From assembly GCA_964363205.1 (NCBI GenBank), contig CAYIHD010000002.1, positions 13,988 through 55,020 on the forward strand: a stretch of 41,033 bases of DNA. Reading direction: 5' to 3'. Of the stretch, positions 1 to 41,033 are shown piece after piece. This DNA is from an uncultured Candidatus Saccharibacteria bacterium. GTDB lineage: Bacteria > Patescibacteriota > Minisyncoccia > Phycocordibacterales > SBAW01. Numbering within the stretch: position 1 is the stretch's first letter; each line of letters starts with the position of its first letter. The notes beneath the pieces are model-generated. The model did not search any database. It saw only the letters and a program-made list of their open reading frames with translations, and was not told the origin of the DNA. The position numbers and the translations under genes are program-made.

Positions 1-37
1 AAACACAAAAAGAGCGGGCACGCATAGCGTTCCCTCT
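1..37 (-). terminator. putative intrinsic terminator (minus strand)
   Basis: Imperfect hairpin at 11-37 (AGAGCGGGCACGC-ATA-GCGTTCCCTCT). On the minus strand it is followed by TTTTGTGTTT (1-10). It lies 7 nt past the stop of ORF 44..406. Confidence 0.4.
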
Positions 38-43
38 GCTTCT

Positions 44-406
44 TTATGAAGCTCTAGGTATTTTCTCGCACTTGGTTGTATCGAAACCACCACTCGATAC
101 ACAATCGCCCCTTTCGGAGCTCCCCGTTGGTTTCGCTAGCCAGTATAGCAACCCACCCTTTTCTGTCAAATCTTTAATTGTTGATATACTTAGGGGTGGA
201 AGGAGACCATAACCATGGTCAAGTTCAAGCTTGATAGACGCCTTCTTAAAGAAGGCGGCAAAGTCTTCGATCGGCTCAACAAGCCGAATAGCGTCCTCTA
301 CCGAGTCGCTCGTCTTTGGCGATTTCGAAGGCACAAGTCTTAAACACCCGGAGCACTTGCTCCGGTTTTTTTTATTACCTATATAAAAGTTATCCACAGT
401 TACCAA
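44..406 (-). CDS. hypothetical protein, 120 aa (uncertain)
   Basis: Open frame with a TTG start preceded by AAGGAGAGTCC. A terminator-like hairpin follows the stop. No recognisable motifs. A complete plus-strand unit (215..343) lies antisense inside it, so at most one of the two is probably coding. Confidence 0.3.
   Translation of the reverse strand: MVTVDNFYIGNKKNRSKCSGCLRLVPSKSPKTSDSVEDAIRLVEPIEDFAAFFKKASIKLELDHGYGLLPPLSISTIKDLTEKGGLLYWLAKPTGSSERGDCVSSGGFDTTKCEKIPRAS
163..190 (+). promoter_or_regulatory. putative sigma70-type promoter for small ORF 215..343
   Basis: -35-like CTGTCA (163-168), a 16-nt spacer counted to the -10 hexamer, then an extended -10 TGaTATACT (182-190). This is the same TGnTAnnnT box seen at other genes in the window. 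Confidence 0.35.
215..343 (+). CDS. small basic protein, 42 aa (MVKFKLDRRLLKEGGKVFDRLNKPNSVLYRVARLWRFRRHKS)
   Basis: ATG at 215 lies 9 nt after AGGAG (201-205). Stop TAA at 341-343 is followed 4 nt later by a strong intrinsic terminator. Too short to appear in the ORF track. Confidence 0.4.
   Translation: MVKFKLDRRLLKEGGKVFDRLNKPNSVLYRVARLWRFRRHKS
348..373 (+). terminator. intrinsic terminator
   Basis: CCGGAGC-ACTT-GCTCCGG hairpin (348-365) followed by T8 (366-373). Confidence 0.7.
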
Positions 407-446
407 GGACTCTCCTTGGTATTATTTTGCGCAACCCCTATCCACA
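390..446 (+). promoter_or_regulatory. two DnaA-box-like 9-mers in an AT-rich intergenic region
   Basis: TTATCCACA (390-398) matches the consensus perfectly. cTATCCACA (438-446) matches 8 of 9. Both have the same orientation. The palindrome CCAAGGA-CTC-TCCTTGG (403-419) lies between them. Confidence 0.25.
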
Positions 447-510
447 ACTTGCTTTTTGCAACCCTTTTTAGCATAGTACCGCCAGCTTGATCTTACTCAT
501 GGAGAGTCCG

Positions 511-1038
511 ATGCCAACAATGACCGCCACTGAAACAAGAGAGGCCCTACTCGTCGCGGCCCGGTGGTTCTTTTGCGACGCAATGTCCTTAGGTTATGCG
601 TTCGGAGCTAAAGCAACACCGATACCCGGCAGACCGAACGGCAAATACTACGAACATGCCAACAACCTCTGGTACTTGCGTGACGAGTACGAAGTGGACC
701 CAATCACCAAAAAATCTGCGGGTTTCACTTTTATTGAGTACGACCAGAGGCGTATCTGGGTCATGGCCTACGGCGGCTTCTACAAACAGGAAGCCATTCC
801 CTGCCTTAAAGCCGCGCTGATGGCCAACTACACCAGGGGCGACTTCTACGCCGGGCGCGGTCGGGACGGTTATAAGCACGGCGAGTGCCTGTATCTGGTC
901 GCGGCCGGTCTCAATGAGCAATTCGGTTTCGACCGCTTCTTCGCTCGCGAACGAATATTCCGTGCGATGGAAAAAGATGGAGTCGAGGTGCCAGAATTAC
1001 TCGGCGGCCATGATGTTTGGGGTATGGCCCTCATCTAG
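511..1038 (+). CDS. DUF5680-like hypothetical protein (175 aa from ATG 511; alternative starts at 487 and 499)
   Basis: ATG 511 is preceded by GGAGAG with a 4-nt spacer. The pattern Y..D.Y......F.G.E...........W.M.Y.G plus a C-terminal F.G.E.I.....GG resembles DUF5680 as I remember it. A terminator follows the stop. Confidence 0.7.
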   Translation: MPTMTATETREALLVAARWFFCDAMSLGYAFGAKATPIPGRPNGKYYEHANNLWYLRDEYEVDPITKKSAGFTFIEYDQRRIWVMAYGGFYKQEAIPCLKAALMANYTRGDFYAGRGRDGYKHGECLYLVAAGLNEQFGFDRFFARERIFRAMEKDGVEVPELLGGHDVWGMALI

Positions 1039-1045
1039 CAGTAAC

Positions 1046-1069
1046 CCGGAGCACCCGCTCCGGTTTTTT
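1046..1069 (+). terminator. intrinsic terminator (same stem as 348-373)
   Basis: CCGGAGC-ACCC-GCTCCGG hairpin followed by T6. Confidence 0.7.
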
Positions 1070-1154
1070 CTTTTGCATTCCGTGTTGTTTAAAACTTCCG
1101 ACCGTAAACAGCAAACAACATACGTAAGTTATGCTATAGGATAAATTACGTACT

Positions 1155-1190
1155 AAACCATGTGGGTAGCTATAGCTACTCGTATGGTTT
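1155..1190 (-). other. long imperfect hairpin abutting the trmD stop codon
   Basis: AAACCATGTGGGTAGCTA / TAGCTACTCGTATGGTTT forms 7+7 bp around a 4x4 internal loop and contains the perfect palindrome GTAGCTATAGCTAC. No clear T-run follows on the minus strand. Confidence 0.3.
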
Positions 1191-1843
1191 TATTTTGGGT
1201 TGCTGCGTTTTTTGGACTTCCAGCTATCCATGTTGGCGTGGTGGCCGGAGAGGAGGACCTTGGGGACGCGGTAGGGCTTCCCTTTTATTTTCAAAACTTC
1301 CGGACGGGTGTAGATTTCGTGGCTGGCGACGCGCGACTCCTCCAACGACTCAAATTTGCCGAGCACTCCTTTAATCTGCCGCGCCGTGGCATCGATAATA
1401 GCCATCGCCGGCACTTCGCCGCCGGTCAAAATATACGGCCCGACCGACACTTCCTCCGCCTTAAGCGCCTTAACGGCGCGAGCATCAATCCCCTCGTATC
1501 GCCCGCAAATAATAATCACCTCTTTAAGTTTAGAAAGTTTTTTTGCGTAAGCGTTGGTAAAAGGCTTCCCTCCCGCCGCCGTCACCAAAACTCGGACATC
1601 GGATGTCCGAGTTTTGGTCTTGATTTTCTGGACGGCTTTTATGACCGGCTCGGCGCGCAGGACCATGCCGGGCCCGCCGCCGTACGGCCGCTCATCAACC
1701 TTGCCCCACTTATTCCCCGCCGTATCGCGGAGTTGGTAGGTCTTAACCTTAAGCAGCTTCTCCTTCTGTGCACGACCAAGTATCGACGCCTGCGTATAGG
1801 CCTCAACAACTTCGGGGAAGAGTGTAATCACGTGGAAGTTCAT
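1190..1843 (-). CDS. trmD: tRNA (guanine37-N1)-methyltransferase TrmD
   Basis: Contains the motifs RPYGGGPGMVL, ICGRYEGIDAR, LTGGEVPAMAIIDA and LLSGHHA. 217 aa. Confidence 0.95.
   Translation of the reverse strand: MNFHVITLFPEVVEAYTQASILGRAQKEKLLKVKTYQLRDTAGNKWGKVDERPYGGGPGMVLRAEPVIKAVQKIKTKTRTSDVRVLVTAAGGKPFTNAYAKKLSKLKEVIIICGRYEGIDARAVKALKAEEVSVGPYILTGGEVPAMAIIDATARQIKGVLGKFESLEESRVASHEIYTRPEVLKIKGKPYRVPKVLLSGHHANMDSWKSKKRSNPK
1584..1618. repeat. REP-like perfect palindrome, copy A (inside the trmD CDS)
   Basis: ACCAAAACTCGGACATC-G-GATGTCCGAGTTTTGGT has 17-bp arms. The same core occurs at 21186-21212, 21746-21778 and 22436-22472. It encodes TKTRTSDVRVLV within TrmD. Confidence 0.9.
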
Positions 1844-1867
1844 AGCGCTACCCTATCGCGAGTTGCA

Positions 1868-1901
1868 TAAAAAGAAAAGCGCTCCGACTAAGCGGAGCGC
1901 T
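1868..1901 (-). terminator. intrinsic terminator (minus strand)
   Basis: AGCGCTCCG / CGGAGCGCT 9-bp stem (1878-1901). The stop codon of ORF 1888..2052 sits in the loop. On the minus strand it is followed by TTTCTTTTT. Confidence 0.6.
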
Positions 1902-2052
1902 GTAAAACAAGCCGTTTGGTTGGACGCCAAGTGGCAATGATTTTCGCGAGGTCATCCGGCAACTTGTCGTTGATAGGTGGAAACGCCTTACTGAAAGCTG
2001 AAGGTTCTCGTTTCCTAGGTTGACATTGGTTGCATTCGCACCGCTTTTTCAT
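1888..2052 (-). CDS. small hypothetical protein, 54 aa (MKKRCECNQCQPRKREP...)
   Basis: ATG at 2052 lies 6 nt after GGAG. It sits between two terminators. This is the internal start of the 125-aa track ORF. Confidence 0.4.
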   Translation of the reverse strand: MKKRCECNQCQPRKREPSAFSKAFPPINDKLPDDLAKIIATWRPTKRLVLQRSA

Positions 2053-2092
2053 AGGCAACTCCTCTGGACACTTCCACCTTATATCATAACGC

Positions 2093-2118
2093 AAAAGTCC
2101 CGCTCTTGCGGGACTTTT
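2093..2118. terminator. bidirectional-looking intrinsic terminator downstream of the KH-protein gene
   Basis: Perfect 11-bp stem AAAAGTCCCGC-TCTT-GCGGGACTTTT with A and T tracts on both sides. Confidence 0.6.
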
Positions 2119-2233
2119 GCGGTGCGGAGCGAAAGAGGTCTGCGGGAGGCTTCGCAAGCGCGACGGCGCGAGACTTGAGGAAATTTTTAGCAAAAAATTA
2201 TCCGTACTCCCGCAGGCCTGCTTTCGCGGAGCC

Positions 2234-2611
2234 TTAAATCGCACCGAGGTCGCCCATCGCCTCATCGATACTCTTCATCGCGGGAGTGGCGGGTGCTTCG
2301 TGCGTGCCGTCCCAACCCTGCGCGGCTGTACCGCCGGAAGGAGCGGCGCCATCCATGCGGCCGCCGGCCGGCTCGTTGATTTTGAGATTAACCCTGGCGT
2401 TGTTCTTCATCCCCACAACGCGCAGGAGCGTGCGGATAGCCTTGGCGGTGTTGCCCGAGCGTCCGATGACCTTGCCCATATCCTCGGCATTGAGGTCGAG
2501 CGTGAGCAATACGCCCATCTCGTCTACCACGCGCTTAATCTTGACATCATCCTGATGCTCAACCAAACCCTTGATAACAAACTCCAGAAACTCCTGATCC
2601 TTTTCTGCCAT
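2234..2611 (-). CDS. KH-domain RNA-binding protein (YlqC/UPF0109-like) with a low-complexity C-terminal tail
   Basis: Core sequence VIGRSGNTAKAIRTLL. Sits in the conserved position just downstream of rpsP. Confidence 0.85.
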   Translation of the reverse strand: MAEKDQEFLEFVIKGLVEHQDDVKIKRVVDEMGVLLTLDLNAEDMGKVIGRSGNTAKAIRTLLRVVGMKNNARVNLKINEPAGGRMDGAAPSGGTAAQGWDGTHEAPATPAMKSIDEAMGDLGAI

Positions 2612-2637
2612 ATCAGTATATTTAATTTATATAAACT

Positions 2638-3015
2638 TTACTCTGCAATTGTATCAGCAGGCACTTCTGCCGCAACCTCTGTACTAACAGCCTCTGCTTT
2701 TACTTCCGCCTTCGCTTCCTCCTTTACCTCTTCCTTTTTCGGAACCGTCTTCTTTGGCAAAACGTTTATCTTTTTGGCGTCGATTATTTTTTGTGAGACG
2801 AGGAGGTTGTGCACGGTGTCGCTGGTGGTCGCGCCCATCGATATCCAGTACTTGATGCGGTCGGCCTTGAGCGACACGGTGTCGACGCGAGGGTCGTACG
2901 AGCCCACCATCTCGAGGTAGTTGCCCGGCTGGACCTTGCGCTTTGATTCCACGACGATAACGCGGAAAGAGCCGTCTTTCTTTTTTCCAACGCGGGTGAG
3001 TCTGATAGTAAGCAT
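2638..3015 (-). CDS. rpsP: 30S ribosomal protein S16 with a K/E/A-rich C-terminal extension
   Basis: MLTIRLTRVGKKKDGSFRVIV...YDP. The internal ATG at 3015 was chosen over the track's upstream extension. Confidence 0.93.
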   Translation of the reverse strand: MLTIRLTRVGKKKDGSFRVIVVESKRKVQPGNYLEMVGSYDPRVDTVSLKADRIKYWISMGATTSDTVHNLLVSQKIIDAKKINVLPKKTVPKKEEVKEEAKAEVKAEAVSTEVAAEVPADTIAE

Positions 3016-3024
3016 ATTGTGTTT

Positions 3025-3061
3025 AAAAACGACCCCGTGCGGGGTTAGAAGTACCTTACCA
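3025..3061 (-). promoter_or_regulatory. rpsP promoter-like box plus a terminator-like hairpin at the 5' end
   Basis: Minus strand reads TGgTAAGGT (3053-3061), then the hairpin ACCCC-GCAC-GGGGT (3032-3045), then CGTTTTT, then 9 nt to the ATG. No SD. Confidence 0.35.
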
Positions 3062-3118
3062 AATGAAGACCCTTTCGGCAAGGGTATATACAGGACACCT
3101 TTTCTTTTTTGTAAATTG

Positions 3119-3127
3119 TGCTATACT
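3119..3127 (+). promoter_or_regulatory. extended -10 box TGCTATACT, 10 nt upstream of the rnr ATG
   Basis: The motif is seen directly. There is no SD between it and ATG 3138. Confidence 0.45.
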
Positions 3128-3137
3128 GGGGTCATTA

Positions 3138-5072
3138 ATGCCTCACAGACAGAAAGGGGGCACTCGCAAACACGAGGCGCCTAAAAAACACATAGCCGGC
3201 ATAGTCGAAGTAACCCGCAAAGGCACGGGGTATATGTCGTGGGAGACCGGCAAGGAAGATATTGAGATCTTCCCCGAGAAGTTGAATGGCGCTCTAAACG
3301 GCGACCAAGTGGAGGTAGAAATCCTTTCGCTGTTTCCCCGCCCGCGCGGCCGCGTCAAAAAAGTAGTCGCCCGCGCCAAAACAGAATTCGTCTGCACGGT
3401 CAAAGGAGGCCAGGTACTGGCCGACGACCAGCGTTTTAACGAGCCTATACAAGTCGACGGTATTCCGGCCGACGGCACTAAAGTGCTCGTGGAGCTGGTG
3501 AGCTACGACGGAAAAACAGCAAAAGGAAAAATAATCGAAACGCTCGGCAAAGCAGGCGAGCATCGCGTCGAGATGAACGCGATTGTGATGGAGCACGGGT
3601 TTAAAACATCGTTCTCTCCTGAAGTAGAAAAGGAGGCCGCCGAGTTGGAAAAGAACCACTCAAAAATAATCGCCGAAGAGCTCCCAAAAAGAAAAGACTA
3701 CCGCGACCGCGTCACTATGACCATCGACCCGGTTACCGCCAAAGACTTTGACGACGCGCTCTCTATGCGCGAACTCCCCGACGGCAAGTACGAGGTCGGT
3801 ATCCATATCGCCGACGCAAGTTTTTTTGCCGCGCCGGGCACCGCTATCGGCGAGGAGGCGCAAAAGCGCGGAACCTCCGTGTATCTGGTGGATGCGACCA
3901 TCCCCATGCTCCCGCACGCGCTCTCGGCCGGCATCGCGTCGCTCAAACCCGATGAGGACCGGCTCGCTTTTTCTGCAGTATTTGTGTTGGACAAAAACGC
4001 CAACGTACTCGAGCGCACGTTTACCAAGTCGGTCATCCGCTCCGACAAACGCTTTAGCTACGAAGAGGCGCAGGAGGTTTTGGACAAACAAAACGGACCA
4101 TATCTGAAAGAGCTCAACGTGATGCTCAAACTCGCGACCATTATGCGCAAACAGCGCGCCGACGACGGCGCAGTCGACTTTGGCGACAATGAGGTGCGTT
4201 TTGAGTTGGACAAAGACGGCAAACCGCTCTCGGTGACACGCAAGACCCGCATAGACACCAACTGGCTTATCGAGGAGTTTATGCTGCTCGCCAACCGCGA
4301 GGTCGCAACGTACATATCTAAACTCGCGGCAAAAGTTCCCGGCAGCAACATGGTGTTCCTCTACCGCATCCACGACGAACCGAAGGCCGACCGCATCGAG
4401 GAGCTGGCGACCTTTGTGCGCGCCATCGGCTATGAATTTAATAAAAAGAAAAAAGGCAGCTACGGCGCTAAAGATATCCAAGGCCTGCTGCGGCAGATAG
4501 AGGGCAAACCGGAGGCAGCGCTTATCCGCACGGCGACGCTGCGCTCGATGGCCAGAGCCATATACTCGACCAAAAATATCGGGCACTTTGGGCTCTCGTT
4601 TACCCACTACACGCACTTTACCTCGCCGATACGGCGTTATCCGGACATGCTGGTGCACCGCATCCTCGCCAGCCATCTCGACGGCCACCCGCTGACCAAC
4701 AAAGAGTTCGGCGACCTCGAAAAGCTCTGCATCGCCGCGACGGAGCAGGAGGCCAAGGCGGTGCAAGCGGAGCGCGACTCTATCAAATACAAACTGGTGG
4801 AGTATATGACCGGCAAAGTCGGCCAAACGTTCGACGCGGTCATCTCCGGCGTTACCGACTGGGGTTTGTATGTGGAGGACAAAGCCAGCTCGGCGGAGGG
4901 CCTGGTGCGCGTGCGCTCGATAGGCGACGATTTTTATAACTACTCGGCCAAAGAGTACGCGCTTGTCGGACAAAAAACGCAAAAAAAATACGCGCTCGGA
5001 GACTCCGTGCGCGTCAAACTCGTGGCCGCCGACCTCTCTGCCCGCCAACTCGACTTCGAACTAGCCAGCTAA
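3138..5072 (+). CDS. rnr: ribonuclease R (RNB family 3'-5' exoribonuclease with a C-terminal S1 domain)
   Basis: Cold-shock-like N-terminus, RNB core (DPVTAKDFDDALS, HIADAS, YLVD, MLP), and a C-terminal S1-like VSGVTDWGLYVE. Confidence 0.93.
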   Translation: MPHRQKGGTRKHEAPKKHIAGIVEVTRKGTGYMSWETGKEDIEIFPEKLNGALNGDQVEVEILSLFPRPRGRVKKVVARAKTEFVCTVKGGQVLADDQRFNEPIQVDGIPADGTKVLVELVSYDGKTAKGKIIETLGKAGEHRVEMNAIVMEHGFKTSFSPEVEKEAAELEKNHSKIIAEELPKRKDYRDRVTMTIDPVTAKDFDDALSMRELPDGKYEVGIHIADASFFAAPGTAIGEEAQKRGTSVYLVDATIPMLPHALSAGIASLKPDEDRLAFSAVFVLDKNANVLERTFTKSVIRSDKRFSYEEAQEVLDKQNGPYLKELNVMLKLATIMRKQRADDGAVDFGDNEVRFELDKDGKPLSVTRKTRIDTNWLIEEFMLLANREVATYISKLAAKVPGSNMVFLYRIHDEPKADRIEELATFVRAIGYEFNKKKKGSYGAKDIQGLLRQIEGKPEAALIRTATLRSMARAIYSTKNIGHFGLSFTHYTHFTSPIRRYPDMLVHRILASHLDGHPLTNKEFGDLEKLCIAATEQEAKAVQAERDSIKYKLVEYMTGKVGQTFDAVISGVTDWGLYVEDKASSAEGLVRVRSIGDDFYNYSAKEYALVGQKTQKKYALGDSVRVKLVAADLSARQLDFELAS

Positions 5073-6376
5073 GACGCCAAATATTTTGGGATAGCTTCGG
5101 CGAGGATGTCGAGGGTTTTTTTGAACACGGCCGGATTTTCCTCCAGCAAAGTCATGCGAAACCCTTGCAGGTGTGTGTTAAAACCCGAGAGCGGTACTAC
5201 GCATAACCCGTAGGCAGACATAAGGTAGTACGCAAAGCGCTTGTCGAGCTTGTACGGACCGAACGGAGCCACGGTCCTCTCCACCAAAGCGCGGACGGCC
5301 GGATTTGAGACGGGCAGGGTTTGCTTGTGGTTGAGGCTGTGGTCGTCGAATGTAACCGTCACATAAAAAGCGCCCGAAGGTTTGACCACGGAAACACCGC
5401 CGATTTTGCGCAAAACCGCGTGCGCGGCATCGGCCCGCTTGCTGTAGGCGTCACGCCGGCTCTGGAGATACTCTTTGTAGCGGGGGTCGCAGAGGATGTC
5501 CGGCAATACCTTTTGCGGCAACGTGGTCGAACACACTTCGAGCATTTTTGCGTCGTTGATTGACTTGATATAGCGGGAAAATACAGGGTCGCTGTCTTTG
5601 TTATAGACCTCTATCCAACCGCATCGCGCGCCCGGCCACGGCACTTCCTTTGAGAGCCCGCGCATGATGATAGCGGGTACGCCGTCGAGCATGCGCGAGA
5701 GCGGCACGAACGCGTCGGAGCCGTACTCGATGTTGGCGTATATTTCGTCCGAAATAAGAAAGAGGTCGTGCTCTTTGGCGATGGCTACCATCTCTTTGAG
5801 AACCGCCTTCGGGTATATCATGCCGGTCGGATTGTCGGGATTGATGATAAGAATACCGGCGATTGACGCGTTGTATTTGACCTTGTTGCGCAGGTCGTTG
5901 ATATCGGGCAGCCAATTGCGCTTGGGGTTGAGCTCGTAGGTAAGATGGTACGACCCGGCGTGCGCCGCCTCGGCGGAAGAGTGGGTCGGATACGCGGGAC
6001 TGGGGCCGATAATACGCGCGTTCTCGTTGAGGTTGGTGTACACCTTTGAGACCGCATCCCCGAGCCCGTTGAAAAAAAGTATATCCTCCGGGTCGAGGTG
6101 GCCGTCTCCGGCCTCTTTGCGGTAGTTAGAAAGAAATTGACGGGTTTCGAGCAGTCCCTTGGTCGGCGAGTACGCAAATGTTTTGTCGTCGGTCAACGCT
6201 TTGGCTATAAGCTCTTTTATCCAAGCGGGAATCTTTTCCCCTTTGGCGACCGGGTCGCCGATGTTCTCCCAGATGATATCGACTCCGAGCCTTTTGACCT
6301 GCGTGCCGAACTCCACTATCTCGCGTATTTCGTAAGAAAGTTCTTCCGCTCCGGAGTGGACTAGGTTAGTGCGCAT
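5069..6376 (-). CDS. class I/II PLP-dependent aminotransferase (alanine/aspartate aminotransferase-like)
   Basis: 435 aa. Contains NIGDP, INPDNPTG and the lysine motif SKEVPWPGARCGW. Overlaps the rnr stop by 4 nt (convergent). Confidence 0.88.
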   Translation of the reverse strand: MRTNLVHSGAEELSYEIREIVEFGTQVKRLGVDIIWENIGDPVAKGEKIPAWIKELIAKALTDDKTFAYSPTKGLLETRQFLSNYRKEAGDGHLDPEDILFFNGLGDAVSKVYTNLNENARIIGPSPAYPTHSSAEAAHAGSYHLTYELNPKRNWLPDINDLRNKVKYNASIAGILIINPDNPTGMIYPKAVLKEMVAIAKEHDLFLISDEIYANIEYGSDAFVPLSRMLDGVPAIIMRGLSKEVPWPGARCGWIEVYNKDSDPVFSRYIKSINDAKMLEVCSTTLPQKVLPDILCDPRYKEYLQSRRDAYSKRADAAHAVLRKIGGVSVVKPSGAFYVTVTFDDHSLNHKQTLPVSNPAVRALVERTVAPFGPYKLDKRFAYYLMSAYGLCVVPLSGFNTHLQGFRMTLLEENPAVFKKTLDILAEAIPKYLAS

Positions 6377-6396
6377 ACGATATACAATAATCCGGA

Positions 6397-8529
6397 TTAC
6401 TTAGCGACGGCAAGCGCCTCCTCAAATTTGACCGACAGGAGTTTGGACGCGCCGTCGGCGCCCATGGTGATGCCGTAGAGCACGCCGGCGCGGGACATGG
6501 TCTCGCGGTTGTGGGTTATCAAAATCAACTGCGACTTCCGCGACAGTTTTTCTATCATATCGCCGTAGCGCCGCGAGTTGGCCTCGTCGAGCGCGGCGTC
6601 GGTCTCATCCAGTATCAAAAACGGCGGCGGGTTGACCTGCGACATCGCAAAGATAAGCGCGATAGAGGTGAGCGCGCGCTCGCCGCCCGAGAGCATATGC
6701 AGACCCTTGATGCGCTTGTGCGGCAGGGAGATATTTATTTCGATCCCCTCCTGTGTTTCTATATTTTCTTCATCATCCGCCGCCTCGGCTCTGAACTTCT
6801 GCTCTTTAGTAATCTCAAGCGACGCGGTGCCGCCGCCGAACATCAGCTTAAACAGCTCGCTGAACTCTTTGTTTATCAGGCCGATGCCGTCGCCAAAGCG
6901 CGTCTCGAGCGTTTTTGTCAGTTCGTCTATAAGAGTGCGCAGCGATGCGGCGCTTGCCTCCAGGTCGGCGAGCTCGCGCTCTAAAAAGCTGTCGCGCTCC
7001 ACGGTTTCCCGGTGCTCTTTAATAATCTCGCCGCTGTTGCCTAAGCCCGCTTCCTCCAAACGGATTTTGAGGCGCTCCAACTTGCGGCGGCGGTCCTCTT
7101 GGGCAGAGCGCGGCTCGTCCTCAAAAACAACCTCCGCTTTTTCATACTCAGGAATGCGGCCCGTAAGCACGCTCGCCTCCCGCAACTCCTCCTTAAAACG
7201 CGCCTCTTCTGCCGCAAAAATCTCCTCCCGCGCCCGCAGAGCCGAGAGAACGGCCTCCAGCTCGCTGCGGCGTGCCATCGCGGCAAAGAGCTCGCGCTCC
7301 GCGTCGCGGCCGGCATCCTTCTCGCTCTCTATTTTTTTGCGCAAAGCGGCGACCTCTTTGTGCACGTGTTCCTCCTCGGTCTGCAGATTTTTTAGCTCAT
7401 GTTCGAGCTTTTTCTTTTTTTCCTCCAGATGCGCGGGGTCTTCGCGGCGGGCGGCATCAACAAGCTTTTGCAAAAATCCGCGCGCAAGCGCGATGAGCTC
7501 TGCAAGCTTCGAACCCTCGGCCAGTTTTAAAATCTGCTCGCCGAAGTCGCGCGCCTCTGCAGCCGGCACGGTGCCGCCGGCCTCGCCCGCGATGCGGGCA
7601 TGCGCGCGCAGCTCGCCCTCGATGCTCCCCAGCTCGCGGAGCATGGTCTCGCGCCGCCGCGCTGTATCGCGTCCGCGGCTCTCCAGTCCTATCAGCTCGC
7701 CGGTGCCGGCGTCATTTTTTTTGCTTAAGCTCGCGCGCAGATGCTCTATTTTTTTACCCAGCCCGGCATGCTCGCTCTTTGGTCCGCGCTCTTCGTTAAG
7801 GACCGCGCGTTCCGTCTGCAAGTGGACGCTCTCGCGCTTGAGGTACTCGGCATATGCCACAGACAGGTCGTCGCGCAGTTTTTGCGCATCCTCTATTTTT
7901 TTAACCTGCGAGGAAAGAAACTTAAGGTGGGGCGCAAGCTCGCGGCGCAGAGCCGCCACCTCGCGCATGTTCTCGCCCGTCTTATCCAGTTTGCGCTCCG
8001 CTTCCTCGCGCTTGTACAAAAACGCGGTCAGGCCCAGCGCGTCTTCTATCATCTCCCGGCGCTCGCGCGCGGAAGACGAGAGTATACGGTCCGCCTCGCC
8101 CTGCGAAATAATATGATGTCCAGACGCGCCGATGTTTGCCTGGCTCAAAAGCTCGGACACGTCGCGCAGGCGCACCTGCGAACCGTTCAACAAATAGTCG
8201 TTGACGCCGCCGCGATGCACGACGCGCTCGATAGACACCTCGTCAAAGTCCAAGTTCAGCGCGCGGTCGGCGTTGTCGAATACCAGCTTTACTCCCGCGC
8301 GCCCCGCGCGCGGCGAGCTTCCCGAACCGTTCCATATCAAATCCTCGCCGCGCTTGCCGCGCATGCTCTTCATCGACTGCTCGCCGAGCACAAAGCGGAA
8401 CGACTCCGCAATGTTGGACTTGCCCGAGCCGTTCGGGCCGACAATCGAGGTAATAGACGTGCTGAAATCGAGCGCCGTTTTTTTGGCAAAAGACTTAAAC
8501 CCCGATAGTTCTATCGATTTCAGCCGCAT
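6397..8529 (-). CDS. smc: SMC-family chromosome segregation ATPase, short form (710 aa)
   Basis: N-terminus MRLKSIELSGFKSFA...GPNGSGKSN. C-terminus LSGGERALTSIALIFA...FLILDETDAALD. Long heptad-rich middle region. Start is ATG 8529. Confidence 0.88.
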   Translation of the reverse strand: MRLKSIELSGFKSFAKKTALDFSTSITSIVGPNGSGKSNIAESFRFVLGEQSMKSMRGKRGEDLIWNGSGSSPRAGRAGVKLVFDNADRALNLDFDEVSIERVVHRGGVNDYLLNGSQVRLRDVSELLSQANIGASGHHIISQGEADRILSSSARERREMIEDALGLTAFLYKREEAERKLDKTGENMREVAALRRELAPHLKFLSSQVKKIEDAQKLRDDLSVAYAEYLKRESVHLQTERAVLNEERGPKSEHAGLGKKIEHLRASLSKKNDAGTGELIGLESRGRDTARRRETMLRELGSIEGELRAHARIAGEAGGTVPAAEARDFGEQILKLAEGSKLAELIALARGFLQKLVDAARREDPAHLEEKKKKLEHELKNLQTEEEHVHKEVAALRKKIESEKDAGRDAERELFAAMARRSELEAVLSALRAREEIFAAEEARFKEELREASVLTGRIPEYEKAEVVFEDEPRSAQEDRRRKLERLKIRLEEAGLGNSGEIIKEHRETVERDSFLERELADLEASAASLRTLIDELTKTLETRFGDGIGLINKEFSELFKLMFGGGTASLEITKEQKFRAEAADDEENIETQEGIEINISLPHKRIKGLHMLSGGERALTSIALIFAMSQVNPPPFLILDETDAALDEANSRRYGDMIEKLSRKSQLILITHNRETMSRAGVLYGITMGADGASKLLSVKFEEALAVAK

Positions 8530-8536
8530 CCCCCTT

Positions 8537-8542
8537 ATTCTA
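8537..8542 (-). promoter_or_regulatory. -10 box TAGAAT, 7 nt upstream of the smc ATG
   Basis: Minus strand reads CTTGCTAGAATAAGGGGGATG. Confidence 0.4.
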
Positions 8543-8547
8543 GCAAG

Positions 8548-8570
8548 AAAAAAGCCCCGCTGTATGCGGG
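8548..8570 (-). terminator. intrinsic terminator after the YbjN-like gene
   Basis: Minus strand reads CCCGC-ATACA-GCGGG, then GC, then T6. Confidence 0.5.
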
Positions 8571-8579
8571 ACCTGACAC

Positions 8580-9062
8580 CTATGCCTCGCCCTCGACCGT
8601 GGAGAGGGCATGCACGGCATCGAGCGATTCTTTGCCCGATTTGCCCGCCCAAAGGACGTAGTTGAAAGCCGGATAATGCGTTTCGCAGTCGTCTACCGCA
8701 GTCTGCAGCAGTTGCGCGCATTGCTCCGAAGTCGGCCGGAGTTCTCCGGGAAATAGTAGTCCGTGGCGGAAAAGGACAAGCCCTTTCTCCGGCCACAGGT
8801 CAAAATGTCCAACCCATAGTTTTTGGTTGATAAGACTGATGAGTTCCTTTGTCTGCGTGAGGCGGTGAGGCACCACCTTCAGTTCAAAACTGCAGGCAAG
8901 ATGCAGGACATTTGTTTCCGGTAACCAGGTAAACGAAACCTGGTAGTCGGCCCACTTCCCCGTTGCCACAATTGATATTTCATCCTGGTCATCGCGCTCG
9001 AACGGCCAGTCATTATTTTGAGCCAGAGTTTCAACCACACTCAGCGGATCATTGCCGGACAT
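8580..9062 (-). CDS. YbjN-domain-like protein (160 aa)
   Basis: ATG 9062 follows a GGAGG SD. The sequence (NDWPFER...LHLACSFELKV...LINQKLWVGHFDLW...FRH...YPAFNYVLWAGKS) matches my memory of the conserved alphaproteobacterial YbjN-domain family. Confidence 0.7.
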   Translation of the reverse strand: MSGNDPLSVVETLAQNNDWPFERDDQDEISIVATGKWADYQVSFTWLPETNVLHLACSFELKVVPHRLTQTKELISLINQKLWVGHFDLWPEKGLVLFRHGLLFPGELRPTSEQCAQLLQTAVDDCETHYPAFNYVLWAGKSGKESLDAVHALSTVEGEA

Positions 9063-9111
9063 GGAACCTCCTGCTTTTTTGAGATTCGGAACCTCTAATA
9101 CCACTCTCGCA

Positions 9112-9801
9112 TTACCACCCCTTTTTGTCGAGGGCTTCGCGCGCGGCGGACTGCTCGGCCTCCTGTTTTGATTTGCCGTCGCCTTCCGCCACAAGCTTGT
9201 CTTTGACGTACACGCCGACGATAAAGTGTTTGTCGTGGTCGGGGCCCGTCTCGCGCAGCACCGCGTAGCTGGGCGTCACGCCGTCTACCTCCTGCACCTT
9301 TTCCTGCAGGGCCGATTTGGCGTCCTGCCAGAGGCGCTGTTTGACTATCTCCTCTATTTTTGGAAAGAGGTTCTTGCCGATAAATTTTTTAGCCTCGTCG
9401 TACCCTTGGTCTATATAAATCGCGCCGACCAGCGCCTCGAACGCGTTAGCCAGCAGGATATTGCGCGCGCGGCCGGTGTCTTTGGCCTCGCCGCGCGACA
9501 ACAGAAGAAAGTCGTTCATGCCGATGTTGTTCGCCACTTCGGCGCAGGTGACCGCGTTGACCAGTGCGGCGCGGTAGGCGGTCAGGTCGCCCTCCGCGTG
9601 CTGCGGATATTTTTCGTACAAAAAGTGCGTGGCAATGAGCTCGAGCACCGCATCGCCCAAAAACTCGAGCCGCTCGTTGTGGCCGGTAACCTCGCCGCGA
9701 TGCTCGTTGATGTAGGAACGGTGCGTAAAAGCCTGACGCAAAAGCGCCGGGTCGTTGAACTGCAGCCCGAGCTCGGACTGGAATGTATTAAAGTCTTTCA
9801 T
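9112..9801 (-). CDS. rnc: ribonuclease III
   Basis: Signature ERLEFLGDAVLEL, plus a C-terminal dsRBD (GPDHDKHF...GKSKQEAEQSAA). Confidence 0.95.
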   Translation of the reverse strand: MKDFNTFQSELGLQFNDPALLRQAFTHRSYINEHRGEVTGHNERLEFLGDAVLELIATHFLYEKYPQHAEGDLTAYRAALVNAVTCAEVANNIGMNDFLLLSRGEAKDTGRARNILLANAFEALVGAIYIDQGYDEAKKFIGKNLFPKIEEIVKQRLWQDAKSALQEKVQEVDGVTPSYAVLRETGPDHDKHFIVGVYVKDKLVAEGDGKSKQEAEQSAAREALDKKGW

Positions 9802-9806
9802 GGTAT

Positions 9807-10709
9807 TTATTTTGTAAGTTTTGCGACTGCTTTTTGTATAAGAGGAAGCATGTCTTCGTAAAAGTTGAGTTCGAGCGCGTCTGCGAGCCTAAACCAGCGC
9901 GCGTCGTCCAGCCCGCCCTTTTGCTCGAGCTTGACCTCGGCAAACGGCGACTCCGCCAAAAAGTAGGTGACGTGCTTGCGCTTTTTGCCGGTCGCCGGGT
10001 CGCTCGCGACGTACTCGTTCTCCCCTATCTTTTCGATAATTTTTATATCAAGGCCGAGCTCTTCTTTTATCTCGCGGATGGTGCCCTCCTCTGTTGTTTC
10101 CTTGGCTATCTCCGGAGCATCGCCGATTTTGCCCTTGCTTAAAGTCCAGTGGCCGAAGATGTCATGCACCAGCGCCACATAGACATCCTTGCCCTGCTTG
10201 GCGTAGACGACCGCGCCGCCGAGGCGCTGGACCGGCATGTCGGCATACGGTATGTCCTTTTTCTTTTTTGAGACCTCGTCTTTGCCGGGCTCGCCGAGCT
10301 CTTTGTACACGGCGCCCAAGACGCCGTTGACGAAGCGGCCGGAATTCTCCCCGCCGAAGCTTTTCGCGAGCTCTATGGCTTCGTTGATGGCCACCTTGGC
10401 GGGCACCGCCGCGCGGTCGGCAAAAAGCAGTTCATACAGCCCTAACCGCAGTACATTGCGGTCTACCGGCGCAATGCGCTCGAGCGGCCATTCCGGAGCG
10501 GCTTTAGTTATAACAAGGTCGAGGTCGGTTTGCCGGCCGATTGCGCCGGTGAGCAAAGCTTCCATAAAAGGAAGGTCGCCGGCGGCAGGAGCAAACTCGC
10601 TGACGTTGCGGCGCAGGGCGTCACGGGCAGTATCAGGCGGCAATGAACGGAAGTCCCACTCAAAGAGTGTTTGGAGAACGACTGAGCGTGAGAGGTGCCT
10701 GTTGGCCAT
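9807..10709 (-). CDS. nusB: NusB-like antitermination factor fused to a C-terminal Nudix hydrolase domain
   Basis: Residues ~1-140 are NusB-like (AINEAIELAKSFGGENSGRFVNGVLG). The C-terminal half carries a Nudix box, E-x7-REIKEELGL. Confidence 0.85.
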   Translation of the reverse strand: MANRHLSRSVVLQTLFEWDFRSLPPDTARDALRRNVSEFAPAAGDLPFMEALLTGAIGRQTDLDLVITKAAPEWPLERIAPVDRNVLRLGLYELLFADRAAVPAKVAINEAIELAKSFGGENSGRFVNGVLGAVYKELGEPGKDEVSKKKKDIPYADMPVQRLGGAVVYAKQGKDVYVALVHDIFGHWTLSKGKIGDAPEIAKETTEEGTIREIKEELGLDIKIIEKIGENEYVASDPATGKKRKHVTYFLAESPFAEVKLEQKGGLDDARWFRLADALELNFYEDMLPLIQKAVAKLTK

Positions 10710-10781
10710 GGTTATGTAAGAGAACGAACCGGGGAACCTATACTAACGATGCAAAACTCAATGCCGAACTATGCGGTCGGA

Positions 10782-11015
10782 CTACTTCGACGCCTGAGCT
10801 TTGTCTCCTTTCTTGGCGCGGCGGGCAGATTTGGCCGCGGCCTTTGCCGCGAAGTCCGTAACCACCCTGCCACGGTAGCGGCCGCATGCGGCGCATGCGC
10901 GGTGGGACACCCGGGGAGCCCCGCACTCGCATACCGCGAGCTTTTGGGCCACGAGCGCGTGGTGCGAACGGCGGTTTGCCGTGTGCGCACGCGTATGTCT
11001 CATCCTTACTACCAT
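10782..11015 (-). CDS. rpmF: 50S ribosomal protein L32
   Basis: RRSHHAL...CECG...H..C..CG.Y.G. The ATG at 11015 lies 6 nt after TGcTAGGGT. An alternative ATG is at 11003. Confidence 0.88.
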   Translation of the reverse strand: MVVRMRHTRAHTANRRSHHALVAQKLAVCECGAPRVSHRACAACGRYRGRVVTDFAAKAAAKSARRAKKGDKAQASK

Positions 11016-11021
11016 ACCGAT

Positions 11022-11030
11022 ACCCTAGCA
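11022..11030 (-). promoter_or_regulatory. extended -10 box TGCTAGGGT, 6 nt upstream of the rpmF ATG
   Basis: Minus strand reads TGCTAGGGTATCGGTATG. Confidence 0.4.
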
Positions 11031-11040
11031 TATAGGCCAT

Positions 11041-11078
11041 AAAAAGTAAAAACCCGCCCGTGCATTGTGCAGGGCGGG
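11041..11078 (-). terminator. intrinsic terminator
   Basis: CCCGCCC...GGGCGGG stem with an inner TGCA/TGCA extension. On the minus strand it is followed by TTTTTACTTTTT. Confidence 0.65.
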
Positions 11079-11084
11079 GGTAGG

Positions 11085-11345
11085 TTAGGCGTGAGCGGCT
11101 GCTTCTTCTTTTTGTGTGTACAGACCGCAGGCGGCGATGGTGAACGGTGCCGGAATCCAGCCCATGTCTTTGCGCTTGGAGCAAATCGCGTGGCCGGTTG
11201 CCGGACACACGGTATATTTGTGCACCTTGCACGAAGCGCACAAGACTGATTTTCCTTCCTTTTTCGCCTTTTTCATCCGAGCTCGAGACTCCACACAAAT
11301 TGGCTCCCGAGCTAAAGGCTTCTTCGGTAATTCTTCTTTCTGCAC
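11085..11345 (-). CDS. hypothetical Cys-rich small protein (86 aa from GTG 11345, or 63 aa from ATG 11276)
   Basis: Open frame followed directly by a strong terminator. No recognisable family. Confidence 0.45.
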   Translation of the reverse strand: MQKEELPKKPLAREPICVESRARMKKAKKEGKSVLCASCKVHKYTVCPATGHAICSKRKDMGWIPAPFTIAACGLYTQKEEAAAHA

Positions 11346-11400
11346 GGTACTTCCCTAGAGTCTGACTGTTTCTTTTTACGCGGCTGCTACTAACCGCCTG

Positions 11401-12000
11401 CTATTGTGCCTCGCTTTCTATCATCTTGCAATACGAGCGGCGGTGGATATCGCACAGGCCGAATGTGTTGATTGCCTCCATATGTTTTTTGGTGCCGTAG
11501 CCTTTGTGCCGCGCAAAATCATACTCGGGATATTTTTTAGAAATTTTTTTCATAAACCGGTCGCGTTCGACCTTTGCCGCGATTGACGCCAGCGATATTT
11601 CCGGCTCGTTTTCATCGCCGCGGATAATTGTTTTTTGTCTGTACTCTTTTGGAGCACTCAGTAATCCGTCTAACAACACCTCTACCGTGCGATGTTTTGG
11701 CGCCAAGGTTCTCACTCCAAAATGTACCGCGCGCGCTACAGATTTTGTGATTCCCTTTTTATCAATAACCCGATGCGAAGAAAAGACTACGATAAACGCT
11801 AGTCTTTTCGACTTCACCAAAACTTGCATCTTTGCGTAAATCTCCTCTCTCTTCTTTTCTGAAAGTTTTTTTGAGTCCTTGAGGCCCGGAAAATGCCGGG
11901 CAAAATCGAACGTGGCCGCGACAGCCACGACACCGACCGCAACCGGCCCGGCAAGAGGCCCCCGCCCCGCCTCATCCACCCCTATAATGACGCGCGCCAT
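11401..12000 (-). CDS. rnhB: ribonuclease HII
   Basis: IIGVDEAGRGPLAGPV N-terminal motif. 199 aa. Confidence 0.93.
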   Translation of the reverse strand: MARVIIGVDEAGRGPLAGPVAVGVVAVAATFDFARHFPGLKDSKKLSEKKREEIYAKMQVLVKSKRLAFIVVFSSHRVIDKKGITKSVARAVHFGVRTLAPKHRTVEVLLDGLLSAPKEYRQKTIIRGDENEPEISLASIAAKVERDRFMKKISKKYPEYDFARHKGYGTKKHMEAINTFGLCDIHRRSYCKMIESEAQ

Positions 12001-12007
12001 TGCCGTG

Positions 12008-12016
12008 AGTATAGCA
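12008..12016 (-). promoter_or_regulatory. extended -10 box TGCTATACT, 7 nt upstream of the rnhB ATG
   Basis: Minus strand reads TTTTTGCTATACTCACGGCAATG. No SD. Confidence 0.45.
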
Positions 12017-12048
12017 AAAAGAAAAAGGCGGCCATTTTCAGGCCGCCT
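12012..12048 (-). terminator. intrinsic terminator
   Basis: AGGCGGCC-N7-GGCCGCCT 8-bp stem, followed on the minus strand by TTTTTCTTTTT. Confidence 0.7.
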
Positions 12049-12051
12049 GCG

Positions 12052-12411
12052 TCACAATCCCAGTCGCCGCGCGACTTGCGCGGCAGTCAGGTACTCCGGG
12101 ACAGTAGTGCCGTACCTGACGGCATTGTGGAACTCCTGCTTGGGCTTATCGGGATATTCCTTTGACTCGTAAGACTCGTAAGCGAAGGGTGCGTCGGGAG
12201 GATTGCGTTCGCTCCAAACGACGCGCGTATAGATGTTGGGCATATATATGCCGGCCCCGCATCCAAGCACTATCTCGAGTATCGACGAATCGTGGCCCAT
12301 AACATGGACATACTCATTGAGTTCCACCGCATACTTAAACTTGGTATGGCCGCGGTCGGCGGTCACCAGCCTTTCGATCTCCTTACCCCAGGCCGCTATA
12401 AGTTCCTTCAT
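12052..12411 (-). CDS. hypothetical protein (119 aa)
   Basis: ATG is preceded by a GGAGG SD, and the gene has its own terminator. No family recognised. Confidence 0.7.
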   Translation of the reverse strand: MKELIAAWGKEIERLVTADRGHTKFKYAVELNEYVHVMGHDSSILEIVLGCGAGIYMPNIYTRVVWSERNPPDAPFAYESYESKEYPDKPKQEFHNAVRYGTTVPEYLTAAQVARRLGL

Positions 12412-12468
12412 AACGCCTCCGTCTGTTGTCTAAAGCCACACTACCCAAATTCGCCCGGGCGGGCAAGC

Positions 12469-12497
12469 AAAAGAAAAAACGGCCTTTTTAGGGGCCG
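12469..12497 (-). terminator. intrinsic terminator
   Basis: Minus strand reads CGGCC-N8-GGCCG followed by TTTTTTCTTTT. Confidence 0.5.
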
Positions 12498-12507
12498 CTT
12501 CGTTCGT

Positions 12508-12927
12508 TTAACCTTTGCTTCCGCCCATGCGCCACCAGGACCGCTCCGCCTTGAGATAGAAGGCAGCGGACAGCGCGAGGGCAAAGAGCGAAAAGGCGAG
12601 GATGATACTGAAGGCCAATCCTGAGATTGGCGACGGTTGTGGCACGGTGTAGACGAAGCTGCCCCCGACCACACCAATTGCACCGAGGAAACCGAATATA
12701 GTCGAGTCACGAAACGGCACCGGCGTTGTGTCGAAACGCTCCTTGAGCTTCCCTGCCGCGACGGATATTACCATCGGGATGATGACCATCTCGAAACCGT
12801 GTGCAACGAGAAGCTTCTGCACTTCGGCATTTTGCATCACGAAGATTTCGGCGCTGAGATAGACCGGAATCATCGCAAAGCCAAGATAACACCCGGCGGA
12901 TTCGATGAAATTTAGGAACGCCCTCAT
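12508..12927 (-). CDS. hypothetical integral membrane protein (139 aa, about 4 hydrophobic segments)
   Basis: ATG 12927 follows an AGGAG SD. The sequence contains multiple hydrophobic helices. Confidence 0.7.
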   Translation of the reverse strand: MRAFLNFIESAGCYLGFAMIPVYLSAEIFVMQNAEVQKLLVAHGFEMVIIPMVISVAAGKLKERFDTTPVPFRDSTIFGFLGAIGVVGGSFVYTVPQPSPISGLAFSIILAFSLFALALSAAFYLKAERSWWRMGGSKG

Positions 12928-12993
12928 GGCACACTCCTTTGCGGTTGCTTCTAGCACCACAATAGCGCCGTTCGCTCAAGGGAGCAAGGGCGG

Positions 12994-13003
12994 AGTATAC
13001 TCA
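12994..13003. promoter_or_regulatory. palindromic -10 region GAGTATACTC; TATACT lies 6 nt upstream of the dnaE ATG
   Basis: Plus strand has TATACT (12996-13001), CATTTT, then ATG 13008. The palindrome also places TATACT on the minus strand, facing the 12508..12927 gene. Confidence 0.4.
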
Positions 13004-13007
13004 TTTT

Positions 13008-15986
13008 ATGTCCGAGAAATTCGTACCCCTGCATGTACATTCGCACTACTCTTTGCTTAAGGCTCTGCCTAAAATACCGGAGCTGGTTGCCAAGGCCAAG
13101 GCGCAGGGATGCACCGCTTTGGCGCTGACCGACATCGACAATTTGTACGGCGCGATTGAGTTTTATAAAGAGTGTAAGTCGGCCGGCATCAAGCCTATCA
13201 TCGGGCTGGATGCAAAAATGGAAGGCGGCGCGCGCAAGCTCCTGTACGCCGCCGACCAGAGCGGCTACAAAAACCTGCTGGCACTGGTGACCCTATCGCA
13301 CCTCACGGACGCGCAAGGTACGCCCATTACACAAGCGATGTTGGACGAGCACTCGCTCGGGCTCGTTATTGTTGACCCAAAAGACCCTGCGATAGCCCTG
13401 CCGGAAATATATTATCTCGAGCCCGATGACCGCCGTGCATGGGAGGTGATGCGCGCGATAGAGAACCGCGGCCCGCAGGACGGTAATGTCGCGGAGGAAG
13501 ACGAGGCGTACTTTTTCCCCACCGCCGCCGCGATTGCCAAAAAATATACACAGGAACAAATAGAAAAAACATCCGCAATCGCCGGACAGTGCAACTTGGA
13601 GCTTGAGTTGGGCAAGTGGGTGTTCCCCAACTTCCCCATTCCGGCCGGCTCAACGTACAACGACGAACTGCGCGTACTTATAGAAGAAGGAATAAAGAGG
13701 CGTTTTATCGCCGCCACCCCCGAGGTGCGCGAGCGCGTTGAGTACGAGTACAACATCATCACCACCAAAGGCTACGCGCCGTACTTTCTTGTCGTCGCCG
13801 ACCTGCTCGCCTTTGCAAGGCAAAACGGCATACTGACCACCATCCGCGGCTCGGTTGCCGGCTCGCTTGTCACCTACGTCACCGGCATTACGAACGTAAA
13901 TCCGCTCGAGTACAAGCTCCCCTTCGAGCGCTTTCTCAACCCTGAGCGCCCCTCGGCGCCCGACATCGACATGGACTTTGCCGACAACCGGCGCGATGAG
14001 GTTATCGAGTACGCCAAAAAGAAATACGGCACCGACAACGTCGCGCAGATAGGAACCTTTGGCACCATGCTCGCGCGCGGCGTCGTACGCGACGTCGCGC
14101 GCGCGCTGGGCTACGCCTACGGCATCGGCGACCGCATCGCCAAGGAAATCCCCTTCGGCTCGCAGGGCTTCCCCATGACGCTGGAGCGCGCGCTTGAGGA
14201 AAATCCGGAGCTTAAAAAAATCTACGACAACGAGGAGGACGCGAAAGAAATAATCGACCTGGGCCGCAAAATAGAGGGCTGCGCGCGCCACGTCGGCGTG
14301 CACGCGGCGGGCGTCGTGATGTCGCCCACGCCGCTTGTCGACTACACGCCGCTGCAGTTGGACCCGAAGGGAGGCAAAATAATAACCCAGTATGACATGT
14401 ACTCGATAGAGGACGCGGGGCTGCTTAAGTTCGACTTCCTCGGCATCCGCAACCTCGCCATTTTGGCCGACGCGGTGCGGATTGTGGAGAAGACCCGCGG
14501 CATGAAGGTGGATATAGAAAACGTGCCGGTCGACGACAAAAGAACCTTCGAGATGCTGGCGCGCGGCGAGACCGAAGGGACCTTCCAGCTTAACGGCGCG
14601 GGGATGACCCGCTATCTTAAAGAGCTCAAACCCTCCAGCATCCACGACATCAACGCGATGGTCGCGCTCTTCCGCCCCGGACCCATGGAGACCATCCCCA
14701 TGTACATCGAGCGCAAGCACAACCCCGCGCTCATCCACTACCTCGACCCGCGGATGAAGGAGTATCTCGACTTTTCTTACGGCGTCATCGTCTACCAAGA
14801 CGATGTTTTGCTGACCGCGATTACACTCGCCGGATACAGCTGGCTCGGCGCCGACATGCTGCGCAAGGCCATGGGCAAAAAAATTCCGGCGGTTATGCAG
14901 GCCGAAAAAGAAAAATTGATTAAGGGGTTTGTCGACTACGGCAAGCTCACGTTCAGCTTGGCGGAAAAACTGTGGAAGCTCATCGAGCCGTTTGCCGCGT
15001 ACGGGTTCAACAAGGCGCACGCGGCGAGCTACGGCAAGGTCGCCTACCAAACCGCGTATATGAAGGCTAACTTCCCCGTCGAGTACATGGCGGCGGTGCT
15101 TACGGCGGAGTCCGGCGACGTCGACACGGTCGGCATCATGGTCGCCGAGTGCAAGCGCATCGGCATACCGGTTTTGCCGCCGGATGTCCAGATCAGCTTC
15201 GGCGACTTTACCGTGCTCTTGGGCGCCACCAAAGAACGCACCGAAAAAGCGGCGGTGCTTGCCGCGGGAGTGTCGGAAGACTCGATACGCTTCGGACTCA
15301 ACTCCATTAAAAACTTCGGTCGCGGCGTCGCCGAGGCGATTATTACCGAGCGCAAAGCAGGCGGGCGGTTTATTTCGTTATCCGACTTTCTGCGGCGCGT
15401 TACCGACCAGAACCTGAATAAAAAAGCGCTGGAAAGCCTGATCAGGTGCGGCGCGCTCGACTCGCTTGGCGAGCGCGGAGCCATGCTCGCGTCTATCGAA
15501 CTCCTGCTGGAGTATCATCGCGGACAAAAAGGAGGCTCGAGCGACTCTTTGTTTGCGGGGCTCGGGGGGAGTAGCGATCTAATACTGCCGGCGGCCCCGC
15601 CGGCGCCGCTCGGAGAGAAACTAAAATGGGAAAAGGAGCTCTTGGGGTTGTACGTATCCGGGCATCCGCTCGACCAGTACAAAGAAAAACTGAAAAAACG
15701 CTCCATGAGCATCGGCGAAATTAAAACTAAGACCATGCCCGGCGCGACCACTGTTGTGGCCGGCATGGTGGAGGACGTGCGCGTGATACTCACCAAGAGC
15801 GGCGACCAAATGGCGTTTATCAAGCTGATGGACGAAACCGGCTCAATCGAGGCGGTCGTATTTCCAAAAAGTTTTGTCGAGTATAAAAATATGTTAAAAC
15901 CCGAGAGTTGTATAGCGCTCAAAGGACGGCTCTCCAACCGCAACGGCGAATTGAGCCTTGTTGCAGAAGCGCTGAAAGCATTGTAG
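13008..15986 (+). CDS. dnaE: DNA polymerase III alpha subunit (short, 992 aa)
   Basis: PHP N-terminus (HVHSHYSLL), palm and fingers motifs (PDIDMDF, FDFLG), and a C-terminal OB fold. Confidence 0.93.
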   Translation: MSEKFVPLHVHSHYSLLKALPKIPELVAKAKAQGCTALALTDIDNLYGAIEFYKECKSAGIKPIIGLDAKMEGGARKLLYAADQSGYKNLLALVTLSHLTDAQGTPITQAMLDEHSLGLVIVDPKDPAIALPEIYYLEPDDRRAWEVMRAIENRGPQDGNVAEEDEAYFFPTAAAIAKKYTQEQIEKTSAIAGQCNLELELGKWVFPNFPIPAGSTYNDELRVLIEEGIKRRFIAATPEVRERVEYEYNIITTKGYAPYFLVVADLLAFARQNGILTTIRGSVAGSLVTYVTGITNVNPLEYKLPFERFLNPERPSAPDIDMDFADNRRDEVIEYAKKKYGTDNVAQIGTFGTMLARGVVRDVARALGYAYGIGDRIAKEIPFGSQGFPMTLERALEENPELKKIYDNEEDAKEIIDLGRKIEGCARHVGVHAAGVVMSPTPLVDYTPLQLDPKGGKIITQYDMYSIEDAGLLKFDFLGIRNLAILADAVRIVEKTRGMKVDIENVPVDDKRTFEMLARGETEGTFQLNGAGMTRYLKELKPSSIHDINAMVALFRPGPMETIPMYIERKHNPALIHYLDPRMKEYLDFSYGVIVYQDDVLLTAITLAGYSWLGADMLRKAMGKKIPAVMQAEKEKLIKGFVDYGKLTFSLAEKLWKLIEPFAAYGFNKAHAASYGKVAYQTAYMKANFPVEYMAAVLTAESGDVDTVGIMVAECKRIGIPVLPPDVQISFGDFTVLLGATKERTEKAAVLAAGVSEDSIRFGLNSIKNFGRGVAEAIITERKAGGRFISLSDFLRRVTDQNLNKKALESLIRCGALDSLGERGAMLASIELLLEYHRGQKGGSSDSLFAGLGGSSDLILPAAPPAPLGEKLKWEKELLGLYVSGHPLDQYKEKLKKRSMSIGEIKTKTMPGATTVVAGMVEDVRVILTKSGDQMAFIKLMDETGSIEAVVFPKSFVEYKNMLKPESCIALKGRLSNRNGELSLVAEALKAL

Positions 15987-16022
15987 AATAGTCGAGGACT
16001 CTATGAACCTCGGGAGACAACA

Positions 16023-16211
16023 GTGACAGTCACAAGACTTGATACCCCTATGGGGAAACAGCTTCGACGAGAATTCGAAAAGCTCGTCGAAGCAGGACGC
16101 CAAGGCCACACCGGCGACATTGTCGCCCGCAGCGATATTAACTTAGCCTCGGCGATGACCGAAGGGCTGCCGGACGGGCCGCTGCCGGCAAATGCCACCA
16201 ATCAAAAGTAG
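16023..16211 (+). CDS. doubtful 62-codon ORF (GTG start); this region may instead be a structured leader or sRNA
   Basis: No SD. The ORF contains an 11-bp perfect hairpin and several short palindromes. It ends 10 nt before a terminator. Confidence 0.2.
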   Translation: MTVTRLDTPMGKQLRREFEKLVEAGRQGHTGDIVARSDINLASAMTEGLPDGPLPANATNQK

Positions 16212-16220
16212 CTAAGTAAC

Positions 16221-16247
16221 CCTGCGCCGCGTTGGTGCAGGTTTTTT
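16221..16247 (+). terminator. intrinsic terminator 17 nt upstream of the thrS ATG
   Basis: CCTGCGCC-GCGTT-GGTGCAGG (8 bp including one G-U) followed by TTTTTTATTTTT. Confidence 0.6.
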
Positions 16248-16263
16248 ATTTTTGGGGTAGGAT

Positions 16264-17499
16264 ATGAATATAGTTATGGAAGAGCGCGACCACAAGAAAC
16301 TGGGTCCGGAGCTGGAGCTTTTTTATATTGACCAAGTTGTCGGCAAGGGGCTCCCGATGTTTTTACCTAAGGGCGCGACGGTTAAGCGCGAGCTTGAAAA
16401 TTTTGTTATCGAAGAGGAGACAAAGCGCGGGTACCAACACGTACATACGCCGGATTTGGCGCGCTTGGAATTGTATGAAAAAAGCGGGCATTATCCGCAC
16501 TACAAAGACTCTATGTACGCGCCTATCGAGATAGACGACGAAAAATTTATGCTCAGGCCGATGACCTGTCCGCACCATTTCCAAATGTATTTATCCAGTC
16601 CGCACAGCTACCGCGAACTGCCTATGCGCATAGCGGAATTGGCTCAACTGTACCGCTACGAGCAGTCCGGCGAGCTGATGGGCTTACAGCGCCTGCGCAC
16701 TTTCTGCCTTGCTGACGCGCACATAATCTGCGCCTCCGAGCAACAAGCCGCCGACGAAATAAGCGGCGCACTCGACCTTATCGAGCATATGGCAAACGTA
16801 TTCGGACTCAAACTGGGTACCGACTACCGGTACCGGCTTTCGCTGGGCGACCGCGCAAATACCGAAAAGTATTACAAAAACGACGCCGCATGGGAAAAGA
16901 GCGAGGATTTGCTGCGCGAGGTTATGCAGAAACGCGGCTGCGAGTTTGAGGAGGCAAGGGATGAAGCGGCGTTCTACGGTCCGAAAATCGACATACAAAT
17001 GAAGAACGTAAACGGAAAAGAAGACACTGCTTTTACCTGCCAGTACGACTTCTGCATGCCGGACCGTTTTGACTTAAGCTACACCGGCGAGGATGGAACA
17101 AAGAAGCGCGCGTTTGTCGTGCATCGCTCATCTATCGGCGCTATAGAGCGCATCATGGCTTTTCTTATAGAAAAATACGAAGGAGCCTTCCCCACCTGGC
17201 TCGCGCCGGTGCAGGCGCGCGTGCTCCCTATCGGCGAGGCGCATCAAGCATTTGCGCGCGAGGTTGCGGCACAACTAAAAGCCGCCGGGATACGCGCGGA
17301 GCTCGATGACAGCAACGAAAGCCTGGGCAAAAAAATCCGCGACGCCAAAAAAATGAAAGTCCCCTACCTGCTGGTTATAGGCGACGCGGAAGTCGCGGCC
17401 GGCACCGCAACGCTCGAGGGCAGGAACGGAAAAGTCGGAGCCCTTTCGGTCTCCGACATAATCCAAAAACTAAAGGAGGAAATTACTTCGCGCGGTTAA
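16264..17499 (+). CDS. thrS: threonyl-tRNA synthetase, catalytic core plus anticodon-binding domain only
   Basis: Begins at the RDHKKLG...LF motif that marks the start of the class II core. 411 aa, against about 640 aa for the canonical enzyme. An alternative ATG is at 16276. Confidence 0.92.
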   Translation: MNIVMEERDHKKLGPELELFYIDQVVGKGLPMFLPKGATVKRELENFVIEEETKRGYQHVHTPDLARLELYEKSGHYPHYKDSMYAPIEIDDEKFMLRPMTCPHHFQMYLSSPHSYRELPMRIAELAQLYRYEQSGELMGLQRLRTFCLADAHIICASEQQAADEISGALDLIEHMANVFGLKLGTDYRYRLSLGDRANTEKYYKNDAAWEKSEDLLREVMQKRGCEFEEARDEAAFYGPKIDIQMKNVNGKEDTAFTCQYDFCMPDRFDLSYTGEDGTKKRAFVVHRSSIGAIERIMAFLIEKYEGAFPTWLAPVQARVLPIGEAHQAFAREVAAQLKAAGIRAELDDSNESLGKKIRDAKKMKVPYLLVIGDAEVAAGTATLEGRNGKVGALSVSDIIQKLKEEITSRG

Positions 17500-18508
17500 T
17501 CTGGGCCTGTATAAACGGGTCGATACCGGTGAGTAGCGGAGCGGAATTCTGACGGACAAAAGTCTGGCCCGCCGGAGTCGCCCGAAGGGCGCCGGAGGAC
17601 GGGAGATCCGAGGACTTTTGGACGGCAGAATTCTGCGTAGCACCGCCCGTAAACCACGCGGCGATTTTGTTGTGCACTTTCTTTACCACAATCAAGTACG
17701 CGGCAAACAAGCACCACAGCACCAGGAAGCCCCAGTACAGCGCCGTGCCGACAGGCCCGAGCTCAAGACCGGTGTACGGCACCGCCGCGAGCGTCACGTA
17801 CGGAGTGTTGTTGTAGGCGATAGGACGCGGTGCTACGCAGTTAGGGTAGACGCCGGAGTAACCGCTCGGGCAGTAGTGAACTACCGGAGGTACACAGTTC
17901 GGGTACGTGCCGGTGTAACCGCTCGGGCAGTATTGAACCGGAGGGACACAGTTAGGGTACGTGCCGGTGTAACCTGATGGGCAGTATTGCTGCGGCCAAG
18001 AGCAATTGGGGTACGTACCCGTCATGCCCTGCGGGCAGTACTGAGTCTGCTGAGCAATCTGTCCGCCGATAGTGATGACGTTATTGTTGACGTTGTTGTT
18101 GTAGGAGCTCTGGGACTGCGCTTGAGACTGGTTTTGGGACTGGCGATTGCCTCCGCCGCCAAGAGTCGAACCTCCGGTAAACCCGCCGCCACCGAATCCG
18201 CCCATGCCGCCAAAACCGCTGCCGTAGTCGGAAAAGCCGGAGTCGGGGTAATAATCACCATAGCCGTAATCACTGGCGTAATAGTCGCCGTACCCAAAAT
18301 CACTACCTCCAAAATCGGAGGCGTAGTAATCGCCGTATCCAAAATCACTACCTCCAAAATCGGAGGCATAGTAATCGCCGTAGCCATAGTCACCAAACAG
18401 ATCGGCCGCCTGCGCTTTAGGCGCTACGGCGAACAATACGGCAACCAAAAGAAGCGCCGCGAGAGCGATGCTGATGTTACGAAAAGCGCTGTTGATAATA
18501 CTATTCAT
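17483..18508 (-). CDS. secreted / membrane-anchored tandem-repeat protein (341 aa)
   Basis: Signal peptide (...APKAQA), GYGDYYASDFGGSDF repeats, a Gly-rich and Q/N-rich linker, and 4x YCPSGYTGTYPNC. These are followed by VPYTG, a TM helix, KK, and a tail of about 60 aa. SD GGAG upstream. Confidence 0.85.
   Translation of the reverse strand: MNSIINSAFRNISIALAALLLVAVLFAVAPKAQAADLFGDYGYGDYYASDFGGSDFGYGDYYASDFGGSDFGYGDYYASDYGYGDYYPDSGFSDYGSGFGGMGGFGGGGFTGGSTLGGGGNRQSQNQSQAQSQSSYNNNVNNNVITIGGQIAQQTQYCPQGMTGTYPNCSWPQQYCPSGYTGTYPNCVPPVQYCPSGYTGTYPNCVPPVVHYCPSGYSGVYPNCVAPRPIAYNNTPYVTLAAVPYTGLELGPVGTALYWGFLVLWCLFAAYLIVVKKVHNKIAAWFTGGATQNSAVQKSSDLPSSGALRATPAGQTFVRQNSAPLLTGIDPFIQAQINRAK
17835..18052. 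repeat. four tandem 50-57-bp coding repeats (YCPxGxxGxYPNC modules)
   Basis: Units start near 17835, 17892, 17946 and 18003. Each shares the CAGTTxGGGTAxxxGCCGGxGTAACC...GGGCAGTA core. Confidence 0.8.
18248..18395. repeat. 45-bp tandem coding repeats (GYGDYYASDFGGSDF)
   Basis: Two full units (18278-18322 and 18323-18367) differ at 3 of 45 positions. Partial units flank them on both sides. Confidence 0.85.
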
Positions 18509-18594
18509 ATAATTTTTTGTCTCCTACACTAATAATCTCAATACCCACGCTCCGGGCTCAAAATAATTAGATTGAGCTCAGAGTACGAAAATTG

Positions 18595-18640
18595 AAAAAA
18601 TGTGCGGTGGCATGGTACAAGAACCATGCCACCGAGCACA
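18595..18640 (-). terminator. intrinsic terminator
   Basis: GGTGGCATGGT-ACAAGA-ACCATGCCACC 11-bp stem, extended by TGTGC/GCACA. On the minus strand it is followed by TTTTTT. Confidence 0.7.
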
Positions 18641-18650
18641 TATACTGCTT

Positions 18651-19175
18651 CTATCTGCAATCAAACTGGCAACGGACTCCACGGCCGTTCGGAGTCGGTC
18701 CGCAGCGTTCGCTGCGAACCAGTTGCCTCGGCGGATTACAGGCTCCGGTGTTGCCTCCGATATTCCGGAGATTGTAGTCCTTGCCGCGGGAACGCACATG
18801 ATGCGACTCGGCCGCCACATTGTCGAACGAACGGTATGCCGGCGTGTTTTTCCGATAGCTGGCCGGCTTCGCCTTGGTGTCGTCCTCGTTGCCGTTAACA
18901 CCGTTAACGCGCCAGTCGGGGTCGTAACAATCCCACGTCTGTTCACGGAACTCCTTTTCCTTAAGAGCTTCCAGTTTTTTGGCGGCGCCATCACGGCCTG
19001 CGGGAGTCATGGCAGTAAGACCCTTGCAGTATTTGGCCGCAACGTTGAAACGCGTCGACTGACCGGCGTAATCGCCCGGAGCAAGCTCTTCTTTGGGCGT
19101 AGGCGTCTGCGCAGCGGCAGTGACCGTAGTAGCCAACACAGTCAAAGCCGCGATAGCAAGGCGTAGTTTCGTCAT
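18651..19175 (-). CDS. hypothetical secreted protein (174 aa, Cys-containing)
   Basis: ATG 19175 follows an AAGGAGG SD. Signal peptide MTKLRLAIAALTVLATTVTAAAQ. A strong terminator follows the stop. Confidence 0.75.
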   Translation of the reverse strand: MTKLRLAIAALTVLATTVTAAAQTPTPKEELAPGDYAGQSTRFNVAAKYCKGLTAMTPAGRDGAAKKLEALKEKEFREQTWDCYDPDWRVNGVNGNEDDTKAKPASYRKNTPAYRSFDNVAAESHHVRSRGKDYNLRNIGGNTGACNPPRQLVRSERCGPTPNGRGVRCQFDCR

Positions 19176-19342
19176 TTCAGCCTCCTTTGTTGCGATGTCC
19201 GAGGACAGTCGGGCCACCTCGGCCCCAAGCTCAGTAATCTGTCTGGCGTCAGACTGCACCAGACTCAGTTTTTTGTCAAGCTCTGCAATTTGGGCCTGCA
19301 GAGCCTTGTTGTTGCGGCTCTGCTCCTCGCCCAGCCGCGCCG

Positions 19343-19663
19343 CTAGGCGGCCAGGCTCGTCAGAAAAGACGCGGGCAGATTGTACGAGACAAGCATCCCG
19401 CCGCAGAGCGCGCCGAGCGCCAATGCGACGAGGAACGTCACGCCGAGCTTCGAAAGGCGATCCTTCCAGACCGGAATCTTTGCGGCCAGGCCGGCATGCG
19501 CGGCATTTAGTTCCGCTTCGAGCGCGTCGGCGCGCCGCTTTTCGGCAACAGCCGCTTGGTCGCTTATTTCGACACGCTGCTTCAATCGCTCCATAGTGGA
19601 GATAGTTTTGTTGAGGATTTCATCCACTTGTTTGTGGGGCTCTCGAAAATCCAGGTCAGCCAT
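19343..19663 (-). CDS. hypothetical coiled-coil protein with a C-terminal TM helix (106 aa)
   Basis: ATG 19663 follows AAAGGA. Heptad-like N-terminus, then the hydrophobic stretch VTFLVALALGALCGGMLV. Confidence 0.55.
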   Translation of the reverse strand: MADLDFREPHKQVDEILNKTISTMERLKQRVEISDQAAVAEKRRADALEAELNAAHAGLAAKIPVWKDRLSKLGVTFLVALALGALCGGMLVSYNLPASFLTSLAA

Positions 19664-19764
19664 GACACGCGTCCTTTTCTGTTTTTGCGGGATGATTTGA
19701 AGCACGGTACTGCTCTGCCGGCCACTGTAGACCGGCAAACCTAAAGAATTTATGAACTTTTCAT

Positions 19765-20361
19765 TTACAGCTCATAGGCTCCTTTAAACTCCGCCGTTAC
19801 CACAAAACGGTCCGATTTGGTGCCAAAGGAGTCGCACGTAACCAGCGTAAGGAACTTACCCGTTGCCGGCAGTTCTATCACATCCTCGGTTGCGTTGGCA
19901 AGGCGCACGCCAGTTACCGTATAGCGGTATTCGGTAGTGTCCGAATAGACGCTCACCGTCTCCCCCGCTTTAAGTTTTTGGATGCCGTTGAACGCTTTGT
20001 AGTTTTGGTTGCGCACAATCGGCAAGTAGCTCGAGTGTCCGAAGATAAGCACGGTGCCCTCCTCGCCCAGACGCGCCGATGTCGGATAACGCACCGTGCC
20101 GCCAAGCAGCGCGGCGTCGAGCGCAGCAACGTCGGTAGCGTCGGGATTGGCGACTGTTTTATCGAGCCCGATAGATTTGGCGACGATGCGTACCGGCAAC
20201 TCCAGAGTTTGTACATCCGGTATTTTAGGTACGTCTTGCGTCCCGATAGGGTTTTGATTTTTCAACGGTTCCGGAAGCGCGTCCACTGCCGCCAGAAACA
20301 CAAAAGCAAGCGCAAAAAGCGCCACAAAGGTAACCGCAAAGGCCGTAGACTGTTTAGCCAT
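19765..20361 (-). CDS. sortase family transpeptidase (198 aa)
   Basis: N-terminal TM helix, His motif LIFGHS, Cys motif TLVTCD, and a downstream Arg (SDRFVV). The ATG at 20361 lies 7 nt after TGgTATATT. Confidence 0.85.
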   Translation of the reverse strand: MAKQSTAFAVTFVALFALAFVFLAAVDALPEPLKNQNPIGTQDVPKIPDVQTLELPVRIVAKSIGLDKTVANPDATDVAALDAALLGGTVRYPTSARLGEEGTVLIFGHSSYLPIVRNQNYKAFNGIQKLKAGETVSVYSDTTEYRYTVTGVRLANATEDVIELPATGKFLTLVTCDSFGTKSDRFVVTAEFKGAYEL

Positions 20362-20481
20362 GCATTGCAATATACCACATTTTTTAATAGGGTCAACTTG
20401 CATACTTGACAAATAAATGGCATGATGCTACCCTTGCAACTGCATTATATGACCCACAAAACTACATTCCAGGAGAACGCC

Positions 20482-21180
20482 ATGCGCGTTATAGCCGTTA
20501 TCGGCCTTATTGCCGTGCTTTTGCTCGGCGCGTGGGGCATTATCCAGCTCGCCTTTTTTATCCCTACCTTCCTTAGCAACATAGGCGGTTCTCTTGCTCC
20601 TAAAAATCAGGTAGCTCAAGTTGCCACCACCACCGTGCAGACGCCAATCGTGCAGACTCCGGCGGTTGTCGCTCCGGCGCGGGAAACGCAAAAGCCGGTG
20701 GTTAAAAAGCCGGCCGCCAAACCCGCGGCGGCGACATACGTTGCCAGCCCCAAACCGTACACTACCCTTTACGGCTATCCGGACCTGCAGGTACGCATGC
20801 TCGCCAATCCGAGCGTCGCGCGCGGCGGACAGGTCTCCATACAATTTGTTATCGAAAACGTCGGCACCAACATTGTCCCTGCCAACTGGTTCTTTACTGC
20901 GAGCCTCCCGTACTCGCCGGTCTACACCTATCAGTCGCCTGTTCAGCAGGCGCTGTACCCCGGCGACAAAATTGTTTACACGCTCGGCTATGTCGCGGAC
21001 TACCAATCTCAGTATCAATACGACGGCGGGTACGGTTGGAGTTATCCGTACTGGACATTGGACCAGTCGCAAGCATACGGCCAAATGTCGACCGTCTCTA
21101 TAAACGCCGACCCGTACAATCTTATCTACGAGCTGAACGAAAATAACAACACCGCCGGCATCTCCTACCAAGTCTATTAA
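20482..21180 (+). CDS. membrane-anchored CARDB-like domain protein (232 aa)
   Basis: AGGAG SD 6 nt before ATG 20482. TM helix, Pro/Ala/Lys linker, and a CARDB-like pattern (PDLQV...GGQVSIQFVIENVG...ADPYNLIYELNENNN). Confidence 0.8.
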   Translation: MRVIAVIGLIAVLLLGAWGIIQLAFFIPTFLSNIGGSLAPKNQVAQVATTTVQTPIVQTPAVVAPARETQKPVVKKPAAKPAAATYVASPKPYTTLYGYPDLQVRMLANPSVARGGQVSIQFVIENVGTNIVPANWFFTASLPYSPVYTYQSPVQQALYPGDKIVYTLGYVADYQSQYQYDGGYGWSYPYWTLDQSQAYGQMSTVSINADPYNLIYELNENNNTAGISYQVY

Positions 21181-21181
21181 A

Positions 21182-21212
21182 CCCAAAACTCGGACATCGG
21201 ATGTCCGAGTTT
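21182..21212. repeat. REP-like palindrome, copy B (right arm truncated)
   Basis: CCCAAAACTCGGACATC-G-GATGTCCGAGTTT has 13-bp paired arms (21186-21212). It starts 2 nt after the stop of the CARDB-like gene. Confidence 0.85.
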
Positions 21213-21218
21213 AACTAC

Positions 21219-21247
21219 TTGACTTGCTTTATCTAACTAGATACAGT
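21219..21247 (+). promoter_or_regulatory. canonical sigma70-type promoter (TTGACT-17-TACAGT)
   Basis: TTGACT (21219-21224), a 17-nt spacer, then TACAGT (21242-21247). Followed by an AGGAG SD and ATG 21276. Confidence 0.5.
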
Positions 21248-21275
21248 ATCGCCAGATTCAACAAGGAGATATGTC

Positions 21276-21703
21276 ATGGACAGCAGTGATATGCAGTTGG
21301 CCACCGGAATTTACGGGCCTTTACCCGGACAGTTCCTCATCGATAAGCAGCAGGCTTACGCGCTGAAAGACAACGAAATGAGCGGCATCGTATTTTGGTG
21401 CATGAGTGGCCGTGGAAAAAACGCAGTCGACAAGAAAAACGCCCCTTTGCGGAACAAATTCCCAAACACGCGGTGCAGGCGAGGGCGCAATATGAACGCG
21501 TTCGCATGCACAAATTCTTCGATCGGCTTATGCTCTTCACGCGGAATACCGAGCGCGACGGCGTCATCATCGCTGTTGGCGTTGACGAATTCTGGTACAC
21601 ACTCGCCACCTGGGATGCCAGCACCGAACACGTGTGGATCCCAGAGTTCGATGAGAGCAACCCAGATCGTCCTCGGCTCACGCGAACTTGCCTGGGTCGC
21701 TGA
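21276..21703 (+). CDS. hypothetical protein (~142 aa) requiring a -1 frameshift at A_AAA_AAC (21416-21422)
   Basis: Frame 0 begins with a strong SD and ATG. Past ~21420 it becomes non-protein-like and runs through a terminator and REP copy C. The -1 frame is protein-like and stops at 21703, 8 nt before an intrinsic terminator. Confidence 0.5.
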
Positions 21704-21711
21704 TACAACGC

Positions 21712-21735
21712 CCCGCGCCACAAGCGCGGGTTTTT
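21712..21735 (+). terminator. intrinsic terminator
   Basis: CCCGCGC-CACAA-GCGCGGG followed by TTTTT. Confidence 0.7.
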
Positions 21736-21745
21736 ATCCACAAGA

Positions 21746-21778
21746 CCAAAACTCGGACATCCGATGTCCGAGTTTTGG
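21746..21778. repeat. REP-like palindrome, copy C (inverted: central base is C)
   Basis: CCAAAACTCGGACATC-C-GATGTCCGAGTTTTGG has 16-bp arms and lies 15 nt upstream of the RAYT-like ATG. Confidence 0.9.
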
Positions 21779-21792
21779 GTTATACTGATTTT

Positions 21793-22434
21793 ATGGAGCT
21801 GTATCATGTACTCAATCGCGGCGTAGACAAACGGACAGTCGCGCAGGACGAGGAGGACCATGTCCGGTTCATGCACGATCTTTTTGTGATGAACGACAAA
21901 AAAGAAATACTGCACTCGGGGCTTGCAAGTCGGTACGTTGAAGGATCGCGCGACTTGTTGGTGCGCATACATGCATTTTGTCTAATGCCAAACCACTATC
22001 ACCTGCTACTTTCCGCTGCGGTTAAAAATGGCATCCCGCAGTTTATGAAAAAGCTCAACATGGGATATGCGAAATATTTCAATGAAAAATATGAACGATC
22101 GGGTGCGCTCTGGCAAGGAAAATATAAAAAGAAATTAATTGAGCGAGACGCACACTTTTTTTATATTCCTTACTATATTCATCTCAATGCGCTCGACCTT
22201 TCGATGCCACAATGGCGAGAAGGAAAAGTGCAAAATATTTCCAAAGCTTTGGACAAACTCCGGGAATACCGATGGAGCAGCCATCTAGATTATCTTGGAA
22301 AGCCCAACTTCCCGTCCATTACCGAGCGTGAGTTTTTAGCAAGCACTATTGGCACACGTGCGCGATATGAAAAAGAAATAGGAAACATTATTAGCAGATC
22401 AGACATTGCGACAGGTAGTTTCTCGATAGAATAG
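21793..22434 (+). CDS. IS200/IS605-family HUH Y1 transposase, RAYT-like (213 aa)
   Basis: YHVLNRG N-terminus, HUH motif CLMPNHYHLLL, GALWQGKYK, and a Tyr motif YYIHLNAL. TATACT (21782-21787) lies 5 nt upstream of ATG 21793. Confidence 0.85.
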   Translation: MELYHVLNRGVDKRTVAQDEEDHVRFMHDLFVMNDKKEILHSGLASRYVEGSRDLLVRIHAFCLMPNHYHLLLSAAVKNGIPQFMKKLNMGYAKYFNEKYERSGALWQGKYKKKLIERDAHFFYIPYYIHLNALDLSMPQWREGKVQNISKALDKLREYRWSSHLDYLGKPNFPSITEREFLASTIGTRARYEKEIGNIISRSDIATGSFSIE

Positions 22435-22435
22435 A

Positions 22436-22472
22436 GCCCAAAACTCGGACATCGGATGTCCGAGTTTTGGGC
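22436..22472. repeat. REP-like palindrome, copy D (longest)
   Basis: GCCCAAAACTCGGACATC-G-GATGTCCGAGTTTTGGGC has 18-bp arms. It lies between the convergent RAYT-like and gyrB stop codons. Confidence 0.9.
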
Positions 22473-22477
22473 TGGAT

Positions 22478-24565
<2,088 letters not shown>

Positions 24566-24613
24566 CTACCAAATATAAGGGCAAATTGGAAGGCCTGTGT
24601 GGGGAAAAGAAGC

Positions 24614-24641
24614 TTGCAAAATAAGGCTATTGTGGTACTAT
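24614..24641 (+). promoter_or_regulatory. putative promoter TTGCAA-16-TACTAT (with TGg extension)
   Basis: TTGCAA (24614-24619) and TGGTACTAT (24633-24641), upstream of the 24672 gene. Confidence 0.4.
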
Positions 24642-24671
24642 CGCGACAGACGTAACCAAGGGGGATGCCCG

Positions 24672-25139
24672 ATGAAACAGCTAGGTCTGGCGGGGCTGGT
24701 AATCCTCGCTGTTCTCGCATTGTGTCCGGGGCTTGCCCGGGGCGATATCATCATCGTAAGAGACAGCGGCGGCCGGATTTTGGAGTACGTGGAGCGGTTT
24801 CTCCAGGTGCGCAAGTCAGGTGGAAGAGTGTTCGTCGACGGCGAGTGCGCCTCCGCGTGTACGCTTGTCCTCGGACTCATTCCGCCGGAACGGATATGTG
24901 TCACCGGGAGGGCAAAGTTTAGTTTCCACTCGGCATCAAGGCCCGACGAGAACGGCCTTCCTGTCTACAGCAAATTGGGAACTGAAGCCATGTTGGAGCT
25001 ATACCCGCCCGAGATTAACCGTTGGCTTAAAAAGAACGGCGGACTTACTCCCAAACTTATATATCTTGAGGGAGCTGAATTGGCCAGGATGTACCAACGG
25101 TGCCCACCGCAGGCACTTCAAGCCCACGGACTATACTAA
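24672..25139 (+). CDS. hypothetical secreted protein (155 aa)
   Basis: ATG follows AAGGGGG. Signal peptide MKQLGLAGLVILAVLALCPGLARG. Contains the motif DGECASACTLVLG. A strong terminator follows. Confidence 0.75.
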   Translation: MKQLGLAGLVILAVLALCPGLARGDIIIVRDSGGRILEYVERFLQVRKSGGRVFVDGECASACTLVLGLIPPERICVTGRAKFSFHSASRPDENGLPVYSKLGTEAMLELYPPEINRWLKKNGGLTPKLIYLEGAELARMYQRCPPQALQAHGLY

Positions 25140-25146
25140 TCGACCC

Positions 25147-25172
25147 CGCCCAGCTAAGCTGGGCGTTTTTTT
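25147..25172 (+). terminator. intrinsic terminator
   Basis: CGCCCAGC-TAA-GCTGGGCG followed by T7. The T-run overlaps the pheT stop codon. Confidence 0.75.
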
Positions 25173-26970
25173 ATCTTATTTCGAAGCCTTTCGCTTTTAG
25201 GGCGGTGGAGACTTTTTCCATAATTATATTTACCTCCGCCTCGGTGAGCGTGCGGTCAAACGACTGGAAAATAATCCGGTACGCCAGGGAGGTCCGACCT
25301 TCCTTGGAGAAGGTATCGAACAATGAGATTTTGTGAGCCAACTCCCCCGCCTCGTCTTTTATCGTTTGTTGTACTTGTTGTTCGTTGTTTGTTGGCGATG
25401 TCCACATCGCTATATCGCGCACAATGTACGGGTATTTTGAAAAGTGCTCAAAACGCTTCGCTGTCGACAGCGGCAACGCCTCGTAGGCACTTGCATCTGC
25501 CGGTGCCAGTGTCTTTTCGGATGCTTTTTGCTTTTCGGTAATCGTGCCGAGCATCATCGACTCTGTGCCGTCTTTCCAAACAGTCCCTATCTCAAATAAT
25601 TTAATTTCTTTAAGCCCCAGCAAATCTTTGTTCGGCTTGTTTTTGGCAAGAGCCTCCGTAAGCCCCGGCACCAAACTGTCACGCAAGTACGGTCGTACCG
25701 AGTCGACCTTGTTAAGCACCATCCGCTCGCCCTTGTCCGCAAAGACGCTCGTAAACACTTCCGAATAGCCCTGTTGCACCAACTCCTCGCGCGCGCGCTC
25801 AGCCGCAAAAAAATTCTTATTTATCTCTGTAGACATTCCATGTCTACAAGCAGGCAGAGGCACGGCGGGGATTCTGTCGTAGCCGACGATACGCCCGACC
25901 TCCTCAACCAAATCTTCGGGAATACTCAGGTCGAGCCGCTCAAACGGCACCGTTACTTCGAACACACCCTCTTGCTCTTTGTACGGCAAGCCAAGCCGCA
26001 CAAATACGTCGGTGATGTCCGCACCGGTCAGCCGGGTGCCGAGCACTTTGTTTACTTTCTCCACGGTGACATTGGCGTACATCGGTTTTTGCGGCTCGGG
26101 GTATGCGTCGACAAATCCCGCCAATTCGCCGCCGGCGAGTTTTTGTATAAGCTCAACCACCGACTGCATACCAAAGGCCGCGAGCTCCGGAGATATAACC
26201 TGCTCGAAGCGCGTCGATGCATCGGTGCGCAACTTGAGAGCGGCGGCGGTCTTGCGCACCGACACGCCGTCAAAGTTAGCGGACTCGATGACTATATCCT
26301 TGGTAGATTCGTCTATAGCAGCCGGCATGCCGCCCTTAACGCCGGCAATGCCCACCGGCGCGTCTCCTGCGGTAATCACCAACATCGAGTCTTTGAGCGT
26401 GTAGCTTTTTTTATCGAGCGCAATCATGACCTCGTCGTTTTGTGCGGCGCGCACACCAAGGGCAAGGCTACCGAGTTTGCCGGCATCAAATGCGTGCAGG
26501 GGCTGGCCGAGGTTAAACATGACAAAGTTGGTCGCATCGACAACGTTGTTGATAGAACGCTGACCTATGGCCGCTAAGCGCTGTTTGAGCCACTCCGGCG
26601 ACGGCCCGACTTTTACCCCTTTGATATACCCCGCGATATACCGCTTACAGAGAACGGTTCTCTGTATATCGACCGTAACCTCGGCAGTTTTAGGCAGTAA
26701 GTCAGACTTACCGGAAAGCGGGTCGTTGGCGAGAGGAATTTTTAAAATAGCCGACAATTCTTTGGCGATGCCGCGATGGCTGAGGCAATCGTGTCCGCGG
26801 TTCGGCGTCACCTTAACATCCAGCACCCAATCTTTGGGAGAATCTGATTCTCCCACTTTTTCTATACCGTCTATTTCAAAAGCATGAAAGGTGAGCGCGT
26901 CTGCAAGCGTCGATGCATCGGGCAACGGTGCGTCAAAAAATTTATCCAGCCAAAGCTTGCTTATTTTCAT
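25171..26970 (-). CDS. pheT: phenylalanyl-tRNA synthetase beta subunit (599 aa, lacks the N-terminal tRNA-binding OB-fold domain)
   Basis: MKISKLWLDKF...VTPNRGHDCLSHRGIA. B3/4, B5 and ferredoxin-fold anticodon-binding (FDX-ACB)-like regions are present. Start is ATG 26970. Confidence 0.9.
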   Translation of the reverse strand: MKISKLWLDKFFDAPLPDASTLADALTFHAFEIDGIEKVGESDSPKDWVLDVKVTPNRGHDCLSHRGIAKELSAILKIPLANDPLSGKSDLLPKTAEVTVDIQRTVLCKRYIAGYIKGVKVGPSPEWLKQRLAAIGQRSINNVVDATNFVMFNLGQPLHAFDAGKLGSLALGVRAAQNDEVMIALDKKSYTLKDSMLVITAGDAPVGIAGVKGGMPAAIDESTKDIVIESANFDGVSVRKTAAALKLRTDASTRFEQVISPELAAFGMQSVVELIQKLAGGELAGFVDAYPEPQKPMYANVTVEKVNKVLGTRLTGADITDVFVRLGLPYKEQEGVFEVTVPFERLDLSIPEDLVEEVGRIVGYDRIPAVPLPACRHGMSTEINKNFFAAERAREELVQQGYSEVFTSVFADKGERMVLNKVDSVRPYLRDSLVPGLTEALAKNKPNKDLLGLKEIKLFEIGTVWKDGTESMMLGTITEKQKASEKTLAPADASAYEALPLSTAKRFEHFSKYPYIVRDIAMWTSPTNNEQQVQQTIKDEAGELAHKISLFDTFSKEGRTSLAYRIIFQSFDRTLTEAEVNIIMEKVSTALKAKGFEIR

Positions 26971-26972
26971 AT

Positions 26973-27698
26973 CTAAAATTGATTGATGAACCGCAGGTCG
27001 GCGGAGTGCATGTACCGGACGTCGTCTATCCCCCACTTAAGCATCGCCAAGCGGTCCAGCCCCATACCAAACGCAAACCCCTGATATTTTTTAGGGTCGA
27101 TACCGGCGTTTTTGAGCACAGCCGGGTGCACCATGCCGGCACCCATCATTTCTATCCATTTGTCTTTCAACTTTTCCGGAACCGCATCACCCACCAGTCG
27201 CATATCCACCTCTACGCCGGGCTCGACAAACGGAAAGAAGCTCGGACGAAAGCGTATTTCCACCTGCGCGCCTTTAAACATATTTTTTAAAAAGGATTCG
27301 AGCGTGCCCTTTAAATGCGACAGAGAAATATCTTCCCCGACCACCAACCCTTCTATTTGCGTAAACTCCGCCTCATGTGTCATGTCGGTCGCCTCGTTGC
27401 GGAAGACTTTGCCGGGGACAATCACGCGGTACGGCGGTAGGGCGCCCTTTTTTATCTGCGACTCCATGTAGCGCACCTGCACCGGAGAGGTGTGTGTGCG
27501 CAAAACATGCTCCGGCATATCCTTTATAAAAAAAGTGTCCTGCATGTCTCGGCTCGGATGGTCCTTCGGCACGTTGAGCGCGTCAAAGTTGTACCGCTCG
27601 CTCTCCAGCAGAGGCCCTTCGGCGAACGTAAAGCCCATATCAAAAAATATTCTGTTGGCCTCGCGTATAAGAGATGCTATCGGATGAATACTGCCCAT
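26973..27698 (-). CDS. pheS: phenylalanyl-tRNA synthetase alpha subunit, N-terminally short (241 aa; alternative TTG start at 27728)
   Basis: Contains HPSRDMQDTFF, FRNEATD.THEAEF.Q.EG and GAGMVHP. Confidence 0.9.
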   Translation of the reverse strand: MGSIHPIASLIREANRIFFDMGFTFAEGPLLESERYNFDALNVPKDHPSRDMQDTFFIKDMPEHVLRTHTSPVQVRYMESQIKKGALPPYRVIVPGKVFRNEATDMTHEAEFTQIEGLVVGEDISLSHLKGTLESFLKNMFKGAQVEIRFRPSFFPFVEPGVEVDMRLVGDAVPEKLKDKWIEMMGAGMVHPAVLKNAGIDPKKYQGFAFGMGLDRLAMLKWGIDDVRYMHSADLRFINQF

Positions 27699-27730
27699 CG
27701 GATTAAAGTATCGCTCAAAAAGCGTCAAAA

Positions 27731-27739
27731 TGCTATACT
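27731..27739 (+). promoter_or_regulatory. extended -10 box TGCTATACT, 8 nt upstream of ATG 27748
   Basis: Identical 9-mer to the boxes at rnr and rnhB. It overlaps the track's ATG at 27730, which argues for the 27748 start. Confidence 0.4.
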
Positions 27740-27747
27740 GGCACGGT

Positions 27748-28986
27748 ATGGATGCGGGGGCGCTCGGCCTTTATGTATGCTTGTTCATCGCCCTCTACTT
27801 TGAGGTTTTTTTGATGATCTCATTTTTTGAGAAGCGGCCGTCAAAAAAAGACGCTTCTCTGCCGGAGCGCTACCCCGTGGTATCGATGCTGGTGCCGTGT
27901 TTTAACGAGGAAAAGACGCTCGCGGGCACGATAGAGTCGCTGTTGGCGATGCACTACCCCAAAGATAAGCTCGAGATAGTGGTGATAGACGACGGCTCGC
28001 GCGACAACACCGCAACAATAGCGCGGGAATATGCTCAAAAATATCCTGCCCAAGTCAGCTTCCTCCAAAAGGAGAACGGCGGCAAATACACCGCGCTCAA
28101 CCTCGGTATAGAAAACTCGCGCGGCGAAATAATAGGATGCCTCGACGCGGACTCCTTTGCGGCGCAAGACGCGCTTATGGAGGCGGTAAAAATGTTCGGG
28201 AGCGACGCAGGGGCAATGGCCATCACTCCGGCGATGCAGGTCTACCAGCCGCGCAAAATGCTGGAGCTCATGCAGTCGGTCGAATACACATTCGGCATCT
28301 TTTATAAAAAAATGTTCGACAACCTGTCCGCCATCAACGTCCTGCCGGGACCCTTTTCGATGTATAAGCGCGAGGTGTTCGAAAAAATAGGCATGTTTAA
28401 GCACGCGCACAATACCGAGGACATGGAAATAGCTTTCCGCATGCACGCCAATGGCCTGCGCATCGTCAACGCGCACACGGCGTATGTATATACCACGGTG
28501 CCCAAAACGGTGCGCAGCCTGCTCAAGCAGCGCGTACGATGGTCGCAAGGATTCCTGCAGAACGCACGCGACTACAAGTTTATGTTTTTTAGGCGCAAGT
28601 ACGGCAACTTCGGGATGCTCGTGCTGCCGTTTGCGCTCAGCGCTTTTATATCCGGTATTTACGCGGCTTTGTATGTAGGGTACCGGTTTATATCGCTCGG
28701 CGCGGAGCGCATCATCGACCGCTTTACGACTGGCGTCCCGTTTGTACTCCCCCACCTGCCAACAATAGACCTGTTCTCTATTAACATGGGAATGATGTCG
28801 TTTGTCATCGCCGCGGTGATAGCCCTGACGCTCGTTGCCATCTGGATAGGCAGCATCATAGCCAAGACGCGCCTCGGCCCCAAAGCGTTTCTTGCGTATT
28901 TTGCTTTTTTTGGACTGCTTGCACCGCTGTGGCTCATCCGCGCCGCTTGGGGCGCGGCACTTGCGCGGGAGAGCGCTTGGAGATAG
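27748..28986 (+). CDS. family 2 glycosyltransferase, membrane-integrated processive type (PgaC/IcaA/cellulose-synthase-like)
   Basis: Contains VIDDGSRDNT, CLDADS and the Q-x-x-RW motif QRVRWSQG. TM helices flank the catalytic domain. The track start is 27730. Confidence 0.85.
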   Translation: MDAGALGLYVCLFIALYFEVFLMISFFEKRPSKKDASLPERYPVVSMLVPCFNEEKTLAGTIESLLAMHYPKDKLEIVVIDDGSRDNTATIAREYAQKYPAQVSFLQKENGGKYTALNLGIENSRGEIIGCLDADSFAAQDALMEAVKMFGSDAGAMAITPAMQVYQPRKMLELMQSVEYTFGIFYKKMFDNLSAINVLPGPFSMYKREVFEKIGMFKHAHNTEDMEIAFRMHANGLRIVNAHTAYVYTTVPKTVRSLLKQRVRWSQGFLQNARDYKFMFFRRKYGNFGMLVLPFALSAFISGIYAALYVGYRFISLGAERIIDRFTTGVPFVLPHLPTIDLFSINMGMMSFVIAAVIALTLVAIWIGSIIAKTRLGPKAFLAYFAFFGLLAPLWLIRAAWGAALARESAWR

Positions 28987-28990
28987 TGTA

Positions 28991-29071
28991 GGAAAAGCTT
29001 TTTTATAAAACCTAGGCGGGGGCGGCCAAAGGGAACACTTTGGGGTTAAGGGTTTTTAAAAAAGCTTTTCC
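28991..29071. other. 81-nt structured intergenic element (15-bp perfect inverted repeat enclosing an inner hairpin)
   Basis: GGAAAAGCTTTTTTA (28991-29005) pairs with TAAAAAAGCTTTTCC (29057-29071). Inner hairpin is CCAAAG-GGAACA-CTTTGG (29026-29043). Confidence 0.5.
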
Positions 29072-29083
29072 GGAACTCATTAC

Positions 29084-29758
29084 ATGCAATCACAAAAATA
29101 CATACTCACCTTCGTTATAACAGCGGCAATATTTGCCACCGCCTTTTATATCGCCAACAAGTTCGACGCGCAGCGCGTCGCCGACATACGCGCCACGCAG
29201 GAGGCCGTGTCGATAAATATCCTCTCGCTCGAAACCCAGTTTGACCTGCTCGGCAGTCTTTCGTGCTCAACCCTTTCGGACAACCTGGTACTCTCCGACG
29301 AGCTCAACACGCTCGCCGCGCGCCTCTCTGTCGCGGAGGAAAACCTCGGACACGACAACGCGGAGGTTATATCGTTAAAAAAACAATACTCCCTGCTCGA
29401 GATCAAAGACTATCTGCTGATGCAGGAGATAAGCGGCAAGTGCGCCAAGTTTAAGCCGATATACATACTCTACTTTTACTCCAACCAGGGCGACTGCGCC
29501 GACTGCAGCAAGATGGGCGACGTCTTTACCTACCTGCGGCAAACCTATCCGGGCTTGCGCGTATACTCGTTTGACTACCACCTCGACCTCTCGGCTCTGC
29601 GCACGCTTATCACCCTGCGCAAGATAAACGAAAGCAAAGGCCTGCCGGCGTTTGCGGTCAACACCAAGTCGCCGGTCTACGGCTTTAAAACCCTGCAAGA
29701 AATGCAAAAACTTATTCCGGAACTAAAAACCCTCGCCACATCAACGCCGATACAGTAA
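29084..29758 (+). CDS. membrane-anchored thioredoxin-fold-like protein (CxxC)
   Basis: N-terminal TM helix. CADC motif within YFYSNQGDCADCSKMG. 224 aa. Confidence 0.7.
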   Translation: MQSQKYILTFVITAAIFATAFYIANKFDAQRVADIRATQEAVSINILSLETQFDLLGSLSCSTLSDNLVLSDELNTLAARLSVAEENLGHDNAEVISLKKQYSLLEIKDYLLMQEISGKCAKFKPIYILYFYSNQGDCADCSKMGDVFTYLRQTYPGLRVYSFDYHLDLSALRTLITLRKINESKGLPAFAVNTKSPVYGFKTLQEMQKLIPELKTLATSTPIQ

Positions 29759-29779
29759 TTTTGGAGCCAGCGCGAGGAA

Positions 29780-30583
29780 TTATTGGGCTTCAAATTTGCT
29801 GTTTTTATATTCCCAAGCAGGAATCAGGCTAGCATAGCGTTTTTCCAATTCTAAATATTCATCTTTTAAAATAACCTCTAATTTGAGATTTTTATAGCGT
29901 TCTCTGAACTTTTTGTCGCGCTCGATAGAATATTTCCACCAAAAATTCTTTACCTCTACATACGTATCAGTTTCGGGTAGATAAAAATCCGGAGTATAGT
30001 TTTGTCCTCCTATATCGAATACTCGCGGCGCGTACTTCCACTTAACTCCCAGGTGTTTATACAGGCGAGCCATATTTGCCTCCCACCTGCTGTAGAAATA
30101 AATCGATGGATGAACGTCTTTTCGAACACCAGCCTTTCCTCGAGAGGCTCGGGGCGAAGTCGGCTTACTGCCGACAACGCGCATCAAGCAAGCATTACTG
30201 CAGTATTTTGCTTTCTTCCATGGCAAAGAAAGGAATTTCTTCTTACAAAGACCGTTGTGGCAAACAACCTCAACGCGAGGGACTTTTATTGTCCCCTTAT
30301 ATGGATTTGGATTACCCAGAAGACTGTTGGAAATCTTTTTCTTCGTTTCTTCCGTATGTCCGCCACGTAAGACATTGTTACACTTTGCTGCACAACTCTT
30401 TGAGCAGTACCGTTTTGGATCCGAAGGAATTACTGAAAATCTGATTCCACATTCTGACCTTGAACACTCGCGATTTTCTAATTTGTACGGAAAATTCAAA
30501 AGCCTTTTCTTCCAAGCTGCTTTGGCTTTGAGACTCTGCCTATTTTTGTATTCAGGCAGTGCGTACGAGCGATTACTACCCAT
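29780..30583 (-). CDS. NUMOD3-motif / PD-(D/E)xK nuclease-like protein (putative mobile or homing-type endonuclease, 267 aa)
   Basis: Two C..C...YCS..C zinc-ribbon-like units, a NUMOD3-like GHTEETKKKISNSLLGN, and a C-terminal YTPDF...YVEVK nuclease motif. The DNA is visibly AT-richer than its surroundings. Confidence 0.75.
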   Translation of the reverse strand: MGSNRSYALPEYKNRQSLKAKAAWKKRLLNFPYKLENRECSRSECGIRFSVIPSDPKRYCSKSCAAKCNNVLRGGHTEETKKKISNSLLGNPNPYKGTIKVPRVEVVCHNGLCKKKFLSLPWKKAKYCSNACLMRVVGSKPTSPRASRGKAGVRKDVHPSIYFYSRWEANMARLYKHLGVKWKYAPRVFDIGGQNYTPDFYLPETDTYVEVKNFWWKYSIERDKKFRERYKNLKLEVILKDEYLELEKRYASLIPAWEYKNSKFEAQ

Positions 30584-30601
30584 CGCCTTAATTATACCTT
30601 G

Positions 30602-30674
30602 AGCCGGGGGAGGGATTCGAACCCGTCGGCCAACGCATTACAAATGCGCTGCTCTACCTCTGAGCTACCCCGGC
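30602..30674 (-). tRNA. tRNA-Thr (anticodon UGU), no encoded CCA
   Basis: Hand-folded: acceptor GCCGGGG/CCCCGGC, D arm GCTC-AGAGGTA-GAGC, anticodon arm GCGCA-TTTGTAA-TGCGT, T loop TTCGAAT. The T stem needs one bulged C (GA[C]GGG / CCCTC). Confidence 0.8.
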
Positions 30675-30682
30675 GCACAAGC

Positions 30683-30691
30683 ACTATAGCA
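30683..30691 (-). promoter_or_regulatory. extended -10 box TGCTATAGT, 8 nt upstream of the mature tRNA 5' end
   Basis: Minus strand reads TTTGCTATAGTGCTTGTGC then GCCGGGG. Confidence 0.45.
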
Positions 30692-30721
30692 AACTTTCTC
30701 TAAAAAGCCGACGCTCTTATT

Positions 30722-31135
30722 TTATTCCTCGTATATCGCGTTCTTTTTGTCGGACGAACTGTCTTGGAGTAATTTTTTATGCTCCGCCACCTCGCGCAAA
30801 AATTCGGACACCTTGCCGTCGCCGCGCTGCTGCGTGGTATGGCGCAGAGTGTGCAGCGTCTTTTCGAGCATGTTTTCCGCAAAAAGCACCGTCCACGCTA
30901 CCCCTTTATGCAGGAGCACAAGAGCGGCGGCATACCCGCGGCTGGTCTTTGTGCGCACTATTGCGGGAGCCCGCTTCTCGACAAAATTGAGCCCTACGCC
31001 GAGCGCCTCTCCGGCCTTTGACCGCACGCGACTGAGGATGAGCTTGTGGTGAGACGTCTCCCAGTGCTTGACGGACAGGACAGCAACAATGCCGACCACG
31101 GACACGCACAGGAGTGTAATAAAGAAGATAACCAT
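30722..31135 (-). CDS. hypothetical membrane-anchored protein (137 aa)
   Basis: N-terminal TM helix. Tandem GATACTT GATACTT lies upstream, 8 nt from the ATG. Confidence 0.65.
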   Translation of the reverse strand: MVIFFITLLCVSVVGIVAVLSVKHWETSHHKLILSRVRSKAGEALGVGLNFVEKRAPAIVRTKTSRGYAAALVLLHKGVAWTVLFAENMLEKTLHTLRHTTQQRGDGKVSEFLREVAEHKKLLQDSSSDKKNAIYEE

Positions 31136-31177
31136 ATTTACTAAGTATCAAGTATCACGTGGCAAGTAGCAAGCCGG

Positions 31178-31633
31178 CTACTTAACCGAAAATACAGAGA
31201 GATTGGAAACTTCTACGCGCTCGCCGAACTTTTGCGTGGCGGCCGATATGAGGTCGGCGATGGTTCTGGACGGGTCTTTGATGAAAGGCTGGGCCAAAAG
31301 TTCATCGATGCCGGACGGGCGCATGGCCGCGGTGTGCATCGCGATGTCGCGCGCCAATGCCACAAACTCCTCGTTTTTAGAAACAAAATCCGTCTCGGAC
31401 GACAACAGCACCAGCGAGCCCACTTGGCCGGTAGTGTGCGTGTAGGATGCCACCGTGCCCGCACCAAGAGTCCTGTCGGCCTTTTTGCCGACCGCGGCCG
31501 CGGCGCGGAGCCCTAGCACCTCCATAGCTTTAGCCATGTCGCCCTGCGCCTCTACCAGCGCCTTTTTGCACTCCATGACGGAGACACCCGTCTTTTCCCT
31601 CAACTCTTTTACCTGTTCGCTGGTGATTTCCAT
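31178..31633 (-). CDS. tsf: elongation factor Ts, short form (151 aa)
   Basis: UBA-like N-terminus VKELREKTGVSVMECKKAL. The start overlaps the rpsB stop (TAATG). Confidence 0.9.
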   Translation of the reverse strand: MEITSEQVKELREKTGVSVMECKKALVEAQGDMAKAMEVLGLRAAAAVGKKADRTLGAGTVASYTHTTGQVGSLVLLSSETDFVSKNEEFVALARDIAMHTAAMRPSGIDELLAQPFIKDPSRTIADLISAATQKFGERVEVSNLSVFSVK

Positions 31634-32343
31634 TATGCTGTTGCCGCAGGAGTGACCGGAGCAAGATTATCCGCGTATGTTTTAGAAATTTCGTCCAGCA
31701 CGATGGAGAGCGTGTCGCGCGACGCGTCGTTGGCGGGTATAGGATACGCGATGCCCTGCGCCGAGCAGTCGGAGTTCATCAGCGCGACAACCGGAATACG
31801 CAGCTGAGCCGCCTCGGCCGCCGCGATAGACTCCTTGCGCGGATCTACGATAAAAACGGCGTCGGGGAGCTTGTGCATGCCGCGCAGCCCGCCGAACGTG
31901 TTCTCCAGGTCGGTAATCTCCCTATCGATAAGCAGGCGCTCGAGCTTGGTAAACTTTGCCAGCTCGCCCTTTTCGCGCATGCCGGAAAGCTCCTCAAGCC
32001 GGCCGAGGCGCTTTTTAATTTCAGAAAAGTTGGTCAGCGAACCGCCTATCCAGCGGCCGGCGCAATACGGCTGGGCGAGCCGCTCCGCCGCGCGGCGCAC
32101 CGCCTCGCGCGCTTCGGCCTTGCCTCCGACAAAAAGAATGGTCTTGCGCTCCGCGGCGAGTGATTTTACAAAATCCTTCGCGGCCTCAAGAAGGCTGGCG
32201 GTCTGCTCAAGGTCAAACAGCTCTACCCCGCCTTTGACACCAAAAATATACCCGGAGGTAGACGGGTGGCGGCGCGAAGGCGCGTAGCCGAAGTGGGCTC
32301 CGGCGCCGAACAGTTTGTCGATTATGGGATTAGTTTCTGCCAT
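31633..32343 (-). CDS. rpsB: 30S ribosomal protein S2
   Basis: GAHFGY...RRHP, FVGGK, and GGSLTNF-type motifs. 236 aa. Confidence 0.93.
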   Translation of the reverse strand: MAETNPIIDKLFGAGAHFGYAPSRRHPSTSGYIFGVKGGVELFDLEQTASLLEAAKDFVKSLAAERKTILFVGGKAEAREAVRRAAERLAQPYCAGRWIGGSLTNFSEIKKRLGRLEELSGMREKGELAKFTKLERLLIDREITDLENTFGGLRGMHKLPDAVFIVDPRKESIAAAEAAQLRIPVVALMNSDCSAQGIAYPIPANDASRDTLSIVLDEISKTYADNLAPVTPAATA

Positions 32344-32348
32344 ATCAA

Positions 32349-32367
32349 AAAAGGCCCCGTGCCTTTT
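32349..32367 (-). terminator. terminator-like hairpin between capA and rpsB
   Basis: AAAAGGC-N5-GCCTTTT. The T-run ends 3 nt before the rpsB ATG, so it could act as an intercistronic attenuator. Confidence 0.4.
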
Positions 32368-32382
32368 GTGACCTTGAGATTA

Positions 32383-33324
32383 TCACGGCAAGCTGAACCG
32401 CGCAACACTAGAGGTGCCTATAGAGGAATACTGGTCCGCGATGACCGTGGGGGTCAGTATAAAACCTGTTTTATCTTCATAAAAGTCGGCCCGCAGCGCC
32501 AACCCGTGCATCGTGGCCCAAGAAAAGTTTTGGTCGAACATAAAATTGCCCAGCGAGTAAAAAATAGCCCTGTTTTTATACACCTCATACTCCTGCACTA
32601 CGTGCGGATGAGCGCCGACCACCAGGTCGGCTCCGGCATCAATAAACTCATGTCCGGCCTCCTGCTGTGCCGCATTTGAGCGCACTTGATACTCATCGCC
32701 CCAATGCGCAAACACGATTACCCGCCAACAATACGGGCGGAGCGCCGTAATTTCGCCGGTAACCGGTGCGGTATCGGCATCGTATAAAGAATGAAACCCG
32801 ACCAGGCACAGTGTCTTGTCGTTGACGGTAAGCACCGTCGAAATACTGCTTGTCGCGTTGTACGGATGACCGAACACCGCAACTCCGGAAGCCTCTACTC
32901 TGCCGCGCGTCTCGGTATATCCGCGTGAGCCAAAGTCGAACGTGTGATTATTGGCAAGAGATACCGCCGAGATACGCAAAAGGTCGAGCGCCTGCCGCAC
33001 GACGTCCGGCTTGAAGGTAAAATGCAAAATGTTGTGATTGACGCGCGCGATTGACGGGTTAGTGGTGACCGCGCCCTCAAGGTTGGCGACGCGCGCGTCC
33101 GCGTCCGCAAAAAGCTCTCTCGTGCTGGTCGAAAACAACGACGCAACTCCGTCCGCATCGGCACTTTTGCCTACATTACGGTCAAGCATAATGTCGCCGA
33201 CAAAGAGCACACGGACAGGCACTTCCTCCGGCACCTGCGTCGGCGCGTATGCCGGCGACGGAGCCGAATACGCGATACCGGCGGCGATTATAAATAATCC
33301 GCCGCCGGCCAGCAGTTTTTTCAT
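32383..33324 (-). CDS. CapA/PGA_cap family metallophosphatase-like protein
   Basis: Signal/TM N-terminus. Contains [26 protein letters not shown] and GAHPHV. ATG 33324 overlaps the prfA stop (ATGA). Confidence 0.85.
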
Positions 33325-34199
33325 TTTTCCTGTTGAGCCGCGAGCAGAGCGTCGACAATCGGATGCAGGCCGCCGGCGAAAATCTTGGGCAGGTTGTGCC
33401 AATCCTCTTTTATCCGGTGGTCGGTGACGCGGTCCTGCAAAATGTTGTAGGTGCGGATTTTCTCCGAACGGTCGGCGGTGCCTATCTGCTCTTTGCGGGT
33501 CGCGGCGTGCTTGGCGGCCTCCTGCTCTTCTTGGAATACATCGAGTTTTGCCAACAGCACCGCCATCGCCTGCTCGCGGTTTGCCATCTGGCTGCGTTGC
33601 GACTGCGAGCGCGCCTCCAGCCCGGTCGGCTTGTGCACCAGGCGCACGGCTGTCTCCACTTTGTTGACGTTCTGCCCGCCGGCACCGCCGGCGCGCGAGA
33701 ACTCCATTTCGATATCACCCGGGTTAACCTCAAATTTGTGCTTTTTTCGTATCGGCAAAATCGCCACAGACGCGGTCGAGGTATGCACGCGGCCCGACTT
33801 TTCCGTCGCGGGGACGCGCTGGACGCGGTGCACGCCGGTTTCAAAACGAAGATTCTCGTATACGCCAAGGCCGCGGATTTCGAACACCGCTTCTTTGTAA
33901 CCGCCCAAGTCGGTCTTGCTCAAGGATAATGCGCTCACGTGCCAGCCCATCGCCACCGCGTACCCCTTATACATGTTGGCGAGTTCCTCGGCAAAAAGCG
34001 CGGCCTCCTCTCCGCCGACGCCGGCGCGCACCTCGAGCACCACTTCGTTGGGAAACTCCTCGCTGCCCGCCTCTGTTGCGAGTATTTTATCCATTTCGGC
34101 GATGAGCATGTTCTGCTGCTCCTCGTCGCCGTCCATCATCTCTACCGCCTTGGCAAGATAGGCGGTCTTCGGGTTGTCTTTGTATTTGCTTAAATCCAT
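33321..34199 (-). CDS. prfA: peptide chain release factor 1 (N-terminally short, 292 aa)
   Basis: GGQ motif [20 protein letters not shown]1-type PxT tripeptide in RVPATE. Confidence 0.9.
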
Positions 34200-34421
34200 C
34201 TACTTCGACTTCTTTGTGGTGGCTTTGGAGCTGCGCGCTTTAAACTTCTCTACGCGGCCTGCGGCGTCGAGTATCTTGTCGTTGCCGGTGTAAAACGGGT
34301 GGCATGCCGAGCAGATTTCGACATCGAGCTTCTCCTTGGTTGACCCCACGGCAAAGGTGCGCCCGCACGCGCAGACGGCTTTAGCGCCGGAGAAATAGGT
34401 CGGGTGTGTCTCGGTTTTCAT
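34200..34421 (-). CDS. rpmE: 50S ribosomal protein L31
   Basis: MKTETHPTY...C.CG...CHPFYTG. TATAGT lies 7 nt upstream of ATG 34421. The track's GTG start at 34430 overlaps that box. Confidence 0.9.
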   Translation of the reverse strand: MKTETHPTYFSGAKAVCACGRTFAVGSTKEKLDVEICSACHPFYTGNDKILDAAGRVEKFKARSSKATTKKSK

Positions 34422-34434
34422 GGATGGCACTATA

Positions 34435-35766
34435 TCAGTTCTCCTTAAGAAAGTCTATGTCCTTTTGATATTTGTCGGCAAAGGCAAGCACGCTTGCGGC
34501 GTACGCAAGAGCTCGTGCGGTTTGCCAGTTGCCGCCGGCGTAGTAGCTGGCCGCGGCTTTGCGCTCGGCGCTGTACGTGCCGATGTCGGCTTTGAGGTCC
34601 TCTAAATAAAGCCCCATGGCCATCACCGCCGTGCGAGCATTCCACGGGTCGGGAGTTGTGACGCCGAGCGCGGAGGCGAGGCGCCTTTCGTACATCTTCC
34701 AGGTCGACGGGATAAACTGGGCCGGCCCCATGGCGCCGCCGTAGCCGACCGATTGCGGACACGACACCGGTTGTGAGTACGGATTTATATTGAGCCTATC
34801 CATAAGGTCGAGAAACGGCTGTACGTCGCGGTCGGGCTTCATCACTTTGCTAAAGACGGTGCCGGTGTTTTTTCCTTTACCTGCGCCGGTTGAGGCGTTG
34901 GTCAGCAGGCACTGCCCCACATTGGCGCCGAGGTTGGACTCCTGCCGCAAAATGCCGAGGATAAACGCCGCCCGCACGCCGGTGGATGTTTGCGCCTGCA
35001 CCGCGTACTCCATCGCCGACTGGAAGGATATCCCGGCGCTGTCGCGCAGTTCGAACAGCGCGTTGCGAATCTCGTTGGCGCGCTTTTGCCTGTCCGCGAG
35101 CACCACCTGATAGGACTGCTCGTCTTTTTTGGTTATATCGAGCAGCTGCTGCTTTTCAACCTTGTTTTCTTTTATCTGTACCTGTTTAACCTGTACCTCG
35201 TGGCGCGCGTCCAACTCGGCGTTCTTTTTTTCGTCCAGCGCGGCCTTTTCCGCCTCGGTTTGTTTTTTTACGCCACGCAGGTCGTTAAACAAATCCTGAA
35301 GTTTGCCGTTTATCGTATCTATCGCCTGCACGTCGCCGAAAAAGCCCGACAGGTCGTCGGACGAGAGTGCGAGGATAATGAGCGACTGCTGTTCGGTCTC
35401 GTTTTTTTGCCGCATCAGTTTTGACAAGGATTCCTTGCCGGCGGCAAGTCTTTCCTCGAGCGTGCGTATCGTGTCGGTCTTTTGGCTTATCTCGCTCCCG
35501 AGCGTTGTGATAGTGATACTGCGCTGGCTGATTTCCTTCTGCGCTTTTTTAATCTGCGCGTCGAGCGCGGTCACGTCGCCGGTAAGCGTGTTCTTTTTGG
35601 CGCGCGTGTCGTCCAAAACCTTTTGCCAGCCTGCTATCTCCTGCTGGAGCTGGTCGTACTCGGCCTGCAGTTTTGTCCGCTCTTCCGGCGTCAGTGTTTG
35701 GGCATGCACGACGCCTCCTGCAAAACCAAACAGGATTATACACACTAAAAAAACCCGTATATGCAT
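34435..35766 (-). CDS. secreted coiled-coil protein with a C-terminal lytic transglycosylase (SLT/MltB-like) domain
   Basis: Signal peptide, about 230 aa of heptad-rich sequence, then ILRQESNLG...GAMGPAQFIPSTW. Confidence 0.85.
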   Translation of the reverse strand: MHIRVFLVCIILFGFAGGVVHAQTLTPEERTKLQAEYDQLQQEIAGWQKVLDDTRAKKNTLTGDVTALDAQIKKAQKEISQRSITITTLGSEISQKTDTIRTLEERLAAGKESLSKLMRQKNETEQQSLIILALSSDDLSGFFGDVQAIDTINGKLQDLFNDLRGVKKQTEAEKAALDEKKNAELDARHEVQVKQVQIKENKVEKQQLLDITKKDEQSYQVVLADRQKRANEIRNALFELRDSAGISFQSAMEYAVQAQTSTGVRAAFILGILRQESNLGANVGQCLLTNASTGAGKGKNTGTVFSKVMKPDRDVQPFLDLMDRLNINPYSQPVSCPQSVGYGGAMGPAQFIPSTWKMYERRLASALGVTTPDPWNARTAVMAMGLYLEDLKADIGTYSAERKAAASYYAGGNWQTARALAYAASVLAFADKYQKDIDFLKEN

Positions 35767-35800
35767 ACTCCCCACAAGTATAACAGACGGGTTAAAGCGC

Positions 35801-36457
35801 TTATTCTTTCTCCTCTGCTGGGGCTGCCGCATCGGCGCCCTCTTCCTCCTTCTTGCCGCGCTCGACTGATGTTTCTATCGCGGAGATGTCCATGACCGGA
35901 GCCTCCACCGGCTCCTCTTTGGCGACGGAAATAATCGCCACCACCTCGTCTTGGTCGACGGAAATTTTGGCTGATGCGGGGAAGGTGAGGTCGGACACTT
36001 TTATCTGGTCCTCGAGCGTCACCAATTTAGAAACGTCGACGTGAATAGCGCGCGGGAGTTCGGCAGGCTCGCACTCAATTTCAATTTCGTGTATGACTTT
36101 GGTCAAAATGCCGCCGAGCTCCTTGACCGCCGGCGAAACGCCGTCGAACTGGAGCGGGACCGACACCGTTACCTTTTGACCCTTTTCGATGGCATAAAAG
36201 TCGGCGTGGAGTATATCGCCGGAAACCGGGTGCACATCAACCTGCTGTATGAGGGTGCTCTTGTCGGCATCGAGGCCTGTCAGCGTGACCACGCTCGACG
36301 CGCCGGCGGCTTTGTATACCTTTTCAAATGCCTTGCGGTCTATAGAAATAGGCGTCGACTCCTCCCTGCGGCCGTAGACAACCGCGGGCAAAAAGCCCTC
36401 CTCGCGGAGAGACTTAGGTTTTTTGGCTATGTCGCGTTTTGTAACCGCCAGTTCCAT
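35801..36457 (-). CDS. rplY: 50S ribosomal protein L25 / general stress protein Ctc form
   Basis: REEGFLPAVVYG N-terminus, two-domain length (218 aa), acidic tail. TATACT lies 9 nt upstream of the ATG. Confidence 0.9.
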   Translation of the reverse strand: MELAVTKRDIAKKPKSLREEGFLPAVVYGRREESTPISIDRKAFEKVYKAAGASSVVTLTGLDADKSTLIQQVDVHPVSGDILHADFYAIEKGQKVTVSVPLQFDGVSPAVKELGGILTKVIHEIEIECEPAELPRAIHVDVSKLVTLEDQIKVSDLTFPASAKISVDQDEVVAIISVAKEEPVEAPVMDISAIETSVERGKKEEEGADAAAPAEEKE

Positions 36458-36513
36458 TGCCCGAGCAGTATAAAAGATTTCCGCTTTTTGCGCAATCGGC
36501 TCTCTGCGTCTCT

Positions 36514-38226
36514 TTATATCTCCTTAAAGCTCGGGACAAGGCTCACGGTTACCGACTTGGTTTTGACGCCCGCCAGAGACCCGCAGGAAAGCGTGTAGAC
36601 AGTTTGGGCGGTTACCACAACTTGCATAGACCCGCTTGCCGCCGACGACAGCACCGCGCCGGAGGAGTCTTTGAGCGTGCAGGAACCTGCGGTGATGTTT
36701 TGGGAAGACCACGTAAGCGTCGTGCTGTTGCCTTTTTGCACGCGAGCCGGTGTTGCAGTGAGAGAAATCGCCGGAGCAACGCACTGATTTAAAGCGGCGT
36801 CGTAGAATTTACCGCTTGGGATGCACGCGCCGGGGTTGGGGTTTGGCATGACGCATCCTGCCGGAACGGACGCCTGTGTTCCGGATATATCTGTGCAGAT
36901 GTCGTTTGCCGTGCAGGTGTTACTGCCCGGGTTGTATGTGTATCCACTGTTGGCGGTGCAGTTGGGAGCTCCGGGGCCGGGGCAATTGGCGGGGCACGGG
37001 GCGTTGACCGTAACCGACGCGGTATTGGAGGTGTTGGACCCTCCGGCGTTGGCTACGGTCATTACGATGGTATGCGAGCCGACGCCAAGCCCGCCGACGC
37101 TAAAGCTCCCGCCGCTTGCCGGCACGGCGGTGCCGCCGTTTACCCGGTAGGTGACGCTGGTGGGCGCGCCGCCGCCGAGCGTGTAGGTAAAGCCGGCGCT
37201 CTGGCCGCTGAGTATCGTTTGAGAGGACGGCAAAAGCGCGACCGTCGGCGCTTGCGCGCCGACCGCCACTGTCGCGGTCACCGGACCTTGCCAGTCGTAG
37301 TAGGTATCGTGGCAGGTGTAGGAGTAGGTTGTGTTTGACGTAAGCGGATTGGTGGTTGCCGAGCCGGACGTGCCGACCGCCGTGCCCGGACTGCTCCCCC
37401 ATTGTCCGCCGGCAAGGTAGCAGGCATCGTACCCGCCGCCGCCCGTGGCGGAGTACGCGAGCGTTTGTGTGCCGTTGTACGCGACCGTGCTTGCCGCGGG
37501 CGTGAAAGAAAGTGACGGAGCCGGCGGCGGAGCGGCGCTGACATTGATGGTAAAGGACATGGGCGGGGTATTGGCAATAGGATAGCCGTATCCTACCGGG
37601 TGCCCTGCAAGATCGCCCACACACACAACCTCATAGGTGGTCGACTGCGTTGGTTGCACAACCATGGAACCGAGACTTGGCTTGCTGACCCCATTTACAG
37701 AAGCATTTTTATAAGCAAGAAAACGCTGTAGCGCGGTATAGCCATTCCAACTGATGCAATTGTTGAATGCGTCGTACGAGGAGCATGAGCCGCCGTTGAA
37801 GTATTGGTTTTGATAATCCTGACAGGCCCACTCAAGAGTAAGCGATGTACTCGCTGGTACGACAGGAATCGAGCCAATATAGGTAACTGCACTATATGTC
37901 CGTGCCCCCCAACCTAAGTTTTTGCTCAGTGTTATGCTCGCCACTCTTTGCTGGGCTGGAGTGTTTGTTACATAGATATCAGCATACGAAGGGAGTGACC
38001 CATACCATCCGCCCACCTTACAAACATTTCCGTAGCCATTGCATGCATGCCACGCGGGCCATCCTCCGGTGGATGGATAGAGAGACTCCCACGCGGCGGC
38101 GGCGGATTGCGAGGAGCCTAATTCCAAAGATAACGCGGGCGACTTTGATACCGTGCCCGTGTATGCAAAGCCGAGCAAAAGCGCCAGACCGAGGATTAAA
38201 AATACTTTTTGTTTTCTGGAAAACAT
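36514..38226 (-). CDS. large secreted protein with repeated beta-rich (Ig-like) modules and a Cys-rich module (570 aa)
   Basis: Signal peptide, repeated T/S/G-rich ~90-aa segments, and CPANCPGPGAPNCTANSGY...C...C...C. TATAAT lies 8 nt upstream of the ATG. Confidence 0.8.
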   Translation of the reverse strand: MFSRKQKVFLILGLALLLGFAYTGTVSKSPALSLELGSSQSAAAAWESLYPSTGGWPAWHACNGYGNVCKVGGWYGSLPSYADIYVTNTPAQQRVASITLSKNLGWGARTYSAVTYIGSIPVVPASTSLTLEWACQDYQNQYFNGGSCSSYDAFNNCISWNGYTALQRFLAYKNASVNGVSKPSLGSMVVQPTQSTTYEVVCVGDLAGHPVGYGYPIANTPPMSFTINVSAAPPPAPSLSFTPAASTVAYNGTQTLAYSATGGGGYDACYLAGGQWGSSPGTAVGTSGSATTNPLTSNTTYSYTCHDTYYDWQGPVTATVAVGAQAPTVALLPSSQTILSGQSAGFTYTLGGGAPTSVTYRVNGGTAVPASGGSFSVGGLGVGSHTIVMTVANAGGSNTSNTASVTVNAPCPANCPGPGAPNCTANSGYTYNPGSNTCTANDICTDISGTQASVPAGCVMPNPNPGACIPSGKFYDAALNQCVAPAISLTATPARVQKGNSTTLTWSSQNITAGSCTLKDSSGAVLSSAASGSMQVVVTAQTVYTLSCGSLAGVKTKSVTVSLVPSFKEI

Positions 38227-38235
38227 ACCTTTATA

Positions 38236-39093
38236 TTATATCCCCGCAAACAGACGCAGCTTACCCGCCACGTACTCCTTCATTTTGGTGACCGCCGGCG
38301 TAAGAAACTTGTACGGCGCCACCTCGCCGGGGTTTGAGCGGATAAAGTCGTACAGCCGGTCGCGGTACATCACGCGCAGTTCGGTATTGATATGGACAAT
38401 CGCGACGCCCGCGGCGATGCACTCCTTTATATCCGCTTCCGTGTTGCCCGACGCGCCGTGCAAAACCAGCGGGACGCCGACCATATCGGCTATGGCTTTG
38501 ACCCGCTCTTGATGCAGGCGCGGCTCGGCGGCGTTTTTGAGCATGCCGTGTATGTTGCCGACCGCCGGCGCAAAGCAGTCCACGCCGGTGTTTGTGACAA
38601 ACTCACGCGCGTCTTCCGGAGTAGTCAGGTTGTCGAGCGTTACTCCCTCCGGCACGCTGTCGAGCTGTTTGCTCGAGGTGCCGATGTAGCCGAGCTCGCC
38701 CTCCACCACGATGTCGCGTTTGGAGCTGCGCGCGTAACTGACCACCTGTTTAACCAGTAAAATATTTTCTTCCATACCGAGTTTGGCACCGTCGATGACG
38801 ATGGAGTTTACGCCGTCGTCTATCGCCTGCTTGGCCTTGTCCAAACCGTAGGTGTGGTCGGCGTTTACATATATCTGCACGCCTTGGCTGGCGTACAGGT
38901 CGACAAGCGCGCGGGCGTGGGCAAGCGGAAAAAACTCGCGCTCCCCTTCGGACAATCCGGCGATGACCGGCAAGCCGGTTTCTTTGGCGGCGTCCGCCAA
39001 TGCTCTCAGCTGGTTGGAGTCGGAGACGTTAAAGTGGCCGATAGCCCTGCCCGCTTTTTTATATTCCTGCACAACTTCACGCAGAGACTTCAT
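38236..39093 (-). CDS. fba: class II fructose-bisphosphate aldolase family protein
   Basis: Contains GHFNV, NADH, GELG, VGNIHG and LVLHGASG. Start is ATG 39093 (285 aa). Confidence 0.9.
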   Translation of the reverse strand: MKSLREVVQEYKKAGRAIGHFNVSDSNQLRALADAAKETGLPVIAGLSEGEREFFPLAHARALVDLYASQGVQIYVNADHTYGLDKAKQAIDDGVNSIVIDGAKLGMEENILLVKQVVSYARSSKRDIVVEGELGYIGTSSKQLDSVPEGVTLDNLTTPEDAREFVTNTGVDCFAPAVGNIHGMLKNAAEPRLHQERVKAIADMVGVPLVLHGASGNTEADIKECIAAGVAIVHINTELRVMYRDRLYDFIRSNPGEVAPYKFLTPAVTKMKEYVAGKLRLFAGI

Positions 39094-39115
39094 GGGTTCA
39101 GTATATAATGTATTT
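39094..39115. promoter_or_regulatory. 22-bp divergent intergenic region with overlapping -10 boxes on both strands
   Basis: Plus strand has TATAAT (39104-39109), 6 nt before ATG 39116. Minus strand has TATACT (39100-39105), 6 nt before ATG 39093. There is no room for an SD or a 5' UTR. Confidence 0.5.
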
Positions 39116-40105
39116 ATGGAGTTCCTCGCCGTGGGTGACATAGTGACGGACGACTTTCTGAGGCTCAAAGACGCCTCCGTGCATTGCAATGTCAACAACG
39201 AGGAGTGCGAGATATGCATGCGCTGGGGCGACAAAATTCCGTACGAGTTCCACAAGGTCGTGCCCGCCGTCGGCAACGCCAGCAACGCCGCGGTCGCCGC
39301 GGCGCGGCTGGGCCTCCCGTCCGCCCTGCGCGCGTACGTGGGGCGCGACGCCCACGGCGCGCAATGCCTCGAGGTGCTCCGCAACGAGGGCGTTGATACC
39401 GAGTATATGGTGACGCAAGAGGGCAAGTTTACAAACTACCACTACGTTTTGTGGTACGAGTCGCAGCGAACCATTTTGGTCAAGCACGAAACGTTTGATT
39501 ACTCGCCGCCAACGCTTGCCTCGGCGCCCCAGTGGGTGTACCTCTCGTCACTGGGCGAAAACTCGCTGGTCTATCACAACGCCCTGCTCGAGTGGCTCAA
39601 AAAATATCCGGAGGCAAAGCTCGCCTTCCAACCGGGGACATTCCAAATGAAAATGGGCAAGGAAGCTCTGGCGGCGGTGTACGCGCGCGCGGACATATTT
39701 TTTTGCAATAAAGAAGAGGCGGAAAAAATACTGGGCTTGCCCGCCGGCCAGGATATAAAAAATCTTTTAAACCAAATCCGCGCGCTGGGCCCCAAAACAG
39801 CCGTCATCACCGACGACAAGCGCGGGTGCTACGCGATGGATGCAAGCGGCGCCGCGGTGCATTGCCCGCGCTATCCGGACACTAAAGAGCCCTACGAGAT
39901 AACCGGCGCCGGCGACGCGCTCGCCTCGACAACCGTTGTGGCGCTCTCTCTCGGCAAAGAGTTAAGCGAAGCTCTGCGCTGGGGCTCGGTCAACGCCTCG
40001 GCGGTGTTACAAAAAATCGGCGCGCAGGAGGGCCTGCTCAACCGCGAGCAATTGGAAAAAAATCTTGCCAACCCGCCTAGCCCTTTCGTTGTCGAACCTT
40101 TTTGA
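39116..40105 (+). CDS. PfkB-family carbohydrate/sugar-phosphate kinase
   Basis: N-terminal GD.V.D and GG.A.N.A-type motif (AVGNASNAAVAAARLG). C-terminal ITGAGDALAS signature. 329 aa. Confidence 0.85.
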   Translation: MEFLAVGDIVTDDFLRLKDASVHCNVNNEECEICMRWGDKIPYEFHKVVPAVGNASNAAVAAARLGLPSALRAYVGRDAHGAQCLEVLRNEGVDTEYMVTQEGKFTNYHYVLWYESQRTILVKHETFDYSPPTLASAPQWVYLSSLGENSLVYHNALLEWLKKYPEAKLAFQPGTFQMKMGKEALAAVYARADIFFCNKEEAEKILGLPAGQDIKNLLNQIRALGPKTAVITDDKRGCYAMDASGAAVHCPRYPDTKEPYEITGAGDALASTTVVALSLGKELSEALRWGSVNASAVLQKIGAQEGLLNREQLEKNLANPPSPFVVEPF

Positions 40106-41033
40106 TAGCTTCGGCGATGCTCGCGGCATCAAGGCCATAGTGCTGTATCAATTCCTCCGGCGTGCCCGACTGCCCAAACTGGTCGCGCACGCCGACAAAC
40201 TCGACAGGCACCGGACACTCCGCGGCAAGCAGCTCGGCGATAGCACTGCCGAACCCGCCGGCAACTTGATGCTCCTCTACCGTCACCACCGCTCCGGCGG
40301 CGCGCGCGGCGGAAATAATCGCCTCTTTGTCTAACGGCTTTATGGTGTGGACGTTTATAACAACCGTCGGGACCGCGTGTTCCAGCTCTTTGGCGGCGCA
40401 CAGCGCGTTGTATAGCAGAGGCCCCGTAGCAAATACGACAACCTCCGGCGCGTGGTCCGCCTCCCACACGGTATTTGCTTTTCCTATTTCAAATGGCGTT
40501 TCTGCGGCGGTCATGACCGGCGTCTTTTCGCGAGCCAACCGGATGTACACCGGCCCCGGGTGCGCGGCGGCGGCAAGCGTCGCCTTGTACGCCTCTTGCT
40601 CGTCGCACGGACTAAGTACGGTCATGTTCGGCTGTACGCGCATAAGCGCGATGTCCTCCAACGCCTGATGCGTCGCGCCGTCGGGACCAACCGAGAGCCC
40701 GGCATGACTGCCGACAATTTTTACGCCGAGATTGTTTAAAGAAATGGTCGTGCGTATCTGCTCGTTATTCCGGCCTGGGGAAAAGGTCGCGTACGACGCC
40801 ATAAACGGGACCTTGCCGTAGTTGGCAAGACCGCTCGCCACGGTCGCCATGTTTTGCTCCGCGACGCCCATCTCGATATATCGCTCCGGATACTTTTCTT
40901 TAAACGCGAGCATGCGCGTGCTCTCCGCCAAGTCGGCGCACAGCGCCACCACCTGCGGGTTGCTGGCTCCAAGCTCCAGCAGAGCCCTTCCGAACCCGTC
41001 GCGCGTATGCGCCATGTTTGGTGTATCACTCAT
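40077..41033 (-). CDS. transketolase C-terminal subunit (pyrimidine-binding plus C-terminal domains of a split transketolase)
   Basis: Contains YIEMGVAEQNM and GPDGATHQALEDIALMR. 318 aa. The ATG sits exactly at the window edge. Overlaps the kinase 3' end by 29 nt (convergent). Confidence 0.88.
   Translation of the reverse strand: MSDTPNMAHTRDGFGRALLELGASNPQVVALCADLAESTRMLAFKEKYPERYIEMGVAEQNMATVASGLANYGKVPFMASYATFSPGRNNEQIRTTISLNNLGVKIVGSHAGLSVGPDGATHQALEDIALMRVQPNMTVLSPCDEQEAYKATLAAAAHPGPVYIRLAREKTPVMTAAETPFEIGKANTVWEADHAPEVVVFATGPLLYNALCAAKELEHAVPTVVINVHTIKPLDKEAIISAARAAGAVVTVEEHQVAGGFGSAIAELLAAECPVPVEFVGVRDQFGQSGTPEELIQHYGLDAASIAEAIKKVRQRKG

Follow-up and report, generated by a model that had tools for sequence, protein, structure and literature searches.

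A REP-like palindrome translated in frame within trmD of a CPR bacterium, probably a loop-replacing copy of an element associated with a RAYT-like gene

The essential trmD gene of an uncultured, ultra-small CPR bacterium from groundwater contains a perfect 35-nt palindrome that is read in frame (positions 1584..1618, minus strand, of the 41,033-nt stretch of DNA analysed here, hereafter the window). It is probably an intragenic and translated copy of a REP element, denoted REP-1, that took the place of a variable loop and whose cognate RAYT-like enzyme is encoded 20 kb away. The palindrome itself is confirmed as a real feature, which the first-pass annotation had described correctly. Its sequence, ACCAAAACTCGGACATC-G-GATGTCCGAGTTTTGGT, consists of two perfect 17-nt arms around a 1-nt centre (17+1+17), and it lies wholly within the 217-aa minus-strand ORF at 1190-1843, where it encodes residues T75-V86 (TKTRTSDVRVLV) between the GGGPGM (55-60) and CGRYEGID (113-120) motifs of TrmD. 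On the trmD coding strand the centre base is a C that occupies the wobble position of a Ser codon, and REP-1 consequently yields the same peptide, KTRTSDVRVL, in either orientation, as had been claimed for the two strands. Stop codons are absent from all six frames of the element. Allowing up to 3 mismatches, the 35-mer matched three sites in the window, with 0 expected from window shuffles.

A search with the 14-nt arms identified four copies of REP-1 in the 41-kb window, against an expectation of 0.28. Copy A is the one located in trmD. The remaining three are intergenic and two of these flank a gene for a Y1 RAYT-like enzyme, which bears out the earlier assignment of copy A to a REP-like family. 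Copy B (21185..21213) has perfect 13-nt arms and begins 5 nt past the stop codon of an ORF encoding a CARDB-domain protein (20422-21180). Copy C (21745..21779) has 16-nt arms and precedes the start codon of the RAYT-like gene by 14 nt, while copy D (22435..22473, with the 35-mer match at 22437-22471) has 19-nt arms and sits between the RAYT-like stop, 2 nt downstream of it, and the convergent stop of gyrB. Locations just past a gene stop or between convergent stops, as observed for copies B and D, are typical of REPs. Copy A is identical to copies C and D across the 16-nt arms, and 38 consecutive nucleotides (CAAGACC...TTTTGG) are common to copy C and the coding strand of copy A.

The gene bracketed by copies C and D (21793..22434, plus strand) encodes a 213-aa Y1 (HUH) transposase with the HUH motif NHYHLLL and the tyrosine motif YYIHLNA. 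It matches Pfam Y1_Tnp with an E value of 9.5e-11, and its HUH region aligns to ISDra2 TnpA. The best NCBIfam match is REP_Tyr_transpos (NF047646, E 3e-10), at 40 bits and hence below the 80-bit cutoff of that model, with IS200 scoring 17.6 bits. The family is large, with 2928 relatives at E <= 1e-10, and the few of these for which a source name is given are assigned to Patescibacteria, Paceibacterota or Kaiserbacteria. The gene order sortase-CARDB-small ORF-RAYT-gyrB is kept in 11 related contigs (L179-L189) with ~81-83% nucleotide identity to the window, and in those same 11 contigs an identical 33-nt REP, CCAAAACTCGGACATC-c-GATGTCCGAGTTTTGG, brackets the RAYT gene. The RAYT-like gene thus appears to be vertically inherited at a fixed locus and not to behave like an IS, and REP-1 together with this gene would, as judged from sequence, constitute a REP/RAYT-type unit. 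Genomes that share only ~82% identity have REP-1 in 100% identical form, and the identity between copy A and the other copies therefore does not date the event in trmD. Several RAYT protein models in the databases run through a REP.

Additional features of mobile repeats were inspected at the four copies. The GTAG/CTAC or CGTC/GACG tag that marks one stem end in the described REP superfamilies was not found in the flanks of copies B, C and D, and the CGTC adjacent to copy A is accounted for by the host V-T codons. All four copies in the 41-kb window are singlets, with no REPIN doublets, and no target-site duplication was found at any of them. Assignment as a MITE was rejected, as the element is a single hairpin of 33-35 nt, with no TIR around a non-palindromic body and no duplication. 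The REP-1 pattern gave 0 matches in viral contigs.

The host gene (trmD, 1190..1843, minus strand), encoding the tRNA (m1G37) methyltransferase, is an intact ORF in which the conserved motifs are all present. The protein matches Pfam PF01746 (E 7e-40, 137 bits, cutoff 27) as well as NCBIfam PRK00026 / NF000648 (227 bits, cutoff 220) and TIGR00088 (220 bits, cutoff 195), and PDB TrmD chains match it at E 3e-47. Its nearest homologues carry the labels Kaiserbacteria, Adlerbacteria or Paceibacterota. The encoded enzyme is probably active. An assembly or chimera artefact, in which REP sequence was misplaced into trmD, might be considered given that REP-1 is present in four copies on one contig, but such an explanation is hardly credible. 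The complete 654-nt trmD was recovered with 0 mismatches to the window in L081 (sample ERZ1292617) and L082 (ERZ1292618), which are separate assemblies from replicate Hainich groundwater 0.1 um filters; in addition, the reading frame and motifs are undisturbed, and reads of typical length exceed a 35-nt repeat.

The palindrome coincides with the one part of TrmD where orthologues differ strongly. In an alignment of 36 orthologues (82-92% identity), a single hypervariable stretch was observed, between AVQKI and [KR]V[LI]V-TAAGG, and the only other indel, end extensions aside, was a 5-residue insert confined to one sequence (P0037). The length of this loop varies from 9 to 35 residues across orthologues, the window protein having 13, and short loops (<=11 aa) are found in 47 of 115 orthologues. 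Across the palindrome stretch, the structure alignment contains a gap of 1 residue relative to Haemophilus influenzae TrmD and of 3 residues relative to Staphylococcus aureus TrmD, in agreement with the earlier estimate that the spacing from GGGPGM to CGRYEG is near-normal. Mapping onto a structure, as proposed in the first-pass annotation, was done with an AF2 model (mean pLDDT 68) composed of a helix at 64-78, a turn at 79-82 and a strand at 83-94 in this region. The model places residues 75-86 at the junction of the three elements, and the palindrome is accordingly predicted to code for the helix end, the turn and the first four strand residues. The site would then be a segment tolerant of length change, with a predicted surface position. 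The peptide motif TRTSDV was found in only one of 120 TrmD orthologues (77-92% identity), namely the window's own entry (P0001). No orthologue with the same palindrome was thus encountered, and the absence of the peptide from the 119 others indicates a derived state. Neither of the two refutations named in the first-pass annotation was borne out, given this result and the recovery of the unchanged palindrome in two independent assemblies.

How the element came to occupy the loop is constrained by what remains when it is taken out. Removal of the 33-nt core from trmD leaves ...I-K-M-T-A-A-G-G, in which the near-invariant V-L-V strand is gone. A simple insertion was therefore rejected, since excision of 33 or 35 nt either deletes the V-L-V strand or breaks the frame. 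A hairpin-less counterpart is provided by the trmD of L176, which is 82% identical and has the loop ATC ACA AAA AAC AAA TCA CAA AAA ACA AAG GTT TTG GTT ACG. At the end of the REP arm, 8 nt (GTTTTGGT) are the same as the native host codons of L176 that specify V-L-V. Relative to L176 the window loop is longer by one codon, and relative to the shortest TrmD loops by 3-4 codons. These observations support a replacement of the loop by copy A with a net gain of +1 to +4 codons, as opposed to the +12 residues of an addition, although no empty trmD site was found in a same-species allele. The first-pass annotation had proposed that the element replaces a variable loop plus a beta-strand without adding length, and that proposal holds with one refinement: the V-L-V strand would be shared through the GTTTTGGT junction overlap rather than overwritten. 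Y1 transposases are known to insert DNA and not to replace that of the host. Consequently, the canonical mechanism of these enzymes does not account for the replacement, and the combination of replacement and junction overlap seems to fit template switching or recombination with a REP copy better than insertion by the RAYT.

Hairpins of the same kind were also detected in other housekeeping genes. In the RNase R gene of L174, REP-1 is present in frame with KTRTSDVRVL in place of DGIPAD, for a net change of +5 aa, and here the centre base on the coding strand is a G instead of the C seen in trmD of the window. Similarly, a compensatory variant of REP-1 is located in frame in the sortase linker of L187, where NTRTSDVLV replaces a longer linker (L187 and L179 being 98.8% identical). 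In RNase HII of L176, the palindrome ACCGAGGTT-g-AACCTCGGT encodes SPRLNLGR with the length of the protein unchanged, and additional inserts in RNase R form perfect hairpins whose arms measure 9, 14 and 24 nt. Within the window, pheT contains two in-frame hairpins on the minus strand. The first (26835..26855, TGGGAGAATC a GATTCTCCCA) coincides with a lineage-specific 5-aa insert, SDSPK, and the second (25828..25848, TGTAGACAT gga ATGTCTACA) with a lineage-specific replacement, ACRHGMST as compared to A-FSGEV (+2 aa). Quantitatively, perfect arms of at least 7 nt were found in 11 of 28 lineage-specific inserts and in 61 of 1710 control coding segments. The lineage-specific inserts of housekeeping genes are thus strongly enriched for perfect hairpins. 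Over the whole window, a count of perfect hairpins whose arms reach 9 nt or more gave 14, as against 2.1 +/- 1.5 in Markov-1 simulations.

These genes also bear on a mode of delivery in which the RAYT has no part, whereby template switching or microhomology repair copied REP-1, or folded back, between the loop ends (ACAAAAAAC ... GTTTTGGT). The replacement in trmD, with its 8-nt junction overlap onto native codons, is what such a process would leave, and comparable signs are seen elsewhere. The RNase HII segments SPRLNLGR, VPARFNLIT and VAATFDFAR are of the same length, the inserted arm of the pheT hairpin at 26835-26855 resembles an inverted copy of the adjacent upstream host codons, and one arm of a 49-nt palindrome in L174 rnr resembles the host residues D-K-Q-N-G-P-Y. 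For some of these other hairpins, e.g. the one at 26835-26855 in pheT, a fold-back duplication appears to be the better fit. However, the interior 19-21 nt of copy A are identical to the copies that flank the RAYT-like gene, and a REP template would still be needed. Moreover, clean additions lacking a host-derived arm are known from L083 rnr (39 nt) and from L174 rnr (a 31-nt palindrome in a 33-nt insert), and no microhomology is evident at the L174 rnr site. On balance, delivery of the trmD copy entirely without the RAYT is considered unlikely, while retaining appreciable weight.

The loop DNA of trmD was compared over 14 distinct loci, including that of the window. In 11 of the 14, the loop contains a hairpin whose perfect arms measure 6 nt or more, and in 10 of these the arms reach at least 7 nt. 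The trmD of L083, represented in three independent sources, has 15-nt arms (CCAAAATCAGACATC-c-GATGTCTGATTTTGG). Its palindrome starts after the same AAG ACC AAA A as that of the window and is read in another frame; it is related to REP-1 yet different, is situated at the same codon, and differs from the window by compensatory changes. It fits either repeated targeting of this site or one old insertion that was subsequently homogenised. The loops of L001 and L169 contain the hairpins TACCGAGGTT-g-AACCTCGGTA and TATCAAGGA-gag-TCCTTGATA, respectively. The L169-type hairpin is accompanied by a second hairpin in L170, and L172 combines TAGCAAGG-actac-CCTTGCTA with two small hairpins. The loops of L174 and L087 hold 24-nt perfect palindromes, and arms of 8, 7 and 6 nt were found in L166, L167 and L173, the last reaching 7 nt if a longer hairpin loop is allowed. 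No hairpin was found in the loops of L002 and L086, the two shortest for which DNA was available, or of L176. An assignment of the L166 and L167 loops as decayed remnants of REP-1 was set aside, as the strings in common, AAGACyAAA, TCCGAT and AAAACTCG..ATGTC, hint at such an origin yet lack the length needed for a call.

A second small palindrome family, REP-2, has an intergenic copy in the window at 401..421 (TACCAAGGA ctc TCCTTGGTA), and it is members of this family that fill the TrmD loop in L001, L169, L170 and L172. The trmD hairpin of L169 is found again, unchanged, in intergenic DNA ~600 nt downstream of trmD, the two centres being ~1 kb apart, and differs from the REP-2 copy of the window by one compensatory pair. 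At least in L169, the intragenic copy thus seems to follow the version of the family that is present in the same genome.

That 11 of 14 loci have hairpins of unrelated sequence in this one loop could alternatively be read as selection for trmD expression, with the hairpin serving as a ribosome pause before the knot strand, as an RNase site or as an antisense block, and with the lineages having converged. Palindromy is moreover kept by compensatory changes, both in REP-2 (TACC..GGTA, TATC..GATA and TAGC..GCTA) and between the REP-1 copies of the window and L083. The predicted structures are very stable, at -38.1 kcal/mol over 81 nt for the RNA hairpin of copy A (z -5.2) and -17.8 kcal/mol for the DNA hairpin (z -6.9), and a terminator-like, T-rich tail comes after the stem on the antisense strand. 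In the sense direction, by contrast, no T-run or U-tract follows the stem, and an intrinsic terminator within the trmD mRNA was rejected on this basis. A search of the whole window against Rfam returned no family at the trmD hairpin, the sole match being a tRNA at 30602-30674. The short loops in 47 of 115 orthologues, together with the hairpin-free loops of L002, L086 and L176, argue that the hairpin is dispensable, and the same sequences are encountered between genes and in RNase R, sortase, RNase HII and PheT. Selection for expression is accordingly regarded as improbable, and the hairpin would have no function of its own in trmD.

Likewise, the palindrome could be ancestral to trmD, or trmD could be the source of the family, with the match to the REP being secondary. 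GTTTTGGT and, loosely, the left end do resemble the native loop-end codons of L176, in L083 a related palindrome occupies the same codon, and L166 and L167 would be possible remnants (AAGACTAAA..TCCGAT and AAAACTCG..ATGTC). The peptide is however restricted to 1 of 120 orthologues, and REP-1 is also present in the rnr of another genome, with a variant in sortase. In addition, relatives with ~82% identity keep identical REP-1 copies at the RAYT (L179), while a trmD of similar divergence from the same sample (L176), possibly of the same genome as L179, is free of the hairpin. An ancestral palindrome or an origin of the family in trmD is therefore very improbable.

In combination, the data favour a translated, loop-replacing copy of REP-1, for which the following course is proposed. 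A copy of REP-1 would have taken the single permissive segment of TrmD, comprising the helix end, the turn and the start of the strand that precedes the AdoMet-binding TAAGG loop. The resident lysine-rich loop would have been replaced in the process, and the V-L-V codons would now be supplied by the arm of the element via the shared GTTTTGGT. Such an exchange may have been tolerated owing to the lack of stops in six frames, to the position of the asymmetric base at the Ser wobble, and to the combination of a polar turn (KTRTSD) with a strand-compatible VRVLV. Delivery could have been effected either by the RAYT or through another REP copy, by recombination with it or by template switching guided by microhomology. 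It is possible, though rather doubtful, that this course has a more general counterpart, in which most loop indels of housekeeping proteins in Paceibacteria stem from small hairpin elements (REPs tied to a widespread RAYT-like clade, together with fold-back duplications) that act by replacement, with copies matched to their genome and the TrmD loop as a hotspot that the REP pool either targets or refreshes repeatedly.

If true, this would amount to an RPE-like process in which the enzyme could be identified and the mechanism traced. The genomes of CPR bacteria are tiny, the sources of variation in them are poorly understood, and REP/RAYT-type hairpins are translated there in essential genes, namely in TrmD and, in relatives, in RNase R and sortase. 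The TrmD loop offers a natural series, with many hairpins in a protein that is ~90% conserved, and it could serve to examine the movement of REPs, the question of insertion versus replacement, and the way in which proteins accommodate such elements. Furthermore, such hairpins can mislead gene callers and inflate the apparent diversity of loops in marker proteins.

Several known systems invite comparison. In quasipalindrome template-switch mutagenesis, reportedly described by Ripley and by the Lovett laboratory, one arm is copied from the other and a perfect hairpin results in place. The replacements with little or no change in length and the host-derived arms are similar to this process; however, the interior identity of copy A to distant REP copies is not explained by it. 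REP/BIME elements with TnpA-REP in E. coli and the REPIN-RAYT system of Pseudomonas, which are said to have been characterised by Nunvar in 2010, Bertels and Rainey in 2011, and Ton-Hoang and Messing in 2012, have in common with the present case a vertically inherited Y1/HUH gene flanked by presumed target hairpins, and copies just downstream of genes. In contrast to these systems, the REP-1 copies are singlets and not REPIN doublets, the palindromes are perfect instead of imperfect, the RAYT-like enzyme falls below the NCBIfam cutoff, and intragenic copies are prominent.

A closer parallel in terms of location is provided by the Rickettsia palindromic elements (RPE), which Ogata et al. reportedly found in 2000 to lie in frame in housekeeping genes. 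RPE-1 elements are ~100-150 nt long and are not known to have a cognate transposase. In both cases, a palindromic repeat is located in frame in housekeeping genes of a bacterium with a small genome, is translated, and is absent from orthologues. Conversely, REP-1 measures 33-35 nt, is a perfect palindrome and is linked to a RAYT-like gene, and the sequences are unrelated.

The first-pass annotation had stated that no in-frame palindromic element was known for REP/RAYT systems or for CPR. The former part does not stand, since REPs inside coding regions have been described in several species, including in genes for tRNA modification, tRNA synthetases and repair (Di Nocera et al. 2013, BMC Genomics 14:522, PMC3733652). 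In that study, different REPs were observed at approximately the same site of recB in two Xanthomonas species, only non-disruptive insertions were viewed as surviving, and the intragenic REPs were related to the Rickettsia RPEs (PMC3733652). The latter part holds, so that the novelty is limited to CPR: in the literature searched, the coverage of which was incomplete, no such case and nothing relevant on REP or RAYT in CPR/Patescibacteria was found. The elements studied here are like those of Di Nocera et al. in being short, RAYT-associated palindromes that lie in frame within genes for known proteins. They differ in being untagged (no GTAG/CGTC) and hosted by CPR/Paceibacteria, in that host codons gave way to the REP-1 copy, which provides a conserved beta-strand, in the presence across relatives of unrelated hairpins of at least five or six types in one TrmD loop, and in the appearance of one REP peptide in several different proteins. 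As Proteobacteria and Rickettsia already provide documented instances, the present case is an extension and not a new principle. What is new relative to the known systems is the CPR host, the pairing of an untagged REP and a divergent RAYT-like enzyme, the geometry of replacement, the many hairpin types per loop, and the single peptide distributed over several proteins.

The REP-1 palindrome that lies in frame in trmD of the window also occurs within the RNase R gene of a related genome (L174:1404-1436, minus strand of the locus), where the window's REP-1 sequence is again in frame and the same peptide, KTRTSDVRVL, replaces DGIPAD. Two further perfect-hairpin inserts, with arms of 14 and 24 nt, were found in this RNase R gene. 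A REP-1 variant (ACTAGGACATC c GATGTCCTAGT) was observed in a sortase gene (L187:573-595, compared with L179:3625-4242). The two contigs are 98.8% identical, yet their sortase linkers differ, and in L187 a longer linker is replaced by the REP-1 variant, encoding the peptide NTRTSDVLV. Because the flanks of the variant are locally divergent, the sequence comparison suggests that this sortase allele was imported.

Both intergenic and in-frame copies were likewise observed for the second palindrome family, REP-2, which has the consensus TAYCRAGG..CCTYGRTA and the peptide module PR[FL]NLG. Its members are located at 401-421 of the window, at 10221-10241 and 11246-11266 of the related locus L169, in the TrmD loops of L001, L170 and L172, and in an RNase HII gene (L176:70-88). 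The palindromes of different genomes are separated by compensatory differences. The RNase HII gene of the window (11401-12000, minus strand) contains a hairpin with 10-nt arms and a 10-nt loop at 11780-11809, situated within a divergent segment whose length does not differ from that in relatives (KSKRLAFIVVFSS). In pheT (25171-27036, minus strand), perfect in-frame hairpins are present at 26835-26855 and 25828-25848, and also at 26646-26666; in PheT, lineage-specific indels coincide with perfect in-frame hairpins. The inserted arm of the 26835-26855 hairpin resembles an inverted copy of the neighbouring host codons, suggesting that this hairpin arose by fold-back duplication.

At 348-365 and 1046-1063, two terminator-like hairpins of nearly the same sequence, CCGGAGCAC(TT/CC)GCTCCGG, precede T-runs; the hairpin at 1046-1063 is located directly after a DUF5680-like ORF. 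An imperfect 36-nt palindrome (1155-1190) adjoins the trmD stop codon, and a perfect hairpin with 14-nt arms (2090-2121) lies between trmD and khpA. Read antisense to the gene (1584-1628, plus strand), the REP-1 stem in trmD is followed by CTTGATTTTC, giving an intrinsic terminator-like arrangement; a comparable tail is absent in the sense direction.

The ORF between REP-1 copies B and C consists of two reading frames that overlap, at 21276-21788 and at 21395-21703. It has no Pfam match and may represent a frameshifted gene; the small ORFs that relatives carry at this site range in length from 54 to 154 aa. The gene calls for three homologues of the RAYT-like transposase (database models P0121, P0122 and P0166) extend into the flanking REP, so that REP-encoded peptides (PKTRTSDVRVLG, QNSDIRCPSFG and GTRTSDVLV) appear at their N- or C-termini. 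These termini are probably mis-annotations.

Follow-up and report, generated by a model that had tools for sequence, protein, structure and literature searches.

The 41-kb stretch of Kaiserbacteria/Adlerbacteria-type CPR genome analysed here (the window, meaning that stretch at its whole length) probably contains a REPtron-like unit, i.e. a class-2 Y1 HUH single-stranded DNA (ssDNA) nuclease/transposase bracketed by its cognate hairpin-forming palindrome. The strongest evidence that the two form a cognate pair is the co-variation of the palindrome with the Y1 protein over seven lineages.

The core pattern AAACTCGGACATCSGATGTCCGAGTTT matches the window exactly at 1588-1614, 21186-21212, 21749-21775 and 22441-22467, confirming the four occurrences claimed in an earlier, sequence-only reading of this DNA. 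None of 100 dinucleotide shuffles contained the 27-nt core, no fifth window match appeared even at up to three mismatches and, besides the cognate variants described below, 413 kb of loci held no degenerate copies with 2-5 mismatches to the 27-mer. The palindromes, to which no strand is assigned, had been given as 33-37 nt long. This range fits copy A (1584-1618; 35 nt, perfect, in-frame within trmD) and copy C (21746-21778; 33 nt, central C, directly upstream of the Y1 gene), whereas copy B (21186-21212) is only the perfect 27-nt core, its left CCCA extension having no partner on the right side, and copy D (22435-22473; central G) reaches 39 nt. Folding as ssDNA yields -12 to -21 kcal/mol for the window copies (z -7.9 to -10.4). 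Three of the four cluster around the Y1 gene, no doublet (REPIN) organisation of the palindromes was seen, and an Rfam search of the region returned no match. All six frames of the window variant are free of stop codons. This was rejected both as a remarkable trait, a random 33-mer being open in six frames with P about 0.2 by rough estimate, and as a general one, the variant of contig L044 having TAG in two frames.

Copies B and D were rightly placed just after stop codons: B starts 6 nt past the stop of a CARDB-domain gene (20422-21180), upstream of the promoter of the next gene, and D begins right at the end of the Y1 stop codon. Between B and C lies, as described before, a promoter-gene-terminator cassette on the plus strand. 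It consists of a sigma-70-like promoter found by promoter scan (TTGACT-17-TACAGT, 21219-21247), a conserved hypothetical gene with no family match (21276-21703) and a canonical intrinsic terminator found by terminator scan (GC stem plus T-run, 21712-21737), which sits 8 nt ahead of copy C. Compared with the 98%-identical contig L037, the cassette ORF carries a 1-nt frameshift, a C missing from the C-run at 21443-21446; its homologue in L012 is intact. The proposal that this segment is a mobilisable unit is not supported, as relatives (L011 versus L023, L012 and L001) vary in the Y1 module and not in the cassette.

Copies C and D bracket one TnpA-REP/RAYT-like Y1 gene (21793-22434, plus strand), whose 213-aa product indeed carries the YHVLNRG, NHYHLLL and YIHLN motifs first read from the sequence. 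Pfam detects Y1_Tnp (PF01797) as its sole domain (42.3 bits, cutoff 23; E 9.5e-11), with no C-terminal HTH domain. Motif alignment predicts H68/H70 as the HUH pair and Y128 as the catalytic tyrosine; all three are invariant across 36 homologues, together with N67, W107, Q108, N132 and W161-S163. The Y motif reads YIHLNA in the window protein; roughly half of the 36 homologues in the alignment have YIHLNP.

This product is a class-2 (TnpA-REP/RAYT-like) Y1 HUH protein and not an IS200-type TnpA, an assignment made because of its NCBIfam scores, its closest fold and its motifs. The NCBIfam model REP_Tyr_transpos (NF047646) scores 40.1 bits, half of its 80-bit family cutoff, and the IS200 model (NF033573) 17.6 bits against a cutoff of 55. 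An AF2 model of the protein (pLDDT 85) has as its top PDB match in Foldseek 4ER8, the E. coli TnpA-REP with its REP hairpin, over 180 columns versus about 131 for IS608/ISDra2, and the motif set is that of class 2 (NHYH / WQ / YIHLN[AP]). The PDB link to TnpA-REP comes from fold comparison only; searching the PDB by sequence, with either the protein itself or a profile, gave just weak ISDra2 matches (E 1e-3 to 1e-2). The RAYT-like identity proposed earlier is thus upheld by the fold, the class-2 motifs and the cognate flanking repeat, but not by the repeat head, the copy number or the 80-bit cutoff. A second Y1 copy is absent from the window, with one per contig at all loci examined, and neither the window nor six Pfam-annotated related loci (L042-L044, L049-L051) contain tnpB, so that a single-copy gene without a tnpB neighbour was found on a per-contig basis.

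The Y1 gene is preceded by a -10-like TATACT (21781-21786, plus strand) that follows copy C by 2 nt; its distance to the ATG is 6 nt rather than the 5 nt first counted. Its position suits a leaderless-type start, and it was missed by the promoter scan because there is no -35. Homologous loci have TATAAT, TATAGT or TACAAT as the equivalent box. Domestication, which had been read from this promoter alone, is not supported by it.

Homologues from six more lineages each have a palindrome variant of their own on either side, with stem changes that are fully compensated. The flanking variant is CCAAAACTCGGACATCsGATGTCCGAGTTTTGG in the window, CCAAAGTTGGACATCsGATGTCCAACTTTGG in L042 (3 copies), CCAAACTAGGACACGcCGTGTCCTAGTTTGG in L044 and CAAAATCAGTCATCsGATGACTGATTTTG in L049 (3 copies); L050 and L051 have a separate variant each. 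Across 10 aligned variants, every cell pairs (100%) and both sides have changed in 9 of the 15 stem pairs, a level of covariation reached by 0 of 500 shuffles and one that collapses in slid registers. L049 and L051 also contain partial duplications of the left arm that stop at ..GTCA/..GACA, 2-3 nt short of the centre, a hint of where the enzyme may cut. The palindrome feet read CCAAA.../...TTTGG, and the absence of a GTAG head noted at the outset extends to all variants, none of which contains GTAG or GTGG. The central base was thought to define orientation, which the flanking pairs contradict: they are C..G in the window and L015/L021/L024, G..C in L042 and L049, G..G in L004, L020/L025, L023/L034 and L050, and C..C in L044, and a central T is also found at in-gene sites.

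It is unlikely, if still worth weighing, that the 728-bp palindrome-tnpA-palindrome unit is an autonomous IS200-like insertion sequence whose solo palindromes represent footprints, solo ends or MITE-like derivatives. Its size is near that of IS200 (about 700 bp), and the Y1 module occupies at least five contexts across the family (gyrB/CARDB, ATPase, gap, RF and RNase J). Presence/absence polymorphism between related genomes, which speaks for the REPtron-like unit and for such an element alike, breaks at the palindromes: L011/L014 match L023 except that they lack the Y1 gene and retain a single palindrome, with flanks 85-90% identical, and L001 and L012 are further relatives in which the presence of the gene varies. 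A Y1 gene GC 9-13 points under that of its surroundings points the same way. However, recombination between flanking palindromes that deletes the Y1 gene accounts equally well for the 'empty' sites, the class-1.1 signatures DH[VI]H and Y---Q are absent (in line with the low IS200 score), and both ends carry one perfect palindrome instead of distinct LE/RE hairpins. Furthermore, no contig has two copies, the relatives carried by plasmids and phages are all distant (34% identity or less), and gene neighbourhoods persist within clades, with protein identities of 63-89%. Three related lineages (window, L025 and L023) have the module at the sortase / CARDB gene ... gyrB locus, L004 and L015 have it at the ATPase locus, and L042 and L044 at the gap locus. 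Signs of vertical inheritance are mixed, with one Y1 gene per contig, clade synteny and a gene GC that follows the host set against absence of the gene at the same locus in relatives. Synteny, combined with a Y1 gene GC that follows host GC, suggests long residence in the host.

The earlier extragenic picture of the repeat needs correction, as copy A lies within a gene and, in relatives, coding sequences hold most of the copies that do not flank the Y1 gene. Copy A is hosted by trmD (1190-1843, minus strand; Pfam tRNA_m1G_MT 7e-40), encoding the tRNA (m1G37) methyltransferase, and in its frame reads T-KTRTSDVRVL-V. Aligned to solved TrmD, it spans the hypervariable loop after AVQKI, whose variation was assessed among 120 orthologues, and extends into the next beta-strand. 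The palindrome substitutes loop residues, for a net gain of 3 to 4 aa and not of 9-11 aa. In related CPR contigs, the same palindrome lies in-frame in genes for class-I LysRS (lysS), LeuRS (leuS), ATP synthase gamma (atpG), RNase R (rnr), Dus (dus) and a reverse transcriptase (RT). All seven host genes, trmD included, have intact ORFs and passing Pfam domains, and six of them use the KTRTSDVRVL frame.

These seven distinct host genes compare with about seven other intergenic sites for non-flanking copies in related contigs. Copy numbers are low, a few per genome and not hundreds: species-representative genomes have just 1-2 exact 27-nt cores, and in JAZKAA01 the only two copies both flank the Y1 gene. 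Most of the matches came from the Hainich and JGI Ga0209xxx samples. Those in L002 (Streptomyces), L013 and L039 were discarded because they arose by chance or from a contig end folded back on itself. For solo copies, in-gene or intergenic, a clean empty-site boundary could not be defined; between the L038 site and the window, for instance, a 58-nt block differs and flank identity is only 77%.

At orthologous sites, the in-gene core is identical despite flank identity of only 69-90%, a perfect conservation that a purely selfish, recently moving element would not predict. At least three palindrome families recur in trmD, pheT, dus, dnaG, leuS and RT genes, and the trmD loop holds four different palindromes, by lineage. 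Stem changes are always compensated, even where the protein is altered (V to E in RT). The number of families, the four trmD-loop palindromes and the constant compensation are compatible with hairpins being maintained as such.

Could the palindromes instead be structural signals selected by the host—be it as terminators, mRNA-stability or pausing hairpins, or host-factor sites—with the Y1 adjacency secondary? We regard this as improbable. It would fit the positions of B and D after stop codons as well as the terminator scan, in which D on the minus strand is terminator-like for gyrB (22478-24550, minus strand; gene annotation), the convergent neighbour of the Y1 gene. The absolute conservation of the core amid diverged flanks also favours it, as do the compensated changes seen in RT for a second family of palindromes and the persistence of copies in MAGs with no detected Y1 gene. 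In the Adlerbacteria bin-136 MAG, in-gene copies are present and a Y1-flanking copy was not found, which counts against the REPtron-like unit. Yet, for the host-signal reading, no T-tract follows B or C, the cassette gene has a terminator of its own and most copies lie mid-coding sequence. The reading is also weakened because an unrelated host signal would not change along with the Y1 protein, as the palindrome variant does in seven lineages.

A role as a genome-enriched recognition sequence, of the DNA-uptake or the restriction/defence type, is very improbable. Coding location combined with frame bias does resemble the uptake sequences of Neisseria and Haemophilus, which likewise occur in coding regions with a frame bias, but there are just 1-4 copies per genome or contig here versus roughly one per kb, and three of the four in the window gather around the Y1 gene. 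Finally, one unrelated match (L039) does come from a folded-back contig end, but artefacts of assembly or library construction (palindromic linker or fold-back chimera) are effectively refuted by independent data sets, the same in-frame positions recurring in JGI, ENA and NCBI assemblies with frames intact on either side and diverged flanks.

For the REPtron-like unit, the following sequence of events can be envisaged. In ssDNA, e.g. at a replication fork, the palindrome would fold into a 13-19-bp hairpin, which the enzyme may bind, cutting nearby and rejoining strands such that the hairpin is copied or moved. That the Y1 protein may mobilise the palindrome is suggested by the association of the two. 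The upstream palindrome adjoins the -10 box, and enzyme binding there could autoregulate the Y1 gene. New copies would survive only at harmless sites, i.e. just past stops, as for B and D, or in-frame in surface loops, where the frame yielding the hydrophilic peptide KTRTSDVRVL is the one mostly kept. A more far-reaching proposal, which we put forward as a speculation with the odds against it, is that short perfect palindromes within essential genes of this CPR lineage are maintained DNA/RNA hairpins and not just tolerated selfish DNA. Either the Y1 enzyme or hairpin-templated repair would preserve them to the letter or re-edit both arms symmetrically, and they would actively remodel surface loops of proteins.

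REP and RAYT studies have dealt almost only with Proteobacteria, where hundreds of copies blur the spread of the repeat and the role of the enzyme. The system described here is minimal and low-copy, with a symmetric hairpin that has no GTAG guide, and resides in small CPR genomes, which are typically under about 1 Mb. It may offer a clean substrate/enzyme pair for studying hairpin recognition without a guide tetranucleotide, with an enzyme that by its motifs falls into a subclass reported to be REP-free, yet is flanked by hairpins. Essential CPR translation genes would moreover carry peptides derived from mobile repeats, with consequences for how marker genes (trmD, pheT and those of aminoacyl-tRNA synthetases, for example) are annotated, aligned and used in phylogeny. 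This raises the question as to why in-gene hairpins are conserved far past their coding context.

Among known systems, REPtrons (TnpA-REP/RAYT with REP/BIME or REPIN; E. coli, Pseudomonas, Stenotrophomonas and Marinomonas) share with the window a tnpB-less Y1 HUH gene, a hairpin repeat that flanks the gene on either side and recurs at other sites, and the co-evolution of enzyme and repeat, and the modelled fold of the window protein is nearest to 4ER8. REP groups with perfect palindromes are known (PMC8266576), as is gene loss that leaves REPs behind (PMC3733652). Unlike REPtrons, the window system has no GT[AG]G guide tetranucleotide at the foot of the hairpin, and the full symmetry of its palindrome gives either strand the same hairpin. 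It further differs in having a handful of copies and no doublets as opposed to tens to hundreds of copies, in its mostly intragenic non-flanking copies where REPs are mainly extragenic, in its CPR host and in a score under the cutoff of the NCBIfam RAYT model.

Class-2 proteins have a Y---NP motif versus the Y---Q of IS200 (PMC6006769). Within them, the window protein matches the motifs of TnpA-Y1 subclass 2.1 (Bertels group 1; TIRYT/TIRtron, Di Nocera et al. 2013), namely NH[YF]H, W[EQ], Y[IV]HLNP and a Ser-Ser tail in about 215-240 aa (PMC6006769, Table 1); with NHYH, WQ, YIHLN[AP] and WSS, it is placed there by motif comparison alone. REPs were not found for subclass 2.1 (Quentin et al. 2018), whereas the window protein is flanked by REP-like hairpins. 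Self-complementary flanking repeats that make up small families are known for some TIRYTs (Di Nocera et al. 2013), but TIRs carry GGGGWSAS and their proteins a C-terminal HTH (DnaA_C/HTH_23/28-like), neither of which was found here.

IS200 (IS200/IS605, tnpA-only) shares the Y1 fold and a ~0.7-kb unit with subterminal hairpins. Elements of the IS200/IS605 family often come with tnpB and in several near-identical copies, and their imperfect hairpins differ between LE and RE. The window protein differs in having no class-1.1 motifs, and its end hairpins are identical and perfect; evidence for multiple copies was not found (one copy per contig), and synteny is kept within clades.

The RPE-1 unit of the Rickettsia palindromic elements (RPEs) measures about 100-150 bp and is not known to be linked to a transposase. 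Like the window palindrome, RPEs and intragenic REPs (Di Nocera 2013) lie in-frame in housekeeping genes, notably those of tRNA synthetases and tRNA-modification enzymes, and are tolerated in loops. In contrast to RPEs, the unit described here is 27-39 nt long, linked to a Y1 gene and letter-perfect at orthologous sites.

The whole window contains four exact copies of the 27-nt core AAACTCGGACATC[G/C]GATGTCCGAGTTT (starts 1588, 21186, 21749 with a central C, and 22441), with no further match at up to three mismatches in the window and none in 100 shuffles. As the sequence-only reading had proposed, copies C and D bracket a 213-aa ORF (21793-22434, plus strand) carrying the YHVLNRG, NHYHLLL and YIHLN motifs. 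Its palindrome lengths of 33-37 nt hold for copies A (1584-1618, 35 nt) and C (21746-21778, 33 nt, central C), while B is a perfect palindrome over 27 nt only (21186-21212) and D over 39 nt (22435-22473); likewise, TATACT lies 6 rather than 5 nt before the ATG. As for the terminator roles suggested for B and D, copy D resembles a minus-strand terminator of gyrB, and B lacks a T-tract. The copies fold as ssDNA with -12 to -21 kcal/mol (z ~ -8 to -10), and perfect hairpins whose arms reach 9 bp or more number 13 in the window compared to 0-3 in shuffles. Long perfect hairpins also lie elsewhere in the window, one with 14-bp arms at 2090-2121 (intergenic, downstream of the trmD region and conserved in the related loci L017 and L048) and a unique one with 12-bp arms at 18605-18634.

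Comparison with related loci from other genomes and metagenomes links the palindrome to the Y1 gene. At 77-89% protein identity, the flanking palindrome is that of the window (L004, L015/L021/L024, L020/L025, L023/L034). At 62-66% identity, every Y1 gene has its own flanking variant: CCAAAGTTGGACATCsGATGTCCAACTTTGG in L042 (three copies; s, central base), CCAAACTAGGACACGcCGTGTCCTAGTTTGG in L044 (two), CAAAATCAGTCATCsGATGACTGATTTTG in L049 (three), AATAAGTCGGACATCgGATGTCCGACTTATT in L050 (two, the upstream one with one arm mismatch) and CCAAACTTGGACAtcgggTGTCCAAGTTTGG in L051 (two). Over ten variants, all stem cells pair and 9 of 15 pairs are altered on both sides, which was matched by 0 of 500 shuffles and collapses in slid registers. 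Because the variants were picked as hairpins beside the Y1 gene, the 100% pairing is partly built in, which does not apply to the co-variation with the protein. At every locus, a -10-like box follows the upstream copy after 2-3 nt, and the copy downstream of the gene begins at, or overlaps, the Y1 stop codon. The idea that the central base sets orientation had to be dropped, as flanking pairs take all combinations: C..G (window, L015/L021/L024), G..C (L042, L049), G..G (L004, L020/L025, L023/L034, L050) and C..C (L044). At L049 10650-10692 and L051 1385-1423, a partial left-arm duplicate adjoins one flanking palindrome and ends in ..GTCA or ..GACA, 2-3 nt before the centre. Judged from sequence, these duplicates in two independent lineages may be traces of the cleavage or strand-transfer point.

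The Y1 protein passes Pfam Y1_Tnp (42 bits, cutoff 23). Among NCBIfam models, that for REP-associated tyrosine transposases falls short of its cutoff (40 vs 80 bits) yet outscores IS200 (17.6 bits, cutoff 55). The HUH and tyrosine residues stood up to alignment, with N67, H68, H70, W107, Q108, Y128, H130, N132 and W161-S162-S163 invariant in 36 homologues. The best structural match of the AlphaFold model (pLDDT 85) is 4ER8, the E. coli TnpA-REP/REP-hairpin complex (180 columns), followed by IS608 and ISDra2 TnpA (~131 columns). The expected absence of a tnpB neighbour was found in the window and in six related loci with gene-by-gene Pfam annotation. Together, the Pfam, NCBIfam, residue, fold and context results place the protein among REP-associated Y1 enzymes. 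Going by the motif table of PMC6006769 only, NHYH, WQ, YIHLN[AP] and the SS-tail fit class 2, subclass 2.1 (Bertels group 1), a subclass reported without REP-like flanks (Quentin et al. 2018, PMC6006769). Some 2,900 clusters at 90% identity, with proteins of ~214 aa, resemble this protein, and the few source-named ones among 120 matches listed are all from Patescibacteria (Kaiserbacteria, Paceibacterota) or unclassified 'bacterium' MAGs. An exhaustive search of 50%-identity clusters returned 182 at E <=1e-30 and 4,375 at E <=1e-10; plasmid- or phage-borne relatives are only distant (<=34% identity).

Some loci lack the Y1 gene. L011/L014 match L023 collinearly to either side of the site (85-90% identity) and keep one palindrome without the gene; L001 has one palindrome between terminator and gyrB, again without it; and in L012, copy B, the cassette gene and a terminator are directly followed by gyrB. 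Such states are accounted for equally well by insertion beside a palindrome already present and by deletion through recombination between the two flanking copies. Neighbourhoods are kept within clades: the window, L025 and L023 have the module in a sortase-CARDB-...-gyrB locus, L004 and L015 in an ATPase locus, and L042 and L044 in a gap locus (in L049, a solo palindrome adjoins gap). In all ten lineages (window plus nine homologous loci), Y1 GC is 9-13 points under that of its locus and follows host GC from 0.46 to 0.63; GC3 of the window gene is 0.47 vs 0.67-0.72. On this sequence context, the module looks like a long-term resident with occasional loss or relocation, resembling a RAYT more than an IS, and it is unlikely that the unit is an IS200-like element.

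The B-C segment does contain a promoter-gene-terminator cassette, encoding a conserved hypothetical protein (ORF 21276-21703, plus strand), but nothing shows its proposed movement as a unit. The gene is intact in L012 and split into two frames in the window, where the C-run at 21443-21446 has four C vs five in the 98%-identical L037, a difference that is either a genuine frameshift or due to a homopolymer error. In both L042 (10684-11330) and the window (21186-21778), one or two small hypothetical genes beside the Y1 module are enclosed by a third copy of the palindrome, on opposite sides of the module.

Copy A lies within trmD (1190-1843, minus strand; Pfam 7e-40), encoding ...KIKT-KTRTSDVRVL-VTAAGG..., a genic location that the sequence-only reading had not noticed. 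Searching one genome per species, together with metagenome contigs, for the exact core gave 41 loci; an exact 21-mer was required, and the set of loci is biased to palindrome carriers. ORFs of 60-600 codons continue across the palindrome to either side in trmD, class-I lysS, leuS, atpG, an RNase R/II gene, dus and a reverse-transcriptase (RT) gene, the last at 11 loci with ~6 distinct sequences. The frame KTRTSDVRVL, in which the central base (G, C or T in genes) is a synonymous third position, is used by six of the seven host genes (P ~0.02); dus reads KLGHRMSEF. Orthologous sites agree at all 26 non-central positions, with flanks 69-90% identical, no decayed copies (2-5 mismatches) were found in 413 kb of loci, and in-gene palindromes are perfectly conserved even in a MAG that yielded no Y1-flanking copy. 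Among 120 trmD orthologues (77-90% identity), the loop that follows AVQKI ranges between 8 and >30 residues and the remainder is conserved. The palindrome is not a plain addition of 11 codons in trmD, and its right arm codes the start of the next beta-strand. L048, which shares its assembly with L001, has a short trmD loop without any palindrome. Short palindromes sharing a GGACATCsGATGTCC apex were also noted (L007 3044-3064, L034 700-735, L011 1814-1846), one being a second copy within leuS, and the L034 sortase linker carries a composite palindrome, GTSDVPWTSDVQ, similar to one in L011/L014 with compensated differences.

Other palindromes occupy the same trmD loop: a cognate-type variant in another frame in L045 (CCAAAATCAGACATCCGATGTCTGATTTTGG), a different palindrome in L047/L010 (AGTACTACGATATATCGTAGTACT) and a short one in L046. 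A second family, ACTACGATATATCGTAGT, has outer arms that are copy-specific yet complementary and occurs at nine loci, in trmD (L010 3141-3164, L047 2841-2864), in the RT gene (L016/L022/L029/L030/L031/L033), where it lies 190 nt further downstream than the first palindrome, and in one further CDS (L024 399-424). Its RT copies show compensated double substitutions (ACTACG..CGTAGT and ACTTCG..CGAAGT, with single-mismatch intermediates; AAAC..GTTT vs AAAG..CTTT), one of which turns V to E in the protein. In the window, pheT (25171-27036, minus strand) holds three in-frame 21-nt perfect palindromes (25828-25848, 26646-26666, 26835-26855); TGTAGACATTCCATGTCTACA recurs in dnaG (L045 19973) and dus (L003 2994), and TACAGAGAACnGTTCTCTGTA at L007 3847, so further dispersed in-gene families exist. 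Separately, a minus-strand ORF at 17483-18508, whose protein had no Pfam match, contains tandem repeats of 54 nt (x4, 17826-18043) and 45 nt (x3, 18253-18387).

REPtrons (a TnpA-REP/RAYT gene with its cognate REPs), perfect-palindrome REPs, TIRYT elements with self-complementary repeats and Rickettsia RPEs have all been described, as have REPs within genes, including those for tRNA synthetases and tRNA modification. A literature search found no paper tying RAYT/REP to Patescibacteria or describing in-gene palindromes in CPR bacteria. New here are the CPR host for a REPtron-type system, a fully symmetric and guide-less hairpin, cognate hairpins for an enzyme with subclass-2.1 motifs, the very low copy number, and a repeat population that is mainly intragenic, frame-biased and letter-perfect. 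Although it departs from several formal criteria for a RAYT, the system in the window would appear to work like a RAYT/REP pair.
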